Notes: generated from the letters alone by a model not told the origin. 64,000 nt of DNA from Chloroflexota bacterium (GCA_947479915.1 CANKAU010000010.1:2033-66032); one strand, 5' to 3'; counted from the first letter of the stretch, positions 1 through 64,000 are shown. Numbers and translations: made by a program.

Positions 1-2773
<2,773 letters not shown>

Positions 2774-3193
2774 GCTCGGTACTCGCCGGTTGGAGATCAC
2801 AATTCGACGGTCAGTGGTCACAGACGCTCCCCTCAACAGTCCCGGTCGCGGGATTCCACGCGCCGGCGGGCTCGCTGCTCAGTACGGCTTCCGGCGTCGG
2901 TCCCCGGTGTTCGGGGCCGGCCGGTGCGGGCACGCATCTCGGTTGGATTTTGGGGATTGTCTGAGAGTGTCTCCACGATCGACGGCGCAGGCCCGCGATC
3001 TACTGAGCACGACTCCCCAGGACACATCTCCGGGACATGGCAACACCCCGAACGGCCGCCAGCCGTCGAGGGTCATCTGAAGTTAACCGCGATTTCGTTT
3101 GCGCCCCACGCATCAATCAGTGTACTGCGCCCGAGCAGAATCTCAACCGTACGCCGGGGGCACCCCTTGGTCAACCTGCCGGGTCGCTGATTG

Positions 3194-4447
3194 CTACCGG
3201 GCGGGGGTCCCCGTTGCCCCCGCGCCCGTCGAGGCGGCCGCGGTCCCGCTCGGTTGTGCGGCGGGCTGGCTCGGCGGCGCGGTCGCCGCGGGCTGCGAGG
3301 CAGCCTCCTTCGCCTTCTTCTGGCGAAGCTCCTCGGCGGCGATTGGGTCGTAGCGGCGGTTCACGGTGGTCTCCCACACCGGCCACGACTCCTTCGGCTT
3401 GTCGCCGATGTCTCGCAGGCCGAGGCTGGCGAGCAGGTCGTATGGCGGCGCGGTGGCGAACGACAGGTCGCGCTCGGCAAACCACACCACGAGGGGCGAG
3501 CCGAGGAAGTCGGCGTCCTCGAACAGGCGCAGCAGGAAGCGGCGCTGCTCCGCCGGGGTCGACGAGTTCAGGTTGTCGCGTCCCGGACCGGAGGCGTACC
3601 CGGCGCCGACGAAGGCGATCGGCAGCGGCGTCTGCTCCCGAATTGCCGAGTAGTAGGTCGGCGGCACCTTCCGCGCGACGTTGAAGGCGAACGACGGGTA
3701 GGTGGTGATGCCGACCGCGTCCATCTTCCCCTGGAAGTCCTTCAGCAACTGCCAGCGGGGCGGATGCGGTGGCAGGTCCGGGATCACGCCCAGCAGTTCC
3801 TCGTACTGGAACGAGGGGAGCACCTGCGTCTCGGGGGCGGCCGCCTTCACGGCGTCGTAGGCCTCCTTGTACGCGGTCACGTAGGAGAGGTACGTCCCCG
3901 GGTTCCGCTCGAACGTTGCGTTCACCTCGTTCCCGAGCACGAGGTACGCGGGGCGCAGGTTCCTCGCGATGAACACCGCCTCCTGCACGAAGGCTGTGCG
4001 GAGCTCCGCGTTGGAGAGGTCCTTACCCGCGAGCGTCGGCGGCAGCCGCTGGAGTTTGTCGCGCGCGGTCGGGTCGAACGGGTCGAGGACGATCGCGACT
4101 TGCAGCCCGCGGCTCTTCGCGGCATCGCGCACCGTGGTCAGCTCGTGCCGCACGTCGTCCGAGGCGGTAGCGCCGGGCACGAAGTCGGCCCAGTTCGGCG
4201 AGCGCTGCACGAGGATCAGCTCCCCGTAGTTCGCGGCGAGGTCGTAGGTCTGCCGCGTGCCGAGGTCGGTGAGCGCCCAGGGCGTGTCCGAGAATCCGAG
4301 GAGGTACGAGCGCGGCTCGCCCGCCTCCTGCCTCGGTCGTTTCGTGAACGAAGAGCCGCCCGTGGACTCGGTGCGGCAGGCGCTCGCCAGCACCGCCACT
4401 AGGGTCAGCGCCAGCAGTGCGAGGGAGATCCGGGATCGCGGGGGCAT
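3194..4447 (-). CDS. secreted putative glycoside-hydrolase-like TIM-barrel protein with a Pro/Ala/Thr-rich C-terminal tail
   Basis: 417-aa ORF. N-terminal signal peptide MPPRSRISLALLALTLVAVLASAC. An LVLGNEVN motif resembles the catalytic NE(V/P) of clan GH-A hydrolases. Low-complexity tail. Confidence 0.5.
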   Translation of the reverse strand: MPPRSRISLALLALTLVAVLASACRTESTGGSSFTKRPRQEAGEPRSYLLGFSDTPWALTDLGTRQTYDLAANYGELILVQRSPNWADFVPGATASDDVRHELTTVRDAAKSRGLQVAIVLDPFDPTARDKLQRLPPTLAGKDLSNAELRTAFVQEAVFIARNLRPAYLVLGNEVNATFERNPGTYLSYVTAYKEAYDAVKAAAPETQVLPSFQYEELLGVIPDLPPHPPRWQLLKDFQGKMDAVGITTYPSFAFNVARKVPPTYYSAIREQTPLPIAFVGAGYASGPGRDNLNSSTPAEQRRFLLRLFEDADFLGSPLVVWFAERDLSFATAPPYDLLASLGLRDIGDKPKESWPVWETTVNRRYDPIAAEELRQKKAKEAASQPAATAPPSQPAAQPSGTAAASTGAGATGTPAR

Positions 4448-4585
4448 TGTCTCGATGATACCCGGCCCGTTCGGTTCAGACCTGCGTCCTGCCGCCCCGA
4501 TCGCGGGGTTTCCCGCGTAAGCCCCCCATCAGCGCCTTCCGAGGATCCCGGTACCCACCACAGAGGGTGACGACGGGAGCCTGAG

Positions 4586-4810
4586 ATGGCGTTCATGACC
4601 ACCGACGACCTGCTGCTCGAGTTGCACTGGGTGACCTCGCGCTCTGATGCGCGCGCGATGATCAGCCGCGCCGCGCGCATCGCCGGCGTGGCGACCGGGC
4701 GACCGCTCGAGGTGCGTGAGCTGCTGATGGTGTGCGAGGCGCTGGCGGCCGAAGGTGGCGCGATCCAGGTGCTCGCTGAGTCAGTGGCGACGCGGGCGCT
4801 CCGCGACTAG
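4586..4810 (+). CDS. hypothetical small protein (74 aa)
   Basis: ORF only, no recognisable motif; convergent with the next gene. Confidence 0.25.
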   Translation: MAFMTTDDLLLELHWVTSRSDARAMISRAARIAGVATGRPLEVRELLMVCEALAAEGGAIQVLAESVATRALRD

Positions 4811-4817
4811 CGGCTGA

Positions 4818-5273
4818 CTAGCGGTTGTCGTCGGCGAAGATCGTGTCGCGGGCGACGTCGCCCCACGAGAAGAGTGCCGCCGCGAAGCGGATTCCGCCGC
4901 TGCGATCGTTCAGCGCTTCGAGTGGCAGCGCGGACAGGTAGGTCCGCACGCGCTCCTCGACGCCTGACTCCTCGTAGAACTCGATGGGGCGGAACACCCC
5001 GAAGGTCGTCGAGGCGATCGGCTGGCCGCCCGGCTCCGCGCAGGCGATTGCGAGTGCCATCTGGTCGATGCCATACGGCCGGCGACTCGCGGCGATGCGG
5101 GCGCGTGCCCACGTGATCACCTGGTCGGCGAGCTGCTCGATGTCCTCGCGCCCCAGCGGCGCAGTGCCCAGCAGCCACTCCTGCTTGGAGAGGCCCGTGC
5201 CCCGGCGAATGGAGTCCTCCACGCGAGTTCGCAGCGGATCGGGGCGGAACCTACGGAGCAGTGCGCTCAACAT
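4818..5273 (-). CDS. hypothetical protein (151 aa)
   Basis: ORF in a host-like high-GC frame; no motif recognised. Confidence 0.4.
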   Translation of the reverse strand: MLSALLRRFRPDPLRTRVEDSIRRGTGLSKQEWLLGTAPLGREDIEQLADQVITWARARIAASRRPYGIDQMALAIACAEPGGQPIASTTFGVFRPIEFYEESGVEERVRTYLSALPLEALNDRSGGIRFAAALFSWGDVARDTIFADDNR

Positions 5274-5478
5274 GGTCCCTCCTCTCTCCGCGCTCCCGCG
5301 CGACTCATTCGGCGTGTGGCGCCGTTCCCCATGTCGGGGAAACCCTCACGCCGATCATCGACGTCTTCCGGCCACTCATCAGGCACCTGACAGGTCTTTT
5401 CACACCATCTGTTTGCGCAATCCTGCTGACGCTTCGGTCCGTTCGAGGCGCTTCGGTGGATGTGTAGACTTTTCGGTA

Positions 5479-5934
5479 ATGGACAGTGCATACGAAGTCG
5501 ATCTGGACGGGCTCCTCCGCGCCGTGGAGCGCTCCGACCACGTCATCGTGCGGTTCTCGGCACTCGCCGAGCGTCTGTTCCTCGACTTCCGCACCCGCGA
5601 GGGCGAAGGCCCCGGCGTGTTCGTGCTCCCCATGGCGAGCACGATCCAGGAGCGCCTCGCCACGATCGCCGCGGCGAGGCCGCATTTTCCGCGGCCGGAC
5701 AAGCTGCACGTGATGGCGTGGCCGCTTCGCGTCGCCGGGCTGGAGCGCCTTGGCTTCCTGGAGGCGGCGCGGCAGCGACTGGCCGGTCTCGATGCGTTCG
5801 AGCAGGTGCGCGACCTCGACCGCGCGTTTCGCGACCTGCAGCGCGCCGAGGACCTGGAGCTCCGTAGTGCGATCACCGGCGAGGGCTACCGCACGATCTG
5901 GCCCGGCCGTCCCAGCGCCGACCTCGACGCGTAG
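5479..5934 (+). CDS. hypothetical protein (151 aa)
   Basis: ORF starting at the ATG at 5479 (MDSAYEVDLDGLL...), immediately upstream of the metallopeptidase gene and co-directional with it. Confidence 0.45.
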   Translation: MDSAYEVDLDGLLRAVERSDHVIVRFSALAERLFLDFRTREGEGPGVFVLPMASTIQERLATIAAARPHFPRPDKLHVMAWPLRVAGLERLGFLEAARQRLAGLDAFEQVRDLDRAFRDLQRAEDLELRSAITGEGYRTIWPGRPSADLDA

Positions 5935-5949
5935 CGTGGGCAGCTAGCA

Positions 5950-6312
5950 GTGCAGCGCGACCGCTTCCGCCGTCTGGTGTTCCGGGCGATCGAGGATCTG
6001 CCGGCGGAGTTCCGGCGTTTTGTGCAGGACGTCGCGATCGTCGTGGAGCGCGAACCCTCCGCGGAGGATCTGCGTGAGGCCGGCCTTGAACCGGACGAGG
6101 ATCTCTTCGGGCTCTACGTGGGGATCCCGCTCACCGAGCGGCACGACCACCACATGGTGCTGCCGGATCGCATCCTGATCTTCCAGGGGCCGCACGAGCG
6201 CGCCTTCAGCGCCGACCGCCTCACCACCGAGATTCAGCGCACCGTTGCGCACGAGGTGGCCCACTTCTTCGGCATCGACGACGACCGCCTCGAGGCGCTC
6301 GGGCTCGGCTAG
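5950..6312 (+). CDS. metallopeptidase family protein (PF06262-like, HExxH)
   Basis: 120 aa with a C-terminal AHEVAHFFG HExxH zinc motif and a GIDDDRLE tail, typical of the small putative zinc-metallopeptidase family. Confidence 0.7.
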   Translation: MQRDRFRRLVFRAIEDLPAEFRRFVQDVAIVVEREPSAEDLREAGLEPDEDLFGLYVGIPLTERHDHHMVLPDRILIFQGPHERAFSADRLTTEIQRTVAHEVAHFFGIDDDRLEALGLG

Positions 6313-6338
6313 CGTCGCGGAACAGTCCGGACAAAACA

Positions 6339-6366
6339 GGAGCGCCGCCCGGGCGGGCGGCGCTCC
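6339..6366. terminator. bidirectional stem-loop between the convergent metallopeptidase and hup genes
   Basis: Perfect hairpin ggagcgccgccc-ggg-cgggcggcgctcc. Confidence 0.5.
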
Positions 6367-6422
6367 AAGGAATAGCTTCCGACACTCGACACTCCGAGGA
6401 GCGCCGAGGCGGCGGGTCGGAG

Positions 6423-6731
6423 CTATTTCGCCTTCGCGAGCTTGGGAGCCGGAGCCTCGCCGTTCACGATGGCCTTCAGGCCAGCGGCGGCGGAGAACTT
6501 CGGGGCCTTAGAGGCCTTCACCTTGATCTCGGCGCCCGTCTGCGGGTTGCGGCCGATGCGCGCCTTGCGGGCGGTGCGGCTGAACTTGCCGAGACCGGGG
6601 TACGCCACGTCCTCGCCGTTCTTGACCTTCGCCTGGATCACGTCACGGAAGCCGTCGAGCACGCGCTCGGCGTCCGCGTTCGTCGTGCCGGCCTGAGTCG
6701 CGACCAGCGTGACCAGCTCTGCCTTCGTCAT
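6423..6731 (-). CDS. hup: HU family DNA-binding protein
   Basis: MTKAELVTLVATQAGTTNADAERVLDGFRDVIQAKVKNGEDVAYPGLGKFSRTARKARIGRNPQTGAEIKVKASKAPKF is a classic HU/IHF fold sequence, with a Lys/Ala-rich tail. Confidence 0.9.
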   Translation of the reverse strand: MTKAELVTLVATQAGTTNADAERVLDGFRDVIQAKVKNGEDVAYPGLGKFSRTARKARIGRNPQTGAEIKVKASKAPKFSAAAGLKAIVNGEAPAPKLAKAK

Positions 6732-6962
6732 CTTCAACACCTCCGTAGGAGGCGCCCCCGCGATATATCGAAGCGCCTACGCACATCATCCTTTGTCATC
6801 ACGACCTTGGTGTCAAGGCCTGTTGTCCAGAATGGCAGATATTTACTGGAGATCGTCATCCGCAGTGCGTCCAAGACGCGCGAATGCTGGTGTTGGGGTG
6901 CAGAAGGTACGCGAAACCCGCGCTCAGACAGGTGATCCCGGAGCGCCGAGGACGAAGGGCCG

Positions 6963-8096
6963 CTAGTTGCGGCTGTTGAGTCTGTGGATAAGTCGCGCGG
7001 CGGCGGCCGTCGCGTGCTCTGCGGCGCGTGCCATTGCGGTCGGCCGGTCGGCCTCGGTCGGCGCGAGGGGCTCCGCGTCGAGGATGCGGGGGGACAGCCC
7101 TTCCACGATCCCGGCGACGGCGACGCACGGCACACCGGCCTCGGCGGCGAGCTGCGCGACATGCGCGACGGCCTTGCCGTAGCCCGTCTGCCCATCCATC
7201 GCACCTTCGCCGGTGATGACCAGGTCGGCTGCCTCGATCGCTGCGCGCAGGCCGATCGCGTCCGCGACGAGCGCCGCGCCGGACTCGATGCGCCCGCGGG
7301 GACACGCGGCGAGGAGGCCCGTAGGGATGCCGCCCCCCGCACCCGCGCCCGGCCGCCCGGCGACGTCCGAACTGACGTCCTCGCGCAGCCGGGTCGCCCA
7401 GCGGGCCAGCGCGGCATTCATCGCCGGGGCCTGCCAGTCGCGCACGCCCTTCTGCGCTCCGTACACGGCCGTCGCCCCGGCCTCGCCGAGGAGCGGGTTC
7501 TGTACGTCCACCGCGATCCGCAGGTCCAGCTCGCGCACCCCGGAGGCGCGGTCCGCTTGGACACGGGCGAGGCCGATGAGTGCGAGGCCGCCCAGGGCGA
7601 GCGGTGCACCGTTCGCGTCGAGGAGCCGCAGTCCGAGCGCGCGCGCGGCGCCGGCGCCGCCGTCGTTCGTGCCGGTGCCGCCCACGCCGACGATCACTTC
7701 GTGCGCGCCGCGGTTCAGCGCGTGCAGGATCTGCTCGCCCAGGCCGGTACTGGTGGCCCGGGCGGCATCGCGTCGATCAACGGGGACGAGGACGAGACCG
7801 GCGGCGGCCGCTGCCTCGATCACCGCGAGAATCGGCTCCCCGGGCCGTTCGAGGAGTGCGTAGGTCGCCTCAACGGGATCGCCCTGCGGGCCGGTGACGG
7901 TGTGGCGGATGAGCGTGGCGCCGGTCGCGTTCGCGACGATCGAGACGGTGCCGGGGCCACCGTCGGCCATGGGCAGTTCGATGACCTCGGCGTCGGGGAG
8001 CGCCTCCCGCACGCCGGCGGCGATCGCGGCTGCGGCGTCGAGTGGCGAGAGCGAGCCTTTGAACTCCTGCGGCGCGACGAGCACGCGCCGGGGCAC
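6963..8096 (-). CDS. glycerate kinase (GlxK/GarK family)
   Basis: VLVAPQEFKGSLS...GGPGTVS...VGVGGTGTNDGGAGAARALG...ITGEGAMDGQTGYGK are glycerate-kinase signature blocks. A likely GTG start at 8096 abuts the stop of the upstream small ORF. The 444-aa track ORF over-extends the N-terminus. Confidence 0.85.
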   Translation of the reverse strand: MPRRVLVAPQEFKGSLSPLDAAAAIAAGVREALPDAEVIELPMADGGPGTVSIVANATGATLIRHTVTGPQGDPVEATYALLERPGEPILAVIEAAAAAGLVLVPVDRRDAARATSTGLGEQILHALNRGAHEVIVGVGGTGTNDGGAGAARALGLRLLDANGAPLALGGLALIGLARVQADRASGVRELDLRIAVDVQNPLLGEAGATAVYGAQKGVRDWQAPAMNAALARWATRLREDVSSDVAGRPGAGAGGGIPTGLLAACPRGRIESGAALVADAIGLRAAIEAADLVITGEGAMDGQTGYGKAVAHVAQLAAEAGVPCVAVAGIVEGLSPRILDAEPLAPTEADRPTAMARAAEHATAAAARLIHRLNSRN

Positions 8097-8098
8097 CG

Positions 8099-8314
8099 TC
8101 AATCGAGGCCCCAGCCGTAGTAGCGGAGCGCGGCGCTGATCACGAGCACCGCGATGTAGATCAGCGCCACGAGCCGCGCACGGCGCGCAACAAAGCGGAT
8201 GCGCTCGAGCAGCCCGCGGAGCCCGGGGTGTGACTGCGCCGCCGGAGAGGTCAGCGCCATGTAGGCGAAGACCAGCAGCGCTCCGAGCGTCAGCCAACGG
8301 ATGAGCGTGCCCAT
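8099..8314 (-). CDS. small hydrophobic (membrane) protein, 71 aa
   Basis: Two predicted TM helices (LTLGALLVFAYMALT and LVALIYIAVLVISAAL). Immediately upstream of, and same strand as, glycerate kinase. Confidence 0.4.
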   Translation of the reverse strand: MGTLIRWLTLGALLVFAYMALTSPAAQSHPGLRGLLERIRFVARRARLVALIYIAVLVISAALRYYGWGLD

Positions 8315-8357
8315 ATCTCCTGCTCCCTCGTGGCAGTCATCCTAGCGGCGCTTGACT

Positions 8358-8404
8358 AGAACAAGCGTTCTTTTGTAGCCTTCCACATACAGAACGATTG
8401 TTCT
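8358..8404. promoter_or_regulatory. two GAAC-N4-GTTC inverted repeats (Cheo/SOS-box-like) in the divergent intergenic region
   Basis: AGAACaagcGTTCT at 8358-8371 and AGAACgattGTTCT at 8391-8404. The first lies just downstream of a TTGACT hexamer and the second abuts the ORF start region. Confidence 0.45.
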
Positions 8405-8426
8405 CATGCTGCTTCTGGAGCGCACC

Positions 8427-8603
8427 ATGAACGTCACCGACACCGCCAGCCACCTCGATGCCACGGAGGCGCCCGCCGCCCCGCGCCGCCGCCGCCAGTG
8501 GACCTACGCCGGGCCGCGCTGCCCGCAGTGTGCCGGCCCGCTGGTCTTCGGCGAAGGCTGCAGCCTCTGCCCCGTCTGCGGTCATTCGTCCTGCGCGGTC
8601 TAG
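8427..8603 (+). CDS. small zinc-ribbon protein (58 aa from MNVTD)
   Basis: Motif CPQCAGPLVFGEGCSLCPVCGHSSC. GGAG sits 7 nt upstream of the ATG at 8427. Preceded by the SOS-like boxes. Confidence 0.4.
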   Translation: MNVTDTASHLDATEAPAAPRRRRQWTYAGPRCPQCAGPLVFGEGCSLCPVCGHSSCAV

Positions 8604-8747
8604 CGCCGACCTCGGATTCCGGGCCGATTTGCGGCCGCGGGCCGACGAATCCAGCGGGTCATCCGCGATCGTTTTTGTGCGCGCGTTCGACCCCCCTTGG
8701 ATCGCTTCGTATACTCACGCCCTATCGCCAAGTGTGCGGGGGGCGAC

Positions 8748-9569
8748 ATGGTGGCTGGAGCCGGTACTGATCTGCGCGCGCTGACGAAGCGTGTGCGACG
8801 GCATGTAGTTGAGATGGTCTACGGGGCGCAGTCGGGCCACATCGGTGGCTCCATGTCGTCGACCGAGATCCTCGCCGTGCTGTACGGGCGCATCATGCGC
8901 CACGACCCGCAGCGCCCGGATTGGCCGGAGCGTGACCGCTTCGTCATGAGCAAGGGTCACTGCACGCCTGTCCAGTACGCCACCCTCGCTGAGAACGGCT
9001 ACTTCCCCGTCGAAGAGCTCTCCACCTTCCGCAAGAAGGGGAGCCGCCTTCAGGGCCACTCCGTGCTGGGCAAGCCGCAGGGCGTCGAGAACTCCGCCGG
9101 TGCGCTGGGCATGGGCCTCTCGTTCGGCCTCGGCATCCGCCTCGGCATGCGCCTCAACAACATCGACGCGCACGTCTACGTGCTCATGGGCGACGGCGAG
9201 CAGGACGAGGGGCAGGTGTGGGAGGCCGCGATGGCCGCCGCGCACCACAACGTGGACCGGCTGGTCGCGATCATCGATCGCAACGGCATCCAGAACGACG
9301 ACTTCACCCGCGAGACCATGCGCACCGAGCCGCTGGACGAGAAGTACCGCGCCTTCGGCTGGGAAGTCCGCGCTGGCATCGACGGTCACGACCTCGACGC
9401 CGTCGAGGCGGCACTGGCGTGGGCGCGCGATGTGCGCGGCAAGCCGGCGCTGGTGATCTTCGACACGGTGAAGGGCAAGGGCGTCTCCTTCATGGAGAAC
9501 AACCCCGGCTTCCACGGCGCCGCCCCGAATGCCGAGCAGTTCGCGCGCGCAATGGAGGAGTTGGCCTGA
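8748..9569 (+). CDS. transketolase, N-terminal (TPP-binding) subunit
   Basis: GHIGGSMSSTEILAVLY...GDGEQDEGQVWEAAMAAAHHNVDRLVAIIDRNGIQ are transketolase N-terminal motifs. A TATACT -10 hexamer lies at 8709-8714. The stop overlaps the next gene (ATGA). Confidence 0.9.
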   Translation: MVAGAGTDLRALTKRVRRHVVEMVYGAQSGHIGGSMSSTEILAVLYGRIMRHDPQRPDWPERDRFVMSKGHCTPVQYATLAENGYFPVEELSTFRKKGSRLQGHSVLGKPQGVENSAGALGMGLSFGLGIRLGMRLNNIDAHVYVLMGDGEQDEGQVWEAAMAAAHHNVDRLVAIIDRNGIQNDDFTRETMRTEPLDEKYRAFGWEVRAGIDGHDLDAVEAALAWARDVRGKPALVIFDTVKGKGVSFMENNPGFHGAAPNAEQFARAMEELA

Positions 9570-10519
9570 TGACGACGACGCCGGCTCCCGCCGCCACCCG
9601 CGAGGCACTTGGCCCCGCCCTCGTCCGCCTGCAGCAGAACGGCGCCGACATCGTTGTCGTCGATGCTGACCTCGGGAAGTCGACCTCGGCGCGTACCTTC
9701 CGCGACGCGTACCCGGAGCGCTTCTTCACCTTCGGCGTTGCCGAGCAGAACATGATCTCGGCCGCGGGCGGTCTCTCGACGATGGGCCACGTGGTGGTCG
9801 CGTCGACCTTCGCCGTCTTCGCCGAGCACGCGTTCGACCAGCTCCGCATGTCCGTCGCGCAGCCGAAGCTCAACGTGAAGATCGTCGCCAGCCACGGCGG
9901 CGTCTCCACCGGTGAGGATGGCGCGTCCGCGCAGTCGGTTGAGGACTACGCACTCTTCTCGTCCCTCGTGAACTTCACCGTGTGCGTCCCCGCCGATGTC
10001 GTTGAGGCCGAGGCGATGGTCGCTGCGGCTGTCGCGACTCCCGGCCCGTGGTACATCCGCACCGGTCGTCCGAAGATCCCGGTCATCTACACGGACGGTC
10101 CGCGCTTCCAGGTCGGCAAGGCCGACATGCTGCGCGACGGCACCGACGTGACGATCGTCGCGTGCGGGCTGCTCGTGGAGCGCTCGCTGCGCGCCGCCGA
10201 GGCGCTGGAGCGCAGCGGCATCTCCGCCCGCGTACTGAACATGGGCACGATTCGGCCCCTCGACGTCGAAGCGCTCACGGCCGCCGCGCGCGACACCGGC
10301 GCGATCGTCGTTGCCGAGGAGCACCTGACGCACTCCGGCCTCGGCGCGATGTGCGCGCAGGCGATCGCCGCCAGCACGCAGCCCGTGCCGATGGAGTTCG
10401 TCGGCGTGCAGAACCGCTACGGCGAGTCGGCGACGTGGGACGAGGTCCTGGAGATCATGGGCCTCACCGCAGAGGGCGTCGAAGCCGCCGTCCGCAAGGT
10501 CGTCGCCCGCAAGCGCTAG
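9568..10519 (+). CDS. transketolase, C-terminal (pyrimidine-binding) subunit
   Basis: FTFGVAEQNMISAAGGLS...IVASHGGVSTGEDGASAQSVEDYALF... are transketolase C-terminal motifs. ATGA overlap with the N-terminal subunit gene. Confidence 0.9.
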
Positions 10520-10545
10520 CGCCCACCTCGCACCGATCGAGGACA

Positions 10546-10575
10546 ACGCAACGCCCCGGCCACTCGCCGGGGCGT
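10546..10575. terminator. bidirectional intrinsic terminator
   Basis: caacgccccggcc-actc-gccggggcgttg followed by ttgtgtg. Confidence 0.55.
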
Positions 10576-10605
10576 TGTTGTGTGCAGAAGGTGAGGCAGA
10601 GGCCG

Positions 10606-11415
10606 CTATCGCAGCCCCAGCAGCCGCACGAGGTCATCGAGGGACGCGACCTCGACGTCGGGGTGGTGGTCATCGTCGGCGGGAGCGCCGGTGCGGTTCA
10701 CCCACGCGCTCTGCCAGCCCGCCGCGCGCGCGCCCGCGATGTCCTGCGATCGCATGTCGCCGACGTGCAGCGCGCTCTTCGCCTCGAAGATGTCGAGGGG
10801 CGCCGAAAGCGCGTGCGCGAAGATCGCCGGGTCGGGCTTCACGAGGCCGACCTCCTCCGACACCACGACGCGGTGGAACCACTTCTCGAGGTCGTGCGTG
10901 TCGATCTTCATCCGCTGGTGCGTCGTGTTGCCGTTGGTGAGCAGGATCATCGGGTAGCGCCGCTGCACCGCTTCCAGCGTCGCGAGCGAGTCCTCGAACA
11001 GCCGCATCATCGCGGGCCACGTCGCCTCGTACTCCTCGTACGCGGCGTCGGCAGCCTCGAGGTCGGGCGCGGCGTGGCGTTCGAGGAGCATGCGCCACCC
11101 CTCGCGCACGTACTCCGGGCTCCACTCGCCGCGGACGCGCTCCCAGATCTCGATGAGGAACGGCTGGAACACGAAGTCGTGCACGTGCGCGGAGTCGCCC
11201 AGCGTCAGCAGCGTGGGGTAGCGCTCCGCGAGGCGCGCGAACGGGGCGGCGAAGCCATCGCGCCACGCCGTCCGTGAGTCGATCAGCGTGCCGTCGAGGT
11301 CGAAGGAGACGACCTCGATGCGATCGACGTCGAGCGCGCCGCGGCCGGTGCGCTCGTTGGCGTTAGCGCTCGTCGTCAGCGTCGTCCTCGTCGTCTTCGA
11401 ACTCGGCGGCGTCAT
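10606..11415 (-). CDS. HAD-family hydrolase
   Basis: FDLDGTLIDS is HAD motif I. LLTNG and VGDMRSQDIAGARAAG match motifs III/IV. The N-terminus overlaps the upstream small ORF by about 50 bp. Confidence 0.7.
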   Translation of the reverse strand: MTPPSSKTTRTTLTTSANANERTGRGALDVDRIEVVSFDLDGTLIDSRTAWRDGFAAPFARLAERYPTLLTLGDSAHVHDFVFQPFLIEIWERVRGEWSPEYVREGWRMLLERHAAPDLEAADAAYEEYEATWPAMMRLFEDSLATLEAVQRRYPMILLTNGNTTHQRMKIDTHDLEKWFHRVVVSEEVGLVKPDPAIFAHALSAPLDIFEAKSALHVGDMRSQDIAGARAAGWQSAWVNRTGAPADDDHHPDVEVASLDDLVRLLGLR

Positions 11416-11689
11416 CCTCGGAGTACGTGCCGAACTCCGTGCCGCGCCAGACGGTGACCACGAAGTCCTCGCGGTACTCGTCGGCGGTGGAGACGAGGCG
11501 CGCGTCCACGTCCGCGATCAGTTCCTCGATGTCATCTTCGGGCACGGAGGTGTGGACGATGAGGATGCCGTACGCCTTTGCGCCGGTGAAGTGCAGGTCA
11601 ACGCGGCCGATCACGGCGTCATCGGTCTCGATGCGCCAGGCCTCGGACTGCGGGGTGCGGGCGATGCGTTCGAAGTGGGTCGTGGGCAT
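11363..11689 (-). CDS. hypothetical acidic protein (108 aa)
   Basis: ORF with a highly acidic C-terminus (EDDAAEFEDDEDDADDER); no known motif. Confidence 0.45.
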   Translation of the reverse strand: MPTTHFERIARTPQSEAWRIETDDAVIGRVDLHFTGAKAYGILIVHTSVPEDDIEELIADVDARLVSTADEYREDFVVTVWRGTEFGTYSEDDAAEFEDDEDDADDER

Positions 11690-11736
11690 GAGTGCTCTTC
11701 TCGCTCGGCGTGGGGTGGGTCAGTCGGTGGAGGCTG

Positions 11737-13023
11737 CTAGCGCACCTGCCCGTTGCCGAGCACGATCCACTTGTAGGACGTGAGCTCCTTGAGCCCCATG
11801 GGGCCGCGCGCGTGCATCTTCTGCGTGGAGATGCCGACCTCGACGCCCAGTCCGAACTGCGCGCCGTCGTTGAAGTACGTGGAGGCGTTCACGAACACCG
11901 CCGCCGCGTCCACGTCGCGCTGGAAGCGCTGCGCCGAGGACCATGACTCCGTGACGATGGCCTCCGAGTGTCCGCTGCCGTGCTCCTCGATGTGTCCGAT
12001 CGCACCGTCGAGGTCGTCGACCACGCGGATCGAGCAGTCGAGCGACAGCCACTCCCGGTCGTAGTCCTCGGGCTGCACCGGCATCGACTCTGCACCGCGC
12101 ACCAGCGGCAGCGCGCGCTCGTCGGCGTGCACGGTGACACCCTTCGCGCCAAGCGCCTCGGTCATCATCGGCACGAAGCGATCGGCGACGGATGCGTGCA
12201 CCAGCAGCGTGTCCATCGCGTTGCAGACCGAGGGGCGCACGGTCTTCGCGTTGATGACGATGTTGCGCGCCATATCGAGGTCGGCGTCCGCATCGACGAA
12301 CGTGTGGCACACGCCGATGCCGCCAGCGACCACCGGCATGGTGGCCTCCTGCTGCACGCGGCGGATCAGGTCGGCACCGCCGCGAGGCACCATCAGGTCG
12401 ACGAGCGGCCCTGCCTTCAGCAGCGCGCCGACCTCCTCTCGGTCGGTCGACTCGATGAACTGCACGAGGCCCTCGGGCAGCCCCGCGGCCGTGCACTCGC
12501 GCGCGATGATCTCTGCGAAGACCGCGGAGGTCTCGTGCGCGTCCGTGCCGGAGCGCATGACGACGGCATTACTCGACTTGATGCACACGGCCGCGATGTC
12601 GACGGTGACGTTCGGGCGCGATTCGTAGATCGTCGCGATGACGCCCAGCGGCACGCGGATGCGGCCGATCTGCAGGCCGTTCGGGCGCGTCACCATCTCC
12701 TCGGTCACGCCGATCGGGTCGGGCAGCGCGGCCACGGCGCGCGTGTCGTTCGCGATCGCCTTCAGGCGCGCCTCGCTCAGCTCCATGCGATCGATGAACG
12801 AGCCGGTGAGGCCGTTCGCGCGACCACGCTCGATCTCCGGGCCGTTCACCGCGAGGATGCGCGGCGTCTCCGCCTCGATCGCGTCGGCGATGCGCCGGAG
12901 CGCGTCGTTCTTCTGCGTCGTGCTGACCTGCGACATCCGGCGACTCGCCGCGCGGGCGAGCTTCGCCTTGCGGGTCGACTCGGAGTCGGCGGTCTCGGTG
13001 GGACGGTCGATGGTGCTGGTCAT
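11737..13023 (-). CDS. proA: glutamate-5-semialdehyde dehydrogenase (gamma-glutamyl phosphate reductase)
   Basis: Full-length ProA-like sequence (aldehyde dehydrogenase fold with catalytic Cys in VCNAMDTLLVH). Start at MTSTID. Confidence 0.93.
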   Translation of the reverse strand: MTSTIDRPTETADSESTRKAKLARAASRRMSQVSTTQKNDALRRIADAIEAETPRILAVNGPEIERGRANGLTGSFIDRMELSEARLKAIANDTRAVAALPDPIGVTEEMVTRPNGLQIGRIRVPLGVIATIYESRPNVTVDIAAVCIKSSNAVVMRSGTDAHETSAVFAEIIARECTAAGLPEGLVQFIESTDREEVGALLKAGPLVDLMVPRGGADLIRRVQQEATMPVVAGGIGVCHTFVDADADLDMARNIVINAKTVRPSVCNAMDTLLVHASVADRFVPMMTEALGAKGVTVHADERALPLVRGAESMPVQPEDYDREWLSLDCSIRVVDDLDGAIGHIEEHGSGHSEAIVTESWSSAQRFQRDVDAAAVFVNASTYFNDGAQFGLGVEVGISTQKMHARGPMGLKELTSYKWIVLGNGQVR

Positions 13024-13134
13024 GGAACATCCCTCTGGACTGATCACAGTCCGCCAGTGGCTGACGCGCCGCGCGACCTCGCGAGGGCCGGGTGCGGCAA
13101 TACCCGCATCCGGCCCGCAGGAGATATGTCGAGG

Positions 13135-14295
13135 TTACACGAGCACGAGATTGTTGCGGTGGATGACCTCCGCGCCGAACTCGTAACCCAGCAGATCCGC
13201 GATCTGGTCGGAGTGGTGGCCGAGGATCTGGGCGACCTCTGCGCTGGAGTAGTTCGCCATGCCGCTCGCCAGGTGGCGGCCCGCCTGCGTCTTCACGTGC
13301 ACCACGTCGCCTCGGACGAACGTCCCGTCGCAGGCGGTCACGCCGGCCGGGAGGAGCGAGGAGCCCCCGCGCAGCAGCGCCCCGGCCGCGCCGTCGTCCA
13401 CCACCACGGTGCCGCGCGCCTGCAGGCCCGACAGCAGGTAGCGGCGACGGCTCTCGATGTGGTCGCCGACCGGCAGGAAGTGAGTGCCCACCGGCTCGCC
13501 GGCCACCGCGCGCAGCACCACGTCGCGCTGTGCGCCGGCCGCGATCACCACGTGCGTCCCACCCTGCGTCGCGATGCGCGCCGCCTGAACCTTCGTTGCC
13601 ATGCCGCCGGTGCCGCGCACGCCCGAGGCGCCCGAGGCGGCCCGCTCGATCGTCTCGTCGATGCGTGCGACTTCCTCGATCAGCTTCGCGCTCGGGTCGC
13701 GGTTGGGGTCGGCGGTGTAGAGGCCCGCGATGTCCGTGAGGATGAGCAGCAGGTCGGCATCCACGAGGTTCGCGACCTGCGCGGAGAGGTTGTCGTTGTC
13801 GCCGATCTTCGTGAGCTCCTGCAGCTCCTCGATCGACACGACGTCGTTCTCGTTGACGATCGGGACGACGCCCAGCTCGACCAGCTCGATGAGCGTGTTG
13901 CGGGTGTTGAGGTAGCCGAGACGATCGGCGAGGTCGCGGCGCGTGAGCAGCGCCTGCGCGATCGGCACGTCCTGCTGCTCGAACATCTGATCCCACAGCG
14001 CCATTAGCCGTGACTGGCCGATCGCGGCGAGTGCCTGCCTCGACTGCGCCTCGCGGAGCGCGAGCGCGCGCGCTTCGTGGTGCGACTTCACACGATGACG
14101 CCCCGCGGCGACCGCACCGGACGTGACGACGATCGGCTGCACGCCCCGTGCGATGAGCGAGGCGATCTGCTCGGCGATCGCTGCCATCGCCACGGTATCG
14201 ATCTGCTCGGTGCCCGCGGTGAGCACGTTGGAGCCGATCTTCACCACCACGCGGCGGTACGCGATCTGCTGGGGCTCGAGGCGCTGTCCGGTCAT
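13135..14295 (-). CDS. proB: glutamate 5-kinase with C-terminal PUA domain
   Basis: VVKIGSNVLT...IVVTSGAVAAG... are amino-acid-kinase motifs; C-terminal PUA-like region. Upstream of proA on the same strand. Confidence 0.93.
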   Translation of the reverse strand: MTGQRLEPQQIAYRRVVVKIGSNVLTAGTEQIDTVAMAAIAEQIASLIARGVQPIVVTSGAVAAGRHRVKSHHEARALALREAQSRQALAAIGQSRLMALWDQMFEQQDVPIAQALLTRRDLADRLGYLNTRNTLIELVELGVVPIVNENDVVSIEELQELTKIGDNDNLSAQVANLVDADLLLILTDIAGLYTADPNRDPSAKLIEEVARIDETIERAASGASGVRGTGGMATKVQAARIATQGGTHVVIAAGAQRDVVLRAVAGEPVGTHFLPVGDHIESRRRYLLSGLQARGTVVVDDGAAGALLRGGSSLLPAGVTACDGTFVRGDVVHVKTQAGRHLASGMANYSSAEVAQILGHHSDQIADLLGYEFGAEVIHRNNLVLV

Positions 14296-14373
14296 ACGCG
14301 CGCTCCCCCCTCGGGAGCGTTGGCGGGCAAAGGGCTACGATGAGTATGCGGGGACGGTCGAGGAGGCCGACGC

Positions 14374-15387
14374 TTGGCGCAACCCGGTGCGATCGTGCGC
14401 CTCTCGGCGGCCCAGTGGCGAATCCCCCTGGTCGTCCTCGGCCGCGCCGTGACCAATTTCATCGAGGACTCCGGCAACCAGATGGCCGCCGCCGTCTCGT
14501 ACTACGCCCTGTTCTCGCTGTTCCCGCTGACGCTGCTCGCCGTCTCGATCTTCGGTGTGATCATCCGCGACCCCGGCGTGCAGGACGTGGTGCTCGCCGG
14601 AATCATCGGCTTCCTGCCGATCCGTGACCAAAGTATCGCGAATTCCCTGCGTCACGTCGCGGACCTTGGCCCCACGCTGACCGCCGTGTCGGCGGTCGGC
14701 TCCGTGTGGTCGGCCGGGGCACTCTCGGCGGCGCTCCGCTCCTCGCTCAACGTGGTGTTCGAGGTGCAGACCGGCCGCCCGTGGTTCCACGCGAAGCTCA
14801 TCGACTACGTCTTCCTGCCGATCATCGCGCTCCCCCTCGTCGGCGGCATCGTGCTGACCACGGTCTGGCGCATCGCGCAGGCGGAGTTCGGCCAGGCGCT
14901 GGGCGTGGTGGCCAGCCCGATCTCGTTCTCGTTCTTCTGGAACGCGGGCGCGATCGCCATCCCCTTCGGGCTGACCTTCGTCGCGTTCATGCTGACGTAC
15001 TGGCTGCTGCCCAACCGCCACCCGCGCTTCCGCTACATCTGGCCCGGGGCGCTCCTCGCCGCGATCGGCTTCGAGTTGCTGAAGGTCGGCTTCGCCGCGT
15101 ACTTGGAGCACTTCGCGTCGTTCGATGTGATCTACGGGTCGCTGGGGTCGGTGATCGTGCTGCTGTTCTGGGTCTACCTCACCGCGAACATCGTCATCTT
15201 CGGTGGCGAGGTGGCGGCGGAGGTGCCGCACGTGCTCCACGGCGAGCCGCGCCACGGCGGCGATTTCGAGGGCAACTGGAAGCTCTCCGTGCTCTCGTTC
15301 TTGCGCGGCCTCGTCATGGCCGGCGAGGAGGAGACCGCAGACCGCCCCCGTCGCAAGCTCCCGCCGCACATCGGGGGCGGCAAGTAG
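14374..15387 (+). CDS. YihY/BrkB (virulence factor BrkB / RNase BN-like) family membrane protein
   Basis: Multiple TM helices and the AAAVSYYALFSLFPLTLL...LTANIVIFGGEV family signature. Putative TTG start. Confidence 0.8.
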   Translation: MAQPGAIVRLSAAQWRIPLVVLGRAVTNFIEDSGNQMAAAVSYYALFSLFPLTLLAVSIFGVIIRDPGVQDVVLAGIIGFLPIRDQSIANSLRHVADLGPTLTAVSAVGSVWSAGALSAALRSSLNVVFEVQTGRPWFHAKLIDYVFLPIIALPLVGGIVLTTVWRIAQAEFGQALGVVASPISFSFFWNAGAIAIPFGLTFVAFMLTYWLLPNRHPRFRYIWPGALLAAIGFELLKVGFAAYLEHFASFDVIYGSLGSVIVLLFWVYLTANIVIFGGEVAAEVPHVLHGEPRHGGDFEGNWKLSVLSFLRGLVMAGEEETADRPRRKLPPHIGGGK

Positions 15388-15508
15388 CGTCGAAGTGGTC
15401 GAAACAGACCCTCACCCCACCCTCTCCCACCTTTGGGCGAGGGGGCAGAGCGATCGCGACGGTCAGGGCTGGCCGTTCCGCGGATCTTCGATCCGAGCTC
15501 CGGGATGC

Positions 15509-15549
15509 TCGAAGGGGAGGAGCCCCTTCGGACTGCAACCCCTCCCGCG

Positions 15550-15550
<1 letters not shown>
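15509..15550. repeat. short dispersed palindromic repeat (copy 1 of family B)
   Basis: cgaaggggaggagccccttcg hairpin followed by caacccctcccgcgc; near-identical to 42388-42430. Confidence 0.5.
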
Positions 15551-18837
<3,287 letters not shown>

Positions 18838-19240
18838 CGCGCACCCTCGATCTTCATCACTTCACGAGCAACAAAAAGAGCGCTCGCCCACACACCGATT
18901 GTCTCGGTGCGGGACGAGCGCTCGATGAATCGAACACCCGCGGTACCACCCGCGTTGCGCACGCTCCTCGACTGATCGAGGCACCTGCGCCGCTCACCGC
19001 GCGACGGAGGTGCTTCCCTCGATCGCGCTGCCCCTGGTAACGGTGGGCGCTCCGGCCGCGTCTACTCCCTCGACGACGATCACACGCGTCGAGGATTCGG
19101 GCGGCAGCTCGGGAGTGATCTTCGTCCTGCGCGATCCGTACCCGACTTCCACCGTCTCGGGCTCGCTCGTTCGGTCGGCTGCGGGACTACTCGTCTCCGT
19201 CGTCGCTGTTGTCTGTGTCTGCCTGTTGATTCGAGTCTAG
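18838..19240 (-). promoter_or_regulatory. T-box riboswitch leader of ileS
   Basis: The minus-strand sense contains AACGCGGGTGGTACCGCGGG (T-box consensus AANNNGGGTGGNACCGCG; plus coordinates 18935-18955). This is followed by a terminator hairpin gagcgctcg...cgagcgctc (18878-18924) and a UUUUU tract directly 5' of the ileS ATG. Confidence 0.7.
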
Positions 19241-19270
19241 GCGGCGCGTGCGCCGCCGATCAACGTCGCG

Positions 19271-19795
19271 CTACTCGTCGTCGTCCGCGTCCTCGGGGTC
19301 GGCGAGCGCTGCGACGGCGCTGCTGACCGAGATGCGGTCGGCGTCCTCGTCACGCACCACCACGCGAGCGGGCCCCGCGCCCTCGAGGGCGGCAGCGGCA
19401 TGGCCGGCGGCAGCGGAGATGCGGGCCGCGGCGGCCTCGGCCTCTACGGCCTCCTGTTGCTCCTGCTTGGAGCGCACGTCGTTGTAGCAGTTCGAGCAGT
19501 ACACCGGGCGGTCGCCACGAGGCACGAAGGGCACCTCGGTCGTCTGGCCGCACTGGTGGCACGCGGCCACATGCAGCTGGCGCGGCGTGCGCCCACCCCA
19601 CGAGACGTACACGCCGAACGTCGGCGCTTCCTCGCGATCCTCGGGGCGGAGCAGCTTGCGGGTCTGACGGCAGGACGGGCAGCGCACCGGGTCGTGCTGC
19701 AGGCCCTTCGTCGCGTAGAACTCCTGCTCGCCGGAGGTGAAGACGAACGATGAGCCGCAGTCGCGGCAGGTCAGTTCGCGGTCGTTGAAAGCCAT
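19271..19795 (-). CDS. zinc-ribbon domain protein with two CxxC-x(n)-CxxC modules
   Basis: Start MAFNDRELTCRDCGSSFVFTSGEQEFYATKGLQHDPVRCPSCR (zf-trcl-like). A second module reads CHQCGQTTEVPFVPRGDRPVYCSNCY. Acidic Ala-rich tail. Confidence 0.55.
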   Translation of the reverse strand: MAFNDRELTCRDCGSSFVFTSGEQEFYATKGLQHDPVRCPSCRQTRKLLRPEDREEAPTFGVYVSWGGRTPRQLHVAACHQCGQTTEVPFVPRGDRPVYCSNCYNDVRSKQEQQEAVEAEAAAARISAAAGHAAAALEGAGPARVVVRDEDADRISVSSAVAALADPEDADDDE

Positions 19796-20022
19796 CGGGA
19801 ACTCCAGTCTCAGCCCCGTCTGCACCCCTCACGCAGCCCGCTTCATCGAGGCCGCCGTCGCACCGCTTCGAGGCACACGCCAAGAAGCGGACGCCAGCGC
19901 GTCCGCTCGAATCGCTCCCTTGTGAAGGTTGGGGGCGCGTTCAGTATAGCAGGATGCGAGGCGCAGCCGTCACGTCGGCATGCCCGAAGGCCCGGGAGCG
20001 CGAGGGGTGCCGCCGAAGGTGG

Positions 20023-21849
20023 CTAGCCCCGCGCGAGCAGCGCCTCAAAGTCCTGGCGGTTCAGGCGGTAGGACACCAGCGCGAACGCGACCGTCCCCAG
20101 CCCGCCCGCGAGCAGCAGAACCGCGAGCGCGGTCAACGTCCCGGTCGCGCTCAGGCCGAGGAAGCCGAGCGCGAACCTCGTCGCGACGATCACCAGCGCC
20201 ATCGCGGCGGTCGCGGCCAGCGTGCTGCGCAGCGTGCGCTCCAGCGCGGGGCGGTTCAGCCCGCCGATGCGCCCGCGTAGCGCGAACACCAGCAGCGCGA
20301 ACTCGAGGATTGCGGTCAGCGTCGCCGCCCCGGCGAGCCCGCGCAGTCCGAACGGCGTGACGAAGAGCGCGGCCAGCGCGACGTTCAGGATCATCGCGAC
20401 GACCGCCGCCGCGACCGGCGTGCGCGTGTCGCTCAGGGCGTAGAAGCCACGGCTCAGGATCTCCACACCGCTGTGCGCGAAGATGCCGATCCCGTACACC
20501 ACCAGCGCGCTCACCACGAGGCTCGCCGAGCGCTCATCGAACGCTCCGCGCTGCAGCAGCACGCGCACCGCGGGGCCGGCGAGCAGGATCAGCGCCACGG
20601 ACGCCGGGATCGCGAGCAGCAGGATCGTGCGCAGCGCGTGCGTCAGCGCATCGCGCAGGAGTTGCGTCTCGCGCGCGGCGGCGTGCTGCGCCAGCGTGGG
20701 GAACACCGCCGTGGAGATCGCCATGCCGATGACGCCGACCGGCAGCATCATCATCAGGAACGCGTAGTTCATCGCGCTGATCGCCTCGTCCGACACGAAC
20801 GAGGCGAAGAAGATCACGGCGAGGAAGTTCACCTGCGACGCCGCGAGGCCCACGACGCGCGGCCCCATCAGCGCCATCACGTCACGCACGCCCTCGCCGA
20901 AGAGGTCGAACGAGAATGTCCAGCGGAAGCCGACCTCGCGCAGTGCCGGGATCTGCACCAGCAGATGGCCGGCCGATCCGATGACCACGCCCCATGCCAG
21001 CCCCTGCACGCCGAACGGCTTCGCGAGGAACAGCGCCGCGAGGATGATGCTCAGGTTGTAGATCAGCGGCGCGATCGCCGGTGCCAGGAAGTGCTGCCGC
21101 GCGTTGAGGATGCCGGTCAGCATCCCCGAGATGCCGAAGAAGAGCGGCGACAGCAGCATCAGTCGCGTCAGTTGCACCGCGAGCGCCACCAGTTCCGCCT
21201 CGCGGCCCGTTTCGTGGCCCAGGCCCGGCGCGAGCCACGGCACGATGCGCGGCGCCGCGAGGTACGCGATCCCCGCCGCGAGGAATGTCGCGATGCTCAC
21301 CAGGTGCAGCACGCTCGACGCCAGCTGCCACGCGGCGCGGGATCCTCGCGTGGTGCGGATGCGGCTGTACGTGGGGATGAACGCCGAGGACAGCGTGGCG
21401 CCCGCCAGCAGCTGGAACACGAGGTCGGGCAGGCGGAACGCGACCCAGTAGGCAGACAGCTCCGGGTCGGTGCCGAACGCGTTCGCGATCGCCACCGACC
21501 GCGCGACGCCGAGGACACGCGACAGCAGGAACCCGACCGCGACGATGCCCGCCGCGCTCACCAGCATGCCCAGCCGCCCCCGCTTGGGTGCGGCCGGCTC
21601 GCCGATGAGGTAGCGGCGCAGGCGCCCCCGGTCGCGCAGGTGTTCCTCGTAGGGGTGAGGGGCGTTCGGGTCGCCCTCGGGCACCTCTGCCGGTCGCGGC
21701 AGCTCCGGGGGGAGCCGCTCGGCCGGCGCCGGGGCGGCGGGGCGAGGGACGGACGCTCCCTGCTTGGGGCCCGGCGGTGGCGTGATCCAGCGTGACGGCT
21801 GCGGGTCGGGCATACCGGCTATGTTCGACCCCGCCCGCCGAGGTGGCAA
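20023..21849 (-). CDS. murJ: murein biosynthesis integral membrane protein MurJ (lipid II flippase)
   Basis: Polytopic membrane protein with MviN/MurJ hallmark blocks (NAFGTDPELSAYWVAFRLPDLVFQLL..., ...MNYAFLMMMLPVGVIGMAIST...). The Pro-rich N-terminal extension suggests the true start may be downstream at about 21813. Confidence 0.85.
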   Translation of the reverse strand: MPPRRAGSNIAGMPDPQPSRWITPPPGPKQGASVPRPAAPAPAERLPPELPRPAEVPEGDPNAPHPYEEHLRDRGRLRRYLIGEPAAPKRGRLGMLVSAAGIVAVGFLLSRVLGVARSVAIANAFGTDPELSAYWVAFRLPDLVFQLLAGATLSSAFIPTYSRIRTTRGSRAAWQLASSVLHLVSIATFLAAGIAYLAAPRIVPWLAPGLGHETGREAELVALAVQLTRLMLLSPLFFGISGMLTGILNARQHFLAPAIAPLIYNLSIILAALFLAKPFGVQGLAWGVVIGSAGHLLVQIPALREVGFRWTFSFDLFGEGVRDVMALMGPRVVGLAASQVNFLAVIFFASFVSDEAISAMNYAFLMMMLPVGVIGMAISTAVFPTLAQHAAARETQLLRDALTHALRTILLLAIPASVALILLAGPAVRVLLQRGAFDERSASLVVSALVVYGIGIFAHSGVEILSRGFYALSDTRTPVAAAVVAMILNVALAALFVTPFGLRGLAGAATLTAILEFALLVFALRGRIGGLNRPALERTLRSTLAATAAMALVIVATRFALGFLGLSATGTLTALAVLLLAGGLGTVAFALVSYRLNRQDFEALLARG

Positions 21850-21961
21850 ACAACCCTCCCACCCGCCGGCAGGCCCCGGGGGAACCCGGATCGGCCGAGG
21901 ATGGACGCAGGCCGCCGTTCTCCTCTACGATGTTCGTCCGTCCGTACTCAGGGGGATTTCG

Positions 21962-22237
21962 ATGGCTCACTCGCTCCAGGCGCGCAAGCGCGTCCGACAG
22001 ACCGAAACGCACACGGAACGCAACAAGCCGTTCCGCACCCGCGCCGCTCACGCCGTCCGTGACGCGCGCTCCGCGATCCAGCGCAACGACGACGGTGCCA
22101 CCGATCTGGTGCGCGCCGCGCAGTCCGCGCTGGACCGTGCCGCCCGCCGCAACGTCATTCACCCGAACGCCGCCGCGCGCCGCAAGTCGCGTCTCGCGCA
22201 GCAGCTGAAGGCGAAGCAGACGGCCGTCGCCGCGTAG
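21962..22237 (+). CDS. rpsT: 30S ribosomal protein S20
   Basis: MAHSLQARKRVRQTETHTERNKPFRTRAAHAVRDARSAI... is typical bS20. Divergent from murJ. Confidence 0.92.
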   Translation: MAHSLQARKRVRQTETHTERNKPFRTRAAHAVRDARSAIQRNDDGATDLVRAAQSALDRAARRNVIHPNAAARRKSRLAQQLKAKQTAVAA

Positions 22238-22270
22238 CCTTTCGGCTCCGGCGCGTTTCTCGATGTGCCC

Positions 22271-22300
22271 CCGCCTCGTGCGGGGGTTCTTCGTGTCCGG
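22271..22300 (+). terminator. intrinsic terminator after rpsT
   Basis: gcccccgcctcgtgcgggggttcttcgtg: GC stem plus U-rich tail. Confidence 0.6.
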
Positions 22301-22388
22301 CTGCGTTCCGCACACCCGGATCAATGCGCCCCCGCGCGCGGGCTGAGATACTGCGACCTCAACCGCTTCCCGCCTGCGAGGTACCGCC

Positions 22389-23444
22389 ATGCGCGCCACG
22401 ATCTTCAACGCCCCCGGCAACGTCACCGTCGAGGATCGACCGGAGCCGCATGCCGGGCCGGGTGCGATCCGCCTGCGCATCGCCGCCGCCTCGCTCTGCG
22501 CCTCGGACGTGCGCGTCTACCGCGGCGAGAAGCACGCCGCCCCCGGCGTCATCCCGGGCCACGAGCTGGCCGGCGTGGTGGACGAGGTCGGCGAGGGCGT
22601 GGAGGGCATCCGCGAGGGCCAGCGCGTCATCATCTGCCCGATCGTCGCGTGCAACCGCTGCCTGTACTGCCTGCTCGGTCGCCGCAACCGCTGCGAGAAG
22701 CGCCTCACCCTCGGGTACGACCTCGACGGCGGGTTCGCCGACTACCTCGTCGTGCCGCCCTCGATCGTCAGCACGGGCCAGGTGTTCGAGGTCGCGGACG
22801 ACCTGCCGCTGGACATCGCCGCGCTGACGGAGCCGTCCGCGTGCACCCTCGCGTCGCTGGAGCTGTGCCAGGTGCGCGCCGGGACGTCGATGGCGATCGT
22901 CGGCGCCGGGCCGATGGGCCTGCTGCACCTGATCATGGGCCGCGCGCTGGGCGCCGGGCCGATCATCGTCGTCGAGCCGATCGCCGAGCGCCGCGAGATC
23001 GCGAAGCGCTGGGGCGCCGATCTCGTACTCGACCCGAATGTCGACGACGTGAAGGGCGCCGTGCGCGCCAGCACGGACGGCCGCCTGGGCGCGGACGCCG
23101 TGATCGTCTCGGTCGGTGTCGCGGAGCTCGTCGGCCCCGCGCTCGACCTCGCGCGCCCGCAGGCGGTGGTCAACCTGTTCGCGGGTTTCCCGCGCGGCGG
23201 CGCGCCGGTGCCGTTCGACCCGAACCTCGTCCACTACTCCGAGGTGCTCCTGACCGGCAGCCAGAACGCGACCGCGGATCAGTACCGCCGCACGCTGCGC
23301 CTGCTCCGCAGCACGCCGCACATCGACGAGGTGGTGACCAACCGCTACACCGTGGAGACCTCGCCCGAGGCTTACACCGCGCGCCTCGCGATGAACGGGC
23401 TGAAGTCGCTCGTGCAGTTCGCCGGCGTCGATCCGAACAACTAG
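22389..23444 (+). CDS. zinc-dependent alcohol dehydrogenase family protein (threonine/sorbitol dehydrogenase-like)
   Basis: GHELAGVV...structural-zinc motif CNRCLYCLLGRRNRC...GAGPMGLL Rossmann motif. Confidence 0.85.
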   Translation: MRATIFNAPGNVTVEDRPEPHAGPGAIRLRIAAASLCASDVRVYRGEKHAAPGVIPGHELAGVVDEVGEGVEGIREGQRVIICPIVACNRCLYCLLGRRNRCEKRLTLGYDLDGGFADYLVVPPSIVSTGQVFEVADDLPLDIAALTEPSACTLASLELCQVRAGTSMAIVGAGPMGLLHLIMGRALGAGPIIVVEPIAERREIAKRWGADLVLDPNVDDVKGAVRASTDGRLGADAVIVSVGVAELVGPALDLARPQAVVNLFAGFPRGGAPVPFDPNLVHYSEVLLTGSQNATADQYRRTLRLLRSTPHIDEVVTNRYTVETSPEAYTARLAMNGLKSLVQFAGVDPNN

Positions 23445-23472
23445 CGCATGACCCGCCGCAACGAGTCGTCCC

Positions 23473-24235
23473 GATGAACTGGCCGGGCCGTCGCGCCGAG
23501 CGCGCGGAGGCCGAGTCCGCTGCCGCCGTGGTGGCGGACGAGACGCGCGAACGCGCGCGTCGCACCGGCGATGTCCTGCGACAGACGCGCACGGAGCGCA
23601 AGATCACGCTCGCCGACGTCGAGCAGGACATCCGCATCAACCGCACGTACATCGAGGCGCTCGAGAACGCGCGCTTCGATCTGCTGCCCGCCCCGGTCTA
23701 TGCGCGCGGCTTCATGCGCTCCTACGCCCGCTACCTGGGCCTCGACCCGGACGAAGCGGTGCGCGCCGTCCCGCGCGACCTCCCGCGCCCCACGGACCTC
23801 GACCCGATGCCCGGCCTGCGCCGCGCGATGCCGGCCTCGCTGCCCACGTTGCCGAACGTCAGTCCGCTGATGGCGGGCGGCATCGGCGTGGCGGCGGTCG
23901 TGCTGGCGCTCGCGTTCTACTTCGGGCCACGACTGAGCGGCGGCACCGGCATCAACGCCACGGCGACGCCCTCCGCGACCGCCACGTCGAGCGCGAGCTT
24001 CGACGCGCCGAACCTCGTCGGCGGCACGCGCGAGGTGGCAACGCAGACGCTCGAACGTGCGGGCCTCGCCCCGCTGATCTTCGAGTCGCAGAACACCGCA
24101 CCCGCGGGCACGGTCTTCCGCCAGTCGCCCGGCGCCGGCGCCCCCGTGAAGCGCGGCGACGTCATCACGCTCTTCGTCTCGCAGGGCGCCACCGGCACCC
24201 CGACCCCCACTCCGACCGCCACGCCGGGCCGCTAG
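23473..24235 (+). CDS. RodZ-like HTH (XRE) membrane protein with C-terminal PASTA domain
   Basis: N-terminal HTH (RKITLADVEQDIRINRTYIEALE), one TM helix (GIGVAAVVLALAFYF), C-terminal PASTA-like NLVGGTREVATQTLERAGLAPLIFESQ...GDVITLFVS, Thr/Pro tail. Confidence 0.6.
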
Positions 24236-24369
24236 CACCGTTCGCCCTGACGCGAGTCGAACAGGCACCGAGGGGCGGGCCGCCCCGCGAAATCGTCTCG
24301 ACACGCCACTTACGCCCGAGCCGCACGCCGCGCCGCGCGCTCGCCGGGTGCGGCCCGTAGACTGAACGG

Positions 24370-25677
24370 GTGAAGTACCACCTCGTCACCCTCGGCTGCG
24401 CGAAGAACACCGTCGACTCCATGCGCCTCGAGCAGGCGCTGCGCACGGGACGGCACATCGCCGTCACCGCGCCCGAGGACGCCGATCTGCTGGTGGTGAA
24501 CACCTGTGGGTTCATCGACGCGGCGAAGGACGAGTCCGTCGGCGTGGTGCGCGAACTCGATGCGGCGCGTCGACCCGACCAGAAGCTCTACGTCGTCGGC
24601 TGCATGACGCAGATCGCCGAGGACGAGGTGCGCGCGGCCGTCCCGAACATCGACGCCACGTTCGGCGTGGAGCAGTGGGACGAGATCTCCGCCTCCATCG
24701 GCGCGGCGAGCGAGACGTTCGACATCCCGGATCGCGCGCTGCCCACGCTTGGCGCGCCCAGCGCGTACCTCAAGATCTCGGACGGCTGCGACCGACCGTG
24801 CACTTTCTGCATCATCCCGACGATCAAGGGCGGCATGCACTCCGCGCCCGCGCGCCAGCTGATCGCGGAGGCGCGCCTGTACGCCGCCGCCGGTGCGAAG
24901 GAACTGGTGCTCGTCGCGCAGGACTCCACCGCCTACGGCGAGGATGCCGACGGACGCGATGGCCTCGCCGCGCTGCTCGAGGAATTGAGCGCCGGCGTGC
25001 CCGAGGTGCCGTGGATCCGCCTCATGTACGCGTACCCCGGCCGCGTCACCCCTCGGCTGGCCGAGGCGATGGCGACGCTGCCGAACGTGGTCCCCTACCT
25101 CGACATGCCGCTGCAGCACGGCAGTGACGCAGTGCTGCGGCGGATGAAGCGTCCCACGCTCTCGCGATCGCGACAGAGCATCGAGACGATCCGCCGCACG
25201 ATCCCGGACGTCACGTTGCGCTCCACGTTCATCGTCGGCTTCCCCGGCGAGACGGAGTCGGAGTTCCGCGAGCTGCTGCGCTTCGTGGAGGAGTACGCGA
25301 TCGACCACGTCGGCGCGTTCACCTACTCGCCCCAGATCGGGACGCCCGCCGCCGCCTACGGCGACCAGGTGCCCGAGGAGGTGAAGCAGGAGCGCTACGG
25401 TCGGCTCATGGAGCTGGCGCAGGGCATCTCGCACGCCTCGAACAAGGCGCAGGTCGGCCGCGAGCTCGACGTCCTCGTGGAGTCGCGCGAGCCGGGTACC
25501 TCGGCCTCGGGTGAGCCGATGGTCATCGGCCGGACGGTGCGCGACGCGCCGGAAGTGGACGGCCTCGCGTTGGTGAAGGGAACCTACCCCATGGGTTCCA
25601 TGGTGCGTGTGCGGGTGGACGGCGCGCTGCCGTATGACCTGCTCTGCACCCCGGTTGAGGTCCTCGCCCGCCCCTAA
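24370..25677 (+). CDS. rimO: ribosomal protein S12 methylthiotransferase
   Basis: MKYHLVTLGCAKNTVDSMRL (UPF0004 N-terminal domain), radical-SAM CDRPCTFC, C-terminal TRAM domain. Confidence 0.88.
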   Translation: MKYHLVTLGCAKNTVDSMRLEQALRTGRHIAVTAPEDADLLVVNTCGFIDAAKDESVGVVRELDAARRPDQKLYVVGCMTQIAEDEVRAAVPNIDATFGVEQWDEISASIGAASETFDIPDRALPTLGAPSAYLKISDGCDRPCTFCIIPTIKGGMHSAPARQLIAEARLYAAAGAKELVLVAQDSTAYGEDADGRDGLAALLEELSAGVPEVPWIRLMYAYPGRVTPRLAEAMATLPNVVPYLDMPLQHGSDAVLRRMKRPTLSRSRQSIETIRRTIPDVTLRSTFIVGFPGETESEFRELLRFVEEYAIDHVGAFTYSPQIGTPAAAYGDQVPEEVKQERYGRLMELAQGISHASNKAQVGRELDVLVESREPGTSASGEPMVIGRTVRDAPEVDGLALVKGTYPMGSMVRVRVDGALPYDLLCTPVEVLARP

Positions 25678-25764
25678 ATCACTTCGATCAGGGTTGTTTG
25701 CGCGCCGCCCCAGGGGTTTCCCTGAACCTGAGCGGCCGAGTTTGCGCGCAGGCGGCTCGATTTA

Positions 25765-25797
25765 ACGTGGAATTTACGTGATTGTGCGCACATTCAC
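25765..25797. promoter_or_regulatory. AT-rich promoter-like region with an 18/20 palindrome (putative operator)
   Basis: GTGATTGTGCGCACATTCAC (25778-25797) preceded by a direct ACGTG repeat; sits about 130 nt upstream of an orphan small ORF. Confidence 0.35.
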
Positions 25798-25924
25798 TTG
25801 CGATCCTCGCCGTGCGGCGGGAAACTACTCACATCGAGACAACGCAACACCGCAGAGGTCTCGAAGGAAGTCTGGACGGTTGGGGTGTAGGCCCTCGCCG
25901 GACCGGAAAGAGTAGGAACGACCG

Positions 25925-26065
25925 ATGACTGAGATCAGCCAGGTAACCCGCATGTACAACGCGATCGTCTCCCGCGGCACCCGCTCGGTGCCGACGTACG
26001 CCGAGGTTGCGCGTGACGCGCGCCGCGACGCGTACGAGAAGATCGCTCTCCAGACGCGGTTCTAG
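25925..26065 (+). CDS. orphan small ORF (46 aa)
   Basis: ATG preceded by AGGAAC; MTEISQVTRMYNAIVSRGTRSVPTYAEVARDARRDAYEKIALQTRF; followed by a perfect 12-bp stem hairpin at 26128-26159. Not in the supplied ORF track (below 60 aa). Confidence 0.3.
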   Translation: MTEISQVTRMYNAIVSRGTRSVPTYAEVARDARRDAYEKIALQTRF

Positions 26066-26272
26066 CACGGTAGACCGCCCGTGGAGGGACCCCCTCCCCC
26101 GAAGCGGGAACCCCGGTCGAACCCTTCGAGAAGCGCCCCGTCCCCGCGGGGCGCTTCTCGCGTCTCCGGGCATCTCGCCCGCGCCCTGAGCGCAGACCCC
26201 CGCCCCATCGCTCCCCTGCACCGGTAGCTTCGAGGATCCTCGAGGTGAGCGCCTTGCGGCGATCGGTAGCGA

Positions 26273-26572
26273 CTACGCGTCGAGGTCGTACTCCTCCCGC
26301 GCGACGTTCGTGATCTCTGCGCGGCCGATGAGGTCGTCTTCCACGAAGCGGAGAGCCTCGTCGGCCTGGTGTCGGGCGGTGGCGCGGTCGCCGGACACGA
26401 CGGCGAAGCCGATCTGCCCCGACTGCACGAGGTCTTGCATCCCCACCTCGGCCGCCGCGATGTGCAGGCGCTGCCGGAGGCGCTCAACCAGTGAGCGCGC
26501 GACGGATCGCTTGTCCTTCAGCGACAGGGCGGATGGGATGCTGAGGGTGACAAGGACGCTGATCGTGATCAC
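26273..26572 (-). CDS. DUF503 family protein
   Basis: MITISVLVTLSIPSALSLKDKRSVARSLVERLRQRLHIAAAEVGMQDLVQSGQIGFAVVS matches the DUF503 (YlxP-like) consensus. Confidence 0.7.
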   Translation of the reverse strand: MITISVLVTLSIPSALSLKDKRSVARSLVERLRQRLHIAAAEVGMQDLVQSGQIGFAVVSGDRATARHQADEALRFVEDDLIGRAEITNVAREEYDLDA

Positions 26573-26605
26573 AGGCGTCCCCGTCGTGCGCGTCGAGCGG
26601 CGCGA

Positions 26606-27769
26606 CTAGTCCTCGAGGTCTTCGTTCTCGTCGTGCGGCTCGTCGTCGGACTCCGCAGCCGCCAACTCCGCGAGCTCGGCGGCGTGGGTGAGCGCGGCCT
26701 CGGCGGCCTCGGTCAGCGCGTGCACGTCGGCGGGGATCTCGATGCGCTCGTCGTCCTGGATCAGCGCGTCGGCGACGTCGCCTTCGACACCCTCGCTCGC
26801 GCCTTCGAGGTCGATCGCGCCAGCCTCGATCGCCGCGTCCGCTTCCTGCTCCACGGCAGCGAGGGCCGCGACCACGTCCTGCTCCGCGAGGCCGAGCTGT
26901 TCGCCGATCTCGGACGGCGGCAGGTCGATCTCCTCCGGCAGCGGCGGGAGCTGGCCCGCGCGCTCCAGCCCGAAGTGTTCGAGGAAGCGCTGCGTGGTCT
27001 GGAAGAGCATCGGGCGGCCCGGACCGGTGGCGTAGCCGGCGGGCGCGATGAGCGAGCGAGCGCGCAGCGTGGCCACTGCGCCGTCGCTGCTGACGCCACG
27101 GATCGTGTCGATCTGGCCGCGCGTGATGGGCTGGCGGTACGCGATGATCGCGAGCGTCTCCAGCGCGGCCGTGCTCAGCTTGCGACTGGCCTCGAGGCCG
27201 AGGAAGTGCTCGATGCGCGGGCCGGCCTCGGGTGCCGTGACCAGTGCCACGCCCTCCGGGCCACGCTGCAGTCGGATGCCCCGGTTGCCCTCGCGCAGGG
27301 TGTCGGCCAGTTCGTCGAGCGCCTTCTCGATGCGCGTCGAAGTCACGTCGAGGGCGCGCGCGAGGTAGGACTCCTCCACCGCGTGGTCGGCGACGAAGAG
27401 CAGCGCCTCCAGCAGCAGCGGCAGACCCTCGAAGCTCTCGAAGAGCTCGGCCTGCTCGGGCTCGGCGTGGTCGTCGATGACGACGGGGTCGGGCAGCACA
27501 TCCTCGGCGGGCGCGTCCCCGGCGGGCTCCTCGATCGCCTCGGGCTCAGGCTCCGGCTCGGCGTCGAACGGGCGGGGCGGGCGCGGGGGTGCGGAGGGCA
27601 TGGTCGGGGCGGCGGCCTCGGGCGCTTCGGACGCGGACGACGCCTCGGGCTCGGCGGCTTCGGAGGTCGGAGCTTCGGGCGCGGACGCTTCGGGCGCGGA
27701 GGTCTCGGGGGTCTCGGCCTCTGCCGGCTCCGCCTGCTCGTTGTCCTCTTCGCGCTCGCCGTCAGTCAT
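26606..27769 (-). CDS. scpB: segregation and condensation protein B with long acidic N- and C-terminal extensions
   Basis: Core LLEALLFVADHAVEESYLARALDV...ETLAIIAYRQPITRGQIDTIRGVSSDGAVATLRARSLI is the ScpB winged helix. Start MTDGEREED at 27769. About 140 aa of PEA-rich N-terminal region. Confidence 0.85.
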   Translation of the reverse strand: MTDGEREEDNEQAEPAEAETPETSAPEASAPEAPTSEAAEPEASSASEAPEAAAPTMPSAPPRPPRPFDAEPEPEPEAIEEPAGDAPAEDVLPDPVVIDDHAEPEQAELFESFEGLPLLLEALLFVADHAVEESYLARALDVTSTRIEKALDELADTLREGNRGIRLQRGPEGVALVTAPEAGPRIEHFLGLEASRKLSTAALETLAIIAYRQPITRGQIDTIRGVSSDGAVATLRARSLIAPAGYATGPGRPMLFQTTQRFLEHFGLERAGQLPPLPEEIDLPPSEIGEQLGLAEQDVVAALAAVEQEADAAIEAGAIDLEGASEGVEGDVADALIQDDERIEIPADVHALTEAAEAALTHAAELAELAAAESDDEPHDENEDLED

Positions 27770-27875
27770 CCACGCGTCCTCGGTCTGCTTGATGCACGTC
27801 AATGCAACTGTGCCGCATCTGGGCTGCATCGTCCCACGCCCGCCCGCGAGCCGCGAGGGATCGTAGGATTCAACC

Positions 27876-28661
27876 ATGATCGTCGACATCCACACGCACG
27901 TCTTCCCGCCGAACTTCATCGAGGACCGCGCGCGCCTAGCCTCGGCGGACGCGATGTTCGGCGAGATGTACGCCTCGCCGCGCGCGCAGATGGCGACCGC
28001 GGAGGATCTGATCGCGTCCATGGACCGGGCGGGCGTGGATGTGTCGGTGATCGCCGGCTTCTGGTGGAAGGACCGCGCACGCCGGGGCGAGCATGCCGCC
28101 TACCTGCTGGCGTCCGCGCTGCGCTACCCCGGGCGTCTTGTCCCGTTCGTGCCGCAGCCGGAGGGCGATGCGCTGCCCGGCGCCGCCGGCATCGGCGAGC
28201 TGCGCGTCGCCGACCCCGAGCGCATCGAGGCGGGCGGGCTGCCGATCCTCGCGCATTGCTCGGAGGAGGTCGGTCACCGTTACCCCGGCAAGACCGGCGG
28301 GCTGACGCCTGGCGCGCTGTGGGCGCTGCTGGAGGGCCAGCCGGAGGCGCGGGTGATCGCGGCGCACTGGGGCGGGGGCTTCCCCTTCTACGCCCTGATG
28401 CCCGAGGTACGCGCGGTGATCGAGGCGGGGCGATTGGTCTTCGATACGGCGGCCTCGACGCTGCTCTATGGGACGGACGCCGTGCGCCGAGGTATCGAAC
28501 TCGCGGGTGTCGAGGCGGTGTGCTGGGGATCGGACTTCCCGTTGCGCGACCAGGCGACTGACCGCGCGGCGATCGAGGCGGCGCTCCCCGCGGGCGAAGC
28601 GCGCGCCGCGGTGCTCGGCGGCAACGCCGCGCGCTTCCTCGACCTCGCCGGGAGCGACTAG
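27876..28661 (+). CDS. amidohydrolase family (amidohydrolase-2 TIM-barrel metal hydrolase)
   Basis: MIVDIHTHVFPPNF... and a C-terminal CWGSDFPL motif. Confidence 0.7.
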   Translation: MIVDIHTHVFPPNFIEDRARLASADAMFGEMYASPRAQMATAEDLIASMDRAGVDVSVIAGFWWKDRARRGEHAAYLLASALRYPGRLVPFVPQPEGDALPGAAGIGELRVADPERIEAGGLPILAHCSEEVGHRYPGKTGGLTPGALWALLEGQPEARVIAAHWGGGFPFYALMPEVRAVIEAGRLVFDTAASTLLYGTDAVRRGIELAGVEAVCWGSDFPLRDQATDRAAIEAALPAGEARAAVLGGNAARFLDLAGSD

Positions 28662-28664
28662 GCC

Positions 28665-29234
28665 GTGCGCCTGTTCATCGCGCTGGAGGTACCGGACGCG
28701 TGGCGCGCTGCGGCGACCGCACAGCAGCAGGCGCTCGCCGCCATGCTCTCGCCGGAGACGCGCCGCGCGCTGCGTCCCGTCGGCGCGGACCTGATGCACC
28801 TCACGCTCCGCTTCCTCGGCGAGGTCGACGAGGGCGGCGTCGACCCGCTGCAGGCCGCGCTCGACGCGCTCCCGCCGTTCGCGATCACGCTGTCGCTCGA
28901 TCGCGCCGGCACGTTTGGGGCCGCTGCACGCACCGGCGTGGTGTGGCTCGGCGTCGCGGGCGAGGTGCGCGCGCTGCGCGGGCTCGCCGGCGACATCGAA
29001 CGCGCCGTGCGGCTCATCGGCGTGCGCGGCGAGGATCGTCCGTTCACCGCGCACCTGACGCTCGCGCGCCTCGGGCGTCACGCCACGGTCGAGGACCGCA
29101 TCTCGGTCGCGCAGGCCGTGCAGCAGTTGGATGCGCCGCCGCCCGCGCCGTTCCACACCAGCGAACTCGCGCTCGTTCGCTCGTACCTCGAGGGCCCCGC
29201 ACCCCGGTACGAGGTGCTTTCGCACCATCCGTAG
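28665..29234 (+). CDS. thpR: RNA 2',3'-cyclic phosphodiesterase (2H phosphoesterase, LigT/ThpR)
   Basis: Two H-x-T-x motifs (HLTLRFLG and HLTLARLG) with appropriate spacing; GTG start. Confidence 0.8.
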   Translation: MRLFIALEVPDAWRAAATAQQQALAAMLSPETRRALRPVGADLMHLTLRFLGEVDEGGVDPLQAALDALPPFAITLSLDRAGTFGAAARTGVVWLGVAGEVRALRGLAGDIERAVRLIGVRGEDRPFTAHLTLARLGRHATVEDRISVAQAVQQLDAPPPAPFHTSELALVRSYLEGPAPRYEVLSHHP

Positions 29235-29520
29235 CCGTGCCGGCGCGATGCACCGCATCGCCAGCAACGACGCGTGATTCTGGGCAGACGTCCGCGTGTC
29301 GTCAGGGCCTCGATCGTGTGCGATCGCACGATGTTGACGCGCTGCCTCGACAGGTCTAGGTTGCCCGCAAGAGGTGGTCTGATGGACACACTTCACACGA
29401 GATGGGCTCCCTGAGATCGACGTTGTGTCGCCGCGGCTTGCCGCGGCGATTGTCGTTTCTGGGCCCGCTCGCGCCACCAGAACCGGATGCCGCGAGGGGA
29501 TCGCGGCGAAGGAGGCTCCC

Positions 29521-29772
29521 TTGCAGTCAGGCATGATCGGCAAGATCGAGAAGGCGCACCGCTACGCTGAAGAGCGCAGCCGCTTTGACTTCCACTCCAT
29601 GGTCGTCACGGTCCACGGCAACAACAGCGACCACACGGTCCACTACGACGGCGAACGCTGGTCCTGCGACTGCGACTACTTCCAGCAGCAGCGCACCTGT
29701 GCCCACACCATGTCGCTCGAAGTCATGCTGGGCGGCACCGCCCCGCAACACTCGAGGATGGCCGTCGCGTAG
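29521..29772 (+). CDS. SWIM zinc-finger protein (small)
   Basis: WSCDCDYFQQQRTCAHTMSL is a CxC-x(n)-CxH SWIM motif. Strong AAGGAGG RBS upstream; the start is TTG 29521 or ATG 29533. Confidence 0.55.
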   Translation: MQSGMIGKIEKAHRYAEERSRFDFHSMVVTVHGNNSDHTVHYDGERWSCDCDYFQQQRTCAHTMSLEVMLGGTAPQHSRMAVA

Positions 29773-29802
29773 TTCCGATCCAACCCACGGCAAACATCGC
29801 AA

Positions 29803-29835
29803 GAGGCCGGGCACATGCCCGGCCTCTCGTGTGTG
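29803..29835. terminator. intrinsic terminator between convergent genes
   Basis: gaggccgggca-cat-gcccggcctc followed by tcgtgtgtg. Confidence 0.55.
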
Positions 29836-29939
29836 CGGCGTGCTGCGGGCGCTGGGCGAGCGGCGTTGGTGAGATTGCGGGTGGCCTACCGCGGCCCCTC
29901 CCGGCGCGCAGTCTCCTCGGCGGAACTCGGTTCGCCGCG

Positions 29940-31199
29940 CTACGCCTCGTAGCGGCGGAGGACGAGGACGGCGTTCTGGCCGCCGAAGCCGAACGAGTTC
30001 TTGAGCGCCGTGCGCACCTCGGCCTTGCGGGCGACGAGCGGCACGTAGTCGAGGTCGCAGCCCTCGCCGGGGTGCTCAAGGTTCAGCGTCGGCAGGATCA
30101 TGCCGGTGCGGATCGTCTGGATCGCGGCGATCGTTTCCACGCCACCTGAGCCGCCGAGCAGGTGACCGATCTGCGACTTCAACGCGGACACCGGCACCCG
30201 GTACGCGCGCTCGCCGAACACCGTCTTCAGGGCCCCCGTCTCTGCGAGGTCACCGACGTCGGTCGCGGTTGCGTGCGCGGACACGTAGTCCACCTCGTCC
30301 GGTCCGATGCCTGCGTCGCGAAGCGCGGCGTTCATCGCGCGCGCTGCCCCCGCGCCGTTCTCGGACGGTGCAACGAGGTAGGACGCGTCCGCGCTCACGC
30401 CGTAGCCGATCAGCTCGGCCAGCGGCGTGGCACCGCGTGCGAGCGCGTGCTCCAGCGACTCCAGCACCAGGATGCCCGCGCCCTCGGCTGGCGCGAAGCC
30501 GTCACGGTCGCGGTCCCACGGGCGGCTGGCGTGCTCGGGGTCGTCGTTGTGCGCCGAGGCGAGCGCGCGCATGGAGGCGAACCCCGCGAGGCCCAGTTCA
30601 CACACCCCGGCTTCCGAGCCGCCCGCGATCATCACGTCGGCCGCGCCGCGCCGGATCACCTCGACGGCGTCGCCGATCGCCTGCGTGCCAGCGGCGCACG
30701 CGGTGGAGACGGTGTTGTTGTAGCCCAGCAGGCCGAACTGGATCGAGATGTTGCCGCCGGCCATGTTGTTGAGGCGCTTCGAGATGTAGAACGGGTCGAC
30801 CTTCATGCCGCCACGCTCGATCAGCGTGCGCATCTGCTCGTCGTCGTTCGGGATGCCGCCGCCGCCGTTGCCAATCAGCACGCCCACGCGCTCGCGGTCC
30901 GTGTGGTCGAGGTCGAGCGCGGCGTGCTCGATCGCCATCCTCGTCGCCGCGACGGCGTACTGCGAGAAGCGCGCCATGCGGCGGCCGTCCTTGCGGTCCA
31001 TGAACTGCGTGTAGTCGAAGTCGGGCACCTCGCCGGCCACCTGACAGGGGTAGGCCGAGGGGTCGGCAAGTGTCATGCGGCGGATGCCGGATCGTCCCGC
31101 GACGGCGTTCTCCCAGAACAGGTCGACGCCCACGCCCAGCGGCGTCACCGCCCCCATCCCGGTCACCACGACACGTCGACGCCCGGAGGGGTTGGTCAC
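29940..31199 (-). CDS. fabF: beta-ketoacyl-[acyl-carrier-protein] synthase II
   Basis: RVVVTGMGAVTPLG...TACAAG (active Cys)...SAHATATDVGD...GHLLGGSGGVE (His-His) are KAS II motifs. GTG start at 31199. Confidence 0.92.
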   Translation of the reverse strand: MTNPSGRRRVVVTGMGAVTPLGVGVDLFWENAVAGRSGIRRMTLADPSAYPCQVAGEVPDFDYTQFMDRKDGRRMARFSQYAVAATRMAIEHAALDLDHTDRERVGVLIGNGGGGIPNDDEQMRTLIERGGMKVDPFYISKRLNNMAGGNISIQFGLLGYNNTVSTACAAGTQAIGDAVEVIRRGAADVMIAGGSEAGVCELGLAGFASMRALASAHNDDPEHASRPWDRDRDGFAPAEGAGILVLESLEHALARGATPLAELIGYGVSADASYLVAPSENGAGAARAMNAALRDAGIGPDEVDYVSAHATATDVGDLAETGALKTVFGERAYRVPVSALKSQIGHLLGGSGGVETIAAIQTIRTGMILPTLNLEHPGEGCDLDYVPLVARKAEVRTALKNSFGFGGQNAVLVLRRYEA

Positions 31200-31384
31200 G
31201 CAGCACCTCGCTCTGGAACTCGGCCGGAAGGCGGTACACCGATCGTACCGCACGAGGCACGCTCGCACGCGCGCACGTCACGGCAGCCCCGGCGCCGCGC
31301 ATCGAAAAATTGATGTTGCCCCGCGGGCGAGGTGAGTACGCTCGCGCCCCAAACACCCCGAAGTGAGCCTCAAGGAGGCCGGTC

Positions 31385-32206
31385 ATGCCCGACGGTTACG
31401 GAAACCTCTGCCTGATGGAGCGCGATGGTCGCATCGCTCACATCACCTTCAACCGGCAGGACAAGCGAAACGCGATGAGCTCCGACCTGACGGCGGAGAT
31501 CCGCGCTGCCCTGCGCGCGTGCTGGGACGCCAGCGTGGTGACGATCAGCGGTGGCGATGGCCCCGCCTTCTGCGCCGGCGCCGACCTGAGCGCCCAGGAG
31601 CGCGAGAAGAACGCGAAGACCGAGTGGACCCGCACCTACCACGACTTCACGGAGACGTGGGAGCAGACCAACTACCTGATCTGGCAGCACCCGGGCGTCG
31701 TCGTGGCCTCCGTGAACGGTTACTGCCTTGCGGGCGGCAACTCGATCCTCGCCTCCTGCGATCTCGCGATCGCATCGGACCAGGCGACGTTCGGTCTGAC
31801 GGAGATGGGCTTCGGCATCTTCCCCGCGCTGGTCGTGCCGCTGCTCTCGAAGGTGATCCAGAAGAAGCACCTCGCGGAGTTGATGTTCACCGCAGAGCGC
31901 ATCAGCGCCGAGGATGCCCACCGCATGGGCATGGTGAACTGGGTCGTGCCGCACGCTGAGCTGGCAGAGAAGACCGAGATCCTCGCGCAGCGCCTCGCGA
32001 CCATCGACCCGGTGCGCATCGAGAGCGCGAAGAAGACGCTCAACATCCTGGAGCACCTGGACTGGACCACGGCGGCGCGCTTCGGCCCGACGCTGGGCAG
32101 CGCCGGCGCGAACATCACGGACGCTACCGCGAACCGCACCGCCTTCCTCGGACGGCAGGGCGCAGGCCTCGGCCAGGGCGCGAACGCGCAGCTCGGCGTC
32201 TTCTAG
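31385..32206 (+). CDS. enoyl-CoA hydratase/isomerase (crotonase) family protein
   Basis: ITFNRQDKRNAMS...FCAGADLS...VNGYCLAGGNSILASCDLAIAS are crotonase-fold motifs. Confidence 0.85.
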   Translation: MPDGYGNLCLMERDGRIAHITFNRQDKRNAMSSDLTAEIRAALRACWDASVVTISGGDGPAFCAGADLSAQEREKNAKTEWTRTYHDFTETWEQTNYLIWQHPGVVVASVNGYCLAGGNSILASCDLAIASDQATFGLTEMGFGIFPALVVPLLSKVIQKKHLAELMFTAERISAEDAHRMGMVNWVVPHAELAEKTEILAQRLATIDPVRIESAKKTLNILEHLDWTTAARFGPTLGSAGANITDATANRTAFLGRQGAGLGQGANAQLGVF

Positions 32207-32237
32207 CCGACACCGGTCGCTCGCATCGACGCACGCA

Positions 32238-32262
32238 GCCCCGGCGCAAGCCGGGGCTGTCC
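32238..32262. terminator. stem-loop between the convergent crotonase and folC genes
   Basis: cagccccggc-gcaa-gccggggctg followed by tcctgtgtcc. Confidence 0.5.
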
Positions 32263-32328
32263 TGTGTCCGAGGGTGTCGAGGGCGCCGCGGCTGACCTCG
32301 ACACCACGTCTGAGAGGTCGAGGCGCGG

Positions 32329-33759
32329 CTAGCGCAGCCCCAGCGCGTGGTCGCCGACGATGCCCAGCAGGTGCTCGCGCGCAGCGGCGACGGTGTACAG
32401 GCTGCCCGCGACGATCACCGCACCGCGCGAGCCCGCCTGCTCCGTGGCGATATCGATCGCGGCGGCGACGCTGCTCGCGCGCTGCGGGATCGCGCCGAGG
32501 TCGCGCGCGGCGCGCACGAGGTCGCCGGTGTCCGCGGCACGCTGCGTCGGCGGCGCCGCGATGATCACGTCGTCGCCCTCGCCGATCAGCGGTTCGAGGA
32601 TCGCCGGGGCGTCCTTGCCCGCGAGCATGCCGATCACCCAGACGCGGCGCTTCGGCACGGCCACGGCGTCGATCGCCTGCCGGAACCGGCGAGCCGCGAG
32701 CGGGGTGTGCAGCCCGTCGAGGATCGTGAGCGGGCGCTGTCGCACCACCTCGGCGCGTCCGGGCATCTTGGCGGCGGCGACGCCGCGCATCACGGCGGCC
32801 TCTGGCAGCGCGGCGTTGGCGTCACCAGCACCCAGGCGGTACGCCCACGCCTCCTCGGCGGCGCGCACGGCGGTGGCGATGTTCTCGGACTGGTGACCGC
32901 CGATCAGCGGCGACTTCAGCGCGCGATACGTGCGCACCGGCGTCCGCAGGTCGAGCGTCTGCCCCTCGAGGTTGTGCGCGGTCACGGTCATCGCGCATTC
33001 ATTGGCCACGGAGTGCAGCGGCGCACCGAACTGCGCCGCTCGCGCCCGCACGACCTCGAGCGCGCTCGCGCGCATCGGCGCCGCGATCACGGGGGCATCG
33101 CTGACGATGATCCCCGCTTTCTCGGCGGCGATGAGCGGGATCGTGTCGCCGAGGATCTCGGTGTGCTCCAGGTCGATCGGCGTGATCACCGTCGCGGTCT
33201 TGCTGGACGCGGCCATCGCATTCGTCGTGTCGAGGCGGCCGCCCAGGCCCACCTCGACGACCTGCCAGTCGCACCCGGCCTCCGCGCCCGCGATCCAGCC
33301 CATCACGGTCAGCAACTCGAAGTAGGACCAGCCCTTCGCGGCGGGGTCGTCGAGGAGCGCCTCGGCGATGCGCGCGAAGGTGGCGTGGTCGATCGGATGC
33401 CCGTCGATGCCGATGCGCTCACGTGCGGAGTGCAGGTCGGGCGAGGTGATCAGCAGCGTGTGGCCGCCGGCGTCCCGGATCGCCTCGCGCAGGATCGCCT
33501 CGGTGATCGTGGAGACCGAGCCCTTCCCCTTCGACCCGGCGACGTGCACGGCGTTGCGCCGATCCGGCCGGCCGTGCCCCTCGAGGTACGCCACGATGTG
33601 GTCGATGTCCCAGCGCTTCGCCTCGGCCGCGCGGCCGGTGCGCTCGTACCCGCCGTGGGCGAGCAGGCGGCGCATCGCGGCGACGTACGCGGCGAGGTCG
33701 GCGTCGGAGGGGGCGGTGGTCACGGGAACGCCCTTCAGGTGGGACCGGGTGCGCGCCAC
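32329..33759 (-). CDS. folC: bifunctional folylpolyglutamate synthase / dihydrofolate synthase
   Basis: VHVAGSKGKGSVS (P-loop), Mur-ligase middle and C-terminal domains. Start uncertain: GTG at 33759 or 33723. Confidence 0.85.
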   Translation of the reverse strand: MARTRSHLKGVPVTTAPSDADLAAYVAAMRRLLAHGGYERTGRAAEAKRWDIDHIVAYLEGHGRPDRRNAVHVAGSKGKGSVSTITEAILREAIRDAGGHTLLITSPDLHSARERIGIDGHPIDHATFARIAEALLDDPAAKGWSYFELLTVMGWIAGAEAGCDWQVVEVGLGGRLDTTNAMAASSKTATVITPIDLEHTEILGDTIPLIAAEKAGIIVSDAPVIAAPMRASALEVVRARAAQFGAPLHSVANECAMTVTAHNLEGQTLDLRTPVRTYRALKSPLIGGHQSENIATAVRAAEEAWAYRLGAGDANAALPEAAVMRGVAAAKMPGRAEVVRQRPLTILDGLHTPLAARRFRQAIDAVAVPKRRVWVIGMLAGKDAPAILEPLIGEGDDVIIAAPPTQRAADTGDLVRAARDLGAIPQRASSVAAAIDIATEQAGSRGAVIVAGSLYTVAAAREHLLGIVGDHALGLR

Positions 33760-33812
33760 GAGGTTCGGCGGTCGCGCGCACCAACTCTGCCCGAGTGTAA
33801 TCTGGCAGGACG

Positions 33813-34562
33813 ATGACGACCGAATCCTCCACTGCCCGCCCCGGCCTCTGGCACCCCCTGGGCACCGCGCCCGGCCACCCGCTGCACGAAATCGACGGTG
33901 CCGAGGTCGGCAACGGCGTCACGTTGTCGCTGGAGATCGGCCCGAAGAGCAAGGTGGGCAGCGACTACTTCCGCGCCTTCCTGGTGGCGCAGGGGCTGGG
34001 CCGCAGCTCCGAGCCGTTCCTCTGGGGCCTGATGAACCGCGGCCCCTTCCCGGGCTTCAACTGGGTGGAGGTCACGGACTCCACGAACCGCGTGGTCATG
34101 GAGAGCGGCGACGAGGTGGAGATCCCGGAGGGCATTGACCTGGAGGTCATGCGCGCCCTCGCCCGGCTCGTCCCCACCGGCGGCCACCTGATGGTGGAGT
34201 ACGACTCCCGTCAGCGATCCTCGACGGCGCGGGCGCTGCGGGCGCAGGTGCCCCCCGTGGCCACCCCCGTCGGCGCGATGATGTTCGCCGCCGGCTGCGG
34301 CGTGGCCTTCACCGACTGGTACATCTCCGAAGGCGGCCGCGAGGGCTCCCGGAAGCTGCAGGGCTTCCGCGCCATCGACGCCGCGCACGAGGAGCGCCGG
34401 GGCCGCGAGATGCTCGCCGCCCTCGACGCGTTCATGCCGCGCCTGCGCGACCTCGACTGGGACATCCAGGCGGCGGTTCGTCCGCTGGCGGACGCGGCGA
34501 TCACCGCGCTTCGCGAGCGTTTTGCAATCCCGGACGGGCCCATGGGGCCTCACGGGGGCTAG
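33813..34562 (+). CDS. hypothetical protein (249 aa)
   Basis: Clean ORF with host-like GC; no motif recognised. Confidence 0.45.
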   Translation: MTTESSTARPGLWHPLGTAPGHPLHEIDGAEVGNGVTLSLEIGPKSKVGSDYFRAFLVAQGLGRSSEPFLWGLMNRGPFPGFNWVEVTDSTNRVVMESGDEVEIPEGIDLEVMRALARLVPTGGHLMVEYDSRQRSSTARALRAQVPPVATPVGAMMFAAGCGVAFTDWYISEGGREGSRKLQGFRAIDAAHEERRGREMLAALDAFMPRLRDLDWDIQAAVRPLADAAITALRERFAIPDGPMGPHGG

Positions 34563-34793
34563 CGACGCACTACGGTGCGGTCGGAACCCGGGCGACCGGG
34601 CCGGGGCACGTTTGCATCGGACGGCGACCGCCGAATAGCATGCAACGAAACCCCGGCCGAACCTGTGCCAACAACCTCGCACGACCTTGCGCCGTCTCGA
34701 CGAGGCGTCAACCGCAGGCGTGTACATGAATGTGAACGAGTAGATCAGCTGCGTGCCGCGCAGCGTCGTAGCAGCGTCGTAGAGGAGCAATCC

Positions 34794-35888
34794 ATGCCGC
34801 AGACCCTCAGCGTGATCAAGGCCGACATCGGTGGGTGGGTGGGTCACTCCTCGATGCACCCCGACATCCTGGCCGTCGGCAAGGAACGCATGGCGCAGGC
34901 CGTGCAGAGCGGGCTGCTGATCGACGGGCAGGCGCACGCCTGCGGCGACGACATGTTCCTCGTCATGTCGCACGACCTGGGCGAGGACAACCCGAAGCTC
35001 CACGAGTACGCGTGGGACACCTTCACCCAGGGCACCGAGGTCGCGAAGAAGCTGAAGCTCTACGGCGCCGGGCAGGACCTGCTGGTGGACGCGTTCTCCG
35101 GCAACATCCGCGGCATGGGCCCGGGTTCCGCGGAGATGGAGCTCAACGAGCGCCAGTCGGAGCCGGTCATCATCTTCATGGGTGACAAGACCTCGTCCGG
35201 CTCGTTCAACATGCCCTTCTACAAGATGTTCGCGGACCCGTTCAACACGGCCGGCCTCGTCATCGCGGAGGCGCTGCACCAGGGCTTCGCGTTCGAGGTC
35301 CACGACCTGAAGAACCACAAGAAGATCGTGTTCAGCGCCCCCGAGGAGCTGTACGACCTGCTGGTCTTCATCGGCTCGCCGGCGCACTACGCGATCAAGC
35401 GCGTCATCGCCCGCTCCACCGGCGAGGTCGCCGCGGTCTCCTCCACCGACAAGCTCTCGCTCATCGCGGGCCGCTACGTCGGCAAGGACGACCCGACGGC
35501 GATCGTGCGCTGCCAGAACGCCTTCCCGGCCGTCGGCGAGGTGATCGAGCCGTTCACCACCCCGTACATCGTCGAGGGCTTCATGCGCGGCTCGCACTAC
35601 GGCCCGTGGATGCCGGTGGCCGTGCGTGACGCGAACCCGTCCCGCTTCGATGGCCCGCCGCGTGTGGTCGCGCTGGGCTTCCAGCTGGCGGACGGCAAGC
35701 TCGGCATGCCGCGCGACATGTTCGACGACCCGTCCTACAACAACGCCCGCCAGAAGGCGAACGACATCTCGGACTTCCTCCGGCTGCACGGCCCGTTCGA
35801 GCCGCACCGCCTCCCGCTCGACGAGATGGAGTACACGACGATGCCCGCGGTCGCCGCGAAGCTCGCCTCCCGCTGGAGCGAGATCTAG
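34794..35888 (+). CDS. fbp: fructose-1,6-bisphosphate aldolase/phosphatase (archaeal-type class V FBPase)
   Basis: MPQTLSVIKADIGGWVGHS...GDDMFLVMSHD... matches the bifunctional FBP aldolase/phosphatase family. Strong RBS AGAGGAG and TTGCAT/TAGCAT promoter-like hexamers upstream. Confidence 0.9.
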   Translation: MPQTLSVIKADIGGWVGHSSMHPDILAVGKERMAQAVQSGLLIDGQAHACGDDMFLVMSHDLGEDNPKLHEYAWDTFTQGTEVAKKLKLYGAGQDLLVDAFSGNIRGMGPGSAEMELNERQSEPVIIFMGDKTSSGSFNMPFYKMFADPFNTAGLVIAEALHQGFAFEVHDLKNHKKIVFSAPEELYDLLVFIGSPAHYAIKRVIARSTGEVAAVSSTDKLSLIAGRYVGKDDPTAIVRCQNAFPAVGEVIEPFTTPYIVEGFMRGSHYGPWMPVAVRDANPSRFDGPPRVVALGFQLADGKLGMPRDMFDDPSYNNARQKANDISDFLRLHGPFEPHRLPLDEMEYTTMPAVAAKLASRWSEI

Positions 35889-35941
35889 CCCCTCGACCCG
35901 TCGAGGTTGAACCGCGAGGGGGCCGTGCAAGCGGCCCCCTC
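35889..35941. repeat. double-hairpin repeat element directly after the fbp stop (family A, copy 1)
   Basis: cccctcgacccgtcgagg...gagggggccgtgcaagcggccccctc; near-identical to the element after groEL (47295-47349). Confidence 0.55.
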
Positions 35942-35986
35942 CGCGATCCCGGCTCAGAACCCTCGCATGCGCAGAAGGAGCCACCG

Positions 35987-36592
35987 ATGCCGAACTCGCG
36001 ACTGCTGCTCTCCACCGGGAACGCCGGGAAGGTGCGCGAGATCCGCGCGATCCTCGGCGCGGCGGGGTGGGAGATCATGACCCCACGCGAGGCGGGCGTG
36101 GCGCTCGCGCCGGTCGCGGAGGGCGGGCGGTCGTACACCGAGAACGCGATCTCGAAGGCGGTCTCCGCGGCGCGCGCCACCGGCCTGCCGGCGCTCGCGG
36201 ACGACTCCGGCATCGAGGTGGACGCGCTCGACGGTGCACCCGGCGTGACCAGCGCGCGCTACGGCGGCCCGTCCATGCGTGACGACCACGCTCGCAACGC
36301 GCTCATCCTGCGCCAGCTCGAGGGCGTCCCGATGTCTCGACGTACCGCGCGCTTCCGCGCCGTCGTCGCGATCGCGCTGCCCGGTGACCGCGTGTTCACG
36401 CGCGAGGGTGTCGTGGAAGGGCGTGTCGCGCTGGCGCCGCAGGGTGCGAACGGCTTCGGCTACGACCCGATCTTCCTGCTCCCCGACGGCCGCTCCATGG
36501 CCGAGGTGAGCGCTGACGAGAAGGATCGCATCTCCCACCGCGCCATAGCCCTCGCGGCCTTGCGCCCGCTGCTGGAGGAGTTGCGCGCGTAG
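35987..36592 (+). CDS. rdgB: non-canonical purine NTP pyrophosphatase (RdgB/HAM1)
   Basis: LLSTGNAGKVREI...ADDSGIEVDALDGAPGVTSARYGG...ANGFGYDPIF are HAM1 motifs. Confidence 0.9.
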   Translation: MPNSRLLLSTGNAGKVREIRAILGAAGWEIMTPREAGVALAPVAEGGRSYTENAISKAVSAARATGLPALADDSGIEVDALDGAPGVTSARYGGPSMRDDHARNALILRQLEGVPMSRRTARFRAVVAIALPGDRVFTREGVVEGRVALAPQGANGFGYDPIFLLPDGRSMAEVSADEKDRISHRAIALAALRPLLEELRA

Positions 36593-36633
36593 GCCGGCCG
36601 CGACCGCGGTCGGGCGGGGACGCATCCGCGTCG

Positions 36634-37431
36634 CTACAGCCGCGGCGGGGCGATCAGGTACACGTCGTAGCGCGCGGCGCGACCGGGGACCTCGAGGTCG
36701 GGGGCGCGCACGCCGGGAACGTGCGGTGCATGCACGGGGCGCTTGAGGATCACGCGCCGCCGTGCGGTCGCCAGCGCGAGTTCGATCAGTTCCACGGTGT
36801 CGGCGGGGTCATCTGGGCCGAGGAGGCGCTGCAGCAGCTGCATCTCCTTCTTCGCGCGGGCCGCCTTGGTGCGCTCGGGGAACATCGGGTCGACAAGGAT
36901 CGCGTCGGGGCGCGAGGCGTCATCCAGCGATCGCAGCACGTCGCGCGCGTCGGCGATGCGCAGGTCGATGCGCGCGATCACCTCAGCGAGACCCGGCTCG
37001 TGGGCGGCACGCGCGAAGGCGTCCGCGAGCAACGTCCCGACGATCGGCGATCGCTCGCAGGCGATGACGCCGCAGCCGAGCGCCGCGGCGATCGCGCTCT
37101 CGCGACCCAGGCCCGCGGTGGCGTCCAGCACGCGGGACGCCGGGTGGCGCTTCAGTCCCAGCGCGGAGGCCAGTCGTGCCTCGCCGCGCCCGCCCTGCCG
37201 GAGCCGCTCGGCCATCCCGCCGCCCAGCAGGTCGGCGCGCACGGCGCCGGGGGCGCCAGGCGCGGGGTCGAAGAGCGCCCAGCCGTCCTCGTCCAGTCGC
37301 AGGGTGAGCCCGCCAGGTTCCGCCTCGAGGGCGAACGGCAGGTCGAGCGCTGTCGCACGCGCGCGTGCCACCTCGGCGCATGCAGGCGACGAGGCGGTCA
37401 CGACGACAGGAGCGATGGCGTGGGCGGTCAC
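36634..37431 (-). CDS. rsmJ: class I SAM-dependent 16S rRNA (guanine1516-N2)-methyltransferase RsmJ-like
   Basis: VLDATAGLGRESAIAAALGCGVIACERSP...ILVDPMFPERTKAARAKKEMQLLQRLLG resembles the RsmJ (DUF548) family. The 692-aa track ORF is a run-through artefact. Confidence 0.7.
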   Translation of the reverse strand: MTAHAIAPVVVTASSPACAEVARARATALDLPFALEAEPGGLTLRLDEDGWALFDPAPGAPGAVRADLLGGGMAERLRQGGRGEARLASALGLKRHPASRVLDATAGLGRESAIAAALGCGVIACERSPIVGTLLADAFARAAHEPGLAEVIARIDLRIADARDVLRSLDDASRPDAILVDPMFPERTKAARAKKEMQLLQRLLGPDDPADTVELIELALATARRRVILKRPVHAPHVPGVRAPDLEVPGRAARYDVYLIAPPRL

Positions 37432-37557
37432 GCGGCGATCGTAGTCGTCGCCGGGGCGAGCCGCTGAGACGTGGGCGGGGGCGGCTCGAACAGGCGACGG
37501 GAGGGGCCGACGTGCCCGCGCGGGCAAGACGCTACCCCATGGGGGTAGACTGGGTGC

Positions 37558-38610
37558 ATGCCCCACCCCGACCTCGAATTCGAACGACCCGCAGAGGGCC
37601 CGGCGCTCGTCGACCGCCTCGGCCGGCCGCTGCACGACCTCCGCATCTCGGTCACGGACCGCTGCAACTTCCGTTGCCGCTACTGCATGCCCAAGGAAGT
37701 GTTCGGCCCCGACTTCGCGTTCCTGCCCCGCTCCGAGATCCTCACGTTCGAGGAGATCGCCCGCATCGCGCGCCTCTTTGCCGACCGTGGCGTGAAGAAG
37801 CTTCGCCTCACCGGCGGCGAGCCCACCCTGCGCGCGCAGCTGCCCGAGCTGATCCGCATGCTGCGCGAGATCCCCGGCGTGGACATTGCGATGACCACCA
37901 ACGGCACGATGCTGAAGACGCTCGCCGAGCCGCTTGCGCGCGCGGGCCTCGACCGTGTCACCGTCAGCCTCGACTCGCTCGACGACGCCACGTTCCGCTC
38001 GATGAACGACATGGACTTCCCCGTGGCGATGGTCCTTGAGGGGATCGACGCGGCCGCGGCGGCGGGCCTCGGGCCGGTCAAGCTGAACGCGGTCGTGCGC
38101 AAGGGCGTGAACGACCACACGCTGATCGACCTCGCGCGGCACTTCCGCGGCACCGAGCACATCGTCCGGTTCATCGAGTTCATGGACGTCGGCAGCACCA
38201 ACGGCTGGAAGATGGACGAGGTGATGCCTGCGTCCGACCTCCTGCAGCAATTGAACGCCGTCTTCCCGCTCGCGCCGGTTGATGCGAACTACGCCGGCGA
38301 AGTCGCGCAGCGCTACCGCTACCTGGACGGCCAGGGCGAGGTGGGCTTCATCACCTCCGTCACCCAGCCGTTCTGCGGCACCTGCACGCGCGCCCGCCTC
38401 AGCGCGGAGGGCTCCGTCTACACCTGTCTCTTCGCCGCCGAGGCTGGCGCCGACCTGCGCGCGGCGATCCGCTCCGGCGCGAGCGACGAGGACCTCGGCG
38501 CGCTCATCGATGCAACCTGGACGCAGCGCACCGACCGCTACTCCGAGCTGCGATCGGCCTCGACGTCCGGGCTGCGCCCTCGCGTCGAGATGTCGTACAT
38601 CGGCGGCTAG
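37558..38610 (+). CDS. moaA: GTP 3',8-cyclase
   Basis: [18 protein letters not shown] (radical-SAM CxxxCxxC) and C-terminal [13 protein letters not shown] auxiliary cluster motif. Confidence 0.93.
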
Positions 38611-38635
38611 TCCGTCCCTGAGTGAAGGCCCGCCC

Positions 38636-39127
38636 ATGACCAGCGACGCGCTGTCCCACATCGACGAGCACGGCAACGCGCGGATGGTGGACGTCTCCGA
38701 CAAGGACGTCACTCAGCGTGAGGCGACGGCGCGCGGCCGCGTGCTGATGAAGCCCGACACGCTTGCGCTGATCGTGCAGGGACAGATGCCGAAGGGCGAC
38801 GTCCTCGCCACGGCACGCATCGCCGGAATCATGGCGGCGAAGCGCACTCACGAGCTGATCCCGCTCTGTCACCCGCTGCCGATCTCCGGCGTCGAGGTGC
38901 ACCTGCGTCCCGTCGAGATGGGCTACGCCCGCGCCGCGATCGAGATCGAAGCGACGGTGCGTGTGACCTCGCGGACCGGTGTGGAGATGGAGGCGCTGAC
39001 GGCGGTCTCCGTCGCGGCGCTCACCGTGTACGACATGTGCAAGGCCGTCGAGCGGGGCATGTCGATCGAGGACGTGCGCCTCACCGCCAAGTCCGGCGGT
39101 CGCTCCGGCGACTACGTCGCCCCGTAG
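38636..39127 (+). CDS. moaC: cyclic pyranopterin monophosphate synthase
   Basis: [18 protein letters not shown]...[28 protein letters not shown]...[21 protein letters not shown] is the canonical MoaC. Confidence 0.93.
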
Positions 39128-39285
39128 TCCGACCCAGACATCGCGCTATCCGGGACTCGCCCGTCCGGTGAACCGTCGCGGGACGATCTCTCGGGACTTC
39201 CTGCGCGAAATGCCGACTGCCGACTCCCGAAACGGGCCTTCCCACGTTCTATGATACGGAAACGTTAAGGCGCGGGAGCAGCACC

Positions 39286-39927
39286 ATGCAGGCGACTCGA
39301 CAGCAGATCCTCGACTTCCTCCGGCAGCACGGCGAGGGCAGCGTGCGAGACCTGGGGGCGCATCTGAGCCTCACCCCCACCGGCGTCCGCCAGCACCTCG
39401 CGATCCTCGAGCGTGAGGGCTATGTGGTCAGCCGCGAGCTCCGCGGGCACGTCGGCCGGCCGGCGCTCACCTACCGCCTCACCCCCACTGCCGAGGCGCT
39501 CTACCCGAAGTCCTACGGCGAGCTTGCCAGCGCACTCCTGGAGTCCGCGCGCGCGACGCTGCCCGAGGATGCCTACGTGGCGCTGGTGAACGGGGCAGCG
39601 GAGACGCTGGCGTCGCCGCACCTCCCGGTGCTGAACGCGCTTCCCATGGCGGCGCGCGTCGAGGCCGCCTGTGGCGTGCTGCGCGCGCAGGACGTGGTCG
39701 TCACGTGCGAGCCTGACGGCAGCGGTGGCTACGTCCTGGTGGAGCGCACGTGCCCCTTCCGTGACGCCGCCTCCCGCCACTCCAGCGTTTGCGGCATGCA
39801 CGAGGCACTTATCGGGCGCCTCGCGGGCATGAAGGCGACGCTCGTCTCCACGCTCGCCGGGGGCGCGGATCGCTGCGTCTACCACCTGGTTCCCACGACC
39901 GCGGCAGCGGCCGGGCGATCGGCCTGA
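39286..39927 (+). CDS. ArsR-family HTH transcriptional regulator with SufR-like C-terminal Cys triad
   Basis: N-terminal ILDFLRQHGEGSVRDLGAHLSLTPTGVRQHLAILEREGYV (ArsR/HTH_20). C-terminal C-x13-C-x12-C (TCEPDG...TCPFRD...VCGMH). Confidence 0.65.
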   Translation: MQATRQQILDFLRQHGEGSVRDLGAHLSLTPTGVRQHLAILEREGYVVSRELRGHVGRPALTYRLTPTAEALYPKSYGELASALLESARATLPEDAYVALVNGAAETLASPHLPVLNALPMAARVEAACGVLRAQDVVVTCEPDGSGGYVLVERTCPFRDAASRHSSVCGMHEALIGRLAGMKATLVSTLAGGADRCVYHLVPTTAAAAGRSA

Positions 39928-40100
39928 CCCCTCGCCTGAGCGTCTTGTCCACGGTGGTTCGACGCCCGGCGCGACCGCTCGCTATCATGGCCGCGTCTCC
40001 CCGGGCGGGGATTCCGGAACCATTCGTGGCCCATTCTCACCGCCTATCGCGCGCTCCCCGCACGTCCTGCCGCGAGCGCCGCGCGGGGGGTTGCTGACCC

Positions 40101-42233
40101 ATGGGCACATGGGTGGGTCGTTACGCGATGGTGGACGGGCAGGTCCGTGAGCACGGACCGTGGCTCGTCGACCGCCAGCGCGAGCGCGAAGACGAGACGA
40201 TCCGTCTCCTGGTGCTCGCCGAACCCGTCGATCGTCGCTCTGCCGAGTTCTGCTCCGAGGTCGCCGAGGCCGTCGCCGCGCTCTTCGCCCGCGAGTCGCT
40301 CTCGATCACCGGTGGCCTGCTCCGCGCGCTGCAGCAGGCGCACACGAACCTCGCCGAGTGGAACCGCCGGTCGCTACGCGAGCATCGAGTCGCCGTCGGC
40401 GTGACGTGCGTGGTGATCCGCGACGGCGAGGCGACCATCGCGCAGGTCGGTCCCAGCGTCGCGTACGTCACCGGCACGCAGGGCGTCACCCGTCTCTCCA
40501 CGGAGGATCTGCCGGCTGTCGCACCCCTCGGCGGCAACGGCGAGATCGAGCCGCGTTTCACGTCCACGGACGTCACCGGCCGCGAGGTGCTCCTGCTCAC
40601 CTCGACCGTCGAGAAGATCATCGGCGTGAAGCAGATCGAGGACTCGCTCGCGGCCGGCCCGGAGGCCGCTCTCGCCGAGCTGTTCCGCCGCACGCGCGAG
40701 GTCACCGACATGACCGCCGTGCTGGTCGCCGACCTCGACATCGAGGAGGGCGCGGAGATGCCGCCCCCGCTCGACCTCGACGTCGACCAGGACGTTGCCG
40801 GGCGCGAGGTCGTGATGCCGGGCATCGACTCCGGGAACCGCACACCCGCACCGCGCGTGACCTCCGCGCCCGAGCCGGAGCCGCGTCGCCGCCGCTGGTC
40901 CGGCCCGCAGACGCAGCCGATCCCGTTCCCCTCGATCCGCCGCCCCGCGCGCACCGTCGGCCGCACGCCGCTGGAAGCGCAGCTGCCGTGGCGCTGGATC
41001 GGCATTGCCGCCGCGGGCGTGCTCGCGCTGGCGCTCCTCGCATGGGCGATCGGCCCGGGGCTGCTGAGCGAGGACCGCCAGGCGGAGCTGACCAAGGTGC
41101 TCACGACCGCGCAGGAGCAGCTCACTGCCGCACAGGGCGCGCAGCGGGCAGACGATCGCCGCAAGGCGCTCCAGGCCGTCCTCGCCTCCACGGAGAAGGC
41201 GCGCGCGCTCGCTCCGGACGACGCACGCGTGAAGCAGATCGAGTCGCAGGTGCAGTCGCAGCTCGCCGTCATGGACGCGGTGAGCGACGTGAGTGCGCTG
41301 GCGCCGCTGCTGAAGTTCGACGGTGCCGTCACCGCGCCGGTCACCCCGCAGTCCGTGGTCGCCGGCGGCCGCTCGCTCTGGTTCATCGAGACTGGTCGAG
41401 GCCGCCTGTTCCGCATGGACGCCGGGACGACGCCCTCGACGCCGGAGGAGGTCTACCGTGCGGGCGCGACCTACGGCGGCACGCCCGCGCGTGACCCGGT
41501 GAGCATTGCGTGGGACGCGCAGGGTAACCGCCTGCTGCTGCTGGACGCCGGTCGCGGGCTGTTCGCGATCTCTGAGTCCTCGAAGACGCCGGTGCCCGTG
41601 CCGCTGCGCGGCTCGGGGGAGCTCCGCTCCGCCGTCGCGATCTCGGTGTACCTGAAGAATCTGTACGTCCTCGACCCAGCGGGCGGCGAGGTCTGGCGTT
41701 ACCTGACGGCCTCCGACGGCTACGACTCGGAGCGCACGGGCATGCTCGGCGGTGCGGACATCGGCACCGCGACGGGGATGGTCGTGGACGCCGACGTGTT
41801 CGTGGTCGACCAGGGCCGGCTGCGTCGCTTCCGCGGCGGCAAGGAGACGACGGCGATGCTCGACGGCATCGACCAGCCGCCGAAGGCGCCGGTCGCGCTC
41901 GTCGAGGACACGCAGCGCGGGCTGCTCTTCCTGGCCGATCGCGGCAACAAACGCATCGTGGTCGGCGATCGCGAGGGCAAGTTCGTGAAGCAGTACCGCC
42001 ACCCGAGCCTCGCGGATCTCCGCGGACTCGCGATCTCGGCGGACGGCTCGCGGCTCTTCGTGATGAGCGGCGACGGCATCACCTACTTCGACGTTGCGCC
42101 GCCGGGCCCGCCCCCTGCGCAGCCGTCGCCGACGCCAACCGCGACGCCGGCCTCCACCGGCGCGTCGGGCGCGAGTGGCGCCAGCGGCGCGACCGGCACC
42201 GCGCGTCCCGCGACGGCCACGCCAGCCCGCTAG
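40101..42233 (+). CDS. large single-pass membrane protein: cytoplasmic N-domain, TM, coiled coil, C-terminal beta-propeller (NHL-like) repeats, PTA-rich tail
   Basis: TM helix WRWIGIAAAGVLALALLAWAIG at about aa 300. Repeated motifs YVLDPAGGEVWRY / VFVVDQGRLRRF / LFLADRGNKRIVVGD / LFVMSGDGITYFDV. The ArsR-like gene lies directly upstream. Confidence 0.55.
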   Translation: MGTWVGRYAMVDGQVREHGPWLVDRQREREDETIRLLVLAEPVDRRSAEFCSEVAEAVAALFARESLSITGGLLRALQQAHTNLAEWNRRSLREHRVAVGVTCVVIRDGEATIAQVGPSVAYVTGTQGVTRLSTEDLPAVAPLGGNGEIEPRFTSTDVTGREVLLLTSTVEKIIGVKQIEDSLAAGPEAALAELFRRTREVTDMTAVLVADLDIEEGAEMPPPLDLDVDQDVAGREVVMPGIDSGNRTPAPRVTSAPEPEPRRRRWSGPQTQPIPFPSIRRPARTVGRTPLEAQLPWRWIGIAAAGVLALALLAWAIGPGLLSEDRQAELTKVLTTAQEQLTAAQGAQRADDRRKALQAVLASTEKARALAPDDARVKQIESQVQSQLAVMDAVSDVSALAPLLKFDGAVTAPVTPQSVVAGGRSLWFIETGRGRLFRMDAGTTPSTPEEVYRAGATYGGTPARDPVSIAWDAQGNRLLLLDAGRGLFAISESSKTPVPVPLRGSGELRSAVAISVYLKNLYVLDPAGGEVWRYLTASDGYDSERTGMLGGADIGTATGMVVDADVFVVDQGRLRRFRGGKETTAMLDGIDQPPKAPVALVEDTQRGLLFLADRGNKRIVVGDREGKFVKQYRHPSLADLRGLAISADGSRLFVMSGDGITYFDVAPPGPPPAQPSPTPTATPASTGASGASGASGATGTARPATATPAR

Positions 42234-42387
42234 CGCTTGCCTCGGAGGGTTCGAGTGCGCGCGCAGCGTAGTGCGCTCTCACCCACTTCGCGGGCGGCGG
42301 GGCGCGTGGAGCCTTCGCTCACGGTCGTCGAGTCGGACAGTCGGACAGTCCGACATCGCGGCCGTCCAGCGCGTCCGCTGCCCCGGA

Positions 42388-42430
42388 TACGTGAAGGGCG
42401 AAGCCCTTCACTTTTCAACCCCTCCCGCGC
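42388..42430. repeat. short dispersed palindromic repeat (copy 2 of family B) / terminator
   Basis: gtgaagggcgaagcccttcac + ttttcaacccctcccgcgc; shares the GAAGGG-loop-CCCTTC ... CAACCCCTCCCGCGC architecture with 15509-15550. Confidence 0.5.
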
Positions 42431-42535
42431 CGGGAGGGGCAGGGGTGGGCCGCCCCGCTCAGCTCCGCGACGGCCCGACGCGAACCATCCTCGTCCCCTC
42501 CCGCGCACCGCACCGCGCGCGATAGACTCGAAGGC

Positions 42536-43549
42536 ATGCGCATCCTCGGCATCGAAAGCTCGTGCGACGAGACGGCGGCCTCCGTGGTCGCCGACGGCAC
42601 GCGCATGCTCTCCAACGTCGTCGCCTCGCAGACCGCGCTGCACGAGGAGACCGGGGGCGTCGTTCCGGAGGTCGCCGCCCGCGCCCACCTGCGCGCCCTC
42701 GTGCCGGTCGTGCGCAAGGCGCTCGCCGACGCCGAATGCTCCTGGGACGACATCGACGCGATTGCCGCGACCGCGGGCCCGGGCCTGCCGGGCGCGCTCG
42801 TCATCGGGCTCAACGGCGCGCGCGGACTCGCCTACGCGCGCGGCATCCCGCTGATCCCGGTCGACCACATCGAGGGCCACGTCTGCGCGAACTGGCTGGA
42901 CGCTGCCACCGGCCCGGACGGCGCGCCGCCCGAGCTGCCCGCGCTCGCCCTCGTCGTCTCGGGCGGACACACGGAGCTGCTGCTGATGCGCGAGCACGGC
43001 CAGTTCGAGCGCCTCGGCGGGACGCGCGACGATGCCGCGGGCGAGGCGTTCGACAAGGTCGCGCGGCTGCTGGACCTGCCGTACCCCGGCGGCCCGCCGA
43101 TCTCGCGCCTTGCTGCCACCGCCGAGGTGCGCAAGCTGCGACTGCCCCGCGCGTGGCTGGGTGAGAGCGACGACTTCTCGTTCTCCGGCCTGAAGACCGC
43201 CGTCCTGAACCTCGTGCAGTCCGAAGGCGCACCCCCTGCCGCGGAGATCGCCTGGGCGTTCGAGGAGTCGGTCGTCGATGTGCTGTCGAAGAAGGCCGTC
43301 CGCGCGGCGGAGCGCGTCGGCGTTCGGTCGATCCTCGTGGCGGGTGGCGTTGCGGCAAACCGCCGCCTCCGCGAGCGCGTGATCGAGCGCTCGCCGATCC
43401 CGGTGCACATCCCGCCGATCGTGCTCTGCACCGACAATGCCGCGATGATTGCCGCCGCCGCCTTCCGCCACCTCGACGATGCGGTCGCGCCCGAGTCGGC
43501 CCTCGACATCATCCCCACCGCTGTTCGCCGCGGTCGCCGCTGGGCGTAG
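42536..43549 (+). CDS. tsaD: tRNA N6-adenosine threonylcarbamoyltransferase
   Basis: MRILGIESSCDETAASVV...VSGGHTELLL...GEAFDKVARLLDLPYPGGP...VAGGVAANRRLRE are Kae1/TsaD motifs. Confidence 0.93.
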   Translation: MRILGIESSCDETAASVVADGTRMLSNVVASQTALHEETGGVVPEVAARAHLRALVPVVRKALADAECSWDDIDAIAATAGPGLPGALVIGLNGARGLAYARGIPLIPVDHIEGHVCANWLDAATGPDGAPPELPALALVVSGGHTELLLMREHGQFERLGGTRDDAAGEAFDKVARLLDLPYPGGPPISRLAATAEVRKLRLPRAWLGESDDFSFSGLKTAVLNLVQSEGAPPAAEIAWAFEESVVDVLSKKAVRAAERVGVRSILVAGGVAANRRLRERVIERSPIPVHIPPIVLCTDNAAMIAAAAFRHLDDAVAPESALDIIPTAVRRGRRWA

Positions 43550-43647
43550 CGGCCGGTCTGCGGCACCCTCCAGTCCTGAGACTCAGGGCCGTGGAGGATG
43601 GGCCGCCGGTCGATTCCACCTCGACCGCGCAGCCGTGTACCACTTCG

Positions 43648-44762
43648 TCACGCTTCGGGCGCAGGGGAAAGCGGGCACGCTCCGCAGCCGCCGCGGGTGC
43701 ACCACAGGTCTTGCAAGTGCAGTAGCCCCTGCGCGTAGAGCACACCCGGCCGGCGCGGCGCAGGTCCGGCGAGGCGGGCGAGCGCTGTCGTCTTGCCGTA
43801 CGGCGCAGGCGTCGGCCACTCCCCCGCCAGGCGCGCCGTCGCGCGCGCGAGGTCGAGGTCGCCGTACTGCGTCGCCGCCGCGATCAGCAGCGGGAGCGCG
43901 GCGTTCCATGCGACCTCGGCCGCGCGGCCCGTGCCGAAGCCCGGCGCGCGCACGCCCTCGATCAGTGCCGTCGGGCGCGCGTCCCGCGCCAGGGTGATCA
44001 GTGTGCCCAGCGGATCGTCACCGAGCATCCTCGCGATCGCCGCGAGGTGCGCGTCGTGCTGTGCCGCCGACTCGTGGCGTCGGCCGGCAGTCGCGCGCAC
44101 CGCGCGATCGAGGAGCTGTGCCCACGCGCCCGGCCAGTCGTAGCGCGCGACCAGCGCGCCCGCCCGCCACGCGCGCTCGGCGAGCCGCCGCTGCCCCTCG
44201 ATACGGACGCGCGCCGCCGCCTCATCGCTGCCGAGCCGAGCGACGAGATCGGCGCACGGCTCCGTGCCGCTGCCGGACGGCCCGCGCGCGACGAGCGCCT
44301 CGAGGCGCCGCGGGTCGCCGTGCAACGACGGCGCGATCTCGACGACGGGGGCGTCGCCGCCGAGGTGAGGCGTCGGGGTTCCGCGATCGCCGCCGCGCCA
44401 TCCCGCGGGTCGGTCGTCCTCCCACACCACGTGCAGGATGACGCTCGCGTAGGCGGGATCGTCGGCGTGGCCGTGATGGACGAAGTCGGTGGCGCGCAGG
44501 TGCATCTCTACATCGCCCGTGCGCGTCACGCCGCTGGGCAGCAGCACGGTCGCCTCGCGCACGTCGGGGCCGGGACCACGTCCCGCGCGCCCCGGGCGGA
44601 GCAGCGGGAGCGGCAGCGCGCTCGACGGCACGCGACCGAGCAGCCATAGCGCAACGAGCGCCTGCTCCTCCAACGACGCGGTGACGGAGCGAGCGGGCAC
44701 GGGGTGCCTCGACGCGTCGTAGGACGGCGACGCCTCGCGGAGCGCGGGTGCGGCGCCGTTCA
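43648..44762 (-). CDS. hypothetical protein (about 371 aa) with C-terminal Cys-rich motif, translationally coupled to the upstream XRE regulator
   Basis: GTG start overlaps the stop of the HTH gene (GTGA). C-terminal CTRGGCGACPL. Possibly DUF2851-like, but I cannot confirm this from sequence alone. Confidence 0.45.
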
Positions 44763-45014
44763 CGCGTCTGGCTCGCGCACGTCGTAGATGCCGGAGGCCT
44801 CGGCGACCATGCGCAGTAGCCGGCGCGACATGCGGCGAGGTGTGCGCGTGCCGGTCTCCCACTCGGAGATCGTCTGTTGGCGGGTGCCGACGCGCTCTGC
44901 CAGTTCCGCCTGCGACAGCCCCAGGCGCGCGCGCAGTCGCTGCACGGACGCGGGCGACCAGTCGCCCTCGGCGCTGCCGCCGGAGAGATCGGGGGCAGCG
45001 GGCTCCTCGCTCAT
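44760..45014 (-). CDS. XRE-family helix-turn-helix transcriptional regulator (84 aa)
   Basis: LRARLGLSQAELAERVGTRQQTISEWETGTRTP is a canonical HTH_XRE. Confidence 0.7.
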   Translation of the reverse strand: MSEEPAAPDLSGGSAEGDWSPASVQRLRARLGLSQAELAERVGTRQQTISEWETGTRTPRRMSRRLLRMVAEASGIYDVREPDA

Positions 45015-45086
45015 GCCGGCATGATACACGAAATCGTGTAACCGCCGGGGCTTCGCGAAGGTTGCGGGATTCCTGCACGGAGGGGG

Positions 45087-45113
45087 TTGGCACTCTCCCA
45101 TGGCGAGTGCTAA
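45087..45113. promoter_or_regulatory. CIRCE operator (HrcA binding site) upstream of groES
   Basis: TTGGCACTC-tcccatggc-GAGTGCTAA equals the consensus TTAGCACTC-N9-GAGTGCTAA with one mismatch. Confidence 0.85.
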
Positions 45114-45215
45114 CATCCCGCCACATCGAAGAGATGGCAGACGTGTACGCACGGGCCGCGGCGGTCACAGTGCGATGCGCAGAACAACCCCAACCTCAGC
45201 AAGGAGACTGGTGCT

Positions 45216-45545
45216 TTGGCGACGAACGTTGTCCCGATGACGGACCACATTGTGCTGAAGGCGGTTGAGCAGGAAGAGATCACGGCCTCCGGCCTGGTCA
45301 TCCCCGACTCCGCCAAGGAGGCTCCGCAGCACGGCAACGTGGTCGCGGTGGGCCCGGGCAAGGTCAACGAGCAGGGCCAGATGGAAACCATCGAGCTCAA
45401 GGCCGGCGACCACATCCTGTACCAGAAGTACACGGGCCAGGAAGTCACGGTGGACTCGCAGGACTACATCGTGATCCGCTTCCAGGACGTGCTCGCGCGC
45501 CTGGAGGACGTCAAGGCGCCCGCGGCGGCCGCGAAGAAGAAGTAG
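45216..45545 (+). CDS. groES: co-chaperonin GroES
   Basis: MATNVVPMTDHIVLKAVEQEEITASGLVIPDSAKEAPQHGNVVAVGPG... AAGGAGA RBS 8 nt upstream of the TTG start. Confidence 0.93.
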   Translation: MATNVVPMTDHIVLKAVEQEEITASGLVIPDSAKEAPQHGNVVAVGPGKVNEQGQMETIELKAGDHILYQKYTGQEVTVDSQDYIVIRFQDVLARLEDVKAPAAAAKKK

Positions 45546-45567
45546 CGCGAGCCGCGTGCTCGCCTGA

Positions 45568-47294
<1,727 letters not shown>

Positions 47295-47295
<1 letters not shown>

Positions 47296-47349
47296 CCCTC
47301 GACCCGTCGAGGTGCATGAACCGCAGGGGCCGCCGCAAGGCGGCCCCTG
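47295..47349. repeat. double-hairpin repeat element directly after the groEL stop (family A, copy 2) / terminator
   Basis: gccctcgacccgtcgaggtgcatgaaccgcaggggccgccgcaaggcggcccctg followed by tcgttgtcc. Confidence 0.55.
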
Positions 47350-47755
47350 TCGTTGTCCGCGCGATCGCGGGCCCGTGCCTCGCTCGGGCAAGGATGTCGG
47401 GTTCAAAAGCACCGCGGCCCACCCTGCCATTCCCGGTGCAGGAGGGGGCTCTGCAGAATACGTGAGGAGCTGCGTCCCCCCCACCCCGCAGAGACGGAAC
47501 GGCCGCCGAGTGTTGGGAGCGCGAGGGCAAAGCCCTCGCCATTCATCCCCCTTGCCGCCGGGAAGGGGGGCAAGGGCGAGGGCAGCCCGCGCCCGCACCT
47601 CGACGACGCGCACGTCGATGGCCGTCCCGCGCGCCGTCCTCGGCGCCAGCCGCCAGCGAAGACCCTACGGAGGCATCTGCTATAACTAACGCGACCCATG
47701 CAGCGGCGACGCCAGCTCCCTCTATGAGCGCGCGCCGACTCGAAAGGCCTGTCCT

Positions 47756-48841
47756 GTGGTGACTGAGATCGTTCCCGGGCTCTTCCGCCTGAGCATCCCG
47801 ATGACCGCTGGCGGCCTCGGCTGGACCACCCCGTACGTCTTCCGCGGCAACGACGGCCTGACGCTCTTCGACTGCGGCTACGGCACGCGTGGGGCGATCG
47901 AGGCACTCACCGAGCAAATCGGCGAGTTGGACGGGAAGATCGCCGACATCAAGCGGCTGTTCGTCTCGCACGCGCACCCCGACCACCTCGGCATGGCCAA
48001 GTGGATCAAGGACCAGGCGCCGGGCTGCGAGCTGGTGATGATGGGTTCGGAGCGCTTCACCTACGGCCAGATCCACCACCGTGACCCGCAGCAGGCCGAG
48101 CGCGACAGCAACGCGTGGGCGCTCAAGCACGGCCTCGACATGACGATCGACCTCAAGATCGAGGACGACGGGCCGCGCCGCTGGATCAACGAAGAGCGCG
48201 AGCTCGACAAGGAGATCGAGGCGCGGCGTCGGGGGAACAGCGACACCGCGACGACCGTCGAGATGGCCACGCGCACCCTCGGCCGCATCGAGCCGGACGT
48301 CCGGCTGCACGACGGCGACGAGTACTCGTTCGACGGGTGGTCCCTGAAGGCGGTGTGGACGCCGGGGCACACCCCGGGCCACCTCTGCATCTACGACCCG
48401 AAGCGCAAGTTCACCTTCACCGGCGACCACGTGCTCTCGCGTATCACCCCCAACGTCTCGCTGGCCTCCGAGGACGAGGAGATCGGTCGCTCGCCGCTGC
48501 GCGAGTTCCGCGCGTCGCTGCAGAAGGTCGCCGACCTCGACAGCGAACTCGGGCTGCCGGCGCATCAGGACACGATCGCCGACCTGCCGAAGCGCTGCCT
48601 CGAGATCCTCGAGCACCACGACGAGCGACTGGACGAGGTGTACAACGCGCTGGGTGGCCGCATCAGCGCCGCCGAGGTCGCCGAGAACGTGGAGTGGAGC
48701 AAGCCCTACGAGACGTTCAGCATCTTCAAGCGCCGCGCAGCGCTCGGCGAGACGCTGTCGCACCTGCAGGTGCTCGTCGAGGACGGCCGCGTTCGTCGCG
48801 TAGAGCTGGCCGACAACCGCGTCGTCTGGGAGCACGTCTAG
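47756..48841 (+). CDS. MBL-fold metallo-hydrolase
   Basis: VSHAHPDHLG (HxHxDH) plus downstream TPGHTPGH. Confidence 0.8.
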   Translation: MVTEIVPGLFRLSIPMTAGGLGWTTPYVFRGNDGLTLFDCGYGTRGAIEALTEQIGELDGKIADIKRLFVSHAHPDHLGMAKWIKDQAPGCELVMMGSERFTYGQIHHRDPQQAERDSNAWALKHGLDMTIDLKIEDDGPRRWINEERELDKEIEARRRGNSDTATTVEMATRTLGRIEPDVRLHDGDEYSFDGWSLKAVWTPGHTPGHLCIYDPKRKFTFTGDHVLSRITPNVSLASEDEEIGRSPLREFRASLQKVADLDSELGLPAHQDTIADLPKRCLEILEHHDERLDEVYNALGGRISAAEVAENVEWSKPYETFSIFKRRAALGETLSHLQVLVEDGRVRRVELADNRVVWEHV

Positions 48842-48887
48842 CCAGTACCGCTGTCATGCCGAGTGGGGCGTCGGCCTTCCGCCGCCC

Positions 48888-49700
48888 CTACCTCGACAGC
48901 TCGCGGCCGAGGAACTCCCGCGTCAGCGCCGTCGACTCGTCCGGCGCGGCGTCGTGCAGGCCGGTGAACGCGACGAGCCGCTTGTTGCTGGTGCCGACGA
49001 GGTCGAACAGCGCCAGCGATCCAGCGCGGTCGAACTGCTCGTCGTCCCACTGCATCACCCACATCACCGGGCACGCGATGCGCGGAGCGGCAGCCTCGAG
49101 GTTCGCGGCGACGCTCGTTCCGTCGACGCCCGCACCGGTGAGCCCGACCAGTCCGAGGACGGCCGCGCGGATCAGCGGTTCCTCTGCGATGAACGGCAGG
49201 CCGAGCATGCTGCCCATCGACAGCCCCCAGTAGCCGATGCGCCTGGCGTCGACCTGCGGCAGCGCGGCGAGTGTGCGCGTGACGGCGCGCCACTGCGTCA
49301 CGGACTGCTCGATGACTCCGGGGCGCTGCCACAGCGCACGGAAGGCGGGGTCGTCAGCACCCTCGACGCGAGAGGACAGCGGGCCGCGCTCGCCGTGCTC
49401 GATCTGATCGATGGACGCTGCGAGCACGCCCTGCCGCCGCGCGAGCCGACGGCCGATCGCGGCCATGCGGTCCGATCGCTTGTGGGACTGCCCGCCGTGC
49501 CCCATCAGGACGAGCGGCAGCGGGCGCGTGTCGTCCTCGGCGCGGACGGGCGCCCACAGCACGCCCGGGATGCGCTCGCTGCCGTAGGCATCCTCGACGT
49601 CGATCGTGAAGCCGCGCTCCACGACGCCGGGGTCGGCGATCGGCGCGTCGCGCCACGCGAAGCCCTCGGGCAGATCGTGGTCGGGGGCGGTCGAGGTCAT
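48888..49700 (-). CDS. alpha/beta hydrolase (dienelactone-hydrolase-like)
   Basis: GYWGLSMGSMLG (GxSxG nucleophile elbow); start taken at MTSTAPDHDLPEGF. Confidence 0.65.
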   Translation of the reverse strand: MTSTAPDHDLPEGFAWRDAPIADPGVVERGFTIDVEDAYGSERIPGVLWAPVRAEDDTRPLPLVLMGHGGQSHKRSDRMAAIGRRLARRQGVLAASIDQIEHGERGPLSSRVEGADDPAFRALWQRPGVIEQSVTQWRAVTRTLAALPQVDARRIGYWGLSMGSMLGLPFIAEEPLIRAAVLGLVGLTGAGVDGTSVAANLEAAAPRIACPVMWVMQWDDEQFDRAGSLALFDLVGTSNKRLVAFTGLHDAAPDESTALTREFLGRELSR

Positions 49701-49761
49701 GCGATGCGTCTCATGCGATGAGTCTAGCGACGCGCGATGAGAGCGGGCCGAGGCAGCGCGG

Positions 49762-50210
49762 TTACGCCTGGTAGCGGAAGGCCCCGAACGCCTCGGCGCC
49801 CGCGCGGAACGCGGCGCGCTCGACGTCGGTCGCGAGCGTCTCGAGCGCTTCGTCGAGTCTGAGCGCGGCAACGGCCTCGATCAGCGCGTCGGGCGCGGGC
49901 TCACCGGAGACCTCGACGGCGACGGGCTGAAGCCAGCCGAGCATGGGGCCGCCCCCACGCGGGTGCGCCATGCGCACCGCGACCCGCTCGGTCGCGAGCT
50001 GCGGCGTGCCGACCACGCGCACGTGCATCCGCCCGCGCAGCAGTGACTCGATGCCCTCGACGAAGCCTTCATGCTCGGACGGGGGAAGCGTGGAGATCAT
50101 CGTCGGGTGCGGCCAGTCGCCCCACTGCGCGAACAGGAAGCGCCCATCTTCGACGCGACGCGCGACGAGGATGAAGCGCTCCGGATCGGCGGCGGCGACG
50201 AACGGCTGCA
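49762..50210 (-). CDS. hypothetical protein (149 aa) immediately downstream of the M16 peptidase
   Basis: ORF MQPFVAAADPERFILVARRVEDGRF...; 3-nt gap after the peptidase stop, consistent with co-transcription. Confidence 0.4.
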
Positions 50211-50213
50211 TCG

Positions 50214-51506
50214 CTAGTTCCCCAGCGAGAACGCGGTGCCCAGCGGCTCGGCGTCGACGGTGCCGACGATCGACAGGTGCAGGGCGTCCTCGCGGATCAC
50301 GCGCGCGGCCACGCGGCGGATGTCCTCGACGGTGACGGCCTGCGAGCGGGCGAGCGCCTCCTCGGGCGTGCGCATCGGCAGGCCGAGGACGGCGAGCGAG
50401 CCGTACATCGCGGACACAGAGCGCGTGTCCTCGAGGCGCAACTGCGTGCGCGATCGCGACACGGCCTTCGCGCGCGCGAGCTCGTCCTCGGCGACCGGCG
50501 CGAGCGAGCGCATCAGTTCGCGCGAGATCTCGCGGACGGTCTCCGTGGTGTTGTCGGGGTCGACGCCGGCGTAGATGCCGAACATGCCCGTGTCCAGCAG
50601 CGTCGACATGTACGAGTGAATGTCGTAGCAGAGCCCGAGCTCCTCGCGCAGTCGCGAGAACAGTCGCGAGGACATGCCCTCGCCGAGGATGATCGAGAAC
50701 AGGTCGAGCGCGTAGCGGTCCTCGTCCGTGGAGCACAGGCCGCGCATGCCGATCGCGACGTGCGCCTGCTCCGTGTCCTTCTCGAGGAGCGCGATACGCG
50801 GGCCGCGCGGCTCGTCCGTGTTGCGCACCCAGTCGTGCGGTGTGCCCGGCGCCCAGTCGCCGAAGTGCCGCTCGATGAGCTCGCGACCGGCCTCGACCGA
50901 GATCGCGCCGGCGAGCGAGACGACGGTCGCGTTCGGGACGTACTGGCGGTGGTAGTAGTCGACGATGCGCGGGTTCGGCATCTCGCTCACGGACTGATCC
51001 GTGCCCGCGACGTCGCGGCCGTGCGGCTGGCCCGGCCACAGCTGCTGATCCAGCAGCACGCTGACCTGCTCGGTCGGGGAGTCCTCGACGGCGGCGAGCT
51101 CCTCGAGGATCACGCCGCGCTCGCGCTCGATCTCGGAGTCGATGAGCGTCGAGTTGCGCAGCATGTCGGCGAGGACGTCGGTCGCCTGCTCCAGGTGCTC
51201 GGGGGTGACCTTCGCGTAGTAGACGGTGAGCTCGCGGTTCGTCGCGGCGTTGATGTTGCCGCCGATCGCGTCCAGCTCCATGGAGATGTCCAGCGGCTTC
51301 GGCCGGCGCACCGTCCCCTTGAAGCACAGGTGCTCCAGGAAGTGCGACAGGCCCGCGTCCGCCTCGGCGGGTTCGTAGCGCGAGCCGGCGGCGAAGTAGA
51401 CGGAGATCGACACCGAGCGCGCGTACGGCATCGGCGTGACCAGGAGCCGGAGGCCGTTGCTCAGCGTGTGGGTGACCGGCGCAAGCGTGAAGGCGTCAGT
51501 CGCCAC
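50214..51506 (-). CDS. M16 family (pitrilysin/insulinase-like) zinc peptidase
   Basis: Inverted zinc motif HFLEH (HxxEH) near the N-terminus; overall M16 architecture. Confidence 0.85.
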   Translation of the reverse strand: MATDAFTLAPVTHTLSNGLRLLVTPMPYARSVSISVYFAAGSRYEPAEADAGLSHFLEHLCFKGTVRRPKPLDISMELDAIGGNINAATNRELTVYYAKVTPEHLEQATDVLADMLRNSTLIDSEIERERGVILEELAAVEDSPTEQVSVLLDQQLWPGQPHGRDVAGTDQSVSEMPNPRIVDYYHRQYVPNATVVSLAGAISVEAGRELIERHFGDWAPGTPHDWVRNTDEPRGPRIALLEKDTEQAHVAIGMRGLCSTDEDRYALDLFSIILGEGMSSRLFSRLREELGLCYDIHSYMSTLLDTGMFGIYAGVDPDNTTETVREISRELMRSLAPVAEDELARAKAVSRSRTQLRLEDTRSVSAMYGSLAVLGLPMRTPEEALARSQAVTVEDIRRVAARVIREDALHLSIVGTVDAEPLGTAFSLGN

Positions 51507-51626
51507 GGGACTCCAGGTGGATCGTCACGGTACGGGGTTCGAGGGATCGTAGCCGCCTCGTCCCGGCGGTTCAACGGACGACGACCGGCGACCAGCCGCC
51601 CCATCACGTCTGTGCGAGTCCGCGCG

Positions 51627-52275
51627 CTACGACTCCAGCCAGAGCACGTCGCCGGCGAGGTCGCTCGGGTGGGGCTTCGCGGCGAACGCGGCGTATTCCT
51701 CGGCGGCCTGCGCGATGGTCGTCGTGCCGCCGTGACCGGGGAGCACCAGCGTGTCGGGCTGCATGGTGAACAGGTGCTGGCGGATGGAGGCGATCTCCTG
51801 CTGGAGCGCCTCGTTGCTGCGGGTGCGGCCGGGGCCGCCGGGGAAGAGCGTGTCACCGGTCAGCACCGCCCCGCCGAAGTGCAGGCAGATCGACCCGGGC
51901 GTGTGCCCCGGCGTGTGCAGCACGCGCACCGTGGCCCCGCCGACGTCGAATGTGTCGCCGTGCGCGGCCGGCAGGATCTGCTTCGACGCGTCGAGGTCCA
52001 CCTCCTCCGCGCCGGCGAAGACGGGCGCGTCTGTGGCGGCGCGCAGCACATCGAAGCCGAGCCAGTGGTCGAAGTGGCCGTGCGTCACCACGATGCGCTC
52101 GATCTTGCGGCGCCCGACGGCCTCGAGGATCGCCTCGGCGCCCTCGGGCGCGTCCACGATCGTGACCGCGCCGCGGTTCGGGCCGCTGAGGATGTACGCG
52201 TTGTTCCCGTAGGAACCGATGTTCGCGACGACCTCCACGAGGTATCGCCCGTCGCCGTATGCGCGCTCCGCCATG
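51627..52275 (-). CDS. MBL-fold metallo-hydrolase (glyoxalase II-like)
   Basis: VVTHGHFDHWLG...HTPGHTPGS motifs; start taken at MAERAYG. Confidence 0.8.
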
Positions 52276-52347
52276 TGTCGTCTCCCCTCGCTCGTCGCCG
52301 TCACGCTCGGCAGGGCGAGCCTACTCCTTCGCGCGGTGCTCGCGCGT

Positions 52348-53376
52348 TTAGGCCGACGGCGCGGTGCCGAGGCCCACGCGCGCGCCGCCTCGACGCGACT
52401 CGCGCCACGCGAGGCCGTCCGCGACGAGCGCCGCGAGCAGCCGCCGCGCGCGCTCCGGGTCGTCGAGGCCCGCCGTCGCGAGGCGCGTGAGCAGCGCGCG
52501 CTCGGTCACGCTCGCGCCGCCCTCGGCGTGCGCGTCGCGCAGCGCCTGCATCAGCGCGCCGCGCCACTGGCGATCCGATCCGTCGAAGCGGCCCTGCGCG
52601 CGCACCGGCTCGGCGGTCTCGCCCGCGGCGAAGCGCGGCCGAGCCGCGCAGATCGAGGCGATGACGCACGCCTCGCAGCGCGGGCGAGGGAGGCAGACGT
52701 GCCCGCCGTAGTCCATGAGCGCCGGGTTCCAGCGCGCGCCCTGCCCCGCGGGGAACAGCCGCGCCGCCGCCGCTTCGATGCGTGCCGTCGAGGTCTCTCG
52801 CGCCGGCTGCAGGTCGCCGTACACGACGCGCCCGATGACGCGGACGATGTTCGTGTCGATCGCGGGGGCGTCGTCGCCCCAGCCGAATGTGAGCACGATC
52901 GCCGCGGTGAACGGCCCCACCCCGGGCAGCGCGAGCAGCGCCGCGAGGTCGCGAGGCAGCCCGCCGCCGTGCCCGCCCTCTGCGACCGGGGCCATGCAGC
53001 GGATCGCCGTCTCGTGCAGCGCGACGGCGCGACGCGGGTAGCCCGCCCGCCCCCACACGCGCAGCACCTCCGCGCGGTCGGCCCGTGCGAGGGCGGCGAT
53101 CGTGGGGAACGCCGCCATCCAGCGCTCGTGGACCTCGATCACCCGCGCCATCTGCGTCTGCTGCGCGGCCACCGCCGCGACGAGCGCGGAGTACGGGTCG
53201 CCGCCCGTGCGCCACGCGAACGGCTGCTCGTGCTCGGCGTACCAGTCGAGCAGGCTTCGCCTGATTCGGCGCACGCGAGCGGGCGTCAGCGCATCGAGCG
53301 GTGTCGGCTCCGCGGGCACGGGCGTGGCGCGCGCGCGTGGCGACGCGGAGCGAGAGGTCGAGGGCTTCGGGGTCAC
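52348..53376 (-). CDS. mutY: A/G-specific adenine glycosylase-like HhH-GPD base-excision enzyme with 4Fe-4S loop
   Basis: LLDWYAEHEQPFAWR...LPGVGPFTAAIV...CLPRPRCEACVIASIC (FCL cluster loop). Start codon uncertain; no obvious NUDIX-type C-terminal domain. Confidence 0.75.
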   Translation of the reverse strand: MTPKPSTSRSASPRARATPVPAEPTPLDALTPARVRRIRRSLLDWYAEHEQPFAWRTGGDPYSALVAAVAAQQTQMARVIEVHERWMAAFPTIAALARADRAEVLRVWGRAGYPRRAVALHETAIRCMAPVAEGGHGGGLPRDLAALLALPGVGPFTAAIVLTFGWGDDAPAIDTNIVRVIGRVVYGDLQPARETSTARIEAAAARLFPAGQGARWNPALMDYGGHVCLPRPRCEACVIASICAARPRFAAGETAEPVRAQGRFDGSDRQWRGALMQALRDAHAEGGASVTERALLTRLATAGLDDPERARRLLAALVADGLAWRESRRGGARVGLGTAPSA

Positions 53377-53386
53377 GAGGACGAGG

Positions 53387-53626
53387 CTACTCGCCCGGCT
53401 CCACCACGCACCACCGCTCCAGGAACCCGGCGCGCCCGTACGACCTCGTGTCGGTCGGCACCGTCTCGTCGAGCTGCCGGAGCATCAGCGCGAGCTGCTG
53501 CCGTACGTACTCCACGTCCCCGCGCGTCCACTCCGCCGGCAGCCGCACTTCGACGCTCCGCCCCTCCTCGAGGGGGAAGCGCAGGAGGATGGTGGGTTCG
53601 GGGGTGGGAGAGGGTAGATCACTCAT
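53387..53626 (-). CDS. small protein (79 aa) translationally coupled to the DUF4062-domain gene
   Basis: The ATG lies inside an ATGAGTGA junction shared with the stop of the upstream gene. Sequence MSDLPSPTPEPTILLRFPLEEGRSVEVRLPAEWTRGDVEYVRQQL.... Host-like high GC. Confidence 0.45.
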   Translation of the reverse strand: MSDLPSPTPEPTILLRFPLEEGRSVEVRLPAEWTRGDVEYVRQQLALMLRQLDETVPTDTRSYGRAGFLERWCVVEPGE

Positions 53627-54716
53627 CGGACGTTTCGGGTTCCACGTTATCCTCAGGAACCGACGTGTCGGGGTCGGAAATGGAGGCGGTTCGCATTGCT
53701 CTGATCTGAGTCATGCGATGGTCACCATATGGAGTGAGCTTCCAGTAGGTGGACGTGTCCTTAACACTGCGAGATCTGACGCTCTCGGTGATGAGCCCCA
53801 ATGCGCGGAACTGGACCACACACGTGTCGATGCTCTTCTGCTCCACCTGGAAGCTCGTGGGCCTCCGACGCAGCAGCGCCGGCAGATCCTGAACCTTCTC
53901 GCGACAGATCGGTTCACAGAAGGCGAGCAGGGCGCCGCGGAGTTGGACGTCGCTTGCTTCGTTGATCAAAGTCGGCGACACAGCCACGAAGATTTCGTCC
54001 CACGTCACCGAAATGCTTGTTCGGAATCCTGTACGGACATAAGTGACCGGATCTACCGTCTGGAAGGTCATTCTGAGACTGAAGCTGTCGTCCCCACTGG
54101 CTAGGCCGTGGGCTTCAGGTGGAGCCGTCACACGAACATCGTTCAGCGACTTCTCGAGTTCCGCGATTCGGTTTCTCAAGGTCAGCACCTCGCCGATTGT
54201 CGCGTCGGTAGGAACTTGATCGGCACGGATCCACCCAGACGCCGGGGAGGCATTCACAGCGGCGATCAAGCCGAGAATCACCTTGGCTTCAAGCTCCTCT
54301 GCGGTAGCCCACAACGCGCAGTGGTGTCTTGATTCGACCTTCTTTCGGAAGACCTCAAGCTTCTGCCACGAGTCTTCGGTAGTCTCAGTCTTCTCTCTCG
54401 CCAGTTTCTCCGGGGAGCGATGTAAGAGCGCTATTACTGGCTTCTTCTGGGAAACGGCGTAGTCGTACTCCCGTTCCGTGTAGCCGACACCATCGCCGCC
54501 GAGCGATCCGTAGCGTCCGCCCATGATGAGGACGTAGTAGTCCGACTCGTCAATCACTCGCTGAATTAAAGACCACGCCGACTCGTCGGACGCAGGGAAA
54601 AGCTCCATCCCGGCGGGCATGTGGTTGGTGCCCAAGATGCCGCGGACGGCGGCTTGCCGTTCCTCGCGAAGATCGAGGAAGGTCGAACTCACGAAGACCT
54701 GAAAGCGCTTGTCCAT
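53619..54716 (-). CDS. DUF4062-like N-terminal domain protein with uncharacterised C-terminal domain, in a low-GC island
   Basis: MDKRFQVFVSSTFLDLREERQAAVRGILGTNHMPAGMELFPASDESAWSLIQRVIDESDYYVLIMGGRYG matches the DUF4062 (PF13271) signature (FxSSTFxDL...R, acidic ELF). GGAGG RBS 4 nt before the ATG. The 100-nt sample 54001-54100 is 53% GC versus 69% at 55001-55100 (hand counts), and third-position A/T codons are frequent, unlike neighbouring genes. Confidence 0.7.
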   Translation of the reverse strand: MDKRFQVFVSSTFLDLREERQAAVRGILGTNHMPAGMELFPASDESAWSLIQRVIDESDYYVLIMGGRYGSLGGDGVGYTEREYDYAVSQKKPVIALLHRSPEKLAREKTETTEDSWQKLEVFRKKVESRHHCALWATAEELEAKVILGLIAAVNASPASGWIRADQVPTDATIGEVLTLRNRIAELEKSLNDVRVTAPPEAHGLASGDDSFSLRMTFQTVDPVTYVRTGFRTSISVTWDEIFVAVSPTLINEASDVQLRGALLAFCEPICREKVQDLPALLRRRPTSFQVEQKSIDTCVVQFRALGLITESVRSRSVKDTSTYWKLTPYGDHRMTQIRAMRTASISDPDTSVPEDNVEPETSDE

Positions 54717-54889
54717 GAGGCCTCCGGAAGGCCAGAGTAGCACATAAGTGCGATTCTGGTCCTCTCCGCCCCACCCGCCCCCGTGCGATAATGGCGGCCG
54801 ATCGCGCCTCGCGCCGCTTGGGTGCGTCGCGGCGAGGCTGGGCGATCCTCGAGGACTGACGCACCCGCACTGACGCGGGGTTCTGACAC

Positions 54890-56233
54890 GTGACGACTGC
54901 TTCCACGGGTGCGGCACTGCCGCTGGCCCATGTCCTGCCGATCTCTGCCGAGGTGAACTCGGCGGGCCACCTTGCCATCGGCGGGTGCGATCTCCGCGAG
55001 CTGGCGGATCGCTTCGGCACGCCGCTCTATGTCTATGACACGGCCACGCTGCGCGCCCAGCTCCAGGGCTACCGGCAGGCCTTCACCGCCGCCTACCCGG
55101 ACAGCGAGCTGGTCTACGCCTCCAAGGCGTTCCTGAACCGCCCGTTCGCCCGCTTCGTCGCCTCGCAGGGGTTCGGGTTCGACGCCGTCTCCGCGGGGGA
55201 GATCGCCACGCTCGCCTCGGCGGGGGTGGACCTGGGGCGCGTCTACCTGCACGGCAACAACAAGACCCCGGACGAGCTGCGCTTCGCCGTGGAGCACGGC
55301 GTCGGCCGCATCGTCATCGACGGTGAGTGGGAGATCGAGCTCCTCGAACGCATCGCGCAGGACCTCGGGCGGCGCCAGCGCGTGCTGATCCGCGTCTCGC
55401 CGGGCATCGACGGGCACACGCACGAGAAGACCACGACGGGCATCCTGGACTCCAAGTTCGGCCTGCCGATCGTCACCGGCGCGGCGGAGCGCGCGATCCG
55501 CGCCATCGTCGCGTCGCCGCACCTCGAGTTCCGGGGCATCCACATGCACCTCGGCTCCCCGATCTTCGAGATGGAGCCCTACGCGCAGGCGATCGAGGTC
55601 ATGGCGGAGTTCATCGACGAGGTCGTGCGCAAGCAGATCGGCGTCGAGGTGCCGGAGTTCTCGCCCGGTGGCGGCTTCGCCGTCGCCTACCGCGACGACC
55701 AGCAGGCCCCCGCCTACGAGGCTTACGCCAGCGTCATCGCCAGCACGCTGAAGCGCGAGGCGGACGCGCGCGGCTTCGCGCTGCCGCACATCACGCTGGA
55801 GCCGGGCCGCAGCATCGTCGCGCGCGCGGGCATGGCCGTGTACACGGTCGGCGCGCGCAAGGAGGTGCCGGGCATCCGCACCTACGTCAGCGTGGACGGC
55901 GGCATGGCGGACAACCCCCGCGTCGCGCTCTACGGATCGCAGTACGAGGCCGTCCTGCCGGAGCGCCCGCTCGCCCCGAACGAGGAACTGGTCACGATCG
56001 CGGGCCGCTACTGCGAGTCTGGCGACATCCTGATCAAGGACATCGAGCTGCCTCGACTGCGCGCGGGCGAGCTGCTGGCGATGCCGGCTGCGGGCGCGTA
56101 CCAGGTGGCGATGGAGTCGAACTACAACATGGCGCTCCGCCCCGCGGTGGTCATGGTGGAGAACGGCCACGCGCGCCTCATCCGCCGCCGCCAGACGTTC
56201 GAGGACCTCGGCGCGCTGGACGTGGACGAGTAG
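54890..56233 (+). CDS. lysA: diaminopimelate decarboxylase
   Basis: Fold-III PLP decarboxylase motifs (YASKAF, GxDxxSxGE, EPGRSIV, CESGD); GTG start. Confidence 0.93.
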   Translation: MTTASTGAALPLAHVLPISAEVNSAGHLAIGGCDLRELADRFGTPLYVYDTATLRAQLQGYRQAFTAAYPDSELVYASKAFLNRPFARFVASQGFGFDAVSAGEIATLASAGVDLGRVYLHGNNKTPDELRFAVEHGVGRIVIDGEWEIELLERIAQDLGRRQRVLIRVSPGIDGHTHEKTTTGILDSKFGLPIVTGAAERAIRAIVASPHLEFRGIHMHLGSPIFEMEPYAQAIEVMAEFIDEVVRKQIGVEVPEFSPGGGFAVAYRDDQQAPAYEAYASVIASTLKREADARGFALPHITLEPGRSIVARAGMAVYTVGARKEVPGIRTYVSVDGGMADNPRVALYGSQYEAVLPERPLAPNEELVTIAGRYCESGDILIKDIELPRLRAGELLAMPAAGAYQVAMESNYNMALRPAVVMVENGHARLIRRRQTFEDLGALDVDE

Positions 56234-56235
56234 CG

Positions 56236-57354
56236 ATGACCACCGAGGCGCAGCGCGCGCTGGACGATCCCCCCGTGCCCGGATCCCGGAACGCGTGGGG
56301 ACTGCGCGGCCATGACGCCGCCGTGGAGGCGCTGCGCCGCGCGATCACCTCGGGCCACCTCGCGCACGCGTTCCTCATCGGCGGGCCGCCGGGCGTCGGC
56401 AAGACCACGCTCGCGCGCCGCCTCGCCGCCACGCTGATCGCGCCGAGCGCGGACGACCCGACGGTGCCCGACCTCGAGTCGCGTGCCGCGAAGCAGGTCG
56501 AGGCGGGCACGAACCCGGACATCGAGCGCATCACCATCGGCGGCATGTGCGACGAGACCTCGCATGACCACGCCACCGACCGATCGACGCGCATCCGCAT
56601 CTGCCAGGTGCGCCGGCTGGAGCGCGTCGCCGCGCTCGCGCCGTTCGCCGCGCCTCGACGCGTGTTCATCGTGGACACCGCGGACGACCTGCAGACGGAG
56701 GCGGCGCACGCGCTGCTCAAGACGCTGGAGGAGCCGCCCGGCGGCGCGATGCTGATCCTCGTCGCCGCGGACGTGGACGCGCTGCTGCCGACGATCCGGT
56801 CGCGCTGCCAGGAGTTCACCCTGCGCCCCATGCCCCACCACCTCCTCGCGAACGCGCTGATCGAGGACGCGGGCCTCGACGCTCCGGAGGCCGCCTCGCT
56901 CGCCTACCTCGCGCACGGCCGGTACGGCCTCGCGATGCGGATGCACGCCGACCCGACGATGGGCGTGCTGCGCGCGTCTGCCGAGGCCGAGGTCGCGCGC
57001 ATCGCGATCGGATCGCGCAACGAGCGCTTCGACGTCTCGGATCGCCTCAGCGGCGGCTGGTACCGCGAGCGCGAGAGCGTGCTGGCGACGCTGGACCTGT
57101 GGCGCGAGTGGTGGCGCAGCGCGCTCCTCGTCGGCGCAGGCGTCGAAGGCGCGCACGCAAACGTGGACTGCAACGCCGAGGAAGCACTGCGAGCACTGCG
57201 TGCGGTGCAGACGGCGCGCGAGCACCTGCTCGCCAACACCAGCGCGCAGGTCGCGCTGGACGTGATGATGCTCAACCTGCCCACGCTCCCCCCGGGGGCC
57301 GTGACGCTGGTTCACGAAACGGAGGATCGCGTCTCGGCGACCGCCGGCGAGTAG
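56236..57354 (+). CDS. holB: DNA polymerase III subunit delta'
   Basis: HAFLIGGPPGVGKTTLARRLA (P-loop)...FIVDTADDL...TIRSRCQEF (sensor-2) is the clamp-loader delta' pattern. Immediately upstream of the PSP1 gene, as in many Gram-positives. Confidence 0.85.
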   Translation: MTTEAQRALDDPPVPGSRNAWGLRGHDAAVEALRRAITSGHLAHAFLIGGPPGVGKTTLARRLAATLIAPSADDPTVPDLESRAAKQVEAGTNPDIERITIGGMCDETSHDHATDRSTRIRICQVRRLERVAALAPFAAPRRVFIVDTADDLQTEAAHALLKTLEEPPGGAMLILVAADVDALLPTIRSRCQEFTLRPMPHHLLANALIEDAGLDAPEAASLAYLAHGRYGLAMRMHADPTMGVLRASAEAEVARIAIGSRNERFDVSDRLSGGWYRERESVLATLDLWREWWRSALLVGAGVEGAHANVDCNAEEALRALRAVQTAREHLLANTSAQVALDVMMLNLPTLPPGAVTLVHETEDRVSATAGE

Positions 57355-57397
57355 CCACGGGCACTCGACCGGATCCGCCCGCGGGCGGCAGGGCGCG

Positions 57398-58888
57398 GTG
57401 ACGCGGAACGACATGGCAACCACATCAGTCGCAGAGGGACTGGTCGGCGTCCGCTTCGTGGAAGCCGGCCCGATCTCGTACTGCTCGCCCGACGGGCTCA
57501 GCCTGGGCACGGGCGACTACGTCGTCGTCCGCACTGACCGAGGCGAGCGCCTCGGCTGGGTCGTGCTCGCCGCGGACCAGACGCAGGGCGCGCGCTTCGA
57601 CGGCCCCGTGCGCGTCATCGATCGCCTCGCCGGCGAACGCGACGTGCAGGCGTACCGCGAACAGCAGGCCCGCGCGACCGAGGACATCGTGCGGGTGCAG
57701 GCGATCGCCACGCGCCGCGATCAGCGCGTGCGCGTTGCCAGCCTGATGTACGACCTCGACGGTCGGCACGCGGACATCACCTTCGTCGCGCGCGAGCAGG
57801 AGGAGGGCGACTGGCTGCGCCGCGAGGCCGCGCGCCAGCTGGACGCGAACGTGCAGGTGGAGCAGGTTGGCGACCGCGACCGCGCCAAGTCCGCGGGCGG
57901 CATCGGCCAGTGCGGCCGCGCGCTCTGCTGCGCCACGTGGCAGGTGGAGTTCCCGGCGATCTCGATCAAGATGGCGAAGGACCAGGGCCTCGCCCCGAAC
58001 CCCTCGAAGATCTCGGGCGTCTGCGGACGCCTGCTCTGCTGCCTCTCGTTCGAGCTCGAGGCGTATCGCGAGATCATGGGCACGCTGCCGAAGGTCGGGA
58101 AGCGCATCAGCACTCCCGTCGGTCGCGCGAAGGTGCTCTCCATCAACGCGCTGTCCGAGACCGTGCGCATGCGCATGGACGAGACGGGCGAGGTGGTCGA
58201 GATGCCGGCCGCCGCGCTGCGTGAGCAGTACGGTACAGCCGTCCGGCCCGTGGACCTCGAGGAGTCGCTCGAGGCGCCGCTGCACGAGCAGGATCGCGAC
58301 CGCCGCGATCACTTCCTCGGCGTCCTCGAGCCGGTCGCGATGCCGACTGCGCCGCGCCGTCCCGAAGGCCGCCCCGACCCGCGCCCGCGTCCCGCGCGCG
58401 ACGAGGATCGCCCGCGCCGTGACCGCAACGACCGCGCCGAGCGCGCTGCGCGGCCTGGCAGCTCCGACCGTCCCCCTCGCCCGCCTCGCGACGGCGCACC
58501 GCGCGATGGGGCACCTCGCGACGGCGGAACGACCGAAGATCGCGCCCGCCGTCCGCGTCGCGAGCGCCCGGTCGGTGAGGCTGCACCCGGCACGCAGAAC
58601 GCGCGCCCCGGTCGCCCCGGCATCGCCGGTCGTCGTTCCGGCCGTCCCACCTCGAACGCCACGCCCGATGCGACCGGCGCGATCGACACCCCGCGCGACA
58701 CGCCGCCGCGTGCCGAGCGCGCCGAACGTCCCGCTCGCCCGCCTCGACCGGAGGGGAGCGCCGCGCCCGGTGCGCCTGGAGGCGACGCCGAGGAGCAGAA
58801 GCGACGCCGGCGTCGCGGCCGTCGAGGCGGCCGTGGCCGCGGCGGCGAGGGCGCAGCCCCCGAGGGCGGATCACCCGCAGCCGAGTAG
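57398..58888 (+). CDS. ricT: PSP1 domain protein (RicT/YaaT-like) with long Arg/Pro-rich disordered C-terminus
   Basis: PSP1 C-terminal motifs CGRALCC...CGRLLCC; about 200 aa of RP/RD-rich tail. Confidence 0.85.
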   Translation: MTRNDMATTSVAEGLVGVRFVEAGPISYCSPDGLSLGTGDYVVVRTDRGERLGWVVLAADQTQGARFDGPVRVIDRLAGERDVQAYREQQARATEDIVRVQAIATRRDQRVRVASLMYDLDGRHADITFVAREQEEGDWLRREAARQLDANVQVEQVGDRDRAKSAGGIGQCGRALCCATWQVEFPAISIKMAKDQGLAPNPSKISGVCGRLLCCLSFELEAYREIMGTLPKVGKRISTPVGRAKVLSINALSETVRMRMDETGEVVEMPAAALREQYGTAVRPVDLEESLEAPLHEQDRDRRDHFLGVLEPVAMPTAPRRPEGRPDPRPRPARDEDRPRRDRNDRAERAARPGSSDRPPRPPRDGAPRDGAPRDGGTTEDRARRPRRERPVGEAAPGTQNARPGRPGIAGRRSGRPTSNATPDATGAIDTPRDTPPRAERAERPARPPRPEGSAAPGAPGGDAEEQKRRRRRGRRGGRGRGGEGAAPEGGSPAAE

Positions 58889-58980
58889 CCGAGGTCATGT
58901 TTAAAACCGCTCCCGCGATGCGCGGGGGCACGGGTGGGGGAGGCACTCTCCCGCCACCGTCATCGCAGGAGGACACGCCC

Positions 58981-59826
58981 ATGCCCGCAGCGAACCCGAA
59001 CGCCACGGTCGACCTCGACTGGGTGCGCGCGCACCTCGACGATCCGAGCGTCGTCTTCCTCCACGTCGGCGGCGAGCGCAAGGAGTACGAGGGCGGCCAC
59101 CTGCCGGGCGCGGTGTGGGCGGACGGCTACGGCGACTTCACTGTCACCCGCAACGGCGTCCGCGCGCTGGTCCCGTACCGCGAAGAGCAGGAGGCGAACC
59201 TCGGCCGCCTCGGCATCGACGAGACGAAGACGATCGTCTGCCTCGCCTCCGGCAAGTCGATGTGGCCGTACCGCGCCTACTGGGTGCTGCGGTACTACCG
59301 CTTCCCGCACGTCGTCGTCGCGGATCGCTCGGTCGCGGCGCTTGCAGCCGCGGGCATTCCGACGACCACCGATGAAACCGTCGTCACGCCCACCACGTGC
59401 CGCCTGTCTGAGGGCGACCCCACCGTGATCTCGATGGTGGACGAGGTGCTCGCGATCGCGAACGGCGATGACGCCGCGCGCATCCTCGACTGCCGCACGG
59501 ACGGCGAGTACGTCGGTGAGCCGGGCGCACACGCCGCCGCGCGACTCGGCCGCATCCCGCGTGCGTCGCACCTCAACTGGGAACTGCTGATGGACGCGGA
59601 CGGTCGCTTCCTGCCGCTCGATCAAATCCGGTCGCTGTACGCGGCCGCGGGCATCGACGGCACGAAGCCGGTGTTCCCGTACTGCGGCGGCGGCATCCGC
59701 TCGGCCGCCTCGTGGTTCGCGATGTACGAGTTGCTGGGCTGGACGAACGCCCGCAACTACGACGGATCGTGGGCGGAATGGTCCGTCCGCGAAGACCTCC
59801 CGATCGAAGTCGGCGGGACGCCGTAG
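58981..59826 (+). CDS. sseA: thiosulfate/3-mercaptopyruvate sulfurtransferase (tandem rhodanese domains)
   Basis: Two rhodanese domains; catalytic loop CGGGIRSAASW; GGAGG RBS. Confidence 0.85.
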   Translation: MPAANPNATVDLDWVRAHLDDPSVVFLHVGGERKEYEGGHLPGAVWADGYGDFTVTRNGVRALVPYREEQEANLGRLGIDETKTIVCLASGKSMWPYRAYWVLRYYRFPHVVVADRSVAALAAAGIPTTTDETVVTPTTCRLSEGDPTVISMVDEVLAIANGDDAARILDCRTDGEYVGEPGAHAAARLGRIPRASHLNWELLMDADGRFLPLDQIRSLYAAAGIDGTKPVFPYCGGGIRSAASWFAMYELLGWTNARNYDGSWAEWSVREDLPIEVGGTP

Positions 59827-59850
59827 CGCCTCGACGCGGTGACTGAACAA

Positions 59851-59881
59851 GCAGAAGGCCCGCGACAGCGGGCCTTCTGCT
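59851..59881. terminator. bidirectional terminator
   Basis: gcagaaggcccgc-gaca-gcgggccttctgc followed by ttcgtcc. Confidence 0.6.
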
Positions 59882-59912
59882 TCGTCCTTGGGCTCAGCCT
59901 GAGGCGAGACAA

Positions 59913-60422
59913 CTACCTCTTCGCGGCAGCCTTGGGGCCGACGAGCTTCGCGATCTCGACGAGGTGCTCGTCGAAATGCTCGGCGTGGTAGACGGCCATC
60001 TGGCGGATCGAGCGGCGCATGCCGCGCGCTTCGCCGGGGCGGCCCCACGCGGCGTCGGGCGTGTGGCCCAGCAATCCGACGAGGTGGCTGAACGCGTCCT
60101 CGATGCGCTGGAGCAGCACCGGCACGGGCAGCGCCTCGAGGTCCTCCGCGATGTATCCGGAGGGGAACTGCTTGCGTGACGGGTTCGTCATCTTCGCCAT
60201 CTGCGTGATGAAGACGTCGTTCGCCTCCGCGAGGAACACGAGGTGGGCGAGGTTCCGCAGGGCGGACCAGCCGCCCGCCGGCTCCTGCCGCATCGCCGCG
60301 TCGGAGGCGCCCGCGACGGCGGCGCGCACCTTGCCGGGGATCACGGAGAGCGCGTCGACCAGGTCGGCGTACTTCTCCGGCGCGCCGGTCACGAAGTCGA
60401 TGCGGTTCCCCTGCCCGGGCAT
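59913..60422 (-). CDS. DinB/YfiT-like (DinB_2) family protein
   Basis: Four-helix-bundle DinB_2 His pattern (NLAHLVF...HAEHFDEHL). Confidence 0.7.
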   Translation of the reverse strand: MPGQGNRIDFVTGAPEKYADLVDALSVIPGKVRAAVAGASDAAMRQEPAGGWSALRNLAHLVFLAEANDVFITQMAKMTNPSRKQFPSGYIAEDLEALPVPVLLQRIEDAFSHLVGLLGHTPDAAWGRPGEARGMRRSIRQMAVYHAEHFDEHLVEIAKLVGPKAAAKR

Positions 60423-60884
60423 CTAGTCGACCTCCAACAGCAGCTCGACCTCGACCGGCGAGTTCAGCGGCAGCGAGGCGATGCCGTACGCGAGGCGCAC
60501 GCCAATGCCGTGCTCCTCGCCGAAGACGTCGCGCAGCAGCTCGCTGGCGCCGTTCACGACGGCGGGATGGTCGACGAACTCGGGGGCGCACGCCACCATG
60601 CCGACGGTGCGGATCACGCGGCACCCCTCGAGGCTGCCGAGGAGCGTGTTCGCGGCAGCGAGCGCGTTGATCGCGGCGACGCGCGCGGCGGCCTTCGCCT
60701 GCTCCACGGTCACGTCCACGCCCAGGCGACCAGGGGTCAGGATCTTGCCGTCCACGGTCGGCAGCTGGCCGGAGACGTAAACCAGGTCACGGGTGCGCAC
60801 CGCGGGGCGGTAGATCGCCAGTGGCTGCGGCACCGGGGGCAGGTCGATCCCAAGTTCCTTCAGGCGATCCGCAACGCTGGTCAC
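60423..60884 (-). CDS. ridA: RidA/YjgF family (enamine/imine deaminase) protein
   Basis: RidA-like fold sequence with a C-terminal PVEVELLLEV. GTG start overlaps the parB stop (GTGA); its own stop abuts the dinB-like ATG. Confidence 0.85.
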   Translation of the reverse strand: MTSVADRLKELGIDLPPVPQPLAIYRPAVRTRDLVYVSGQLPTVDGKILTPGRLGVDVTVEQAKAAARVAAINALAAANTLLGSLEGCRVIRTVGMVACAPEFVDHPAVVNGASELLRDVFGEEHGIGVRLAYGIASLPLNSPVEVELLLEVD

Positions 60885-61771
60885 AGTGCATCCTCCCCAA
60901 GAATCCGTTCGAGGACGCCGGTCAGCTCCTCGTCGCTATAGAAGTGGATGGTCAGCGTGCCGCGGCCCTTCTGGGTCCGCTTCAACGCGACCTTCGTGCC
61001 CAGGCTCCGCTGCAGGGCAGCCTCGAAGCCGGAGGTGATTGCGGCAGGGCCGCGTTCGGGCGTGGCCTCCACGGCCTTCCGCTTCGGCTTCACGCCTTCG
61101 CGTACCATGCGCTCCGTCTCGCGCACGCTCAAGCCGTGCTTCACGACGAGCTGCCACGCCGCGAGGCGTTCGCCCTCCGTCGGCAGGCCGAGGAGCGCGC
61201 GGCCGTGGCCCTCGCTGATCTCGCCATTGGTGATGCTGGCGCGGACGTCCGCCGGCAGCTCGGTCAGGCGCAGGGTGTTCGCGACGGCGGTGCGCGACTT
61301 GCCCACGCGCTCCGCGACCTCGCGCTGCGTGAGGCCGAACTCCTCCATCAGGCGCTGGTAGGCGATCGCCTCTTCGATGGGGTTGAGGTCGGCGCGCTGG
61401 ACGTTCTCGACGATCGCGATCTCGAGCAACTCCTGCGGCGTTGTCTGCCGGATCGTGACCGGGACGCGTTCGAGGCCGGCCGCCTTTGCGGCGCGCAGAC
61501 GGCGCTCACCGGCGATCAGCTGATAGACGGTGCGGCCGTCGTGGCCGACCTCCTGCGTGACCAGCAGCGGCTGGATGATGCCGTACATCTTGATCGACTC
61601 GGACAGCTCGGCCAGCAGCTCCGGGTTCATCACCGTGCGCGGCTGCTGCGGGTTCGGGACGATGTCGCCGATCGGTACCTCGGACGAAGGCACGCGCTCG
61701 TCGCGCGGCGCCTGCTCGGCCTCCGGGATCAGCGCCGACAGTCCGCGGCCCAGTCCGCCCTTACGCGCCAT
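60881..61771 (-). CDS. parB: chromosome partitioning protein ParB (Spo0J)
   Basis: MARKGGLGRGLSALI...IVPNPQQPR...GERRLRAAKAAGL...LTQREVAERVGKSRTAVANTLRL (HTH). Confidence 0.93.
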   Translation of the reverse strand: MARKGGLGRGLSALIPEAEQAPRDERVPSSEVPIGDIVPNPQQPRTVMNPELLAELSESIKMYGIIQPLLVTQEVGHDGRTVYQLIAGERRLRAAKAAGLERVPVTIRQTTPQELLEIAIVENVQRADLNPIEEAIAYQRLMEEFGLTQREVAERVGKSRTAVANTLRLTELPADVRASITNGEISEGHGRALLGLPTEGERLAAWQLVVKHGLSVRETERMVREGVKPKRKAVEATPERGPAAITSGFEAALQRSLGTKVALKRTQKGRGTLTIHFYSDEELTGVLERILGEDAL

Positions 61772-62813
61772 GCGTTTGCTCCGTGTGTCCGATGCGCTCC
61801 GGGGTGAGGTCCAGCGGCGCGAGGTCGCGCGGCGTGGTCTCGTACGCCGCGACCTCGTGCGAGGTGGCCGGGATGGTGGCGAGGTCGTGCGGCGTGACGG
61901 GGATCGTTGCGACGTCATGCGGGGTGACCGGGATCGTGGCAACGTCGTGCGGTGTTGCGGGGATCGTTGCGACCTCGTGCGGCGTGCTGACGATCGGCGC
62001 GACGGCGGTGGGCGTCGAGGGCACGACGACCGGCGGCTGCGGCAGCAGATCGCGCGCACGCAGCGCTGCGATCAATTCGTCGGCCAGGTCGTTGTAAGCG
62101 CGCGCGCCGCTGCTCGTCGGGTCGAACACGTTGATCGGCTCGCCGTGACTCGGCGCCTCGGCGAGACGGATCGATCGCGGGATGACGGCGGCGAAGGTGT
62201 TCGGGAAGTGCGACCGCACCTCGGCCTCCACTTCGCGCGACAGGTTCGTGCGGCCGTCGAACATCGTCAGCACGACACCCCGGATCACCAGTCGAGGATT
62301 GAGGTTCCGCTGCACGAGCTCGATCGTGTGAGACAGGTGGCTCAGTCCCTCGAGCGCGAAGTACTCGCACTGCACTGGGATGATCACCTCGTCGCAGGCG
62401 GCGAGCGCGTTCACCGTGAGCAGGCCGAGCGAGGGCGGACAGTCCACGAGGATCACGTCGAACATCGGGCGGAGCGCATCCAGTGCGCGCTTCATGCGGA
62501 ACTCGCGCGCCATGACGGAGACGAGCTCCACCTCCGCGCCGGCGAGCGCGGGCGTGGTGGGCAGCACGGACAGGCCGGGGATCTCGGTCGCGCGCACGGC
62601 GTCGGCGAGCGGACGCTCATCGACGAGCGCTTCGTACAGCCCGCCCTCGTCGTCCTTCGTCGCGCCGACGGCGGAGGTGGCGTTGGCCTGCGGATCGGCG
62701 TCCACGATCAGCACGCGCAGCGATCGCATGGCGAGCGCGGCGGCGAGCGACACCGTGGTGGTCGTCTTGCCGACGCCACCCTTCTGGTTCGCCAGCGCGA
62801 TCACGACGCTCAT
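61761..62813 (-). CDS. parA: chromosome partitioning ATPase ParA (Soj) with repeat-containing C-terminal extension
   Basis: IALANQKGGVGKTTTTVSLAAALA (deviant Walker A). About 95-aa C-terminal extension carrying four TPHDVATIPV decapeptide repeats. The stop lies 8 nt after the parB ATG. Confidence 0.9.
   Translation of the reverse strand: MSVVIALANQKGGVGKTTTTVSLAAALAMRSLRVLIVDADPQANATSAVGATKDDEGGLYEALVDERPLADAVRATEIPGLSVLPTTPALAGAEVELVSVMAREFRMKRALDALRPMFDVILVDCPPSLGLLTVNALAACDEVIIPVQCEYFALEGLSHLSHTIELVQRNLNPRLVIRGVVLTMFDGRTNLSREVEAEVRSHFPNTFAAVIPRSIRLAEAPSHGEPINVFDPTSSGARAYNDLADELIAALRARDLLPQPPVVVPSTPTAVAPIVSTPHEVATIPATPHDVATIPVTPHDVATIPVTPHDLATIPATSHEVAAYETTPRDLAPLDLTPERIGHTEQTHGA
61841..61990. 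repeat. tandem 30-bp repeat (about 4-5 copies) inside the parA 3' region
   Basis: Unit approximately cggggatcgttgcgacgtcatgcggggtgac, repeated head-to-tail with minor variation. Confidence 0.6.
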
Positions 62814-63715
62814 CGGTCTCCCTGCGCACGCTCGAGGTCGGCGGGCACGAGGCCCGCGCGGGTCAGCAGTTCCGCGCGCGCAGGAAGGGGCGCCGAGCCT
62901 CGGCGCTCCACACAGGCCGCGGCACAGGCAGCAGCGAGCCGCCCGGCCGTACCTTCCCCCGCACGCATCGCGAGTATAAGGGCCGTCGCGAAGACATCGC
63001 CCGCGCCGGTCGCGTCCACCACGTCCGCAGGGAGCGCGGGGACGTGGTGCGTGCGTTCCGCGCCGCCGTCCCTCGTGCGGATCTCCGCGCCGTCCGCGCC
63101 CAGCGTGCGCACGAGGCGTCGCGATCGCGCGACGAGCTCGCCCAACGCGCCGGGGCTGCGCGACTCCCAGCGGCCGGTCTCCTCGGCGGAGAGGCAGAGC
63201 GTCACGTGCGAGCGCGCGGCGTCACGGAGCGCCGGCGACGGCATGTCCAGGTGCTCGATCGTGCCGTCGGGAGCCACCGTGCGCTGGAGTCCCTGCGCGA
63301 TCAATGCGGTTTCCTCGACGCCGAGGTCGAGGAACGCCGGGATGTCGATGTCGTCGGGGAGCAGCGTGCCGAGCACGAGCGTGCGCGGGGTCGGCCAGTC
63401 GGCGGGAAGGTCGGACGGACGAATCGGACGATGGGGCCGGGCGAGCACGCGCTGATGGCGCGCGCCGGCCTCGTAGCGGTGCTCCAGCGTCATGGTCGGC
63501 TCCACGCGGACACAGGCGAGGTCGTGGTCGGCGAATGCGGCGAGGTCAGCGTCGCGGCCTGCGATCAACAGGACGTGGGCGCGGATGCCCAGGGCGCTCG
63601 CGGCCCGCGCGGCGAAGGTGACCGCACCGCCGGGGACGCGCGCGCCGCCCACCACGTCCCAGGTCACCGCGCCGACGATGAGCACTGGATCGGGGTGAGC
63701 GTCGTTCTCGGTCAT
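62810..63715 (-). CDS. PfkB-family carbohydrate/nucleoside kinase (ribokinase-like)
   Basis: C-terminal DATGAGDVFATALILAM (PfkB signature 2). Stop overlaps the parA ATG (ATGA). Confidence 0.75.
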   Translation of the reverse strand: MTENDAHPDPVLIVGAVTWDVVGGARVPGGAVTFAARAASALGIRAHVLLIAGRDADLAAFADHDLACVRVEPTMTLEHRYEAGARHQRVLARPHRPIRPSDLPADWPTPRTLVLGTLLPDDIDIPAFLDLGVEETALIAQGLQRTVAPDGTIEHLDMPSPALRDAARSHVTLCLSAEETGRWESRSPGALGELVARSRRLVRTLGADGAEIRTRDGGAERTHHVPALPADVVDATGAGDVFATALILAMRAGEGTAGRLAAACAAACVERRGSAPLPARAELLTRAGLVPADLERAQGDR

Positions 63716-63779
63716 TCTCGGGCGTCCTCGGCGGCGGGCATCAGCCCACACCGCCGAGGATGGCCTGATCTCTCGCGTG

Positions 63780-64000
63780 AGCTACTCGTCTGCTGGCAGA
63801 ACCTCGACCTGGCGGTGGTCGCCGGAGCCCACGCTCTCGGTGCGCACGCCCGGCTCCTGCTCCAGCGCGAGGTGGACGATGCGCCGCTCGGAGGCGGGCA
63901 TCGGCTCCAGGGTGATCACGTCGCCGGTCTCACGGACCTCCTGCGCGATCTCGTGCGCCAGGTCGACCAGCGTCTGCTCGCGGCGGCGGCGGTAGCCCTC
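63780..64000 (-). CDS. jag: R3H-domain RNA-binding protein Jag/KhpB, C-terminal part (5' end beyond window)
   Basis: ETGDVITLEPMPASERRIVHLALEQEPGVRTESVGSGDHRQVEVLP is the R3H domain. Confidence 0.7.

Follow-up and report, generated by a model that had tools for sequence, protein, structure and literature searches.

We identify a low-GC gene beside mutY and lysA in a high-GC Dehalococcoidia genome (53619-54716, minus strand, stop codon included) as very probably a horizontally acquired, stand-alone anti-phage gene of the Swarozyc (Swz) family. Positions refer to the 64-kb stretch of DNA that was analyzed, which we call the window. The reference member of the comparison is KpSwz from Klebsiella pneumoniae (PDB 10wc, 11cq, and 11cv), a TIR-like NADase that the phage portal switches on and that aborts infection, as shown in a preprint of May 2026 (bioRxiv 10.64898/2026.05.01.722283). 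Defense by KpSwz depends on both E97 and the AUX domain and depletes NAD+; the portal activates the enzyme, whose autoinhibited dimer forms through the AB interface and not the AE interface; its demonstrated products are ADP-ribose and nicotinamide, and the human DUF4062 domain TEP1-TIR made no other ADP-ribose derivatives (bioRxiv 10.64898/2026.05.01.722283). KpSwz and related enterobacterial proteins are the only ones in which phage-triggered NAD+ hydrolysis with abortive infection is known (bioRxiv 10.64898/2026.05.01.722283).

Gene and Base Composition

Reading of the ORF gives one 365-residue product beginning MDKRFQVFVSS. Its N terminus is a DUF4062 domain, as an earlier sequence-only reading had proposed: Pfam DUF4062 (PF13271) matches residues 6-87 at E = 1.9e-27, scoring 95.7 bits where the cutoff is 24.7 and spanning all 82 model positions. 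That reading had also pointed to a low-GC stretch, and the gene does lie where G+C, taken over 1.1 kb, reaches its minimum in the window. The G+C content of 53627-54720 is 0.584, and among 630 sliding 1098-bp segments over the 64 kb (mean 0.704, SD 0.027) the lowest value, 0.585, belongs to the segment at 53601, a dip of ~4.4 SD below the mean. A hand count of 53% for 54001-54100 agrees with our value of 0.53, and one of 69% for 55001-55100 is corrected to 0.71. Third-position G+C (GC3) is 0.71 in the Swz gene vs. 0.91-0.97 in orf79, mutY, lysA, the MBL-fold gene, and the M16 peptidase gene. Neither a sigma-70-like promoter nor an intrinsic terminator was found around the gene; the stretch at 54717-54760, just upstream of the start codon, has no counterpart in relatives in a multiple alignment. 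Coordinates of all features are collected in Table 1.

Table 1. Features of the lysA/orf79-mutY region, in window coordinates
Feature	Position	Strand	Basis or remark
HhH-GPD/MutY-like DNA glycosylase, host flank	52348..53376	-	Pfam HhH-GPD, E 3.7e-13
orf79, lineage-specific Dehalococcoidia host gene directly upstream of mutY	53387..53626	-	GC3, homolog distribution
Variable (inserted) segment	53585..54778	.	Bounded by conserved lysA leader and about codon 14 of orf79
Swarozyc-type gene, 365 aa + stop	53619..54716	-	DUF4062/TIR-like NADase domain (predicted), helical stalk, winged-helix AUX domain
Acidic C-terminal tail, residues 344-365	53622..53687	-	Nonconserved; low model confidence
AUX (sensor, predicted) domain, residues 200-343	53688..54119	-	KpSwz homology and AF2 model
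AUX beta-hairpin, residues 211-238	54003..54086	-	Most variable structured element
Helix alpha-E, linker, and stalk helix, residues 137-195	54132..54308	-	Predicted helices 139-156 and 174-195
TIR-like (DUF4062) catalytic domain (predicted), residues 1-136, five beta-alpha units	54309..54716	-	AF2 model, Foldseek
Glu83 codon, predicted catalytic residue (KpSwz E97)	54468..54470	-	Alignment to E97A mutant chain
Ribosome-binding site GGAGG	54721..54725	-	4 nt upstream of ATG, within cargo-specific sequence; read directly
lysA-type PLP decarboxylase (diaminopimelate-decarboxylase type), host flank, divergent	54890..56233	+	Pfam Orn_Arg_deC_N, E 4.7e-53; Orn_DAP_Arg_deC, E 2.4e-17

Homology to KpSwz

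Judged by sequence comparison, the protein is a member of the Swarozyc family along its whole length. In a phmmer search of the PDB, the KpSwz chains are the sole match (E = 8.4e-59, query residues 1-343 against chain residues 2-324), and a profile built from 50 homologs reaches KpSwz at E = 1.2e-85; PHROG 15411 matches over the full length (E = 1.3e-92). The AUX region used as a single query against the PDB retrieves only KpSwz (E = 1.1e-3), and an AUX-only profile searched against all PDB sequences finds KpSwz 205-324 at E = 2.3e-9, with the runner-up at 0.037. The C-terminal part, in which no motif could be placed before, is thus homologous to the winged-helix AUX domain of KpSwz. Identity to KpSwz is 36% overall, 47% over residues 1-130, 32% over residues 131-205, and 27% over the AUX domain, where 21 aligned positions of the window protein are missing from KpSwz.

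The two proteins are collinear over residues 1-343 and share a single-gene, three-part layout (DUF4062/TIR-like domain, helical stalk, winged-helix AUX domain), as well as horizontal spread and a position among defense genes. The catalytic Glu and the dimer and stalk residues are kept: KpSwz D16, R18, D71, E97, and W176 correspond to D2, R4, E57, E83, and W162, with a conservative change from D71 to E57. E83 lies opposite the Ala that replaces Glu97 in the E97A mutant chain, and the agreement of D16, R18, D71, W176, W238, and Y239 with their positions in the KpSwz paper confirms the numbering offset. W238 and Y239, the hairpin-tip portal anchor of KpSwz, align with P223 and V224, and the aromatic anchor is absent; this loss bears on the mode of portal binding, not on family membership. 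The window protein further differs from KpSwz in an AUX domain ~21 residues longer, an acidic 22-residue tail, and its host, a high-GC Dehalococcoidia bacterium and not an enterobacterium.

PADLOC 2.0 (2023 database) and NCBIfam return no match for the Swz protein, and PADLOC is equally blank for orf79, the 79-residue ORF downstream. The gene had looked new because these resources still return nothing for the family; their silence reflects their age and is no evidence against the assignment. The proposed novelty has lapsed, since two 2026 preprints already describe the family experimentally, on Swarozyc (bioRxiv 10.64898/2026.05.01.722283) and on Evangelion (bioRxiv 10.64898/2026.06.25.731849).

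Predicted Structure and Conservation

The AF2 model (pLDDT 82.5) comprises a five-stranded beta-alpha fold (strands 6-11, 33-35, 60-65, 94-99, and 133-136, with helices in alternation), a stalk helix, and a hairpin plus winged helix-turn-helix (wHTH). A segment previously described as coiled-coil-like corresponds to the long helix predicted at residues 174-195. The AUX model, with pLDDT ~88-96 across residues 211-340, consists of the beta-hairpin, a helical core, and the wHTH (helix 293-305, wing strands 309-311 and 324-327). Foldseek matches in the PDB are TIR domains (SPARTA, RPS4/RRS1, L6, SARM1, and AbTir) and DNPH1/BcmB. On single-domain targets their target TM-scores run from 0.5 to 0.69, and the TIR matches have probabilities of 0.99-1.0 and target TM-scores of 0.5-0.66. 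TIR-like and nucleoside-deoxyribosyltransferase-like folds were among those considered earlier for the N-terminal domain, and TIR NADases and nucleoside-deoxyribosyltransferase-like enzymes are the top matches of the model. Pfam TIR and TIR_2 give no match; DUF4062 alone is reported at E values up to 1.

The protein has more than 5800 homologs. The named or titled sources of the closest matches, at 50-57% identity, include Chloroflexi, Algiphilus, Neptunomonas, Roseiconus, and Thermodesulfobacteriota, and a tblastn search of 72,556 plasmids adds an Acinetobacter junii plasmid protein matching residues 1-342. All 76 invariant positions among 50 aligned homologs are kept in the window copy, E83 and W162 (50/50) among them, and the linker motif G161-W162-x-R164-A165 is invariant. 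Mean column conservation is 0.83 in the TIR-like domain and 0.78 in the wHTH, falling to 0.43 in the hairpin and 0.38 at its tip. The C-terminal tail (conservation 0.24, pLDDT ~53-61) has counterparts of similar length and unrelated sequence in homologs, and its GC3 of 0.68 is of the cargo type. None of the other aligned sequences, 50 in all, diverges as far as the window copy, which is 51% identical to the others (vs. 60% among those) and deviates at 14 of the 132 columns conserved at 90% or more (median of the others 2, maximum 8), an excess that could reflect relaxed selection.

Three neighborhoods of Swz homologs from other lineages were examined, and in each the gene stands alone in defense or mobile-element surroundings. 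One neighborhood has antitoxins, IS21, and a BglII-type restriction-modification system next to the gene; in a second the gene lies between transposases, HigBA pairs, and Tn7-like genes; and in the third its neighbors are the terminase and portal genes of a prophage.

Relation to Other NADase Defense Systems

Canonical TIR NADase defense proteins (Thoeris ThsB, SPARTA TIR-APAZ, AbTir, and SARM1) are activated by oligomerization and bring about abortive infection through NAD+ consumption. The window protein shares with them the flavodoxin-like five-stranded beta-alpha fold and the catalytic Glu, and they are the top structural matches of its model; it differs in having sequence similarity at clan level only and no partner such as ThsA or Argonaute. 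An assignment to Thoeris was rejected: the neighbors are lysA, orf79, and mutY, with no ThsA-like gene among them and no PADLOC match.

Evangelion Eva01 (S. aureus plasmid pMW2 type) is likewise a single-gene DUF4062 abortive-infection system in which NAD+ falls on infection; the same paper names a Q/W/E motif and places Swarozyc in its own separate DUF4062 lineage (bioRxiv 10.64898/2026.06.25.731849). The cores are ~40% identical over window residues 4-165, up to the W162 region, and the conserved catalytic E-Y region of the Evangelion paper matches E83-Y84 here. Membership of the Eva01 lineage was rejected: the ~200 Staphylococcus Eva01-type matches (S. aureus plasmid proteins) in the 72,556 plasmids cover residues 4-165 only, and because Eva01-type proteins stop aligning at residue 165 the AUX regions are unrelated, the short Eva01-type AUX region being absent from the window protein. 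Eva01 is also linked to phage recombination and replication functions, not to the portal (bioRxiv 10.64898/2026.06.25.731849).

A Variable Slot Between lysA and orf79-mutY

The flanking genes belong to the host. Synteny of mutY is conserved in 50 Dehalococcoidia/Chloroflexota loci (the gene scores 162 bits against TIGR01084 mutY, under its 286.5 cutoff), and lysA is 87-91% identical in the closest relatives; in the two closest, L004 and L005, lysA is 90-91% and mutY 79-80% identical. BLASTN against the cargo-free locus L059 shows homology stopping at 54779 and resuming at 53584, and the junctions were also set by multiple alignments of both sides. Swz is absent from the same locus in L004, L005, L006, and L012 and in all 52 related genomes scanned (52/52). 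Absence from the loci of the closest relatives, together with low GC3, upholds the suggestion that the gene is foreign.

Other occupants of the slot in relatives are a SocA/Panacea antitoxin gene paired in L004 with an ORF of 124 aa, a Schlafen AlbA_2/HATPase_c_4 gene, PDC-S34, a type II restriction-modification system made up of a methyltransferase and a probable endonuclease, and low-GC genes without family assignment. These cargoes are small (1-2.5 kb, one to four genes each), and those of L005 and L012 look frameshifted. The lysA-mutY gap is ~200 bp in L033, L036, and L041, and ~390-410 bp, with no cargo ORF, in L059 and the P0132 contigs. The slot is a small defense hotspot: like hotspots in general, it lies between conserved genes and holds mutually exclusive low-GC cargo across related genomes (restriction-modification, toxin-antitoxin, candidate defense, and Swarozyc). 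It differs from them in that the slot showed neither an integrase or transposase nor a repeat boundary and in that same-strand cargo abuts or overlaps the orf79 start, an arrangement that may keep orf79-mutY expressed.

Predicted Mechanism

By analogy with KpSwz, the DUF4062 domain would act as a TIR-like NADase with Glu83 as its catalytic residue. In the uninfected cell the protein would form inactive head-to-head dimers or oligomers through its N-terminal strand, helices alpha-A and alpha-B, and the helical stalk, and the AUX domain, with its beta-hairpin and winged helix, would be the sensor. Binding of many AUX domains to a multimeric phage protein (the portal dodecamer for KpSwz) would realign the stalks and allow the TIR-like domains to become active. 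NADase activity and abortive infection are what we infer for the window protein from this homology, which makes an anti-phage abortive-infection role, one of those put forward from the sequence, the best reading of the gene. Its trigger may be another than the portal site recognized by KpSwz, since P223/V224 take the place of the hairpin-tip anchor W238/Y239.

Alternative Readings

It is quite possible that this Swarozyc-type NADase responds to something other than the portal stem pocket, be it another phage protein, another portal surface, or nucleic-acid intermediates, as proposed for Eva01. The altered hairpin tip is consistent with such a change, as is the low conservation of the hairpin (0.38-0.43), the family's least conserved structured element, which is expected of a diversifying recognition surface; the winged-helix core of the AUX model could bind DNA, and Eva01 escape mutants map to recombination genes while Eva01 itself binds recombination-like DNA (bioRxiv 10.64898/2026.06.25.731849). 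However, the window AUX domain has its homolog in KpSwz and not in Eva01, and portal sensing may survive loss of the Trp-Tyr tip, because KpSwz contacts the portal through a heterogeneous, flexible interface to which an alpha-loop-beta module also contributes (bioRxiv 10.64898/2026.05.01.722283). More doubtfully, the locus may combine a Swz variant sensing something other than the KpSwz portal pocket with an undescribed micro-hotspot of high-GC Dehalococcoidia, in which recombination within the flanking core genes exchanges defense cargo and no dedicated recombinase takes part. Decay or silencing of the gene, leaving a remnant that no longer serves in defense, is unlikely: the divergence of the window copy at conserved columns, the lack of a recognizable promoter around it, and the frameshifted-looking cargo of L005 and L012 would fit, but the ORF is intact at full length with every invariant position in place, a good ribosome-binding site precedes it, both folded domains are modeled with confidence, and near-identical copies (differing by no more than ~3 residues) recur in several ENA, Logan, and NCBI samples, from which 32 contigs carrying the two commonest variants were read.

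Two further readings concern the neighbors. The sequence-only reading joined the gene and orf79 into a foreign, translationally coupled two-gene defense or signaling module. The stop/start overlap on which this was based is real (8 nt, reading GATGAGTGA; the same junction is given as ATGAGTGA), and gene callers on independent contigs call both ORFs, but the module itself is highly improbable. As the same reading had recognized, orf79 has host-like composition (GC3 0.91, against 0.71 for Swz) and lies directly upstream of mutY, a place it also holds in Swz-free L004, L005, L056-L062, and the P0132 contigs, with other cargo or no cargo ORF. Its 16 homolog clusters are 69-92% identical, the single taxon-named one being Chloroflexota; its dN/dS is 0.22-0.75, and it has no match in Pfam, NCBIfam, PADLOC, or PHROG. 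No such gene lies downstream in the three Swz neighborhoods examined in other lineages, and KpSwz and Eva01 act as single genes (bioRxiv 10.64898/2026.05.01.722283; 10.64898/2026.06.25.731849). The codons overlap because cargo is inserted immediately upstream of orf79, and since unrelated cargo in L004 and L005 overlaps the orf79 start as well, the overlap is a property of the insertion site and not of Swz; orf79 is a resident host gene, not a Swz partner. Scarcely credible is a housekeeping or regulatory role, for instance control of lysA or mutY transcription by the winged-helix protein, with low GC that does not stem from horizontal transfer. A winged-helix C-terminal domain, the position between two housekeeping genes, and a probable single transcript with orf79 and mutY could be cited for it, but the gene is missing from this locus in every related genome scanned, its GC3 is at least 0.2 below that of every neighboring gene, its closest protein relatives come from unrelated phyla and the neighborhoods examined are mobile or defense contexts, and the family has demonstrated defense activity (bioRxiv 10.64898/2026.05.01.722283).

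Significance

With the gene assigned to Swarozyc, similar "orphan low-GC genes" elsewhere, in a family that PADLOC 2.0 and NCBIfam miss, can now be named. The lysA/mutY slot also provides a short list of unannotated low-GC cargo, reasonable candidates for new defense or toxin-antitoxin systems: the three low-GC genes of L056, the four small genes of L060, the gene pair of L037, and the 124-aa Panacea partner of L004 could be such systems. The variable hairpin, here without the Trp-Tyr anchor of KpSwz, makes the family a natural series on the retargeting of one sensor scaffold. To our knowledge, almost nothing has been described of phage defense in uncultivated, high-GC Dehalococcoidia, to which the range of the Swarozyc NADase family is now extended.

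A Foreign Gene of the Swarozyc Family

The compositional dip that the sequence-only reading took as a mark of recent acquisition is real and extreme for the window: G+C is 0.584 over 53627–54720, and the minimum among 630 sliding 1.1-kb windows (0.585; mean 0.704, SD 0.027) falls inside it. The gene in the dip, here termed Swz, has a GC3 of 0.71, versus 0.91–0.97 in orf79 (the 79-aa ORF that follows it), mutY, lysA, and two further neighbors, and a ribosome-binding-type GGAGG lies 4 nt 5' of its ATG. Swz and orf79 overlap, stop codon on ATG, at the junction string GATGAGTGA; orf79 in turn ends 10 nt before the MutY-like gene. All factual points of that reading held, with trivial coordinate corrections only. 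The neighboring "mutY" is MutY-like only, combining HhH-GPD with a weak, sub-threshold Fe-S motif match; it scores 162 bits against TIGR01084 (cutoff 286.5 bits), and since only residues ~38–247 fit MutY models, its C-terminal third carries no recognizable MutY domain.

Pfam places DUF4062 at residues 6–87 (E 1.9e-27), as had been proposed for the N-terminal domain. PADLOC 2.0 and NCBIfam return no match for the Swz protein or orf79, a result that is uninformative because the Swarozyc family postdates both databases. PHROG 15411 covers the full-length protein (E 1.3e-92), and a database of 5.8 billion proteins holds >5,800 homologues, the best of which align over the full length at merely 50–57% identity and come from named sources including Chloroflexi, Algiphilus, Neptunomonas, Roseiconus, and Thermodesulfobacteriota. 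The sole match in a PDB sequence search is "KpSwz DUF4062" (10wc, 11cq, and 11cv; E 8.4e-59), the solved structure of Klebsiella pneumoniae Swarozyc, with Swz 1–343 collinear with chain residues 2–324; a profile of 50 family members improves the match to E 1.2e-85. When the profile is restricted to the C-terminal 146 residues, it still finds KpSwz 205–324 (E 2.3e-9; next match 0.037), so the C-terminal domain previously described as unknown is homologous to the KpSwz AUX domain, a winged-helix auxiliary (sensor) domain.

DUF4062 was described in May 2026 as a TIR-like NADase, and single-gene DUF4062-AUX proteins, named Swarozyc, shield Escherichia coli against BASEL phages, and this protection depends on AUX as well as on the catalytic E97; NAD+ drops on infection and abortive infection results (bioRxiv 10.64898/2026.05.01.722283). 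A second preprint describes a related lineage on staphylococcal plasmids, Evangelion (Eva01), and sets Swarozyc apart as a separate DUF4062 lineage (bioRxiv 10.64898/2026.06.25.731849). Our plasmid search separates the two: ~200 Staphylococcus Eva01-type proteins align to Swz residues 4–165 only, and the match to a plasmid protein of Acinetobacter junii spans residues 1–342, which makes the window protein a member of the Swarozyc lineage rather than of Eva01. Swz is therefore a further member of a family already characterized in 2026, and the suggestion of a novel system does not survive.

Fold and Conservation of Swz

The AlphaFold2 model of Swz (50-sequence alignment; mean pLDDT 82.5) combines a beta-alpha domain of five strands with a long helix (174–195), a beta-hairpin (211–238), and a winged helix-turn-helix. 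Foldseek against the PDB matches TIR domains (SPARTA TIR-APAZ, RPS4/RRS1, L6, SARM1, AbTir, and BtpA) and nucleoside-deoxyribosyltransferase-like proteins (DNPH1 and BcmB), in line with the folds that had been proposed for checking in the N-terminal domain. The library holds entries to April 2026 and predates the KpSwz release, so this search could confirm the TIR-like fold only.

Residue correspondence was read from the PDB chain of the KpSwz E97A mutant, numbered as chain index + 13, an offset validated by D16, R18, D71, W176, W238, and Y239 landing on the published positions. The catalytic Glu (A97 in the chain, E97 in wild type) corresponds to window E83, and the dimer/stalk residues D16, R18, D71, and W176 to D2, R4, E57, and W162; E83 and W162 are invariant in 50/50 aligned homologues. 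The portal anchors W238 and Y239 are not conserved, being P223 and V224 in the window. Swz is 47% identical to KpSwz across the TIR-like domain, 32% across linker plus stalk, and 27% across AUX; in the family as a whole, no structured part is less conserved than the hairpin (conservation 0.43, tip 0.38, versus 0.83 for the TIR-like domain).

No other protein in the 50-member alignment diverges as far as Swz (51% identity to the others versus 60% among them). It deviates at 14 columns with ≥90% conservation (median for the others, 2), yet it retains all 76 invariant family positions. Within the species, four variants differ by at most ~3 residues, and the gene is nearly unchanged on the 32 contigs, from several samples, read for the two commonest variants. 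Read-through into host DNA as the source of the C-terminal tail was rejected: tail GC3 is cargo-like (0.68), and homologue tails are of similar length.

A Variable Slot between lysA and mutY

Scanning species-representative genomes with the MutY-like protein gave 52 loci, 50 from Dehalococcoidia or other Chloroflexota (MutY-like identity 54–80%) and two from distant Proteobacteria (28–30%), which reveals the lineage of the host; six window proteins were then compared with all of the loci by tblastn. In L004 and L005, the closest relatives, lysA is followed by other cargo, orf79, and mutY, with no Swarozyc gene. In L059 and on the P0132 contigs, orf79-mutY lies ~390–410 bp from lysA and the cargo ORF is absent; in six further loci (L056–L058 and L060–L062), orf79 is present with still other cargo. 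The interval from lysA to orf79-mutY is a variable slot in related Dehalococcoidia (see table). Gap G+C is 0.59–0.65 in L004, L005, L012, L037, and L039, versus 0.70–0.72 for the whole loci. Cargo is mutually exclusive and mostly low in G+C, the gap in other relatives is merely ~200–410 bp, and a recombinase gene is absent nearby.

Features of the window and of slots in related loci (L numbers)
Feature	Position	Strand	Basis or remark
Swz ORF, 365 aa, N-terminus MDKRFQVFVSS	53619–54716	−	ORF reading
orf79, 79-aa ORF	53387–53626	−	ORF reading
HhH-GPD/MutY-like gene	52348–53376	−	Pfam HhH-GPD, NCBIfam TIGR01084
lysA-type decarboxylase gene, divergent	from 54890	+	Pfam
lysA leader, ~110 nt, conserved in eight relatives	54779–54889	+	88% identity, L059 vs. 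window
Variable segment in window	53585–54778		Homology limits vs. relatives
Swz/orf79 overlap, 8 nt	53619–53626		
L004 slot: SocA/Panacea antitoxin gene and overlapping 124-aa gene (4072–4446)	3362–4442		PF13274, E 1e-21
L004 cargo/orf79 overlap, 4 nt	4443–4446		
L005 slot: Schlafen AlbA_2/HATPase_c_4 gene (4057–5470), apparently frameshifted	3901–5456		Pfam; PADLOC pAgo-associated domains
L005 cargo/orf79 overlap, 14 nt	5457–5470		
L012 slot: PADLOC candidate PDC-S34 (4819–5669), apparently frameshifted	4692–6000		E 4e-46
L039 slot: Type II methyltransferase and 326-aa probable endonuclease (3717–4697)	3531–6000		Methyltransferase E 8e-114
L056 slot: three genes without assignment (3214–4975)	3100–5000		GC ~0.54–0.63
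L060 slot: four small genes	1149–2718		No family match
L037 slot: gene pair (4706–5514)	4615–6000		No family match
L033, L036, L041: slot ~200 bp only, orf79 not detected			No room for cargo

The cargo of L056, L060, and L037, the 124-aa gene of L004, and the 326-aa gene of L039 have no Pfam assignment and no PADLOC match. Cargo genes of this kind, for example the 124-aa Panacea partner and the probable endonuclease, are possibly new defense or toxin components. The L005 and L012 cargo genes are each split over two frames, which reflects either decay of the cargo or errors in MAG assembly.

Boundaries and Signals of the Insertion

Homologous sequence in the relatives runs out at ~54761–54779 of the window, past the conserved lysA leader, and restarts at 53584, at about codon 14 of orf79. 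We found no integrase or transposase within 6 kb and no convincing flanking repeat at the slot. The sole flanking repeat, an imperfect 12-nt direct repeat, CTCCGCCCC[T/A]CC (11/12 match; 53556–53567 and 54764–54775), brackets the insert. Its lysA-side copy lies in sequence conserved in several relatives, and the other encodes conserved orf79 residues. With ~15 chance 11/12 matches expected by our estimate in 1.7 kb of such base composition, it is probably coincidental, and it was rejected as an att site.

Promoter and terminator scans around Swz found none. An Rfam scan of 53000–55300 gave solely a sub-threshold symR match inside mutY, dismissed as chance (24.8 versus 61 bits). Within the lysA leader lie TGCGATAAT, which may be an extended -10 element, and a predicted hairpin rich in G+C; Rfam gives no match to the leader and covariation is nearly absent (1 compensatory pair in 27), which neither supports nor excludes a regulatory RNA.

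orf79 Is a Host Gene

The overlap of Swz with orf79 had suggested a translationally coupled, two-gene module. The stop–start overlap itself stands. Coupling as a trait of this pair does not, as the unrelated cargo of L004 and L005 likewise stops, on the same strand, on or across the orf79 start codon (in L056, a gap of 25 nt remains); with three unrelated genes meeting that start, the apparent coupling is a feature of the insertion point. This suggests that the junction is fixed by the insertion point, or by selection keeping orf79-mutY expressed. The module is rejected from both sides: orf79, with a host-like GC3 of 0.91, occurs without Swz in relatives, and Swz homologues in another Chloroflexi MAG, Algiphilus, and Roseiconus (three neighborhoods) are stand-alone, with no orf79-like downstream ORF. 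Thus, orf79 is a host gene and not part of Swz.

It is probably a real gene given its dN/dS (0.22–0.75; six copies). Its homologue clusters (n = 16) are 69–92% identical, and the single taxon-named one is from Chloroflexota. The protein is conserved at 72–85 aa, confined to the Chloroflexota lineage of the window, and always encoded 5' of the MutY-like gene, either next to it or, in L056–L058, one gene away; variable in its first 10–20 residues, it has a strongly conserved core (LRFPLEEGR...LERWCVVEPGE). Pfam and PHROG, like NCBIfam and PADLOC, give no match, and the AlphaFold2 model (beta-hairpin and helix; pLDDT 66.9) is too weak for a fold search.

Discussion

The earlier guess of a foreign DUF4062 defense effector is borne out by the low GC3 of Swz, its absence from the closest relatives, and its full-length homology to KpSwz, and the gene sits in a defense context. 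By that homology, the likeliest reading of Swz is an oligomeric TIR-like NADase held in autoinhibition. Binding of a multimeric phage component by its AUX domains would switch on NAD+ hydrolysis, leading to abortive infection; we infer the activity, the defense phenotype, and the trigger alike from KpSwz.

For Swarozyc, phage escape mutants map to the portal, up to 13 AUX domains are bound per portal dodecamer, and contact is made by the winged-helix core, the hairpin anchor (W238/Y239), and an alpha-loop-beta module (bioRxiv 10.64898/2026.05.01.722283). Without these anchor residues in its hairpin, Swz probably presents a different trigger surface. A homologue in Roseiconus lacunae (L067; 1–5391 and 6001–7101) adjoins prophage terminase (GpA) and portal genes, a moron-like position at a prophage edge that is worth noting because Swarozyc is known to be triggered by the portal.

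What the locus adds to the family is modest: a Dehalococcoidia host, a divergent sensor hairpin, and a small lysA/mutY slot with several occupants lacking assignment.
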